A stretch of DNA of 51,366 nucleotides, the filler included, from Catajapyx aquilonaris (taxonomy: Eukaryota), in assembly GCA_000934665.2 (NCBI GenBank). It is 2 parts of 2 records of this genome, joined end to end, with 100 filler letters (N's around TTAATTAATTAA, not from the genome) between each part and the next. Parts side by side here need not be neighbours in the genome. Positions count along the whole stretch, not along the records: positions 1 to 25,730 come from JYFJ02005347.1; 1 more part is not named here. One strand, given 5' to 3'. Under the pieces are notes generated by a model. That model made no database searches. It had not been told where the DNA came from and was given only the letters and a program-made list of their open reading frames with translations. The translations under genes and the position numbers were made by a program. Below are positions 1-51,366 of the stretch, in pieces. Each line of letters starts with the position of its first letter. The first letter of the stretch is position 1.

Positions 1-84
1 TAAATGTTGAATTCATGCAATTAACATTTTTGTGCCATGTAAATTAAGCTCACATAAATCTGAAAGTGTAAGTAATGCAACACA

Positions 85-1434
85 CTTGTATCACTTGCAT
101 CCCCAGGAATCCATGATATTCAGGAACTGTTATGGGATCCCAGTTCTTCATCTTTTTTTCTCTTCTTCCCATCCATACCGTCTTGCGTTGCACTCATGTT
201 TGTCTGTTCAACCAGCTGCGTCATGACTTTGTCATCTAAGAACATATGAAACAGTTCGAGTGGTTTCAACTCTCCATAGTTCTTGTTTTTGATGGCCCTA
301 TTGCCACCAGTAAATGGAATGTGTTCATTTTGGTTTATGAAGCTGGTTGTTTTTGTCCATGTCCATCCAGGTGCTCCTCCATTAGGCTGCTGCGTTGGAT
401 CATGCTCTGTTGCACCACCACGTCTGGCCTTGGGTGCAGAACCTGGACACGGGGCATCTTGCCTGGAAGTGCGGTGTTTTTTTTAAAGCCCGTCAATCAA
501 ATTGCTTGTATTATAATTTATTTTGCATAGCTGTGACATTGCAACATTGTGATATAATATTGTAAAACTATGCTATGTGTGAGGGCTAGTTTCACCGAGT
601 CAGTTTTATTATAAATCCTAGTTTCTTTTCGGAAAATCCTTAGTTTTGATTGTTGTCAACAATGATTGCTATGGCAATTCTTGAGCGAGCCCAGGTTGGT
701 GAAACCAGCCCTGCGTGTCTGTCCCATAATGCAGTTAGCATTAGCAGAAATTAATATATCCATGTACACTGTACAGTATATCTATTTATCTTATTACCTG
801 GAGGTGGATGGCTGAGGACTTGGACTACGTCTTGACATTACCTCTTGTCCATCACTCTCCTCCTCCATATCTTCCACATCTCCTTCAACCTACTCTGCCA
901 TACCTTCCACACCTCCGTCACCCTCTTCTCCACCATCAATCTCATCAACTAGCTCCGGATTATGCAACAGCAATGAGCCCATTTCCGCAGGTTCCAGCAC
1001 TTCAAATTCCATCTGCCGTGATAGGTCCTGGTCTTCACCATGTCGCAGGAGTACCTTCGAGGTACACAAGAGCAATACACAGGCGTTCCCTTTTACTCAC
1101 GTTTATTTCCAGAGTTCCCAAATACAACAGAGCTACGCCAACACACCTCTATTCCTTGTCGCCTCGCTTCTCCTTCTCCGCACCGGGCTCGTTCATCTCC
1201 TGCACCGCCATCTCCACATCCGCGTCGACGGGAGCAACCACCACAGGAGTGCCCATCTGCGGGGGCTCCAAGAGCTTCTCCAGTCTCTCGAACAAGGGCC
1301 TGGGCTGCCAACAGTTGAGCACGGGCAGCTTCCACTCTCTCCGGGATTGACGCCGCCGGATCAAGCACGGCGACCACCGGGTTAGGGGCAGGAGCTTGTA
1401 TCGTTAGCTGGGACTCTACTGAAGCCCCCATCAC
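85..1434 (-). pseudogene. piggyBac-like (PGBD, DDE_Tnp_1_7) transposase N-terminal part, intron-containing, degenerate; may continue past the left window edge
   Basis: Minus-strand translation of ~300-85 gives KPLELFHMFLDDKVMTQLVEQTN and, after a frameshift in an A-run, KNWDPITVPEYHGFLGMQVIQ. These match the piggyBac P.ELF.LF.DD....IV.ETN and W..VT..E...FLG motifs. An upstream acidic segment (DEIDGGEEGDGG...EDMEEESD) ends at a CAG|GTAATAAG donor near 798. Linkage of 800-1434 to the transposase is inferred. Confidence 0.65.
582..712. mobile_element. Small MITE with Harbinger-like TIRs inside the piggyBac-like intron
   Basis: AGGGCTAGTTTCACC (582-596) and GGTGAAACCAGCCCT (698-712) are 15-bp inverted repeats with 1 mismatch; the 3-bp TSD is imperfect. 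Confidence 0.45.
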
Positions 1435-1499
1435 TACTGCTGCTAAAGAGCTGGCAGTAGTGATGGGGGCTTCAGTAGAGTCCCAGCTAACGATACAAG
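1395..1499. repeat. Perfect 46-bp inverted repeat (hairpin), 13-nt loop
   Basis: 1395-1440 CTTGTATCGTTAGCTGGGACTCTACTGAAGCCCCCATCACTACTGC is the exact reverse complement of 1454-1499. Confidence 0.95.
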
Positions 1500-3446
1500 T
1501 TCAAACCTGCTCAATATTGCTTCAGATTTTTTAAGATACTGGTGTTTGAATTTTAACGCAGGAAATAATGGCTGCACCTCCACGTTCCGAAGACGATTAG
1601 TAATTAATTCTCGAATGTTGATTAGCATTGTGAGTTATTTTTTGTTTGTAATACTTAGAAAACTTATGAATGATGATGTCCATGTGGAAATATAGGCATA
1701 TTTTTTACTTTCCTTGTCTGAGGGTGGCGTTGAAATCGGGTGTCCCCTATGAGGGACACTCGGCAAATGCACCACAAATGGACCGGCAAGTCAAGCACCG
1801 GTACTCTAGGGTCTAGGCTACTGTATGCGCCAGGATTTTGTGCGTTTTGTCGAACTGAATTTTTATGAATCCCTATCAAACATTATCATGCATACAACCC
1901 CCCCCCCCCCCACCAACGACGTCTAGATCTGGTAAAACCTGTGTATAGCAGAATAGCACGGTGCCCTAGAAAAATCGAAATTGACAAGTTTCCGCTGAAA
2001 ATTACGATTTTCCTAGTCATCAGCACCAAACGGGAAAGAGTGGAAGTAATCTCTATCCACCTTGGTGGAAGTGAACGCTGCAACGCCGCAAAGCATTGTG
2101 GGCGGAGAGTGGGGAAGGAAAAAAAGTGGCGCTGTTGTTGCGGATCGCGCGCGAACCATTTAACGGTGTCGGATTAACGGTGTCGGATATACATAGTACG
2201 GTATATCAGCCGTTTCCGCTATATTCGACACGGTATTTCTGTCCTATACATACGCCCGTTCCCGGAAAAATTTCGCAATGGACAAGTTTTTGTAACACTC
2301 CGGGTACGTTGTCAGGCCCCTTCGTTACTTACCTCTAGGGCAAGGCCTGATCCATACTCCTCAGGAGGGTTCCAATAATAAGTACAAAGGTAATGATCAC
2401 TTACACTCCTTTATTCGCTCCTTACACTTTTTCCTCCTGCCCTTCACTCCTCACTATCCCCCAGGGTATCCCCCTTGCCGCCGGCCAGGGTAGCCAACAT
2501 ACATGCCATGCCTATGGCAATTCTCTTTCTCCATCTCTTCCTTCCAACGCCGCAGCTGAACCACCTCCTCCTGCAGCTGCAGCGCCTTCCCTGTACTTTC
2601 TGCACCAACTTGTCCGCCGACCCCTCCTCAACAACGATGCCCAACTTGATGGGATCCGCCCTCTGCTCTTCTTCCATGCGCCTTTTGTTTTCCATATACA
2701 AAATGCCGCTCCTCCATTTTAAATAGTGTCTCGGCGACAAAAAGTGCACTTGTGGCACATCCGGTCCCAACGAGCCCAGTACGATCCCGGGGCCGGACTC
2801 AGCCACCTCCTCCTCAGATGGTGCGGCATACGATGTCCCCGCGTGGTCGGTCCCCCTCGGTGGTTCATGTGGGCACGCCGCACAGTGGTCTCAATCGCAA
2901 AAAAAATGGCATAACTCGAAAAATTACTCTATCCTGACGAAAATCAGGAATCAGGGGTCTTCTTGGTCGTGGAATTCAAATCTGTTGAAAAAAAATTCAA
3001 AATTCAAAATGGCGGAGAGTTCAACATTAAATTAGTTTTATGGCGAAAACTTGAATCTGGGTTTTTTAGTGGTCGTGAAATTCTAATGTGTGATAAAATA
3101 TGCAAAAGTCAGTATTCCGACAGCTTCCCTTGTACTAAACCTCAAAAAAGTAAAGACTTGTACTGTATATAACCTATAAGTAGGCTGGTAAAATTAGTCG
3201 TACTAGGGAAATAATGATGTAGCCTAATTTATGAAGTGCCCGTGCAATTTCGTGCTCAATTTTGGCTCTGGCGACCTCCCACAACAACTGCCGCGTGCCG
3301 CCATTCCCATACAAATTACCACCAGTACTGAGCTTGAATATAATGAAAACGTTATTTGCATCATTACAGAAATTTTCTCTGAATTATCGTGGAGGTAGGG
3401 TGAAGCCTCGCGATGTTATCAGAAACAGTAATTTGTTGCTTACGCC

Positions 3447-5564
3447 TTAGTCGTCCTCTTGAGATTGTTCCCCACATGATTTGCTTTCATCTTCCATGCT
3501 GGTGTCATCAGTTGCCAATAATAGTTCTCCGACTTCCTTCCATACCTTCTTGAATGGCTTAGGCTTAGGCTTTTTCCTGTATGAAGAGATGACAGGGTCC
3601 GATGTCACAAGCAATATTTTGAGAAGGTCCTCGTTTGTAGCTGTGCGGGAGAGCTTTCTGGTGTGATGTTCCCTGTAGTATCGGTAGTCTTTGTTTCGGG
3701 CTTCCAGAGCTTCTTCAGAGAGGATGCCAACTGGTAGAGGAGCTTCCTCAATCAGCTGATGGCCGTGAACCAGAAGCCGATGCACTGATGCTGGCATATG
3801 GTACCACGGGTAATAGCGTACCAGCAGCTCTGCCGTTTCCAGAGCATACTTCTTGAATGCCCTCGAGTCAATGGGCTTGGCACTTGACACTGCCTGCAAA
3901 AGGACACTCATCCTGTGAATCACTTTCGCGTCGATTCCAGTAATTTCTGACGAAAGTGAGGGGTCGTCAAAAAAGCGCCTGGCGGTATTGCCATCATTGG
4001 TGTTTCCTCCTCCTTGCTTCACCATATCAACTAAAAGGCCAGTTTTTTTCCTGAAGCTTTCTTGGACATAACTTTTCTTTTGCCGCACAAATTGCTTTTC
4101 GTCCTTGTCTATAAAAATAAAACCAGATTAACAACGCATGCATTTAGTGACTTTTAGCCTAACTTGTTTCCAACAACCCAAAGTGTGCAATAATTTAGCC
4201 TCACCTGTAATTGCCCACTTTTTCACATCTAAACGATACGATACATGCAGCAGGTACTCCATGCATCTGATATGGGCATGTAGAGGTGATACTCCAAAGA
4301 GCAAACTCTTCTGGTCTACTGGCTTCTGCAGGACAGATGCAATGTCGTTCATCTCTCTCGGCAGAGCGTTACAATGAGGGCATCTTTGGCATGACTCGGT
4401 ATCCGTTACAACATTTCGAACTTTTCCGTCGATCATTGAGAGAACAAGATCATGACTCACAACAAATTCTTGGTCCAAATGCAGAAAGCGAGTTGTCTCA
4501 AGGGAAAGGATTTGGCTTTGTACATAGTCGTGCTCTTCTTGGATAACCTTGGTGGTTTCCTTCTTAAATCGAAATCTAATGGGGCGGCAGTGTCTCGTAG
4601 AATTTGCTCGTTCATTTGTCCACAGTACATGATCCCCTGACACCAATCTTAATGGTACCAGTGACGTGCTAAACATGTAGCAGTCACATGCATCCTTCTC
4701 CTCCAGTCTCTGTTTATATCGAGCTTGACCACTGCTACCGTCGAAGCCATACTTTGACGTCAACGTCAGTTATTGCCTTTGCACAGCACCCTCTGTCTCT
4801 CCTGGTAAACTCTGCACCAACCGTTTAGCTGTGACGTCCAAAAGCCCTTGAAGGCGTACTTCGGCGGATGTTTCTGTCACCTTTATAGTGTCATCAGGTG
4901 GGTAGCACAGTTTCTTGGCATGGAGGACATTCTTGTATGATGGGTAAATGTTGGAATTTCTGCCCTTTGCTCCAGTTCTCATCATAATATAAGCTGCCTT
5001 GGAAATGCGCATGTCAATGAGAAGCGCCAGCGCCTCTTCTGCAGTGTATGGTTGGACACTTTTCCCCTCTTTTTTCTCTTTCCATGCCTCTTTCACTTTC
5101 TGCGCCCGGGTTGGTGTGGTTTGAGTGGTTTCTTTCAACACACTAGCCTCTGCAATGAGCCCCGCAGCACGCAGGCTAACTTGAGTAGCATAAGCTAACT
5201 CTTGTACCGTGTGCTCTGCTCTCAATTCCTCGGTTTTGCGTCTTTTTGAGCGAATACTGCTCTCAGAGAAATCTTTCTGCGGACGACCAGTGGAAGTGCT
5301 TGGTTGATTAATGAAAAATACTTCATCACGGCCCAGCCACTCTGCGTACTTGGTAACAAATGTTGACTTTTTGCGACTCACCGACCCCCATCTCTTCTTG
5401 CACTCAGATATGAAAGTTTTTATGGTGACATCATGCTCACTGTCAAGAATTTCCTTTTTCAAAATTGTTTTCACAAATTCGTTCAACCGATCATGTTTAT
5501 CCTCCTCTTTGACATCGCAAATCGCCTCCCACAATTTTATGCGCGCTATATTTGTTAAAACCAT
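3447..5564 (-). pseudogene. Transib transposase (RAG1-core-like DDE), 2 coding exons (5564-4205, 4108-3447), one in-frame TAA at 4770-4772
   Basis: Motifs GRPQKDF..SKRRK, IYPSY...AKKLCYP, KYGFDGSSGQ (D1), SMIDGK (D2), CQRCPHC, SPLHAHIR, TNDGNTARRFF, SVHRLLVHG and LSEEALEARNK (E). A 96-bp intron 4204-4109 (GTGAGG...TTTTTATAG) splices in frame to give KKWAITDKDEKQFVRQKK. Total 2022 nt. Confidence 0.93.
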
Positions 5565-5649
5565 CGTCGCAGACTCGGTATGCAGAATGAGGCAACCTGA
5601 AATGTACGACCATTGGTTCGCTCAAATTACAGATTTATAGTCTGACCAG

Positions 5650-5936
5650 AAGCGAAAGAATTGGTGGGTTTTTCCCATCAACCCAAAAAACCCCACCGCC
5701 ACCCTACCCCCTCGAAAATGCCCCACTTCCCAACAATGTTAATCCGCAAAAGGGTTCGGAAAGGTCAGTTTAAAATATGACCACAGATCCACAATTACGG
5801 CAACGTCTCCTTTTAAACTGACCTTTCCGAACCCTTTTGCGGATTAACATTGTTGGGAAGTGGGGCATTTTCGAGGGGGTAGGGTGGCGGTGGGGGGTTT
5901 TGGGTTGATGGGAAAAACCCACCAATTCTTTCGCTT
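5650..5936. repeat. Long inverted repeat inside the Transib: 126-bp arms, 35-bp spacer
   Basis: 5650-5775 is the reverse complement of 5811-5936 with only 2 mismatches, at an A/C run boundary. Confidence 0.95.
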
Positions 5937-7469
5937 TAAAGCAATTTACTGCGTGCAGATTCAGGGACTTACTTTCAGGTTTTGTTCACAACGGCAACTC
6001 ACGCCTAACCACACTCCGACACGAACCATTCATGAAAGTACAAGTCTATCACAGTGTAGCCGTCTCGGTAGCTGTAGTACAACCCACTGGATAACACCCA
6101 CTGTCTGCATGACCACGGCACAATCCGACACTAACACTATCCATGGATAAGTACCACCAGTCTACCAGAGCGCATCCGTAGTACAACTCGCTATACTCAG
6201 GGAGACACTCACTGCTCATCAGTGTCATCACGGAACTGAGGCAAATTGAAGCTTTTCCCCAGCTTGGACCCTTTGGCGCCATGGCCAGGGTGACCAGGTG
6301 GATGACACGTATCCACATTTACTCGGACATGTAGGGGCAGTACACTCATAAGCTCCTATTGGTCCACAAAATGACGACCTATTGTGTGATTGGCTGATGC
6401 CTCACTGCCGTATATTCCCTGCAGGGACATGCATGTGAGGTTGGCTACCCTGGCTGACGCTCGGCTAGACTCACGGCTAGACTCCTGCGTGACGCGCCCA
6501 AGTGTCGCCGCAGGAAAAAAGCGCGCGTACTTACAAATCTGCACCTTTCCGCAGCCAATTTTGCTTCGCACGTGTGCATAATAGTCACAGAAAGACAATG
6601 ATGTAAAAATGGAGACCCCACCCCACCCCACCCATTTTGAAACTCGATGGCATTGAGGGACTTATCGGGAAATTTACCGAAAGGGATTCTTCTTTATTAC
6701 ACAACAATCTAGAATGGGATCGGTACATTTTTTTCCACTAATATGACTAATATATAATTGTATTCTGCCAACAAATAGTTATTATTATCCTACTGCAATC
6801 TTTTTTTTTTTACTTTCCGGTTATTTTTTAATAAGCTACTCGAAAGGCTCGGATTATGTTTGTATAAAGCGCGGAACTTCTGGCCATGAAAGAAGGCATT
6901 TTGCGACGCTGAAACCTAAAATAAATACTCCTCCGTGACGCTCCTGACAGTTCGGTACAACTCCTCGTGGTTCGTTGTCCCGTGTAATGGAATTCAAAAA
7001 GTTGGTTTTGCCTTTTTTTTGCGATTGAGACCACTGTGCGCCGGCGTCGTATCCAAAGCGATCTCACGACCCACGGCCAATCGTACATAGGGGTAATCAT
7101 GGGGGCAAGTATGATGCCCCTCAGGCATCTCCCCTATTTCTGCCGCTCCTTTCTGCCCATGGCCCCCCACTCCCCCCGATGACTTCCCCACGACCATGTG
7201 AGGAGCACCACCGCCGCGGCGAGCCCTCCAGGCCCCCCTGCCTCTCAAGTTGTTTGTTGAGTCCGCCATTTCCGCCACACCTCAAGACCCGAATCAAAGC
7301 ACGTCCTTTCTTCCCCAGACAAAGGATCTGTCAAACGTCCGCGTGCGTGCGCGACCTAATATATTTCTTTAGTTCAGAAATATGTATAGGTCCGAACACC
7401 TTATTCGACGTCGGGTTTCATAATAAATACGAAACGTCATGCACCCTTTTGACAACGTCGTATGGCCCA

Positions 7470-8790
7470 TCATACTTGTGTGCCAGTGCCTTCGCAAATC
7501 CATGTGCTGCTGCATACAATATCACAAAATTTCAGGTATCGCACCACAACCACAAAAAAATGATACAACTTCTGTATGGCATAAATTGGCATCTGTCCAA
7601 ACAAGGTATGCATTTTGTTCACAGGCAACAATGGTACCTGGTCCAATGATCTGTTTCTTATCGATTGAAAAAAAAAATAACACTCATAGATTAGGTGGTA
7701 CAACGTCCACTCAGCATTACTATTGCATAACGTGCACAACTCGTCTTGGGGGAAGCTGAATTTATAATCTAATACATAAAATGACACTGACATATTGCGG
7801 AGATTTGATATCAATCTGACCTGTGTGAGGGGGAGGGAGTAAAGGAGGTGTTGTGCCGCTCCGTAATCTGGAATTAGTTCTTGATAATAATTATATTTTG
7901 CTGACTCCTGCATATCTCCCAAATCTTGTTGGTGTGTTGAAATTATAAAATTATTTATTAACAATTTTTTTTTTTGCATTACCCCATATCTACACATATA
8001 TGGGGGGTGGATTACCACCATCGGGATTATTTTTGGAGCGAGTCAAGATTTAATCTTGTTAGTATGCTCCAAGGTAATTAGGAGGGGATGTGCAAAGTGC
8101 GTGTGCGCGGGCGAGTAGTGGTCATTTTGTGAACTCCCCCGGGTGGCTTAGTCTATCGGAAATTGCCACCCGAAACGAAGCCAGAGATGGCCCAACTCTG
8201 CACGAAAGAAGGTGGGAACCCCGGGTTGGGATTGAACCCGGGACCTTAACTTCCGTGGGCGCGCGCGTTACCGCGGCGCCACTCCGTCTCCCTTTATTTA
8301 TTAACAAATTGAAATTTGTATAATCTCCTTCTAACATCCAATCTTTCCATGGATATCCGCCCTGGCGGAACACCCCCTTCACCAAACCCACCCACTTAGG
8401 TTCAGGCTTAGCGTACATTGACCATCTTAAAGCTATTTTTGACCATCTGTCTTCAGGTAAATTCATTTTCACTATCATAAACTTAATTAATTGCTTGAAT
8501 ACGTTTATTATTAAGTTCCTACGCCCTGTTTCTAATCTCAAGTAATATCCTGTATAAGTCCACAAATAATGCGTATAATTTTCCCCTCTTTTTCGTCGTG
8601 ATGTACTTTTGTATTAGCATCGTTAAGACGAATATGTGATCTTGGCAACTTCTGTTCCGTCGAAATCCCGCCTGGTTCTCTGCTGAGGATCTTACTTTCT
8701 TCTACCCATCTCCGCATCCTAGTTTCCAGCAATGGCGTAAATATTTTTAAGAAATTGTTAAGTAATGAAATAGGAGGATAATTTTCTGGG
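7470..8790 (-). mobile_element. Degenerate non-LTR retrotransposon ORF2 fragments (RT start, post-RT region, C-terminal CCHC zinc finger)
   Basis: ENYPPISLLNNFLKIFT...RRWVEESKIL is NYRPISLL-like. YYLRLETGR and CTLCNSNAEWTLYHLIYEC are also present. Internally deleted, frameshifted and interrupted by a SINE. Confidence 0.8.
8090..8292 (-). mobile_element. tRNA-derived SINE
   Basis: The minus strand starts GGGAGACGGAGTGGCGCCGCGG (A box) ... GGTTCAATCCC (B box), followed by a non-tRNA body. Nested in the LINE. Confidence 0.75.
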
Positions 8791-9120
8791 TTCGTTTCTA
8801 AGCCCGCTTTGTGTCGCTTTGTGATCGAAGACCATATTGTGGGGATTTTGGCTGATGTCCCTGGTGGTGCTCCTGGTGGGGGCGGCGGAGGCGGAGGTGG
8901 CGGCCCCGGGGGTGGAGACGGAGGTGGGGAACTGTCAGATCCTGTCTGGGTGGCAGCTGATGAGCTGAGGAGGACAGGGTCCCCCACCAGGCATGCCGGA
9001 ACAAGGTGTCCTGAAAACAATTAAAATTTCATTAGGATGAATAGAAGCCACTGGGATTCGTCCCAAAGCCCTTAATATTTTTGAATCATTTGGAGGCCCT
9101 TGTCCTGGGATAAATTATGC

Positions 9121-9667
9121 AGATTTTTTAAAATTATTTTTATTATTTTTAATTTTAGTTACCCCTTAATGACCCTCAAGGGTCTTTCGGGGGACCTCCG
9201 CCAAACGGCCACATTACGTACATTTTAGTTTATCACAATTCACATAAATCAATAATTCGCCGAAGTCCTGAATTTTTTTTGTACAAGGCCAAAGCCAAGT
9301 CCCTTGTGGCCATGGAAAGCATCCAATGCAATCTATCTGGAGGAAAAGCTAACATACCACTCAAGAAGCTTAATTTTAATTGCGCTGTTTGTTTACATGT
9401 TACTAATTTGTGATGTAGAGTGAAAGGCTCCACTAAATTGCAGAGTTGACATCTCGAGTCCAAATCGAAAACAAATTGGTAACCTTTAAACCAAATCCGA
9501 GACGAATTGTGCCTCAAATTACACATCAACCTGAGTGCTGCAAGTGGGAGTTTCCAACTTAAATACTCCGTGGAAATTTCATTGTTTTTTAATTCCAAGT
9601 AATTACTATACGCAGCCTTAAGACTTAATCTCGAAAAATCATCGTTTATCCCCATTTCAGACAGCAA
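9121..9667 (-). mobile_element. 5'-truncated LINE 3' end (zinc finger, 3' UTR stem-loop, A-rich tail)
   Basis: CQLCNLVEPFTLHHKLVTC. The 3' UTR GTCCCCCGAAAGACCCTTGAGGGTCATTAAGGGGTA is followed by an A-rich tail. Confidence 0.75.
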
Positions 9668-9685
9668 ACACTAGTGAGGTAATAT

Positions 9686-10640
9686 CAATTGATTGATTGA
9701 TTGATTTGTTCCCTTGGGTTAGTTTACCCTTTGGGAGGACTTCCTCTATATACATGTACACTTATATGACAAAGAACATTAACTCCTAAGTAATGACATT
9801 GTGTTCAACTAGGAACTTACAAATGTGCTTGCGCTTACAACAATTAGATACATGTTTTGGAGGACATACATTCGTAGCTAGGTCCCTTACTTTTATTTCA
9901 TTGTGTCACTCAAGTACAATATCTGAAAAGCGTAAATGCCTTGTGGTTCGCCTAAAATAGTCAAAAAGACCCGACAACACTTGTTCATGGGGGGTAATAA
10001 AAAATNCATACGTAATATCAATTGGTGATCCGTTCAGAGCATCTACCCCGTACTTCAAAAAAAAAAAAAAAACAGCTTTGATCTGTCCTACCCAATTATA
10101 CTGCAAAGGAGTGCCTATTCTATCAATCTGTAACGCACTGTCATCAGCCCTGCACAACAAAGATCCTTCATGTTTTGCTATTTGCTTAATCACTCTCACT
10201 TCAAGACGCCTGACTCCAGATTCAATTCTTATAAAACTTGTTGACGTTTCATAAGGTAGGGTAAATTTTTTTCTAAGAAATTGCGTTTGGACCTTTTCAA
10301 GCTCACCAATTATATGAGCCAAGCCCCATATTGGGAAAAGCATATTGCGCTATTGGAATAACTTTTGACTCAAATAGTTTCATTGCCACACCTAAATCCC
10401 TATTTTGAATACTACGAAGAAGAGGCCACCAGCAACCAATAGCTTCGTCTTTATCTTTATTTTTTTTAAGTAGCTAGTTTGTGAATATCTGGCTGTCGCC
10501 GCCAGTGGGACACCCAGGTATTTATACGCCTTGACAAATTCAATTTCCTTCCCACCGCAGAGAAACCTGTGTTTTTTGGGCAACCTTCCTCCTTTTCGGA
10601 AGCCCATCACTTTACTCTTTGCTACATCAATCTGCAAGGC
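9686..10640 (-). mobile_element. LINE RT thumb/post-RT fragment with (ATCA)n-type tail (CR1/L2-group-like)
   Basis: IDVAKSKVMGFRKGGRL...GKEIEFVKAYKYLGV and LEKVQTQFLRK...FIRIESG. (TTGA)n on the plus strand at ~9689-9706. Confidence 0.75.
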
Positions 10641-11061
10641 CCTTTTACATGGGCCTTACTCATGGATCTTTCACAAAGGCGTTTATATGGCGAAAGTGCC
10701 ATTTTGGCTTCACCCTTTACGAGTCAATGACAATGAGATACTCATGCTGCTGGGCGGGCTGGTCTGGGTGGCAACTGAGGAGGACGACGATATACACCAG
10801 GCATGCCGGAACAAGGTGTCCTGAAAACAATTAAAATTCCATTAGGATGAATCGAAGCCACTGGGATTCGTCCCAAAGCCCTTAATATCATTGAATCATT
10901 TGGAGGCCCTTGTCCTGGGATAAACTGTGCAGATGAAAACACTCCTAACCATCCAGAGTCATCAATAATAAGCCATGGGAAGATATTATCATTTCATATT
11001 TATGCCTTTAGACTTGCAAAAGAAACTGTCAGTAGAATAGAAGACATGGTCCTAAACATAT

Positions 11062-12489
11062 CCCAGGTAGCACAGACATATCGGCCCAATGTAGGTAGAA
11101 CGGCTGAGCCAATATCGGTACAATATTGGGTGACGATATTGGACCAACCTAAAAGTGTTAACCTTTTGCCTCAGTTGGCCCAATATTGGGTGACAATATC
11201 GGCCTAATATCGTCACCCAATATTGTACCGATATTGGGATTGGCGATTGGGGAGGCAAAATGTGCACTGCTTCATGTCGGTCCAATAACTGCTGGCGACA
11301 TTGGACCGAAATATTGACTCATCCGTTATGCCAATATTTGGCCAGTGTCGCCAGTCAATCTATATAGGTACGTTAACACACTGTAATAAAAATAGTTTTA
11401 AGGAAATCTCCGAACATTTTTAAATCTCCCAATGGGACCTCATAACACTATATGTACATCCAAAACCTTCGATGACAGGGAAAAAGAAGCATAACCACCG
11501 GAATGCCACAGTTACATTTCTGCTATACAGGGTTATTCTGAATAAAGTGTGCAAATTTTGAGGACGAGTGATAAGAGTGATTAGAATCACATACATTAAA
11601 ATGTTTGATGCTTCAGTACGACAACATATCTTTCTTCCATAGCCAAGCACTGATGACCTATCTGTGACACAAGTGTGCATTTTTTACAAGTGGGCATTGT
11701 GACATTTTCCAATATTATTTTATACACTGAAATGTAGAGGATGATTTGCAGGGATAGTCATAAAAATCACCAAGCACTGGAACTCTGTGAAACACTATAT
11801 CCACTGACTCTGGCGTGACAGGCGAATCAGGATTCATGCTCTGAAAAAAATAGTGATCGCGATTCGTCATGGCAAATTCCATCCCGGAATTAAAAGGGGA
11901 GCGATCCTCATCTGGATGCAGAGATCTCCCACATTATATCAAACTTTGGCACCAAACTTTCACTCCTCCAGCAATCCCAACACCGGCCAACACAGTCACT
12001 TCAGCATTGTCCTGTCCTGATAAGTCTCCGCTGCGCCGTTATCATTTTGATGGGCCCCGGGTTGCTGTAGGCCTGTAGGTAGACCAAGGGCGGAGAAGGA
12101 GCCGAGATCACCGCGCAGTTCCACTCGTCCTTATGCCTGACTAGACTCAACTCGTGACGTCACGCATAAAGCTGCTACCGTTATTATCTGCCTTCGCACG
12201 AGTTAATTAGCACGGGGATAATAGGTCGGCTCCCTACATTCGGCCAAGATTGGCCACAGACTGGTAAGTCGGCCGACATTTGCCGACCTTCACACGACAT
12301 CGGCCCGACATTGGTTCCTACGTTGGGCGACTTTTTGTGCTACTTGGCGAGTTTGAATGGCAATGGATCTGCTGCCAATATCGGCCGAATATTGGCTTCA
12401 GACTGGCTAGATAGGCCAATATTGCCCAAGATTCAAGATATTGGGCCAACATTCGTCCAATATTGGCCCAACTTTTTGTGCTACCTGGG
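11062..12489. mobile_element. Non-autonomous EnSpm/CACTA-type DNA transposon
   Basis: Perfect 13-bp TIRs CCCAGGTAGCACA / TGTGCTACCTGGG and a 2-bp TSD AT. Dense subterminal CCAATAT(C/T)GG repeats occur in both orientations at both ends. Confidence 0.85.
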
Positions 12490-12833
12490 ATATTCCTTTC
12501 CCTTTTCCTCTCACTCCAGGAATCAAGCCAGGGCAGACTGGCAATGATGTCACAAAGTTTCAAATTATAGCTCATCTGCATCACCAGACCTTCAGTCATC
12601 AAACTTAACCTGGGTAATATTGCGCAGAGAAGATATCAAGGAATCTAGATCTGAGAGTCTTTGGTACTGCCATGTTCGCATGTGTGGCTCTTATACAAAG
12701 CCACAGGGGGGTCCTCCCTCTCGCCTGAGGAGTCATCTGACTCATCCTCAGGAAGGACTCCTGTGGCTCAGGAGGCTCCTCTCTCACGACTCCTCTGGCG
12801 TTAAAGAAGAAAAACCAGCATTTAGCCATACTG

Positions 12834-12835
<2 letters not shown>

Positions 12836-12889
<54 letters not shown>
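12836..12889. repeat. (TAA)n microsatellite, ~18 units
   Basis: Directly visible; may be a minus-strand retroposon tail. Confidence 0.95.
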
Positions 12890-12890
<1 letters not shown>

Positions 12891-13962
12891 CCTGAGCTTT
12901 ATAAAATAGAATGGCATGGGCCCAGGAACCCTACAAAAAAAATATTCATAATTTTGTGACAAAAGGTTCTAGAGATATAAAGCCTCAAACAAGGCAATTT
13001 TTCCGACTGGCTGCATGAATGCATTGAGAGGAATGGACATTGCAATTTCTTTTAAAAGTTAAGAGATTTTCTTATGTATGGCACATGCCACAGGAATGCA
13101 AATGTCCGAATTCAAAATGTGCACATTTTTCTCTGGATCTTTCCCTAACTGGCCAAACCACTGGGTTCAATGGGTTGGTTGAATCTGGTGCATTTGTGTT
13201 TAGGCAAATACGGGGGTTCTAGGGAATGTGGATTCAGGCACTGATGTCTGTATGTACCCAAGGTTTAGCGCTGAAAAAATGTGGCATTTTTTTCTTTTCT
13301 TGACATATTAATATTTATCAAGGATGAGGACTCTATTTGATGACAATTATTGTGGTTAACCCAGAGAGCAACTTTCAGCAGTGGCTTAGAGCAGAAATCA
13401 AACTTTCAATAAAATCATATTCCAGCACCATTCATTCCATAAAATGATATGCATCATAACTATTATGACCAACATGCAAGAGAAAATTAACCAAGTACAA
13501 TTTTGGCAGTTTACAGTTACACCACAAACAAGTAAATCATTCTTTCTGCTGTCCCCTGGTAATATCCAGAATTTAGTCCTGCAGATTCATAATGAGCCAA
13601 AAAGCAGAGATTTTCTGCATTAGCTAGCTATAGCTGTTGCTACTGTCAGCAGCGGATACTTTACACAGCTTTGAAGGCTTCCCATTAACTGCATATGCAA
13701 TGTAAATGTGAGATTTCTAAACCATTGTACAGGCCAACATGTAGATGTGATGCAGGATTATACGCATGTATATGATTTTACTAATCAGTATGAAAAATAA
13801 AAATCCTCTCTGTAGAGTTACCCCTCGGGGCACGTCACTTCAACCTAAAATATCATTACATCGCATAATAAGAGAGCAGGAGGAATGAGATGGCAAATGC
13901 AGTGTCTACAATAATTTTAAGGACATTCCTTTCCAGAACATGAACCAATTCATGGTGAGGTA

Positions 13963-14340
13963 CACTTTAAAATAATAGTTGAGTGGGGAAGACCCGGCCA
14001 ATATGGCCTTGCACCCCAGCTGGAGCAAAGCTCCTCAAAATTCTACTGGAGTTGAGGACCAAGAATGCCATAACCCTAAAACCAAGAACCTCCCAGGCTT
14101 AAAACTAAAATGGAAAAGCCGTCTCGAGACAGAAACCCCAAAGGAAAATCCAATAAATGGACTGTGTCTACATGAACAAGGAACCTAACCTAGAACTAAG
14201 ACCTAATAAATGATCGCAAATGCCTCCATTCAGGCCTATTTATTCAGCTCCCTCAGCAGGACATCTACAGCCAGACATAAAGCGTTGAAGCTCTCAAAGA
14301 GGACGCCAAATACACGGCGTGGGGACGGGGGCCACCCTGC
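13963..14340 (-). mobile_element. Probable LINE/SINE 3' end with terminal stem-loop
   Basis: Ends GGGGTGCAAGGCCATATTGGCCGGGTCTTCCCCACTCAACTATTATTT. A near-identical tail occurs as a TSD-flanked insertion at 41128-41182. The upstream boundary is approximate. Confidence 0.55.
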
Positions 14341-14404
14341 TCCACAGGCAAAATGTTATTTGCCACTAATATAACGACCGATAAATACTGGTACCGGTAT
14401 TTAA

Positions 14405-14689
14405 CTCTGGAACCGTGACGTGGGGACTTTTAGGACCCCAAAGTAATTAAAATGCATTAAAATGATAATTACAATAAACTGTTGCCATTTGTAAAAAGTG
14501 TATAACATGAAGTGCATGTTTATTTTGAATTAGGGATCATTTTAGGCAATATTGTTCAAAGAATGATTGCATAAATCCAATGCATTGAAAAGGTATTATA
14601 TAAAAATTAATAAAAATAAAATATGGAAGGGGTCCTAAAAGACCCAATGCACGGTTAAGGTAACTTTCAGGAACGTCATGGTTCCAGGG
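14405..14689. mobile_element. TTAA-targeting MITE (piggyBac-like)
   Basis: TTAA at 14401-14404 and 14690-14693. 17-bp TIRs C(T/C)CTGGAACC(G/A)TGACGT. Internal inverted TTTTAGGACCCC / GGGGTCCTAAAA motifs. Confidence 0.8.
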
Positions 14690-15381
14690 TTAAAATACAC
14701 TGGGTAACACAATGAAGCCTTATTAGTAGAAAATTTCTCAAACAGTGGTGGTGTGACCACCCGAAGGTGCGTGGTGACAAACAACTCGTGGGTGACTTGT
14801 ACTAATATCAGTTTATTGTAACGTCAATTCTCGAACAATAGTAGAAGTTATGATGGAGGAAGGAGGGAGGTGTACGGAAAGGGAGTGGACCCCGGTGTGT
14901 CCGCAAGGACACACCGAAAGACCTCGAGTCAGGCGTATTCCCACCAATATATAGTCGGGGAAAGCCCAAAGGCTGATGGGAAAAAGGCCGGAAGAAGCGA
15001 GAGTGCCCCAAAGGATGATGGGAAAAGCTCTGGGGGTTTACACGTCAAATGGAGTAAGCCAGGATGTTCACACACCTCCCCATTCAACTGGCGGCCACGA
15101 GAATCGTGGACGTCAAACACTTCCATCGGTTACACACATGATAATGACAGGGTACAAGTCAAATCGAAAGTACACAATAGGACAATGAAGCAGCAACAAC
15201 TAAATAAGCAGCCGACGACGACACTACATCACTTTCATGTGGGGGGGGGGGGGGGTCGTCGACAGAGCAAGGGACAGTTTCTTCAGGTATCACAAGACAC
15301 ATCACTTATCCTAGTATAGAGTTGTCTGCAACATCTCACATACACTTATACATACACATGAGCACGGTCCCCTACAATGTG

Positions 15382-15963
15382 CTACTCATCGGAGGACGAG
15401 ATGTCCACATCAATGACGCCGTCACGGCTCGTCCCAGCGGTTGGTTCATCCTTGCTCGTCGATGGTCCAGGAACTGCAGCACCAGAAGGTCCGTCCTGTC
15501 GTTGGCTACCAGAGATCCCTCGGAATACACGGAAACGTGTGGCGAAAGAGCGGCGAGTGTTGGATGGCGTCTCGCCCCACGGGTTGGTCCCTGTAAGGAT
15601 CTTTCGGCCGTAGTCCAGGTCACATTCCCATCTCGAAAAGAAGTCGGCAGCCAACGTGACCGGCAGGACCGAGTCTGGAACAATGGTAATTTCCTTCCTG
15701 ATGGTCAGGCCGCCCACTTCAATGGGAAGAGCAATCCGTCCCATCGCTTGTACAATCCGGCCGTCTGCAAGTTGGATTTCGCCATCGTACTGGTGACGGA
15801 TGGGAGGCAGCTGGTCTGCAGGCATCCTCTGTAAGAAGCTGGCAGCAACCGTAGACAAATCAGACACACTGTCCAACAGCGCCCTGGTCCGGTGACCACC
15901 AGTACGGATGTATACTGTGGTAGCAGCCGCAGTATGGCGCGATGGTCCAGCCTGAGCCATCAT
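15382..15963 (-). pseudogene. Retropepsin-type aspartic protease remnant
   Basis: VYIRTGGHRTRALLDSVSDLSTV (LDSG to LDSV), IQLADGRIVQAMGRIALPIEVGG, VTLAADFF. Confidence 0.8.
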
Positions 15964-16060
15964 TCAAGGGAAGGAGACTAACCAGTCCTCGTTGAAAAAC
16001 GTCTGCAATCTGATAAATTTGCCGCAACAACCCTGGGTTTATATAGGTCCTCCTCGTATG

Positions 16061-16380
16061 CACACACACACACACACACACACATGTTATAAAGTGCTAT
16101 CCTTGTGAGGGTCTGGCAAAAATAAAAATTTAAAACTAACCTAACCTAACCTAACCTAACCTAACCTACAAAATACACACGAAATTTTGGTGACCTATTT
16201 TTTCACAGTAAAAAGGAGGTCTTGGTTTGATTTTCCGCCATCCTTGTGAGGACTGTGTACGTTATGAGGGCCTGAAAAAAGTCCTCGTAAGGTTTTCGGT
16301 CCTCACAAGGATAGGAAACTTGCGAAAAATATCCTCACAAGGATAGCAATGTCTGACCACCCACACACACACACACACAC
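16061..16380. mobile_element. MITE embedded in (CA)n with internal (CCTAA)n array; EnSpm-like
   Basis: (CA)n at 16061-16084 and 16362-16380. 16-bp perfect inverted repeats TGCTATCCTTGTGAGG (16095-16110 and 16333-16348) with extra internal copies. (CTAAC)6 at 16136-16165. Confidence 0.7.
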
Positions 16381-17723
16381 TACCCCGATATTAGCCCCCA
16401 TTTCTTCCTACCCCATTTCTCTCGGTTGGAGAAAAGGTCTATCCAACTAGCAGGATCCGTGCTGGAGGATAGCCGGAGAAATGGTCCTCCCCCACCTTAT
16501 TGCTCGGTTCTCACCTCGACATCAAACCGGAAAAAAAAACTTCCACGCACTGTTTGGGCGTGAAGTAAAAAAAAAAGGCCAGGGTCACACAGGCTGATTA
16601 GGAACCACAATGCATCCGACGAAAGGGTTGCATGAATAGTGGAAATGCTTCCATTAATAAGGTTCATTAATCTGGGGGATTATTTTACAGGGGTGTCCCA
16701 TGTCTCATTACACAAACACATAACTCCGATTCCGCACACATTTCAGACTCACGTGTAGTTGGCAGATTCACTGTCATTTAGTACGTTCGTATGCAGGTCT
16801 GGCCGTCCGTATCCATAACTCACACCGGCGGCTTCAGGTCCTCTCTCAGTTGAACGTACATAGTCACAAGCGGGAAGACTCCTCGGCGACGACTAGCAGA
16901 TGCCATCAGGTCCGTAGTTGGTACGTACTCGTAAGACCTGACTGAACGCCGTGCGCACAGGCAGAGTTGCCCAACAAGGGTGTACTCTACGGAAGACACT
17001 TCCGCAATAGTGACCGTAAATACTGGGTTATGTATCAGGTCTGAAATTTTGGCTTTCCGTGTATTGGATGCACGTAGCCGAGTCGTTGACTTATTCAGCA
17101 CAGGGGAAAAAGTGCACGGTCAAACGACGCTGTCGACCGTGGGTGTACCGGGTAAGCACTCCACCACGGGGACAAAAGGAAAGGGAAGGGGGGGATAGAG
17201 CAATGCTCCAAGGAAGGGATGACTCCGTGTCAATTGCACACGTAGTCGTAAGGATAACTCCATGTACAGGGTACACCCGCGAGCATAAAGATGGAGACCG
17301 CAGGCCCTCACCTTCGGCAGGCTGCTCTGCCAATCTCAGCAATTACGGTATCAAATACACTGTCATAAATACACGAACACACGCCTGAAGCAGCTAACTC
17401 GGTCCAAAAAGAGTTCATTAATTTGAGTCGGATAAAGAAAGGTCAAAAAAGGGCCTGCCGTCTCCATCTTTATGCTCGCGGGGGTACGTAAGGGATAATG
17501 AGCAAAACGTAGCTCGATCGAGGGTACGAGTGCCTCGGTCCTCGCAAAAGGGACAATTGAGCGCCTTAGGCTCGGAAGGATAGGTGAACTGAGAAGTTCG
17601 TAAGGATAAAGATGGATCAAAACAGTGGACGGGGATGAGTTCACGTAAGAGGATCCATTCAATAGAAAGGAATTTACAAGGGAAGGGTAAAAGACATTAC
17701 CAGATGTAGACAAGACAGTACTC

Positions 17724-17741
17724 ATCCCACTTCTGACACCA
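17724..17741 (-). promoter_or_regulatory. Primer binding site complementary to tRNA-Leu 3' end
   Basis: Minus-strand TGGTGTCAGAAGTGGGAT lies 4 nt inside the 5' LTR. The plus strand ATCCCACTTCTGACACCA matches the 3' end of metazoan tRNA-Leu including CCA. Confidence 0.85.
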
Positions 17742-18649
17742 TTTATGTGACCACCCGAAGGTGGTGACAAACAACTCGTGGGTGACTTGTACTAATATCA
17801 GTTTATTGTAACGTCAATTCTCGAACAATAGTAGAAGTTATGATGGAGGAAGGAGGGGGGTGTACGGAAAGGGAGTGGACCCCGGGGTGTCCGCAAGTAC
17901 ACACCGAAAGACCTCGAGTCAGGCATATTCCCACCAATATATAGTCGGGGAAAGCCCAAAGGCTGATGGGAGGATGGGAAAAAGGCCGGAAGAAGCGAGA
18001 GTGCCCCAAAGGATGATGGGAAAAGCTCTGGGGGTTTACACGTCAAATGGAGTAAGCCAGGATGCCACGAAAACCTAACTTAACAGGTATTTGTAAAATA
18101 TCATGACTAATCTACACAAATGTAGGATCAGCATAATTCATTACAACTGAGCTCTTGCCTACTTCCGGAATGTCCTAGACCAGAGATTCCTAGCCTTTTC
18201 GACATGACGCCCCCCTTTTCGTTTTCACCAAAAACTCACGCCCCCCCCCCCTCCCCCACCCCCAATGAATTTCAGTAAGAGTTTCTTGAAAGAAAATTTT
18301 ATAACTGACAAGGGAACGGTACTTGCTGTAAGTTGAGTTGCCCTATGACACTTGGCATAGGGCAAGAATCCATATGGTTGATGCGAAAAGTGAAGTCCGT
18401 TGCGGCTGACATCCAAGAGTTTACGAGATAATGGCTTCTGAAGTTTTCTGTAGCAGCTGACGTGGTGGTGGTATTTCTCAGGATAACTAGTTGAGGTATA
18501 GAAAATAGCATGTCTGTCATCTATTTATTTACAGTGTTTACAACCTTTATGATAAGCAATTGTGAACATTAATGATATCATACTCGAAGCAATAATAATT
18601 TGATTCTAGATACAATATTGTTCCCGAGATTGTTCCGTGCTTTGAACTT

Positions 18650-19540
18650 GGTCACCCATGATGGTGATGCTTTGAAAAATGTGTTTGGATTAACAGCTCT
18701 TCTGTGTTCCAGGGCAACTGCAGTAATGTAATGTCATGAATGATGGCATGAGAGCCTACAAGTCTCTTAAAATGTGCCAAAGTGCATCTGTTGATTTCTC
18801 GGTGCGCTTCCTGTGCTATTCCAAACGGACCTACCCGCAGACGTAAGGCATATTGAGTTAGACTGTTCATTTGATGTCCTTTCAACTGTTTAAAACTATT
18901 GGTAAGTGACGTCCATGATCGACGATCCCACTTTTCAAATCTTGTGCCATCATATGGGCAATTCCACGTGAACGTGACCACCTTTTGCACGAAAAAATTT
19001 GCTCGTCGATGAGTGTGAGATATGTTTGAGTCCATGTCAAGTTATGACCTTTCCCACAAGGATTTGGTCCGCCGATGCGTGGTTGCCTATCTACAGGCGC
19101 TAATTGCACTTGGATCACAGGTAGAGATTCCAGGGGTTGAGACGTTTCGTTGTTGATCGGTCCATCGGTGAATCTCTTCCTCTTTTCGATCTTCCGTATG
19201 GTCCAGTAGACTGTGGACCGTCCCTCTGTGCTTGGGCCCCATCCTTCTGTTGCTGTTGACTACAATTTGCTCTAACCCTCTCCACAAGTGCGTCCCTTTC
19301 CTCGTTTAGATCAAACTGCTTCCCGTTAATGACCAAAATGGTTCACACGCAAAAAGGCCCTCTGATTTTTGGCCTTGGCCTCACGCAGAAACGGAACTAA
19401 ATCACGCCTCTGCTCGCGTGTTTCCTGCGAAAAGTCATCCGATATGGAATAGTTTGTTCCTGCCAGGTGTTTGGCATTGCGTAGTATCACATCTCTATCC
19501 GGGAAACGTAAGAATTTCACTATTATGGGTCTGAAGATTT
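18650..19540 (-). mobile_element. Degenerate LINE 5' part: CR1/L2-type ORF1 C-terminus and endonuclease start
   Basis: RPIIVKFLRFPDRDVILRNAKHLAGTNYSISDDFSQETREQRRDLVPFLREAK...(L)VINGKQF is typical of ORF1. Downstream TWNC and DITLLQLPW resemble APE motifs. Confidence 0.7.
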
Positions 19541-20228
19541 GCTCGATTCCAGATAGGCACCGCCATGAATGCTACAGAATGATTTTGAATAGAGCGCCTG
19601 CTGCTAAAACCCTTATTCCCCTGTCTCAAATTAACCAGCAAGAACACAACTGTTTATTATTATCGTGTTTCAGGTGACCTCCCAACACGTTTCCGTGGCA
19701 AACCCTCACGTTACCATGGGGAATACCCAAACCCTCCAAAAGGAGTACACAGCTTCAACAATGGAACACTTGCTTATTTTCATTTATTCATTGTTAATGA
19801 TACAACCTGTATAATTTTTCAACTCTGATCAGAACCCGGCCCCGGGGACAGTAGGAGCCCTTACCATGCCGACCGGCGAGGAGCAGCATGAGTAGTTGTT
19901 GGTGGATGAGCCAGGCTGAGCCAGGCTTCGCAGCCCCGAGTTTGAAAGACCTAGCTACAATGCCATCGTATGTAACTGTGGAGGACAAGCTAGAGAAGCA
20001 GTAAAAGCGTATTGCGACCTGGAGACCGGTCGCAAGGTGCACAATGGTGAGGACCCACTCGAATGTCCTCATTGCAGTCGAGCGCACATCAAGGTGAGTG
20101 CAAGACTTATCCAGAACATGCTTTGGCTCACCATTGCTTGCAGAACACTGAAGTTAATGTTTATTGATGGCATGGTATGGCCAGGCCTCCCATCGGCTAG
20201 GAAGTTCAACTGACCAGGCACGCAGAAG

Positions 20229-23200
20229 GAGGAGACTAATGGGGCCTACATAATGTGGGCAGTAAAGTGTGCTCAAATGTACTCAAGTTAGAGGTACTCA
20301 AATCTTACCAATCTCCAGCCCCAGCACAGTATACGTATGTGGCAACGAGACTTACACTTATTGACCATACGCCGTGAGCATGGACAAAAAACCGACTTCT
20401 TTTCTTTCAGCAAAAGCAGGAGGGTACCAATGTACCCTTTCGACGCAATGGAATTAATATGAATCACCTAAGCCAATCTATACGTACGTAATATTTGAGT
20501 ACATTTGTGGTCTTTTACGTGACATGCCTGATATTAATATAATATTACTATTGAAATTAATGGCTTTCATTTAAATCTTTCAGAATTACAACGGAAGATA
20601 CTGAACTATCTTCATTAGTGCTGCGATGACGCTTTTCGCTTCTGAGGACCCTTCACAACTTTCGAGTTTCGCAAGTTTAATATGGCATCAGAAAACAATA
20701 AAATATAGACAGTAGTTGTCATTTTTATTTTTGTATCATTGGTAGTGCGGATGAGAATTCCTTCCTAAGACCACCAACATGAGTGAATCACCCAGCCACT
20801 GACAACGATAAAGCCGTGCCGAAACAGTAACTGGTTTTCGCAACAACTTCAAACAAGCGTCGTTATACCATGACCAGTCACCAAGAAGCATGATCTCATC
20901 CAAAACAAGTGTCTTTGGAGACGCCAAGTGCTTGGACATATGCTTTGGTCTACCGTCGCTATTCCCACTCAGAAATCATAGAAGTTTTATGCCCAGGACA
21001 TTTAATATAGTTGTAACTAAATTAAACGAGCGGAGGCGTCTCCTTCTTTTGAAGGGCCGCCAGAAGAAATGCGGCAACACAAAAAGACGGATATAACGAC
21101 ATGTCATCTCAGCATCATCACGCTGGTCCAGCATGATCTTGACAGGCCTGCAAGCGTAGCATGATAAATGCCACTAGAACACTAGAACGACAAAACTTGA
21201 GTGGACCACTTTACATGACCTACTACGTGTATTGACAGCATCGATTTCCACTGTCCAGTACATACTTTGTTTTTGATTACATTAAGGGTGGACATAGTCC
21301 AAGTCATATAATGTCATATTCACTCTATAAATTTTCGAGTGAAAAACAACTCGATTCGAGTGATTTTTCACTCTTTCTTCTACTTGAATAGACTCCCTTC
21401 CTTTTAGAGCGAAAATCACTCGATGACTTGAGTGAAAAATTTTCACTCAGATTGAGCGATGATTTCACTCAAAGTGAGTGGATTTTCCACTCACTTTGAG
21501 CCAAATGACCACTCAATTCGAGTAAAACCACCACTCTTTTGAATCTCCTCTCCCCCTTCCACTCTGGGACACTGAAAATTGAAAGAAGTCAAGTACAAGT
21601 TATTTTCAGAGGAAACAATTATTTTGACCCATACAAATAACTTATACCCCATCGACATGTCTCATGCACTGCAGGCATGGCCGCACTTTCCTTCCACAAC
21701 AGGACGGGTCTGGCTTGTGATTAGGAAGACTGCTCCAGGCAGATGAACTCCAGAACATGGAAGAGAGCAGCGGCGCCAAAGAAATTCCCTTATAATATCC
21801 TTGAAAACCGAAGAGAAGTCATCGTCCGAAAAGGAGAAGAAGGATGACGTGGACAAGAAAGAGAACACTCCTCCCTGCATGCCATAAAGGAAGTGAGATA
21901 TAGGGTCGGTGTAACACTTTTTAGTCCGGACTATTTAATTCAGTTACATATGCATTTAGGCAAAGGTTTTTAACATGGTGGAAATAAGGCAACATTCCTC
22001 TTTGTAAAATTGTCATAATGAAATCTTAAGATTAAAAAATGGATAGATTTATCAATATTTTTCCCAGACAAGGCATCAGAGTGTTATCATTGGTAGTGAT
22101 GTGAACCAATATTTCGAGTCTCATAAACTTGATGACGATGCAGCGAATCCCATGAAAGTATAACTGGCAATAATAACACATGATGTTATTCGGCCATATG
22201 GACCTTAGAATATTTGTAAAAAGAAACGCTATATGAATCCTATTAGTTCATACAGATCGTCTTCGAAGGTAACTGACCAACCCACAACAAACCAACGAGC
22301 CTCATACCTTGGACGACCTTCTCGGAAAGTGATTACATTCGACGAAGACGTTCCGCTTCTAGACAGCCAACATCTAGTGCATAGGTGCCTTGAAGATGAC
22401 AACGATAAAGCCGTGCTGAAACAGTAAGTGGTTTTCGCATCAACTTCAAACAAGTCGTTTCCATGACCTGTCACCAAGAAGCATGATCTCCTCCAAAACA
22501 AGTGTCTTTGGAGCTTGCTTTGGAGACACCAAGTGCTTGGGCTCACCATTGCTTGCAGAACACTAAAGTGAATGTTTATTGATGGTACAGTATGGTAACC
22601 CATACGATATTACGCATTGCGCCCAAGAGAGGAGCCAATCATTGATGAAGGCCGCCGAAGTGGACGTCCTGGTCAGCAGGGTCCGATCCAAGTAAGCGTA
22701 GCAACAGAGGCCTATTTGCCTGGCACACTCTAGATCTAGAATGACGAGTGACAGGTAGGTCTGACCCGCCAGGGACCAGATTTTTCACTCGAGTGTCCAA
22801 ACTGGTGCTCAAAAAGTTCAACGAGTCCGTGATAGCAGGAGTACCACAGAGTACTTTGAAGCGACATATGTAAATACACCATCGACATGTCTCATTGCCT
22901 TCAGGCATGGCCTCACTTTCCTTCCACAGCAGGACGAGTTAGGCTTGTGATTATAAGACTGCCCCAGGGGGACGGCGCCCTTCAAGGAATGTGAGAGAGC
23001 AGCCCGACCTGTAGGAGATTGGTCAATCCTCTCATAATATCCTTGAAAGACAATCATGTTCTTAGTCCTTCCCAAATCCATAGACCACACAGGCTTAGCA
23101 CAAAATCACAATCCTCCATGTTCAGGGCACTTAGGTGTGAAAAAACAAAAAGATCAGGCATGTGACAGTATCATGATAAACGTCACTACATCATCACACG

Positions 23201-25392
23201 TCAAGGGAAACATCGACGACCAAATTCAAGTCAGCTCGCTTTCCATGGCTGACTTGAATTAATAGCATCAATAGTTTCCACTCTCCTGCTTTTTATTTAC
23301 CTACATTATGGAAAATGGTGTGTGCTATGTCATAGTCACACACCATCAGTCAGACAATAAGCAACAATAACTACCACATTTTTACGCTTACAGTTACAGT
23401 AAATAATAATCTGCTTGAAAATAGAGTACAGTTGCAATTTTTTATGGGGGCATGCTTGACAAATTGCAAATGCGATCAAACTTTGTTTGGTGACGCATAT
23501 GCAACAAACACCGTGGAAATTGCAATGTGTCTGGAGGAGACTAATGTGGACAGTAAAGTGTGCTCAAATGTACTCAAAGAGTTCTCTCGTATATATTATA
23601 GGGAGCTAATCCTGAAACACATCCTGAAACTGAGATCAGACGTGGACCATGGCACAAATACTTACCAATAACCGTAGCTAACGTCCTAATAACACGGGTA
23701 CCACTGCAACTATTTTCTAGAACTAAGCTCGTGTATCTTTTAGTTAGAGGTGCTCAAAAGAAGCATCTTACCAATCTCCAGCCCCAGCACAGTTTAGGTA
23801 CGTGGCAACGACACTTACACTTATTGAACATACGCAGTGAGCAGTGATACAAAAACCGACTTCTTTTCTTTCAGAAAATTCACGCAAGCCGGCGGTGAAG
23901 AAGAAGTGTTAGGCCTGATGTACCCTTTCGACGCAATGGAATTAATGTGAATCACCTAAGCCAATCTACGTACGCAATATTTGAGTACATTTGTGGTCTT
24001 TTACGTGACATGCCTGATATTATTATAATATTACTATTTAAATTCATGGACAATATAAAAATCTTTCAGAATTACAACAGAAGAAACTGAACTATCTGCA
24101 CTAGTACTGCGATGTCGCCTTTCGCTTCTGATGGCCCTTCACACCATTCGGTTTTCGCAAGTTTAATATGGCATCAGAAAACAATAAAATATAGACAATA
24201 GGTGTAATTTTTATTTTTGTATCATTGGTAGTAATGTGAACCAATATTAATTTTCGATTCTCATTACTCGCAACAGCAGATATAATGAACTGATGACCTA
24301 TGAGGCAGCGAATCCCATGAAAGTAACTGTCAATTAACACAGAATCTATAGCCTTTCTGTGGCCATTTGTAAAGAGAAACGTTTTCTTAGTTCATAGACA
24401 GCAACAACCCACTTCTAAGACCGCCAACACCGAGTGCATCATCAACCCACAGAAGATGACAACGAAACAGTAAGTGGTTTTCGCAACAACTTCAAACAAG
24501 TTGTTTCCATGACCAGTCACCAAGTCGCATGATCTCATCCAAAACAAGTGCCTTTGGACACATCTATTGCTTGGACACCTTCCTTGGTCCACCGTCGCTG
24601 ATTCATCAGATATTTCCACTCAGAAACCATAGAAGTTTTACGCCCAGGACATTAATGTAGTTGTAACTAAATTAAACGAGCGGAGGCCTCTCCTTCTTTT
24701 TGAAGGGGCACATGCTGGAACACAGACGGATATAGCGACATGTCATCTCAGCATCATTACGCTGGTTCAGCATGATCTTGACAGGCCTACTATAGTAGCA
24801 TGATAAATTCCACTAGAACAACACAAGAACGACAAAAGTTGAGTGGAACAATTTTAAAGGCCTACTACTACGTGTGTTGACAGCATCGATTTCCACTGTC
24901 CAGTACATACTTTATTTTTGATTACATTAAGGGTGGACATAGTCCTAGTCATATAATGTCATATTCACACACCCTCGCCATTGCAACGCCACTTATTCCA
25001 TTACGTAAAGCATCTGTGGCAATCAACGTGGCAAACTATTGTACGCATCAGCACTGTCTGTTGGCCTAAAATCCAAGCGTTTGAAGTGACCTATACAAAT
25101 AACTTATGCACCATCGACATGTCTCATCCACTGCAGGCATGTCCGCACGTTCCTTCGACAGCAGGACGGGTCTGGCTTGTGATTAGGAAGACTATCCTCC
25201 AGGGAGATGAACTCCAGAACATGGGAGAGAGCAGCGACGCCGAAGACATTCCCTTATATAATATCCTTGAAAGACGAAGAGAAGTCATCGTCCGAAAAGG
25301 AGAAGAAGGATGACGTGGACAAGAAAGAGAAGTCCTTTCTGCATGCTATGCGCAGGAAGTGAGATAGGGTCGGTTGTAACACCTTTTAGTCA
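20229..25392. repeat. Diverged local duplication (20229-~21960 vs ~23534-25392, with partial third copies at ~22070-22600 and ~22880-23060)
   Basis: Long collinear matches, e.g. CTTACCAATCTCCAGCCCCAGCACAGT, GTACCCTTTCGACGCAATGGAATTAAT and CATCGTCCGAAAAGGAGAAGAAGGATGACGTGGACAAG. Confidence 0.9.
21321..21545. mobile_element. One end of a CACTA/EnSpm-like element
   Basis: Starts CACTCT where the duplicate copy (~24966) diverges, with dense CACTC/GAGTG subterminal repeats. The other end is missing. Confidence 0.6.
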
Positions 25393-25730
25393 ACTCGTGT
25401 CTGATCCAATACATACAAGCCCATCTCGTTAACAAATATTAAGCCAAATCAAGTTATTTTGCATTTTCCTCAATAACAGCAGAATCATTATTGTGGTAAT
25501 GTTAAGTAGCAAGTACTTCAGACCATACTCGACATCATAAAACGACACAGCGTCAGTTCATTAATTATGTGGCGAATAGCGAGATTTTTAAAAAGCCATT
25601 ATACGTTGAAGAGCCTTTAAACAACGGTGGTCGAAGCGTAGCTGCTGCTAGAAGGGGAAGCAGCTGGACGGAGGTGCTCCAAGAAAAGATTGGATTAGGA
25701 GTGGATGATGGCAGGAGACAAGGGTGAAAG

Positions 25731-25830
25731 NNNNNNNNNNNNNNNNNNNNNNNNNNNNNNNNNNNNNNNNNNNNTTAATTAATTAANNNNNNNNNNNNNN
25801 NNNNNNNNNNNNNNNNNNNNNNNNNNNNNN
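25731..25830. other. Assembly linker N44-TTAATTAATTAA-N44 (artefact)
   Basis: A symmetric 100-nt N spacer with an all-frame stop core. Confidence 0.95.
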
Positions 25831-25920
25831 TTAAAAAAATAAAATAAATAAAATAAACACACATTTTGTTCAGTTAACGTTGGGGGTGGGGTGGCCTTGC
25901 CTCCCCTCCCCTCCAACGTC

Positions 25921-25986
25921 ACAGGTGCTTGGCGCAGTATAGCCATTGCTGCTGTTGCGCCATTAAACCATTAATCAATCAATCAA
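25921..25986 (+). mobile_element. Retroposon 3' tail (stem-loop plus (ATCA)n)
   Basis: GGCGCAGTATAGCCATTGCTGCTGTTGCGCC hairpin followed by ATTAAACCATTAATCAATCAATCAA. Confidence 0.55.
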
Positions 25987-26274
25987 CCTTGCCCCAAGTG
26001 ACAAGAACCCAGTTCCAACTCCAAGTAACTCCGAACGTCTTCCCAGTCTGTGAATCATTATTGCAGTTTGTAAGACGAAGATTCGCCCGGAGGAGATAGC
26101 CAGACATAGTTCGGACAAGTCACCTAGTAATATTAGTATATTGAATGTTTGTGCGAATTACAAATAAGGAAACTGTTTCTCGGTTTAACATTCTCTTGTC
26201 GTCCAGCGTAAGGACAGTACCTCCAGAACATAGCTCTCACCAGAAAGCCCACCATCAGTGGACGTGATTGAGTT

Positions 26275-26810
26275 TGATGTTCCCAGTTGATAATGTCATT
26301 TTGTGTGATCCACGTACAAACTAGACTTCCAACAGAGCATGTATAATGTGTCGTCATAGGTTGTAGAATGACCTTTGGTGCGATTGAATGTCGTCTTCTG
26401 GTGGTTTAGCCCTGTCACTTCCTGACAAGACGTCTTGATTCCGCTTCCGGTGTCTCAGCCTCACAAATTTTCTCGCCATTTTGTATCTCACATCTAGACT
26501 TGTCTATTAAAGTAAACGTAGCAAGGAAACACTTCGAAGCCCGTCTGTGTCCTGTAGATGGCATCCATCTTCCAACGTCGCAACTGATTTCTCATCTGGA
26601 CTAATATTTTCTGTTGAGCCAGTTCTTCTCTAAGGGCTTCCAGTTTCTGATAACTAAACTATATTGTAATTGGGCCAAGGGTGATATGCAAAGTAGTTCC
26701 ATTTCTCTCTCCCCCAATCCCGAAAGTTATTTCTTTGGGTAGGAGGTAGACTAAATATCACACCTGTCTTTTACGGACTACTTGTTACGAAGGGTACCTG
26801 AGTCTCACCT
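26275..26810. repeat. Dispersed duplicate of ~32595-32745 plus ~33455-33833
   Basis: Shared blocks such as GATGTTCCCAGTTGATAATGTCATTTTGT and TTTCTCTCTCCCCCAATCCCGAAAGTTATTTCTTTGGGTAGGAGGTAGAC. Confidence 0.85.
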
Positions 26811-28489
26811 TTCGCACCATAAAAATGAGTGGCACATTATCCTCTCAAATATTGTATCATATGGTCTCGATATAGTATGGGTCTTGACAAACTCTCCCTC
26901 AACTCAGATGCTGTAAAATTGGGGACACTTAATTTTATGAAAATGGAATTGATTTGTTGTAAGAGTAATCAATCACATGTCACGATATGAATGTAGGGTT
27001 TATAAGACTCTAGCTGTACAGATACTGCATCGTATTTCATAGATATGGATAACTGTTGTTGTACCAAATGTTTTCTACCATGTACTGTACTACAACTCTG
27101 TCTTGTAATTAGACGCTGCTGTAGTTGTACACTATTTGGAAATATTGTGATAACCATGTTGTTAAGCATCAAACAGTAAATATTTCTGTTGTTCTGCAAC
27201 CCTGTACATGGAAGTCGAATTTTACAATCAGAAATACTTGATCATTTATTATGCATTTCTGAATGGATTGCTGTGGACCCAGCCGAGCATCAGCAATCAG
27301 GGTATTGTTTACCCTTACAGCCAAACTTTCCACAGAATTACGACTCCTGACTTCAATAGTTCCGGCATATTTTCCCACTTGATTAGGCGGTATCAGTACC
27401 TGCAAGTTATGGCACTATTTAGAGTATAATGAATAGTGAATACAGGAATGATATGGGAAGGGTCCTTGACAGTTATGAAAAGGCAATCATCTTGCATGCA
27501 ACCTATTGGTTCCTTGTCTGGGAAAACTGTACAACATGTGAAACCACATGACACATGACTGTATTTTCCTCCCCTCCATTTTTCACCTCCCCTTCCACCA
27601 CATGATAATTCTTGGACACCCATAGGGATGTGTGTAGTTGAGGTAATAGCTGATACGTCACTGTTACCAGGTCTCTGCTATTATGGAGCAGAAAATAACG
27701 TCGTTAACTATTGAAACAATACAACAACTTTCGGAAAAACACGCCCTATATTGGGCCATTTAGTTTGGCTGCCCCCCCCCCCNCCCCCCATCACTGCAAT
27801 GTACATCCAATATTACGCTCTGTAGGTACTGCATGCATTATTCACACTCAGGTGTAGTACGTATGTCCTTTCCCAGTATTGTATCATCGTTCCAACGGAG
27901 GCACCGGTGGCACCGGCATGGGTCCAAATTGGACCATTCCCCCACTGGCCTGCGCAAGTACAAGAAAGTACAAATTTAGTATGCGTTGCAGATGCAAGTC
28001 CGAGTGATGACCTGACCCTCTGCTGGGCTGGCTGACTTGAGCAGGCCCTGACGCGGTCTGTTTCGCATCGATGACGAGTGTTTCAAGTTTTCCTGCAAAG
28101 AGAGAACATTATAGCACCATGTCTAATGCGCGAGATGCCTCTCCCTCTCTTGAGAATTTGCAATGAATTTCCGATTGCAAGATGTGAATAATATAGAATC
28201 AATTTTGAAAACCTTTTCGGCCACCAATGAAAATTCACCAAGCTTCTATTGCTTGCAAGAAATGTGAAGAGTGGCGTGAGGTCCTTCGGTGGTGGACAAC
28301 TCGGTAGACTTGAAAGGAGAAGTATCCAGTCCGTAGACCATATCCCATCAGCATGCAACCTATTGACCACCAGCCGTCATTTTCGGACAAAGGACCACCT
28401 TAACTAAAGGGAGAGAGTATTAAATAGAGAAGAATATTACGAAAATTAGTAGTTATGTGGTATTGGTAGACGACACTTACCGATATAAA

Positions 28490-29050
28490 CTTCGGGGCCT
28501 TTGACAGCTGGCACATGCACTTCCTGACCCCTTGCCCCGGCGAGAACGCAGCCACTGCCTCCCTGACTGACAAAGTCTTATCCGCCGTCTTATCTACCGT
28601 CCGAAAGTGGTTATGTGCAGGACCAAACATGGCGGCGGCCGCCTCCTCCTTTTCCCGCTGGGCCATACCCTCCTCGATAGAGATGTGATGACGCCTCCAA
28701 CCCTGCCATCTGACGGGGGAAGACGCAACCACAGCCAACTGCGCAGAACGTTCTGTCGGGATGGCCTCTTCTCTGCCTGCCCCTGGGCCGCCCCCGGACT
28801 TGGACGGACCCCTGGGCCGCCCCTGGCCCCTTCAGCACACCACCTGTGGATGGGACCCGCCCCTGGACTTTGCTTCACGATTGACTATAATAATCTTGGG
28901 TCGACAACATCCCTCCAGAAGCTGGTTAGTCCTCTTTTCCGCTTGCAATGCTCTTTTTCCAAACCTGTCATTGAACACACATTATCGTCAGTCAAGGAAT
29001 CATCATCAAATTGGATACAGGAGGATGTTGAAAGCAACAGTCCTGGTGTA
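28490..29050 (-). pseudogene. Possible C-terminal relic of a Ginger2/KRBA2/SCAND3-like integrase-transposase
   Basis: RDVVDPRLL ... KTLSVREAVAAFSPGQGVRKCMC resembles the DR.K.DPRN ... SLREA...GQG..KC.C signature. Frameshifted. Confidence 0.45.
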
Positions 29051-31388
29051 TCCAGAGAGTGCTTCAAAGAGACAAGAAGCTTCATCCACAAACAGTTCTG
29101 TCTGGTCAACTTCCACATCCCCATCAAAGGTCACTCCAGCCTTCAACATGCCATCCTATCTAACATGCGATGCGCATAGGTGGCAACCAATGTGCCATCC
29201 TACAGTACACGTCTATCTGGGTGGCCGCCGTCATCACCTTTGAGGCCACCCCAGAATTGTTAATAAAAAAAAGAAAGCCCACAAACCATGCACTCATTAG
29301 GCCTGACCTTTGCTTCAGGTACAGGTATAATAAGCACAGTACTGGTATGTAGAGCAGAAAGGGAGCAAATTACTCTATAAAATAATGAAAAGCAGCAAAA
29401 GGAGAAACTACAGTGAATTCCAATACTCTTGTTTACTATGTTCTGTGAAATGCGAGACACCCACCATGTTCCTGTGCGGAAGTAAAGATCATTCTGTGCA
29501 CCACCAAGATCACTCGGACCAGCAGTAGCATAAGATTTTGCAATAATAATATATGTTACAAGATCCGGAGATGTTGCTGGAAAGTTGAAGTATGCCTTCT
29601 TTTTAGGTTGGGACTGATGGAATGGTCGAAGTTGAACATATTTTGGATGACCCCTGTCCTCCCTCCTTATCGCAACTTATACTGTAGCCTACAATATGAG
29701 GTTTTATCCCTACTTTTGGCTTACCCAAGCCATTATTGTTCTGGGCTTGGTAATAGGCTGAAAATTGATATTCGATGATCTGCAAGTATCTACAACGCAT
29801 AAGGGCGTTCTCAAAGAAGGGTGCTGTCGTCTTTGAATGTATTGAAATAAGCCTTTTGCTGGGACATATCTATAGTGAAGCCGTATTCTCTTAATGTGGC
29901 CCTCAGTTGTAGCAGAATGTTGAATTTCTAATACCTATCATCTGAAACTTATGTTGAGCATCCACTACGGCCATCAACACAATGGTGTGAGTATGCTGTA
30001 CAAATGAAGTCGCAGTTTGACAGGAATTATTCTAATGCTGTATCGATATTCCCTATACCTTGTAATTGCGAAAATATAAGTGGCGATTTTTGGGTTACTG
30101 GATGATGACGTGTTTCCTGTCTCTTCGATGCAGCACAGGGGAAACCGACACCTATCAGAAAAATCTGGTGCCACTTTGCTGAAATCCTCAGCAGTAGGAT
30201 CCTGCGCCAAAGTTTAAGTTGAAAGTAATAAATAATGGCAAGGCATGTAATGGAGTGGATAGCTACTCCTCCTCCCTATAGAAATGCATTTAGGTATTGT
30301 GTTTCTCCAGCAGCAATTTATGGACTTTCTGAGTAGCTTAACTAGCTTAAGGTCATCTTGTTCTACTTTCGGTTCATATCTTCGTTGGTTCCCTCCTCCT
30401 GTTCTTCTGCCCTTCGCAATAGGAGTCACGGCTTCCTTGGATAGCAATTTCTTCTCGTCCGTCTGTGTCATTACACACAGCTCCGAAGCGACAGCAGTCC
30501 GGCTCAAGCATCATGTGGGTCATGACGGCTACTCTAGGTGGACTAAATGTGTGATGGAAATTTGTTATTTCTTGTACTATTTCGACGCAGTAATATTATT
30601 TTTGTCTCAATTATAGGAGTCCACCAATATGGAGACTAATTTGCATAGAAGCCATATGCAAAATCGTCTCCCATCTTTTTGAGTAATATGATACATTCAA
30701 ATAGCTACAGAAGTCGAGCATACCTTGCACATGTGGTATTACCGGAGTTTTTTCTGGCGCGGGTTCCATTGATCGTCTATGTACTCCTTTTCTAATGATA
30801 AGATTGATATGTTTTCGCACAAGTTGGCCCGGTTCGCATTTTATGTTCATACTCCTGGTTGGATGGGGTTGACATGTTCAGTGTAGTTCTCCAGGTTGTT
30901 GAAGTGTAACAATAACTGAAGGGAATGAATGCCACACGCTGTCATTTACATTAGTCTTGCATTGTAAAGATGATAACAAAAAATCATGCCACGGTGTTAT
31001 CACGTTACTCGAGTGCCAGCTTTATTAGGTTGGATTGCTAAGGTACGGTGGAACTGCAGCTTCGAAGCAAGGAATTTGGCAGTTTCTACAATACAATGGC
31101 GTGAATCTCGCAGCCAAAGACCTCCGTACAAAAATACCATTGATACAGTTATAATTACCGTAACAATAATTGTCATCATTATTAGAGGCAAATTAATTAC
31201 GTCCCCATTTTATCCCATCCCCATTATTATTTTATTATTTGCCTATTAGTGAATGAATGTGCAGTAATAAAGTTTAGATTAATTACTGTCCCACTTCTTC
31301 TGACTCTCGGACGATCTTGGACTAGGCAGCCTTGTGATGGTCGCCAGAAGTAATCAAGAGGATGAACATTTTCGCAAATGGTAATAGT

Positions 31389-31658
31389 AATAATAATAAT
31401 AATGGATACCCCGTGATAGGCCCCTTGGACCTCTTAGGGGATCATCTTTTGAATATCCGACTTTAATCATTTGCCTGTAATGTGATGGATTTTGATAGTG
31501 GGAGGAAACGGGAGAACCCCGAGAAAACCCACGCGAACACGGAGAGAACCCATCGAAACTCTATCCACATAAGTATCCTCCGTCCGACCCGGGGATCGAA
31601 CTCGTGACCTTAGAGGTGGAAGGCTGCGGCGCTAACCTCTCGGCCACCGTGTCGCCCT
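31389..31658 (-). mobile_element. tRNA-derived SINE with V/Meta-like central domain
   Basis: A box GGTGGCCGAGAGG, B box GAGTTCGATCCC, core GTGGGTTTTCTCGGGGTTCTCCCGTTTCCTCCCAC and a (TTA)n tail. TSD AAATG(G/A)TAATAGT at 31376-31388 and 31659-31671. Confidence 0.9.
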
Positions 31659-34600
31659 AAATGATAATAGTCCATAATATTCGACAGACATTTGCAGCAC
31701 TGAAACATTTGCCTTAGTAATTATCTTCACAACCATGCTGCTGTTATGGCTGTCATCTAAAGTGTAAAATACGCAATAGTACTCGAGTAGTTCGTGCTTC
31801 AAAGTGCATAATACTCATGAATTGGCGTATGTTAAGGTTCTGGGCCATAATACCTAACACCAAAATAAATAGGACATTGTTAACTTTTGACAATTGACTC
31901 CAATAGACTTGAAACATTCGTTGGTTCTTTCCGTAGATCCTTAATGAAATAGTGGACGCCCTTGTGTGAGTATCCAACTATAATTTTACATCGTCATCTG
32001 ATGATTATCATTTCTTCGTTATTAGGTGTTCTTTAGAAGAGCTGACAGATAAGTGGAAGTCATTTGATTGGGGGGGGGGGGGNNNNNNNGTGTCCCGACC
32101 TGAATTTGGCAGATTCTGTGATTACTTGTTGACCTCATATACATTTTCAAGTAGGAGATTTATCGATGCCATGCTGTAATTCACAGCATAGAATAATTGT
32201 GCCACCATCGCCCAGGATCTCCACAGGAGCTGGTCGTGTTTAATCAAACACCAAATATGAGTGGATTGGTTAATCTTTTTACATACCTGGGGTCTTGTTT
32301 AGCTCCACCTAAAGTTGATTACACGGTCCATTTCTATATTCTAGGCGGAAGGGTTTAGTTGTAATCTTATTGGCAAGATCTTGGTGTACATGGGCTCAGT
32401 GGTGTCTCGTGTTAGTCTAATAGTCTTATTGGTTGGGTTTGAGAGGTCAGACCTTGCTGTTGTGTATGGTCTACTGGCCTAATATGCCTGTTTAAGTAGT
32501 CCCTCTTAGCTCTGATACAGTGATGACCTTGTAGGTTTGGCTGACTAGGCCACACCCAGCAGAGTTTTCATCAGTGCACGTGATTGAGTTCGATGTTCCC
32601 AGTTGATAATGTCATTTTGTATGATCCACTTACAAACTGGACTTCGAACAGACCATGTACAGTATAATGTGTCGTCATAGGTTGTGGGTCATCCTTAGGT
32701 GAGGTTGAACGTCGTCTTCTGGTGGTTTAGCCCTATCACTTCCACCTTGGTTGTCAGAACACTTAGAAGGATTAGCAAAAAGCAGGCAACTGTAGTTATA
32801 ATCATTGCTTGGTTTACTATGTGTAATGCATTGTGCCAAGTGATACTGAAACGGTTTGGAGATGGGATTTGGATAAGGGGTCAGATGTAATAGGGGGGCG
32901 TGGGAGCTCGGGGTCTTCCATTATTGTGACAATACTGCCTAATATTTTATACCTGTTGGGCCTCCGGGTAGAGATCCAGATGAACAGATCATAATTTTGT
33001 TTAATAACCAGTGACTTCCTTGCTAACTTTCCAGTCCGAGTTCTATGGAATTGCAACTTGGGGTCTGCTTATCTTCTGAAACATGCCTGATGGGTGACAG
33101 CCCAGTGATGCAATTCTTAGGAAATGTCCAAGCATGGTTTCTCCTCTTACAAAATAGTGCATCTTGAAATTCATGGCAATCACATCCCAGGCTGTGTGGC
33201 TGACCCATGTCACCAGATGGTATCGCCTTTAAAAATATGTTCACTTTGGTTTACCATGACAACCATAATTATCAGGAGGTGGTTAATTACATGTATACTG
33301 TGTATTCCTTCAGTAGAAACCAGCAGCGTTTGTATAAATCGTGTAATAATGAAACAAAGTGATAAAATATTCTGTCTGTGAAGTCGAGTTAGAAGTCAAG
33401 GTGTTGTAGGTGATTGGGACTTCTTATGATGCGACTTGTAGGCCTGCATGAGATATCCTGACAAGACATCGTGATTCGGCTTCCGGTGTACCAGTCACAA
33501 ATTTTCTTGCAATTTTGTGTCTCACATCTAGACTTGTCTATTAAATTAAGCATAGCAAGGAGCACTTAGAAGCTCCTCTGCGTCTGGAAGATTGCATCCA
33601 TTTTCCAACGTCGCAACTGATTTATCATCTGGACTAATATTTTCTGTTGAGCCAGTTCTTCTTTAAGGGCTTCCAGTTTCTGATAACTATTGTGATTGGG
33701 CTAAGGGTGATGCGCAAAATAGTTCAATTTCTCTCTCCCCCAATCCCGAAAGTTATTTCTTTGGGTAGGAGGTAGACTAAATATCACACCTGTCTTTTAC
33801 TGACTACTTGTTACGAAGGGTACCTGAGTCTCATATGAATGAGTGACAATTATAATGAACATATCAGTGTCGTAAAAAATATATATGAATACGATGGAAA
33901 TTTTAGGAATGTTGGAGGGGTGAATTGAAAATGTGTAATAGGAAAGTTTCAAATGGTTGCAGCTATTGGAGTGTATGACTCTTGGAATCTGGATCTTAAA
34001 TTATAGTAATGCTATGGTGTGCTGTTCTAATCGGACTGCATGTTCTGTTTGAGAACATGGCACAGGTGTGTAATGTGAACTTTTTTCTCTCTTCATGCTT
34101 CCTTCTCTATTCCCTAGACTTGCACGTAGCAATTTCAGCTGTCAAGTTTTGTAGCGTTTGGTTGAGTTTTCAGAATGTTATGATTGTTGGAAGATTTTGT
34201 TTAATTTCAAAGTACATGAAAAATAAACAAAAGCATTGTTTATTTGTCTTCTACAACTCCGAGATCCTTCAAATCTAACATATTCTCTTTAAATGCCATT
34301 GTGCATAGGATGTTCACCCCACTGTTATCTACACCAAACCCTAAGCCTCACCGTTTTAAGGAGCTCTAGGATAGGTTTCAGCAGCTCAGCATCAATTACT
34401 GCCCCCATGAGAGCAGCGTTTCCTTCCGTTGTGTGTCTGATCCCCCTTACCACTTATCAGCTCCATTGGATCACTAGGAAAAAAAGTTACCCCCAAAAAA
34501 CAAAAAGGTAATATAATTATGGCCACCACTGTATCTCCATAACTCAAGAGGCAGCGGGCCAAGCAGACCTGTGGCCATAGTCGTACTGGGCTGATCGTAA

Positions 34601-35202
34601 CTTCTGGCCGTACGGAATCTCCCCGCCAGCGTCTCCCCTCGGGAAGAGGAGGAATGGGTTCTCTCGCCTATCTCCATAACAGAGGCATTTAATGGTGTTA
34701 ATGACTGAGCCTTATTGTAAAGTGAAGCAGAGTCAGTATCATTAGAACTTCAATCATTCCCAAGTTCAGGATCACACTGGCTGGTAGGCCTCTCCTTATT
34801 CAGCTTTGAAAGCTCCTTATTTCTACAGCTGGCACAGATTTTAGAATTGTCAGGGATTCTTTGCACCATAATTATTACGAGTATTTAGATGGAAGAGCTC
34901 TCTTCCAGGGAAATGTGTCGCAGGAGGATAATAAATGATGATTCTCTGCTTCAGTGGCAGAGTGGATCTGCCCATTCTCTAACCCCCCAGGGTGTGGTTG
35001 AAATATATTCGCATCCTGCCGTTATACGAGATCGTCTTCCTTTCACGTCGCAGTCTCTGTATAAGGACAGGGCAGGGAATGGCCGAGAGAGTTCCGGCCG
35101 TGGCTGGTGTCCACTATACTCCAGCTCCAAGGAGGAATTCCTGCCTTTTTGTCGGTGCGTCGCGTCGTAAGAAGCATACCATGCCAATCGCATGTATTAT
35201 TC

Positions 35203-36203
35203 TGTGACGGCTGGTCAGTAAGGGGATTAATGATTGGGATTAGGGATTATGATTGGGAGTGAGGATAGGTTCGGATGCCCACCGGGTTCTCCAGTATGGA
35301 GTGGGTTGGGACACTCTTAATCAAGGCGAGTTCCTCAAGACACATTTATTGAACGACATGACATCATGGTTATAAGCATTACAGACACTGTACATAGGAC
35401 GACCACCCCTGCTTATGGCCGGACATGAGTCCAGGACTTCACTGGTTACGCGTGCTGACACTCATACTCACGGCTGCTATAGGCGCCGGCGTCTCTCGGG
35501 TTCTAGGGATATCTTGGGCCTCTTCTCCCGTGCCTCTGGACTTGTCCACGCTCGATGTTCGACTTAGCACGTTCCGACTTCCGACTTCACACGCTCGACG
35601 TTCGACTCCTCCTTCTTCTCCTCCTCCTTCTCTTCCTCCTGCGTCAGCGACCTGACAAAGTCTCCCACCAACTTGGCGATGTGGACCTTCTTACAGCCAG
35701 GTTCCCTCATCAGAGCGTCCATATCATCGATTAGCCGTGCCTGGAGGCCATCATCAGCAGGCTGATGGCTCTTCGGCGTCCCGGTCCCCTTCAAAGTAGA
35801 TCTACTTGATGTTGAAGCATAGGAATCTTCGCTCTCCTTGTACCATGCCAAACAAGGTCTGACTAAAGAATATACCAAAAGTGGTCCCCTCCAGCATCCA
35901 AGAATTTTTAAATGCGAGTCTGCATATTGCCGACGACTCCTGCAGATTGGCGGCGAGGATGGCATCCATCTCCCGCCACTGCGCCCCGTAGGGGGGTTCG
36001 GTCGTCCTATGTACAGTGGCTGTAATGCTTATAACCATGATGTCATGTCGTTCAATAAATGTGTCTTGAGGAACTCGCCTTGATTAAGAGTGTCCCAACC
36101 CACTCCATATACTGGAGAACCCGGTGGGCATCCGAACCTATCCTCACTCCCAATCATAATCCCTAATCTCAATCATTAATCCCCTTACTGACCAGCCGTC
36201 ACA
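35203..36203. mobile_element. Non-autonomous Ginger-type element with ~202-bp TIRs
   Basis: TGT...ACA termini. TIRs at 35203-35404 and 36000-36203 (2 substitutions, one 2-bp indel seen). 4-bp TSD ATTC at 35199-35202 and 36204-36207. Confidence 0.85.
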
Positions 36204-37985
36204 ATTCCCATGACACTTGTGAAGTTAATGATGCTGATTATAGCGAAAGTTAATGATGTTTGCCTGACATATTTTGCCTGCTGGGCCTCCCTTCAGAAAG
36301 TGCGCGTCACTCGATGGTCTTCTGATGGGTTTTATTATTATCAATTCAATCGCTAATTGCCCTGCATGCACTGCTCTGTCTAGATGTGGACGGGTCGGAA
36401 ATGACCTCAATTAGAGTGACTTACGAAAATGGTGGTGGTAAAATACTATCTATTGAATGTTCCATTTATTGACATTCCATCGTACAGTTTGGTTGTCTTA
36501 TTCCTTGTACGTAATGGGACTCTCCCTCTTCACGATAGGAAGGCCCATGCCCTCCGAATCCAGCAGGTATCGCTTCATGCACAGGTTGGCGTCTCGTAGT
36601 TTTCTTCAATATGTCTCTTCTGATGCTGCTGTTAAAAGCACAGTGACACTGTCGGAAGTAGGGTCTAAGAAATGCACTTAGGTCCACCCAGTCTGTTGGA
36701 TGTGAATGTTAACATTTTAAAATCAAATTAAACTTTTGGCCTGAACTTTGCATTGTTATATGATACACTGGTATTAAAATAATTTTAATATGCATCAACA
36801 TTACTAGAGAGGAATAAACCACCATAGGCGGAGGTCACGGTCCACTTGGCTGCCTCCTCCATCACGGCTGGAGTATCGAGCCAGCGGCATAGGTTGTCCC
36901 TAACACCTGCAATAGTGCAATAATGCATCACATTACACTCTGTAGATATATCAGTTTATACTGGGAGGCATCGTTCACACTAGTGAGAAGTGTAACATGT
37001 CGGCTACTCATCCCATGCCGTGTCGTCAGTTTGTCTTATGCATCTGCAGATAATGAGCTGCTTAGCATCTAATTCTGCAAAAGTACACAGAAAGTACACA
37101 TTAAGTTAGTCTGTTATTTAGTCTGTTCCATCACGCCTCCAATAACACCGTTTCCTGCAGACCCCCGGACTACTGCTACTGTACACTTAACAGTGTATCC
37201 CAGATGATACTTATGGTAATGGTCTTATAATGTATGATGACTCTTGAGTTATGCCAAGACAATAAATGTTGAATTTAGAAACACCACGTCGCGTCGTATC
37301 AGGACATCAGAAGTTTCCCTTCCATCAACCTCACTCTTCAGATGTGCATTGCAGCTTTTAAGGCAATTACGCCGGTCATTTTCGGAATGTCTGTCTGTCA
37401 GCTTCCCACATGCCCCTCTTTGCCTTATAAAGGTGTGGTCCGAATGGTGATATCGGATACAGTTTTGCGAACTGTACGAGGCCACTCGTCAACATGCGTC
37501 ACGTTACACTGAGTACCGAATCACTAGGTTGGCCCACCCTTTTTGGGATCACAGAAGACCATGAGTCGTAATCTGCCTTACTTGAGCCATACTGTGCATG
37601 TTAACATTGTTTAGATATGGCAAACGGACATGTGCCAACATCTTGCGGTTCTGCTATCTGTGCGCTTTTTTCATGAGATTGCTGATGAGAAATTATTTTC
37701 AAAGTGGCAATGGGTCCATGTTTAAAGGTTAGTTACATTAGTCTGCAGAATCCCTTTGGCATTATCAAACAGAAGTGCCCACCCCTGAGATTACATAGGT
37801 TTTTGTGATCCCCTCCATGACATAATTGGTAATATTCAGAGCGTTTGTTTGGCTACGTAAAAAAAGTGCTGCTGTGTTGTCCATGATGCTTAGTGATCCT
37901 AATTCAGTATTGTCAGGTGCTGCAGAAATAACGCCAAATTATAGGCAGGAAGATGATTGAGATCCAATGATCTATTACTTACCTG

Positions 37986-38330
37986 TCATCTGGCGGCTGC
38001 CGAAGTAGCCGGGGTATCTCTCTTACCTGTGTGCCCAATGTCCTGCACCAGCAACGTGGATGAAATTGTTAAAACAGAATCCCCCAGACGTTGTAGATTC
38101 TTTGGAGCATTAGGTACTGTTGTGGAAAGTGTGTCGTGCGCAGATCCCGGTAACCCCACACAGACTTCTGCGATGGCCATTTTCTCGTCGAAGGTGGCCA
38201 TCAGGAAATTGTGAAACATCTGTTACCCCACGGAAGTTCAGATGCCCCTGAAACACTTTTCAAGTTACTCCCAATTCTTCAATCTTCAGCCACCTTATCA
38301 ATTTTGCCATGAGGTTTGCCAGGGAATGAC
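37986..38330 (-). pseudogene. Harbinger/HARBI1-like transposase relic
   Basis: KLIRWLKIEELGVT*KVFQGHLNFRGV is followed by FHNFLMATFDEKMAIAEVCVGLPGSAHD...LGDS, matching the I.WP..EE...F..FPGV and FHS...CD.....V.VG.PGS.HD...GDS motifs. Confidence 0.7.
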
Positions 38331-39072
38331 AATAATTTTGGATAATGAGGCATAATATAAGCAAAGCTGTTTATGATTAAACTAAAACTAAATTTTATCA
38401 GGAAAGTGGTCCGTATCTAGTTAAAGTAAATTGCTGTAATCGATTGGCAGGGTCTGGTCTAGTCCTGACATTGCTGTTGCTGAAGTGCGGCAATACCACA
38501 TTAATTCAGTGTCAGGTACTTGGTAGTATTATACCGTATATCCAGTTGCGATATTATGCGGGTACCATTTACAACCAGATCTCATCATTATGGACACCTG
38601 GTCCTTTGTGCTGCTACCAAATAAAAGATAATTCATGCTGTATACTGTATAAGCGTATTGTAATGTGAGCCTGATGCTGAATGGTCGCCTCGGACGCTTT
38701 AGTAATCAGTAATATTTTCTGATCATGAGCAGAATATTGAGAACGTTGGATGGTGGATTGAGAATACAGCTCTGACGTTATTCCAGATTGGTCCAACCAA
38801 GTTGTCAGTTGTCCATAACTTATGACATGCCAGATGAGGACGTAGGTGCAACAATGGATACATTTCTATTCTTTACAAGCTTCAGTGGTCAACAGTCGTA
38901 TGACTCGACGTACAACATGCAGTGTGTATCCCAGTCACTGATGCAGACAAGTATAACAATTCAGGTCTGATTCTGATATGAAGGAGAATGGCACGGCCTT
39001 AAAATTTGCTCAGGCCCCTTGTCCAAGGGATGATCGATCATCTGGCTTGTCTTCGTCTGTTATAATAATAAT

Positions 39073-39347
39073 TCGTACCCCGTTATCAGCCAGCGGCTCT
39101 TAGGGGGGATTTATTTTTTTTGACTGGAACTCTTCGTTTCGTTTTTTTACTGCGCTTTTTGGGATAGGATAGGAAAGGAAGGAGGCGGCTGTGGCCTATT
39201 AGTTTAGGAAACAACTCCGGAATTCTCCTGGAGGAACCGTGGGAAACCACAGAATACCACGGTTAGAGTTGCCGACACCGGGATTCGAACCCAGGACCTC
39301 CCGATTAGCTGTCGGATACCATATCCCCTCCGCCACCACTGCTTCGG
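39073..39347 (-). mobile_element. tRNA-derived SINE with 20-bp TSD
   Basis: A box GGTGGCGGAGGGG and B box GGTTCGAATCCC. TSD TCGTCTGTTATAATAATAAT at 39053-39072 and 39348-39367. Confidence 0.9.
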
Positions 39348-41127
39348 TCGTCTGTTATAATAATAATATAAGAGACGATGACAAGCCAGATGATCATCCC
39401 TTGGACAAGATTATGAGGTCTAATATGTGAGCCTTGGTCTCAATATTTACACGAAGCGTGATTGAAACTGGCGAACCCTGCGATGATCTTTCGTATTCCG
39501 TAGGTCGTATGGTGGTGGTGTTGATCCTAATATTAGGTTTACAACCTTTATCATAATTTCCAGCCCACCTGCATGATTGCAGACAAGGAAGTGAGCCTTT
39601 CTCCCATGCACCATAAGAGTCTGCCTCGGTCTGACTGTGATTCACGTCTCAGAAAATTACTAAATGTTGTTCGTAACTGATAGCAATGTGAACATTACTT
39701 TTACCTGTAGGTGGTTTACGTTCAGCTGGCGCAACATTTGGTCGGCTTTCTCACCATTTTCGACAGTACCGGTATGTCAACCCTTTTACTACTAGTTAGT
39801 ACTATTACTGTTATAGCATTGGGAAGAACATTCCGTTGGTTCCAGATGGTATACATGCAGCTAATGGTGTGTATCAATATAATGATGTATCCACTGGAAA
39901 CGGGATGTGTTGGCATTGATGAGGTACAGCACATATTTTTCAGTGTTAATATATTGTGTGGAATGCGTGGTGGGCTGGATGAAACGCAGAAGAGGCTTGA
40001 TGACCCAATTTTCTGAGTTACATGCTGATTGTGTTTCCAGGTCTTCAAATTTCCTGACGTCCGGCCAGTTCCTCCAATCCACTCTGACTGAAGTTCGGGG
40101 GGTGTTGTTTAGCACCTAGTCTAGTCACTTGAAATACGCATCCAACGCCAGAAACTATTGTGATAAGGGTGAGCGAAATCTACATGGATTTTTTGCTATT
40201 GTTGCTCTGGCCATTGGCCATCAATGGATCTGGACGCAACTATTGGAAGGTAGAACAACTTTGGACTGTTACTTCAATGTCCTTTTCGGGCCTGTGCCTG
40301 CTGCGTGTAGGAAAGAACACTAACCACGTTTGTTCCAGATCATGGAAATATAAGTGTTATAAACGCAGGTCAATCGTGTGAAGCGGCTTGACACGTTGTA
40401 GGATACCCTTTCCTTCATACATTCTCCACTGATACCGTATGTGCCAAGCTTCATCTGCTCTCGTTTGCCTCTTTTGCGGTGCTATCGAGGAATGCAATGA
40501 ATGTGTTTTTAAAAGCCTAATATGAAAGGAAGACATTTCTTAGGTAAACACAATCTTCCACTCTCCATCATCTCCGTCTTGACTTCGCATGAGGATCGAC
40601 TCGAATGATCTGGTGTCAACAAGACCCTTCCAGAAGATGATTTGTCTTCCTTTCCGCTTGCAATATTCCTCCATCGACTCATGCACTGTTGATTCTCTCA
40701 TGTTTGTTGTGACTTAACCTTTTGTATACTAGTTAACGTGCAAAATATGTTACATGTTTGATTTGCAGAGAATAAGAGAAAGTGATGTGATGATTGCAGA
40801 ATTCTGACATTTAGTCTGTCGGTGACCTCATGAGCCTTTGCTTTCAGTGACAAAATTAAGTTTCGGTTGAAATAGCTTGTGTTTGCAGGGGATTGCTGCA
40901 CGTACGCAATTTTAATTAACTGCTATTAAATGATATGCCATGATGATAATCCCCATAAGTGGGTTTGGGAGCACAATTTTGTATGAAGAATGTGTTCAAC
41001 ATTTCTGAAACGAAACTTGATTGGTTTTGCACAACTTCCCACCATAAGCTCGCTTTGATCTTTTCCCAATCTGTAGGAGAAGACATGCTGTTCCGATGTC
41101 TGAATGTGGGTAGAGTAGTGTCATTCT

Positions 41128-41182
41128 AGGGGTGCAAGGCCATAATTATTGGCCGGGTCTTCCCCACTCAACTATTATTTAA
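41128..41182 (+). mobile_element. 55-bp extreme 5'-truncated retroposon insertion
   Basis: Flanked by a perfect 14-bp TSD AGTAGTGTCATTCT (41114-41127 and 41183-41196). Homologous to 13963-14018. Confidence 0.85.
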
Positions 41183-42259
41183 AGTAGTGTCATTCTTTAT
41201 CCTGTTGAGGTTAACGGCGGCGCGGCGTACGAATTAGTGTTAATTCTTCCAAATACTTGCATGCTGGAAGAGGCTGTCCATTTCATTTCAGCTGCATTTC
41301 TAATTATATCTATGCTTCTAAGAATCATATTCAGCCGAAATTGTCTGCATTAGAAGGTGCCAGAAAATAATACAAGTTCAGGTGTCATGAATATGCCATT
41401 TAAATAGTCACTTTTATTACTCTTTGTAACACATGGATCACTCTTACGTGGTTAAGTGTGGTTCATTGTGGTTCAGTGAGTAGACTTTTTAACGTGCATG
41501 GGTTTGAGTTGCATTCATATTATGGGAACCATAATTCCCGCCATATGTAAATCTAATCTCACCATTCTTGTATTCAAATATGCGTCAGGTCTGTCCCTTT
41601 CCTGGCACATGTATTTATGGCATAGTGTATTGGACTTCTGTCAAGATATACTGTGATTTGGGTTCCCCGGTTGGTACTGGTTGATGAAGAGCTGTTTCAT
41701 AGGTCAGGCATAGGCATCATAGGTCAGAGTGCGTTATCCAGTCTAGCGGTGTATACTTCCATTATTATAGTCAGCTTTAGTCACGCCTAAGTCGAGGGCT
41801 AATTTTATCTAACCAAATATGAGTTGTGCATTTACTGTCATGAAATGAACAGTCTCATGACTTGTTTGTAGTTCTGGTTCACCTTGTATGCCTTCCTCTT
41901 CCGTTCTTCTCCCCTTCACAGTAGGAGGCACGGCTATCCTGGAAGGCAATTCCTCCTCGTCCGTCCTCGTCATCTGCTGGGGTTGTCGAGGAAACAGTCG
42001 TCGCATTCGCCATCTTTTCACACAACTCCTAAGAGCTAACAGTCCTGCTCAAGCATCATGTCGGTCAGATGGTTTAGTCCGAGCTACTTAGTATCTCGCC
42101 GTGATGCAGCAGCGGCTAGCTTTTTTGACACGTTTTTTGCTACATGTCAAATGTCAAATTGATGCCTTGCATGAGGGTATTCCTCCTTCATGTGACTAAT
42201 AATTTGTACTAATAATAATAGCCAGAAATTTCCAACTTGGATCCCCGGCACACTACTAA

Positions 42260-42400
42260 TAATATTTGAAGATGTCTGTCACTAGTAAAAGTATCAACTG
42301 AAATTCCAGTGTTCAGAATCCTTTGAAACACGATTTCAAATTGAGTGTTTTCTAGCTGATTCGTAATGGACTGCTCAGATGTGTTTGTGGCAGAGATTCT
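42260..42400 (-). pseudogene. Mutator-like transposase relic
   Basis: TNQLENTQFEIVFQRILNTGISVDTFTSDRHLQI matches the S..ME..G....L..L...G..I..LTTDRH.QI motif. Confidence 0.65.
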
Positions 42401-45134
42401 TCCATCCTCAGCTTTCCTCTCAAAGGGGCACTCCATTTGTGAGTGGCATACACAAGAAGTGTAGACAACATTTCTGTGGTTTCGGAGCAAACCTTACCTA
42501 TGGTGTAACAGTTAGTGTGCAGAGTCCGTATGCGTTATCAGATTGTGATGAGGCAAGGTCTCTTCCAGGCAACCATTCTTTGTCGTCATATGCTCTGAGG
42601 TGAGCGTCTTTAACTTCTTGTCGTCCAAGTGTTGAGAGCTTGTGTATTGCGACTTTATTCACTACGTTAACCAGAACGTGATGCTCATGGATGCTTCATT
42701 GCAAGTTTGGCGTGTTCTTGCAGAAACTTCCCAGGGCCGTACTCTCTATCTCGTTCCCTTGTTGTTCGGATAACATTATCAAGTTGGTCCTTTGTTAATC
42801 CACAGTGGAAGAGCGGGCAGCCAAAGAGCGCTTCCAATATGTGCTTTGGGTAGCGCGCACACTTGGCGGGATGGGAGCTGTACGGAACAACTTCGCAAAG
42901 ACAAATCCCATGTTGCCTCTTACCAGATTATGGGTTGTAAATTCGATGAAAAATCCTAGCAGGAGAATTGGGGAAGAACATGTAAAATGGTTGTAAACAA
43001 GTTTGTCGAGACCAACACCATCACTATGCAGGGGATGAAAGAGCTCAGCAAAACCTCCCGAACCCCAAAAGAACGTCTAATTGCCGACTATATTATTACT
43101 TGCAGAAAATGTGTTATTGTCGGCTGCTGTTCATCATCTGGAATTGTTGTCCTTCCATCTTAATCCAGTTGCTTTGACTAGTCAGTGGAGCCCTTTGGCA
43201 TTCCAACTACAATTTATTTTCGTGGATAAAATCTGTCTATTCTTTGTTTTTTCCTTGCACATTCAGATTGGAATAATTGATGCTCGTAATCCTTGTAAAA
43301 TAAAATCAATTTTCCTCACTAGCTTGTGGCCGTCCACTTGATTCAATAATGTCATGATGAAGGGAACTGCAAGCAACATGAAAGTAACTGACCATCAACG
43401 TGTGTTATAAGCTGAACTCGAGTTCTTCGTACATATACGCGCTCTTGTGCTGGTTGAAGTTATTCCGTGGCAATGTTCGCGTAAGGTGCTTCAGGTCAGA
43501 ACCTCACGATCCTGCACCAGTATGCCCTGGTCTCTTCACGCAGCGTCTTGTCTTGATTAACATACCGTATTTGTTTGGTTCCAGTGAGACCATGCGGAAT
43601 CTGTCATTGTACTCGTAATTCTTCACGCTAAATGGAAGTTATATTGCTTACATCAAATATTATCAGTTAATGTTCGTCGCAATTTTTGTACCGATTACGA
43701 TTTCCCCTTAAGTTGACATTTTTTCCCATTCCATGAGAAAAAACGGTGCAGTATTTGTACCTTCTGTAAAGCATCAATATGTCCCGACATTTACTTTGTA
43801 GTTAACGAAAATGTTGGTCTTACAATGTGGTCAGTGGTCTTCTGTCAGAGGTGAGGTGTTTTGTGAAGTGAGTGTGATCTTCGCCTTGTGGTCTTTGGTT
43901 ATCAGGAGGATTAGCAGGAAGCAGGCAACAATTATGATGATGCTAAAGTTTGTGATACCTTGTGCTGGAGCTATCTTCTAATCGCATGTCCAGGCCCACA
44001 GCTATCTAAGGGTCGAATCGCCACATCAATTAATTGCTGTTTCATCCAAGTTGGTTCCAAGGTTTTTGAGCATCAGCAAGGCTTCTGTCCAGGGTCCCCT
44101 TTGACCAACTTGGCTGCGATGCTGGCGGTTCGCTAGTCTGGCTGTCCAAGACGGTGCGTGTACCCAAGGAGCATGCCACACAAGCACAATTAATCTACAT
44201 ACGGTACGTCATTGTACATCTGGATTGAAGGTTTCGTCACACGGCACCAGCAGACTCTTATCCTCCTCAGATCAAGATCTTTAATAATGCCAATATAATC
44301 AATGAGCGATAATTTCAATGATCCAGATGTACATAAATGATGGCAGCAGCAGTAAGCATGTGAAGCAGTTCATATGAGAAAATTCACTGCTATTGAGCTA
44401 GATGGTATTCATAAAGGAAGTAATACATGACTGTCTGCATCAACTAGCCTTGGAGAGGGTGTGTCCGAAGGTTTCTTTTGCTGCCATATGCGACCTTAGG
44501 ACATTATAGTTCAAAATAGTTCTGTACAGTAAATGTATTTTTTCTCTTACCCATAGCAGTATATATTTTTTTTTCTCTAACAATTTTTCGTGGCCGTCCT
44601 TGTGGTACCTGGGGTCATGTTTAGCCCCGTAAAACATGGTTGTTTCCTGTCTATTTACAGGGTCAATTGTTTCTCTTTTTGGTATGCGGAACGGTGCAGT
44701 TGTAATCTTGTTGGCAAGACCTTGGTGCACATGGGCTCAGGTGACTCACGTTGTTCTAACCGTGACTTTGTGGGTTGATTGGTAAAACATTGCTGTTATT
44801 TGTGGCTGAGTAGTTGGACTGACTTAATAAGCCTGTGACTGTGTTGATGCTGACCGACTAGGTTTGGCTAGGGCTACACCCAACTGCACAAGGTTAAGCT
44901 TGATGTTACTATTGATAATAGCAATGTGTGGTGTGTAACAAATTTTCCACTTCCACCAGATCATTAATGTGTCCTCAAGGTGGTAGGTCGTTCTTATATG
45001 AGGTTAATATTCGGCTCGTTGGTACGTGATGATTGTCTCCTTATCGTGGTTTAGTCCTGGCACTGCCTCCAATGGTTGTAAGATATCCATCATGTGAGTC
45101 AAGTAATGAAATCTCGGAAAAATTCGTTTGGTCG

Positions 45135-45235
45135 CCGTGAAGGTTGCCTGGTTGCTCCCTTTGTTGATGTACTTACACACGTACTTTATGTATGTGACCG
45201 AGGTACAACATTCCACGTCGATATGGGAATTCATT
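45135..45235 (-). pseudogene. Helitron RepHel relic
   Basis: NSHIDVECCTSVTYIKYVCKYINKGSNQATF matches the Helitron Rep motif HINVE.C.S..S.KY..KY..KG.D. Confidence 0.8.
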
Positions 45236-45263
45236 TCCTGGCCATGGACGGACACATCCTTTG

Positions 45264-45593
45264 TCACTTCAGTTTGGATTGCACGTGAGGGTAATGAAAA
45301 GATCGTGTCGACCATACTATTACTTCCTGACAAAAAGAATGGGCAGTCATACAACATGTGTACAAGGTAAAAGGTTCCTTTACATTGCAGAGTGTACTAC
45401 AATCTATTTCTTCACTGAATTGAATTTTGTATGAATTGATGTAAAACCACACAGAGCTATTGTGGAGAGTGGCCAATAGTCGAATCAGATGTAATGGCAA
45501 GTTTGCGTTCAAATAGGATTCCAGATATGGTGCATTTTTGATTAATGCATACTTGACATATTTCTTAGATTTATTGAGGTCATTGTATCGCAT
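45264..45593 (-). mobile_element. LINE C-terminal zinc-finger fragment related to 7470-8021 and 9233-9667
   Basis: YLNANLPLHLIRLLATL...CSTLCNVKEPFTLY parallels YLSWKLPLAALRLMCNL...CQLCNLVEPFTLHH. Confidence 0.7.
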
Positions 45594-46499
45594 TGTATCA
45601 TGGTATCAATATAAGTCGTTAACAGTTGTTGTGAGATCGAATATTGGGTGTCGTCCAACAGCCATCGGTTCCCCGACATTTTTGCGATGACAATTCTGTT
45701 TCAAAGAATATAAAGGTTCTTCAACTAGTGTGGAAGAAGTACTTACTTGGGGCATGCACCCCCTCAGCCGCTACTTCCCCCTACCCCTGGGGCCCTGGTC
45801 TCCACCATCCTGAAATTATACAGACAGGATTAAGATACCTACATGTTGGATTATGGTCATCTTGATTGCTTGATGAGCGTGAATGATAGTTTTCAATAAC
45901 CATTTTCCAGGGTTAAAATACACTGGGTAACACAATGAAGCCTTATTAGTAGAAAATTTCTCAAACAATGGTGGCATAATGTGGAAAACCTAATTTAACA
46001 GGTGTTCGTAAAATATCACGACACATCTACACAACTGTAGGATCAGCATTATTCATTACAACTGAGCTCTTGCCTACTTCCGGAATGACCTACAGACCTA
46101 CGCAAAAGCACGACGCAAATGAAAACGGTGGTTTTGACTTCAATCTAACTTTGGTATCAATGGGAGAGCTCCCCACCAGCACCAAGGCTAATAAGACCAG
46201 TGAAGTGCTTCACTGACGTGTGTAAAGTTGCCCCTGATAACCCAAGTAAAATTACTCTTGCCAGCTTCATGCTAAGTTATAATTATATACTTTGAAAAGC
46301 CGCATCATACCCATATAATGTAGATAACAATTCTTCAGGGTACATCATAATTATATGAACCTGGCAGCCTTTGCATCTAATCAGGCGAGGGGGGCGCTAA
46401 CAACTTTGCAGGTGTTTAGTCAGCCCACAAAATGCTGCCTGATGTAGTCCCACCAACAGACAGTAGCAGGGGGGCACTATGACCTATAGGTTTGTTTAT

Positions 46500-47091
46500 G
46501 GGTAGCTCCTCTCATGATTGCGCAGGTCAAACAACAGTAGCAATCATTTGCTTCCCGTGGAATCATGATATCATCCACCCTGCAATCACAACTTTTTCCC
46601 TTTTTTGTGCGAAGTTACCCCCAGGCTGTGTAAAGTATCCTCTGCTGATGGTACTTTGTCTCAACTATCCCTGATTACAGTTATTAGCAGACAACTTACG
46701 ATGAATGGGGCGGGAGCCACCACCCGGGGGCGGCGACGTGGCCTTCGTGCTGGCCCTGGTGCTGGCCCCTGTGCGGTCGGACGTGGTGGTGGTGACGGTG
46801 GGGGTGATGGTGAACTCTCCTAAAAAGACATTTGTAATGTCATTAGGATAAAACAAAGGCATCGAAAATTGTGTCACCTTAATTTTGTCAGTTTCTGCAA
46901 ATACATGGCACAACCAGTGGGAACCTTTCGCTCTAATTTTAATACAAAACCTCAAAAGATGAACTAGACAAGCATGCAGTCACTGCTTGTGTATACATAC
47001 AACTTCTCCTGTCGCCCTCTGTCTCTGCATCACCAAGTAAGTTACCACCAAAAAAAATATTACACTCAGCAGCAACTATAAACTACAGTAC
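46500..47091. repeat. Duplicate of 50746-51271, containing a minus-strand proline-rich exon-like segment
   Basis: Collinear match from GGGTAGCTCCTCTCATGATTG to TATTACACTCAGCAGCAACTA. Confidence 0.9.
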
Positions 47092-48449
47092 TAATGCCTT
47101 TAGGCTTGCAAAATAAACGGTCAGTATCATAGAAGACACAGCCCCATATAATATTCATCTCCATTTTGCTCCCACTGAATGACTCAAACTAGGGCAGACT
47201 GGCAATGACTTCACAAAATTTCAAATCCAGTCATCTGCATCACAAGAGCGTTAGTCATCAAACTTAACCTGGGTAATATTGCGCAAGGAAGATTTCAACG
47301 AATCTAAATCTGAGAGCAAATGGGCACATTTCATACCACCTTGTTCACACATGGCTCTTGGCCAAAGCTGTTTTATACATGGCAAAAGTGCCATTTTAGC
47401 ACCACCCTGCACGTCAACGAGATACTCACGTGAATTAATCTTGGCCTCTTCCTTCGCCCCCCATCATCCTCCCGCAGTGGAGAGGAGATTCCAGAGGAAG
47501 ACTGAAAGCACATTGATAAATGTCATTATGATGAATTAATTCTCTGAAAAGCATGTCGCATTAGTTTCCTCAGTGTCACAACGATTATTCTTCTCCCTTC
47601 TTTGACCATTTCAGAATTGGGCACAATGATTTATTATCAGTAGAACAACATGGGCATATATGCCAAATGACCCCAATTAGGTAGTTTTTTGTTACATACT
47701 GGATAAAGGTTCAGGCCACAGCAGGTCTATCTCATATGGAATATGTTCAATGCCATCACTTCCATGAGTAAGAATTATCCCTGGGTTATTAAAACAAAAC
47801 CTTTCACGCCTGAATATTCAAGTTAGCTACAGTAGGGGAACCAGGAAAACACTGCAGGATTAGGGTGGGTTTTTCCAAATTCCCAGCCCCCATCCTCACA
47901 ACCCCAGTCTCGTAAAATGTGGAAATATGGGAACTGGCAAGTTACTTAATGGTATTATAAGATGATTGCCAGCGTACGTCTCGAATAGCAAGTGGTCTCT
48001 TATCCTCCCTGTGAAAATTATTAAAACGACATGGAAATCAGTTTGAACGTCCGGCCGTCTCGCAGATCTTATTCAGTGGGGCCATAGTGGACTGTTTCCT
48101 TTTGTTGTGAGTCCTCCGTCTCTGGGTCATTCTGGCGCTCCTTCTGAGTGCCACTTCAGACGCGCTTCCGTGACCGTTACAATATGTACAGGAAGATACC
48201 AGGACTAGCTGTTCTATGCGCACTAGGCAGTATGAGAGAGGCACTCTGTAATTACAATTTAGTCTGCTGAGTTAATGTTAGTCGTCGTAAATGATTTTTC
48301 GAAGTTCCATGATTGGCTTAATTTGACAATTTCTCAATATTGTGCGCTCAACTAGCAATTTATTCCTGCTAGTTTTGGGGGCATGTGATGCCTGCGTGGA
48401 AGTCGGAATAAGTGACAGTTGTTTGCAGGTTTTTTGGTGCAGGTCTTCG

Positions 48450-48840
48450 TGCGTCTTCGTGTCTTTGAGATTGCCTGCCCACATGTTAACAGAAAACCTT
48501 TCCTGGCAGCACCGAATAACCTTAGTATGGGTTTTTTTTCCGTCCCGCATATTGCACATATCCTATCTCTCGTAAATGTGGCTTCGTCTGTGTACAGGAC
48601 CTGGTCCGGAAAGTCGGGGTGCTGTGTGCAGTACCACTGGCAGAATTTCACGCGGGCCAAAATGTCTGCTGGCCTCAGACGTTGTACCTTTTGTGGCCCG
48701 TAGGGATAAAGCTGTTCTTCGTGTAATACCTTCCTGACAGTACTGTAGTGGCAGTGAAGATTAGCTGCGACCCGCCGTGTGTTGGATGATGGTTCCCTTG
48801 AAACTCTAGCCAGAATGTCCTCCTCAAAGTGCGGACATAA
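48450..48840 (-). pseudogene. Tc1/mariner-superfamily (DUF4817-associated type) transposase relic
   Basis: EEDILARVSREPSSNTRRVA...STVRKVLHEEQLYPY..QKVQRL...RVKFCQW...VLYTDEATFTRD, then frameshifted QERFSVNMWAG. Confidence 0.85.
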
Positions 48841-49676
48841 TTCCCACGACCCTTCTCCTACCAATTTCCCTAACAATTAATGCCGTTAAACTTTAGATTG
48901 GTACCAAGTGACCACTTGTTGGTGGACGTCGGATGAATCCTTGAGAAATGCCGGGACGTCTCCACTTGAATGACTTGAAAATGACTTACCTTCTCACATA
49001 TCTTTTTTCAATTGTAGCAGGAGGATATTAAGCATTGTTTTTAACTTCACCTGATGCATTAGTGTCTTTGCTACCAAATTTATATGATCGAACTGACTAA
49101 ATGGAAGTGATATTGTGTAAATGAAAAGGCAACTACTACTCTCTCCCAAGTGCGTCTTACAATATTCGACATGTTTTCTTGATTTGGTCGAAACCAGCAG
49201 TATGGCCCACGGGCGCCCTCTGTTATTTATCGTCTTGGTGTATGTCGCAAAAATTACTTTTGCCAGTTACGGCGCAAGTTTTTTTTTTTTTTCAGCACAA
49301 ATAAACAATCGCCTGAATCTCATTTCAAAAGGTATCGAAATGGCTTTGGTCTTGGTCAAGGACTATGGATGAAGACTGATTTTGAATATGACTGTCAACA
49401 TCTTGATTATTATTATTATTATTATTCGTTGAATAGATTGTGACCTGCACATCATGTGGTCATGTTCGTTTTATATCTGGTTTATGCGCCGTTTCATCAG
49501 CTGGGGTGTCATACATTAAGTGTTGCGTGATAGGAGACGCGGGAGTTGTCTTACCTCACACGGAGGTCGCCATATCCCAGCCCATCGTCTTCTCTCATAT
49601 TTAAGACGTATTCCTCCGAAGCAGCAACTGCAAGATTTCATGCTGTTTACGCAATCAGGCAGTCACCTGCCCACGG

Positions 49677-49772
49677 CATCCCGATAATTATCGTACTTGG
49701 CTTGCCGAAGGTTTGTCAGCTGGACGCAGCTGGCAAAACTTTGGCAAGCCAAGTACGATAATTATTGGGATG
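49677..49772. repeat. 96-bp palindrome/hairpin (46-bp arms, GACG loop)
   Basis: CATCCCGATAATTATCGTACTTGGCTTGCCGAAGGTTTGTCAGCTG pairs with CAGCTGGCAAAACTTTGGCAAGCCAAGTACGATAATTATTGGGATG, with 4 non-Watson-Crick positions. Confidence 0.9.
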
Positions 49773-51366
49773 ATCCTTCTTGAATCAGTGATACGGATCT
49801 TAAATTGTTAGATTATTCCTCGCAAGTGTTACCTCCTTTTCTTAGCATTTGGTTGGTTTTGACTCCGTGTGACTCGTTGGAATAAGTGGCACCTTAATTT
49901 CTTTGTGTGCGTTCCGTTATGGTCCTCTTGAACCACACCGCGTTTCGTTGGGAAATGACGTCCAGCCTTGCACACATTCAAGCCCAGCCTGTTGGCAACT
50001 GTATTATTGTACTAATCCCACGATTATTTCAATGGTGACATTCCGGAGACAGTTGTTTTAATGTTTGAGCCTCGATGAGGAATGTTGACTGATTACTGGT
50101 TACGAAGGAGCGTATGAATGAGTGACAATTATAATCAAAATATCAGTGTCGTAATAATTGTGGTATTGAATATTATGGAAGTAGAAAAATGGAGGGATTA
50201 ATGGGAAAGTTTTTTAAATGGTTGGTTATTGTTTGGAGTGCATGGCTCTTGGCCTCTTGGATTAGAGTAATGCGATGGTGATGTACTCTGTTCTTGTCGA
50301 ACTGGATGTTCTCATTGAGAACATGGTCGAGGTGTAATATGAATTTTTCTCTGATTTCTTCCTTCTGCATCCCCCAGACTTGTAACTTTGGCTGCTGAAG
50401 AATAGTGGTAAAAATAGGAAAACCGGTAACTTGCAATTTTTCTTGTTTCACTTGGTATACAGAACGATGGCATCAAGTCCGGGTGATGTCGCTGAATAGC
50501 ATGTAAAAAAAATGTTTGCAGGAGCTATTCACAAGTTGCCAGCTGCAAGGCTAGCTATCTTCTGATCTTTATATTTCTTGGGCCGATGGGCAGAGATTCA
50601 TATCCAGACTTTCATGACCAGAGCAATTAACAAATACTTAAATCATTGGCTGGGAATGTCATTCAACAATGCCAACATGTCATGGTCCACTGTGGTTTAA
50701 CCAGACATTTGATGGTCGCAAAACGTGAGGTATTTATGGTTTGGTGGGTAGCTCCTCTCATGATTGTGCAGGTCAAACAACAGTAGCAATCCTTTGCTTC
50801 CCATAGAATCATGACATCATCCACCCTGTAACCACAACTTTTTCCCTTATTCGTGTGAAGTTACCCGCAAGCTGTGTAAAGTATCCCCTGCTGATGGTAC
50901 TTTATCTCAACTATAATTGCCGATTTCCAGTTATTAACAGACAACTTACAACGAATGGTACAGGAGCCACCACTCGAGGTCGGCGAGCCCGTGGCCCTGG
51001 TGGTGGCCCCGGTGGCGGTGATGATGAACTGTCCTAAAAAGACATTTGTAATGTTATTAGGATAAAACAAAGGCATCGAAGATTGTGTCACCTTAATTTT
51101 GTCAGTTTCTGCAAATACACGGCACAATCAGTGGGAAAAATCGCTAATTTTAATATAAAACCTCAGAAGATGAGCTAGACAAGCATGCAGTCATTGTGTA
51201 TCCATACAGTCCTGTCATCTCTGGATCCCCAAGTACCATAATAATAAAAATATTACACTCAGCAGCAACTACTTGCCCAAACCCAAAATAATTCGCTCAC
51301 CCTGATATTTCCCAGTTGAGAATATGGAAATGACAATATATAAATTAATTGCACATAAATAGGGTG

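Follow-up and report, generated by a model that had tools for sequence, protein, structure and literature searches.

Positions 2881-7038 of the window (by which we mean the whole 51,366-nucleotide stretch of Catajapyx aquilonaris DNA that was analysed, from assembly GCA_000934665.2) hold a 4158-bp element with inverted ends, the pentanucleotide CGCCG on both sides, and a minus-strand transposase gene in two exons (Table 1). The terminal inverted repeats (TIRs) consist of the 26-bp sequence CACAGTGGTCTCAATCGCAAAAAAAA, present in the two orientations with 0 mismatches, and a search for it returned 2 matches in the window as against 0 in 100 shuffles; inward of base 26 the two element ends resemble each other only loosely. 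The target site duplication (TSD) is GC-rich, 5 bp long and directly repeated, and it reads CGGCG on the strand of the transposase gene. An earlier note on this DNA had described both the TIRs and the TSD as perfect, and our analysis agrees on each count.

Table 1. Coordinates of the element and its parts in the window
Feature	Position	Strand	Evidence or remark
TSD, left copy, CGCCG	2876..2880		Read directly; falls within a 31-nt inverted pair
TIR, 3′ side of transposase gene: CACAGTG, then GTCTCAATCGC, then A8 run	2881..2906	+	Identical over 26 nt to 7013-7038 on the opposite strand
3′ non-coding part	2907..3446	-	No family match for any ORF
Transposase exon 2, codons 454-673, stop TAA 3447-3449; H563, H568, catalytic E589	3447..4108	-	phmmer against 6pqn_A, E 6.2e-59
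Intron, 96 nt, GT...AG, pyrimidine tract, in-frame stop	4109..4204	-	Frame and colinearity with relatives
Transposase exon 1, ATG 5564-5562, codons 1-453 plus one base; D275, D379, C395, C398	4205..5564	-	phmmer against 6pqn_A, E 2.2e-61
In-frame TAA, codon 265; first catalytic Asp ten codons later	4770..4772	-	TTA on the plus strand
Nested high-copy foldback repeat, MITE-like, without outer right end	5636..5936		301 bp; complementary arms
5′ non-coding part, presumed promoter and leader	5937..7012	-	Function presumed from position only; no ORF >101 aa
TIR, 5′ side of transposase gene	7013..7038	-	Perfect match to 2881-2906 on the other strand
TSD, right copy, CGCCG	7039..7043		Read directly

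Besides the transposase gene, no open reading frame (ORF) longer than 101 aa lies within the element, and no RAG2-like gene was found in it. Of the non-transposase ORFs listed for the element, five, three inside it and two across its ends, gave 0 matches to Pfam, and none of the three longest ORFs of the 5′ non-coding part has a Pfam match. No further copy was found in the window when it was searched for the end sequence (allowing up to 3 mismatches) or, outside the element, by blastn with the complete element as the query, and there is no paralogous empty site within it. Among the read contigs listed there is also no element-skipping joint of the kind that an empty-site allele would give, although contigs of this kind do not demonstrate fixation. 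The element lies in DNA that is rich in repeats and poor in genes, with no host gene found among the flanking and other long ORFs. Far from the element lie a retroelement protease fragment and a Tc1/mariner HTH fragment.

Terminal sequences and nested repeats

Both ends start with the heptamer CACAGTG and carry a run of eight A residues at positions 19-26. The spacer length is ambiguous, because the A-run permits several assignments: with a 12-bp spacer, AAAAAAATG and AAAAAAAGG agree with the Transib nonamer given in PMC1131882, AAAAAAATC, at 8/9 and 7/9 positions, while a reading with a spacer of ~20-21 bp gives GCAAAACCA and GCATAACTC as the corresponding blocks. The Transib superfamily, as described by Kapitonov and Jurka 2005 (PMC1131882), is defined in part by its RSS-like ends. 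The earlier note had made the exact CACAGTG its headline, and while the heptamer is indeed present at both ends, giving it such prominence was an overstatement; it is common among relatives, with CACAGTG at both ends of seven of the 11 related loci that have recognisable end pairs (relatives on metagenome contigs, used as a control).

A segment of the 3′ non-coding part, 2937-3016, recurs in other repeats of the genome. The depth of the read contigs is 128-244 at 2897-3068, as against 37-58 in the adjoining sequence, and a 171-nt read contig that is ~90% alike begins exactly at 2881. On the other side of the gene, ~70 bp upstream of the ATG at 5564, lies a foldback repeat that is absent from the earlier note. 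Its arms (5650-5775 and 5811-5936) are 98% complementary, with a DNA fold of -165 kcal/mol (z -31). The repeat has a contig depth of 400-800, with 9-16 contigs per run, and at loose contig ends other copies of it continue beyond 5929.

The transposase gene and its relatives

The spliced gene has 673 residues and a single internal stop, the TAA at codon 265; no frameshift interrupts it, and it runs colinear with nine relatives from Met1 to the C-terminus. One of the proteins with which the frame is colinear from Met1 is P0003, at 48.4% identity over 659 aligned positions. The intron has the borders GTGAGG...TTTTATTTTTATAG, and its removal restores both the frame and a 23-residue W-to-F spacing that is found in intron-less relatives; on these grounds of frame and colinearity the 96 nt are probably spliced out. 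The canonical intron and the lone nonsense codon, both reported in the earlier note, are as it gave them. The window copy cannot make transposase: the TAA stops translation ten residues before the first catalytic Asp, such that any product would be without D275, D379 and E589.

No transposon proteins are more closely related to RAG1 than the Transib transposases. In a phmmer search of solved chains, both exons match the Helicoverpa zea transposase HzTransib (6pqn_A), with exon 2 query positions 11-208 aligning on chain positions 287-485 (the chain index being the residue number minus 16). For exon 2 there is in addition a weak match (E 0.0016) to the amphioxus RAG1L (6b40), in the region of the His pair and the catalytic Glu; vertebrate RAG1 chains were not among the matches of the solved-structure search at E up to 1. 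Neither exon matched Pfam at E up to 1, and the family assignment thus rests on the sequence match to the solved structure together with the homologues. P0009, one of the relatives, gave only a sub-threshold RAG1 match in Pfam.

The residues D275, D379 and E589 align with D125, D224 and E435, the catalytic residues of HzTransib as numbered in the text of bioRxiv 10.64898/2026.08.26.747230. Conservation was scored over the 103 homologues of at least 580 aa among 120 that were fetched, and the three catalytic columns hold D in 102, D in 100 and E in 101 of these. C395, C398, H563 and H568, putative zinc ligands by their correspondence to C727, C730, H937 and H942 of RAG1, are all present, in columns kept in 103, 103, 101 and 102 of the 103. 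Across all columns conserved at 90% or more, the query keeps 101 of 106, and the five departures (W272Y, S321N, G530A, K564R and I580V) are all conservative, each being seen in a few homologues. The full-length Transib identity, the intact DDE triad, the presence of the putative zinc-ligand residues and the nearly intact state that had been proposed for this copy are all borne out, with one internal stop as the exception to the last. Taken together, the match to Transib, the catalytic residues, the Cys and His pairs and the 101 conserved columns indicate a young, autonomous-type Transib copy.

The family is a large one, with 293 homologues at E up to 0.001 and 3504 cluster representatives in public protein data. 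In the public collections that were searched, the window protein has no closer match than proteins of only 48-57% identity. Its named relatives are from insects and spiders. In a FastTree phylogeny built from the 103 homologues and the query, the query joins P0003 and P0004 with a support of 1.0 and on a long branch. The element is a further Transib, an ordinary find for an arthropod-like genome.

Read contigs and the state of the family

The locus is very probably the product of a single insertion of an autonomous-type Transib into a GC-rich CGCCG target in repeat-rich, gene-poor DNA, with little change since. The recency of that event rests on the low level of decay. The questions of copy number and of an intact copy rest on the contigs of four sequencing runs (X1-X4), all of one sample. 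Contigs of all four runs hold C at 4772, which turns the TAA into GAA (Glu); in X1-X3 this version forms a short contig of its own, while in X4 it is the main contig. In each of the four runs, moreover, the main contig has A at 4585, which changes Arg327 to Leu. The window and contig versions differ at four listed sites within 4585-5544 (4585, 4772, 5080 and 5544) and at 0 sites in 2879-3896 or 5907-7020, and the window's letters at 4585 and 5080 occur in no contig of the sample. The family is small in this one sample, where the contigs show, beside the window copy, a near-identical second version, at another locus or as an allele, together with a few 90-94% similar fragments.

One reading of these data is that the family is still alive, with a functional, uninterrupted copy in the species, the window copy being a very recent casualty that can still be mobilised in trans. 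It would fit the GAA codon found in every run, at a column that is variable among the 103 homologues and is Glu in 8 of them, as well as the small number of listed differences and a protein that has no other sign of decay. We nonetheless regard it as unlikely. Leu327 is in all four runs, at a position held by Arg in 102 of the 103 homologues, and X4 joins Leu327 to the stop-free codon in a single contig; the foldback repeat, which contigs enter from both sides and none of those listed skips, appears common to both versions; and the four runs amount to one sample, in whose contigs the variants 187 nt apart are not phased. Each version thus seems to carry one lesion, with no clean copy seen in the contigs of this sample. 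The earlier note's expectation that active copies probably exist accordingly gains a stop-free codon in four runs and is set back by R327L in the main contigs, and its proposal that repair of one codon could resurrect an enzyme leaves out of account the nested foldback repeat, which lies a short way upstream of the ATG. If the two versions do carry different single lesions (the stop at codon 265 with Arg327 in one, Glu265 with Leu327 in the other), both would have to come from an intact progenitor with very recent activity, and a third copy that is still intact might exist in the species, a scenario that we consider quite improbable.

Alternatively, all four variants, the A/C difference at 4772 among them, could be alleles of one locus, the element being a single-copy relic without a partner elsewhere in the genome. 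This is conceivable, though we lean against it. The differences are few, four listed ones across 4585-5544, and in X1 the depth of 23.3 at 5907-7020 is close to the 19.9 and 22.8 of the junction contigs; but the contigs break inside the element ends (2879-2908 and 6991-7020) instead of running through them, two X4 contigs both have C at 4772, and the fragments that are 90-94% alike point to other family members. Element contigs are moreover mostly deeper than the two junction contigs, by 1.1-2.2 times, which is no more than a weak hint, depth not being equal to copy number. At the left side, the junction contig ends at 2908 and the next contig begins at 2879, a break that we interpret as branching to another flank. 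That the sequence is a host-retained gene domesticated from a Transib, and not a transposon copy, is extremely improbable: the frame is well kept, but the perfect ends and target duplication, the premature stop before the catalytic core, the repeat nested beside the start codon and the repeat-rich surroundings without a host gene all count against it.

We return to a single recent insertion, in which a Transib would have entered the 5-bp target CGCCG and changed little afterwards. In HzTransib, as described in PMC4840297 and PMC1131882, a dimer of the transposase, bound to both CAC-initiated ends, nicks the DNA where each end meets its flank, frees the element by forming hairpins on the flanks, and then joins the ends to a new target with a 5-bp stagger. 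By analogy with HzTransib (PMC4840297), the window element may have moved by the same nick-and-hairpin cut-and-paste process. With its two intact ends, it could still be mobilised in trans if the family retains an intact member.

Comparison with known elements and significance

According to PMC1131882 and PMC4840297, Transib elements have a 5-bp TSD that is usually GC-rich; the window element has such a TSD, together with a homologous transposase, a DDE triad, CAC-initiated, RSS-like ends and a single gene. HzTransib (PDB 6pqn, 6pr5), the Transib transposase that has been studied biochemically and structurally, is homologous across the whole solved core, with the catalytic D, D and E and the CxxC and Hx4H pairs all aligning, and it too belongs to a single-gene element with 5-bp GC-rich targets, as PMC4840297 describes it. 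About half of the aligned residues differ, however, and the window protein has ~190 additional N-terminal residues relative to the solved chain, which are common to other full-length relatives. The window element also differs from HzTransib in having an intron in its gene and a different end sequence.

By description only, the window element (4158 bp, 673 aa, two exons, CGGCG on the gene strand) resembles Transib1_SP of the purple sea urchin, which PMC1131882 describes as well-preserved, 4132 bp long, with a 676-aa two-exon transposase and a CGGCG duplication. Transib1_SP is 34% identical to the insect Transib2 according to the same source, and the named relatives of the window protein are from insects and spiders, so that the lineage is probably a different one. 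The recently active Nozomi and Hayabusa of Drosophila are likewise full-length and autonomous, with little decay and a DDE core, and occur beside non-autonomous derivatives (in the account of bioRxiv 10.64898/2026.08.26.747230). Their lineage has duplications of CARTG, 3 bp or TA and some ends that begin with G, as the same preprint reports, whereas the window element, compared by description, has ends starting with CAC and a GC-rich duplication of the canonical 5 bp. RAGL transposons of the ProtoRAG type share CAC-initiated ends and 5-bp duplications (described in PMC7204232), and their RAG1-like protein, as RAG1 itself, shares a distant common core that is seen here in the weak exon 2 match. 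They carry a convergent pair of RAG1-like and RAG2-like genes (PMC7204232); the window element is without a RAG2-like gene, and its similarity to them is far below that to Transib. With one gene only and so weak a RAG1L match, we reject its membership of the RAGL group.

What the window holds is a defective copy from a very large family, as the thousands of cluster representatives attest, and its RSS-like terminus is usual within its clade. Its practical value is accordingly limited to the annotation of repeats in this genome and to a lead for surveys of Transib activity in this species. To our knowledge, only a few Transib transposases have been shown or argued to be active. If the two versions did descend from a very recently active intact progenitor, they would represent a further naturally active Transib lineage beyond the few that have been studied, with symmetrical ends in which an A-tract follows the exact RSS heptamer at a spacing of 12 bp. 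Another intact lineage would widen the comparison of how the recognition of ends, through heptamer, spacer and A-rich block, and the choice of 5-bp GC-rich targets vary.

Structure and coding capacity of the Transib copy

The Transib DNA transposon copy at 2881-7038 is young and full length, but defective. It begins with CACAGTGGTCTCAATCGCAAAAAAAA and ends with the exact reverse complement of that sequence, which has two matches in the window and none in 100 shuffles; past base 26 the similarity between the two ends is merely scattered. The perfect 26-bp terminal inverted repeats and perfect CGCCG duplication described in the earlier note are thus both present. An end-sequence search and blastn against the rest of the 51-kb window found nothing that duplicates the element, in whole or in part.

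Features of the Transib copy and of its surroundings, in window positions
Feature	Positions	Strand	Details
Target-site duplication CGCCG	2876-2880 and 7039-7043	both flanks	from sequence
Transib element	2881-7038	gene on minus strand	4158 bp, inverted ends and flanking duplication
Transposase exon 1	5564 (ATG) to 4205	minus	starts the frame; in-frame TAA at codon 265
Transposase intron, 96 nt	4204-4109	minus	GTGAGG...TTTTATTTTTATAG; contains in-frame stop
Transposase exon 2	4108 to 3447; stop TAA 3447-3449	minus	frame resumes
Foldback repeat (MITE-like), 301 bp	5636-5936		near-perfect complementary arms
Retroelement aspartyl protease ORF fragment	15382-15963	minus	PF13650, E 1.7e-5
Tc1/mariner-type transposase HTH ORF fragment	48352-48876	minus	PF01498, E 5.9e-9

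The spliced transposase frame has 673 codons and, as had been claimed, a single internal stop (TAA, codon 265; plus-strand 4770-4772). It is colinear with nine full-length relatives from Met1 through the acidic C-terminal tail and matches their spacing across its exon junction, so that the canonical intron proposed earlier, with its GT start, is borne out at the level of the frame, and we infer from the sequence that it is spliced.

A Pfam search with the exons gave no match, and a sequence search of solved structures aligned exon 1 residues 192-481 with positions 8-293 (E 2.2e-61), and exon 2 residues 11-208 with positions 287-485 (E 6.2e-59), of chain 6pqn_A, the Helicoverpa zea Transib transposase HzTransib; the amphioxus RAG1-like chain 6b40 scored no better than E 0.0016. 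Excerpts of a preprint number the HzTransib catalytic residues D125, D224 and E435 (bioRxiv 10.64898/2026.08.26.747230). Because these align, with an offset of 16 between HzTransib residue numbers and the 6pqn_A chain index taken from printed alignments, with D275 (YGFDGSS), D379 (SMIDGKV) and E589 (EALEARN), the latter are the predicted catalytic residues, in keeping with the intact DDE triad reported previously. The putative zinc ligands of the earlier note are present as C395/C398 and H563/H568; their counterparts in RAG1 bind zinc. All seven catalytic and Cys/His columns are conserved in 100-103 of 103 homologues.

These homologues, each of at least 580 aa and drawn from 120 fetched, were aligned to the spliced protein (stop written as X) as a check for damage. 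Of the 106 columns with conservation of 90% or more, five differ in the window protein (W272Y, S321N, G530A, K564R and I580V), all conservative and each present in a few homologues; the median number of such departures among the homologues is three. Because of this, the frame looks sound apart from the stop. No further inactivating substitution is apparent in the window copy, and the overall observation of a young, nearly intact Transib is confirmed.

The foldback repeat, which is absent from the earlier note, has arms that are 98% complementary (DNA fold -165 kcal/mol, z -31), and the transposase ATG lies ∼70 bp downstream of it. In the read contigs of four sequencing runs from one sample (X1-X4) its depth is 10-30 times that of the remainder of the element, it is present in 9-16 contigs per run, and other copies extend beyond 5929; these observations mark it as an independent, high-copy repeat that has come to lie within the Transib and here lacks its outer right end.

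Other versions and copies in sequencing reads

The four runs contain 92-94% of the region's sampled words, and their contigs were placed on 2381-7538. Contigs at 2481-2908 and 6991-7450 span the two element junctions and are identical to the window. Within the element the main contig differs in all four runs at 4585 (C>A, R327L) and 5080 (T>C, K162R), and none of the runs' contigs has the window letters at these sites; the individual or haplotype behind the window may differ from that of the runs. A C at 4772, which turns TAA into GAA (Glu265), is carried in X1-X3 by a short contig of its own and in X4 by both the main contig and a second one; X4 additionally has a synonymous change at 5544 (C>A). 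Among the 103 homologues the codon 265 column varies, with Glu in 8, and 102 have Arg at codon 327. R327L and Glu265 lie on one contig in X4, with the proviso that contigs phase sites 187 nt apart unreliably. A stop-free codon 265 thus exists in the sample, and the version there has a non-conservative change at the nearly invariant Arg327.

This second, near-identical version is either another locus or an allele. Another locus would account for the contig breaks at 2879-2908 and 6991-7020, and for an element contig depth 1.1-2.2 times that of the junction contigs, although such depth does not give the number of copies. Further contigs, 90-94% alike, match 2881-3008, 3876-4016 and 3948-4140, and the third of these extends 32 nt into the intron; therefore the family also has older members, and the window copy shares its intron with others. 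The earlier note considered active copies probable; the stop-free codon is in its favor and the R327L carried by that version is against it. An active family copy is possible, but the only other version seen has a suspicious change of its own.

The left subterminal segment (2881-3068) is several-fold deeper in the read contigs. One 171-nt contig, ∼90% alike, begins at exactly base 2881, and in three runs a contig proceeds from 3008 through 11 letters to 2881 again. These contigs may represent related elements that are non-autonomous or have been rearranged.

Termini and relationships

In excerpts of Kapitonov and Jurka 2005 (PMC1131882), the Transib consensus end is CACAATG, a 23-bp spacer and then AAAAAAATC, and the duplications are 5-bp and GC-rich. 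As a control for the terminus we fetched 80 metagenome-contig loci encoding relatives and, in the 54 that are 2.5 kb or longer, looked on either side of the transposase match for inverted pairs beginning with CAC, retaining those in which 28 or more of 38 bases agree. Candidate pairs were found at 20 loci, of which 11 passed this threshold, and seven of the 11 have CACAGTG at both ends (L008, L011, L029, L045, L064, L073 and L074, although L073 and L074 look like a single insertion recorded twice); L004 has a single such end. In this clade, then, the exact RSS heptamer is the common state, and the distinctiveness earlier attached to it is not borne out.

Most of these relatives have (A/C)CAAAA ∼23 bp past the heptamer, whereas the window element has a run of eight A's at positions 19-26, followed by GGCA(A/T)AA. 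If the spacer is read as 12 bp, the blocks in the window element's ends agree with the published nonamer at 8 and 7 of 9 positions; 20-21 bp is another possible reading. The L008 element (19-3020) has ends identical at 38/38 bases, with CACAGTG, 23 bp and then ACAAAAGTA. L011 (2037-4242), L064 (3220-5754) and L073 (3367-5850) are one family of short elements (2.2-2.5 kb) with exact duplications CAGTG, CATTG and TACTG, a target type unlike the CGCCG of the window element.

For exon 1 the nearest protein in a collection of 5.8 billion is 48% identical (P0003, an unnamed homologue), and for exon 2 the nearest is 57% identical. Exhaustive HMMER with exon 2 returned 3504 cluster representatives at E<=0.001, of which 372 reach E<=1e-30, the best 56% identical. 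In the collections searched, the family has no match above 57% protein identity. Named relatives are from insects and spiders. In a FastTree phylogeny of 104 sequences the window protein clusters with P0003 and P0004, another unnamed homologue, with support 1.0, and its terminal branch is long. None of the window's long ORFs was recognised as a host gene.

The purple sea urchin element Transib1_SP, as described in excerpts of PMC1131882 (4132 bp, 676 aa, two exons, CGGCG duplication), has nearly the same layout. The window element would work, or have worked, like known Transibs, and its RSS-like end is unremarkable, being what one would expect of such an element.
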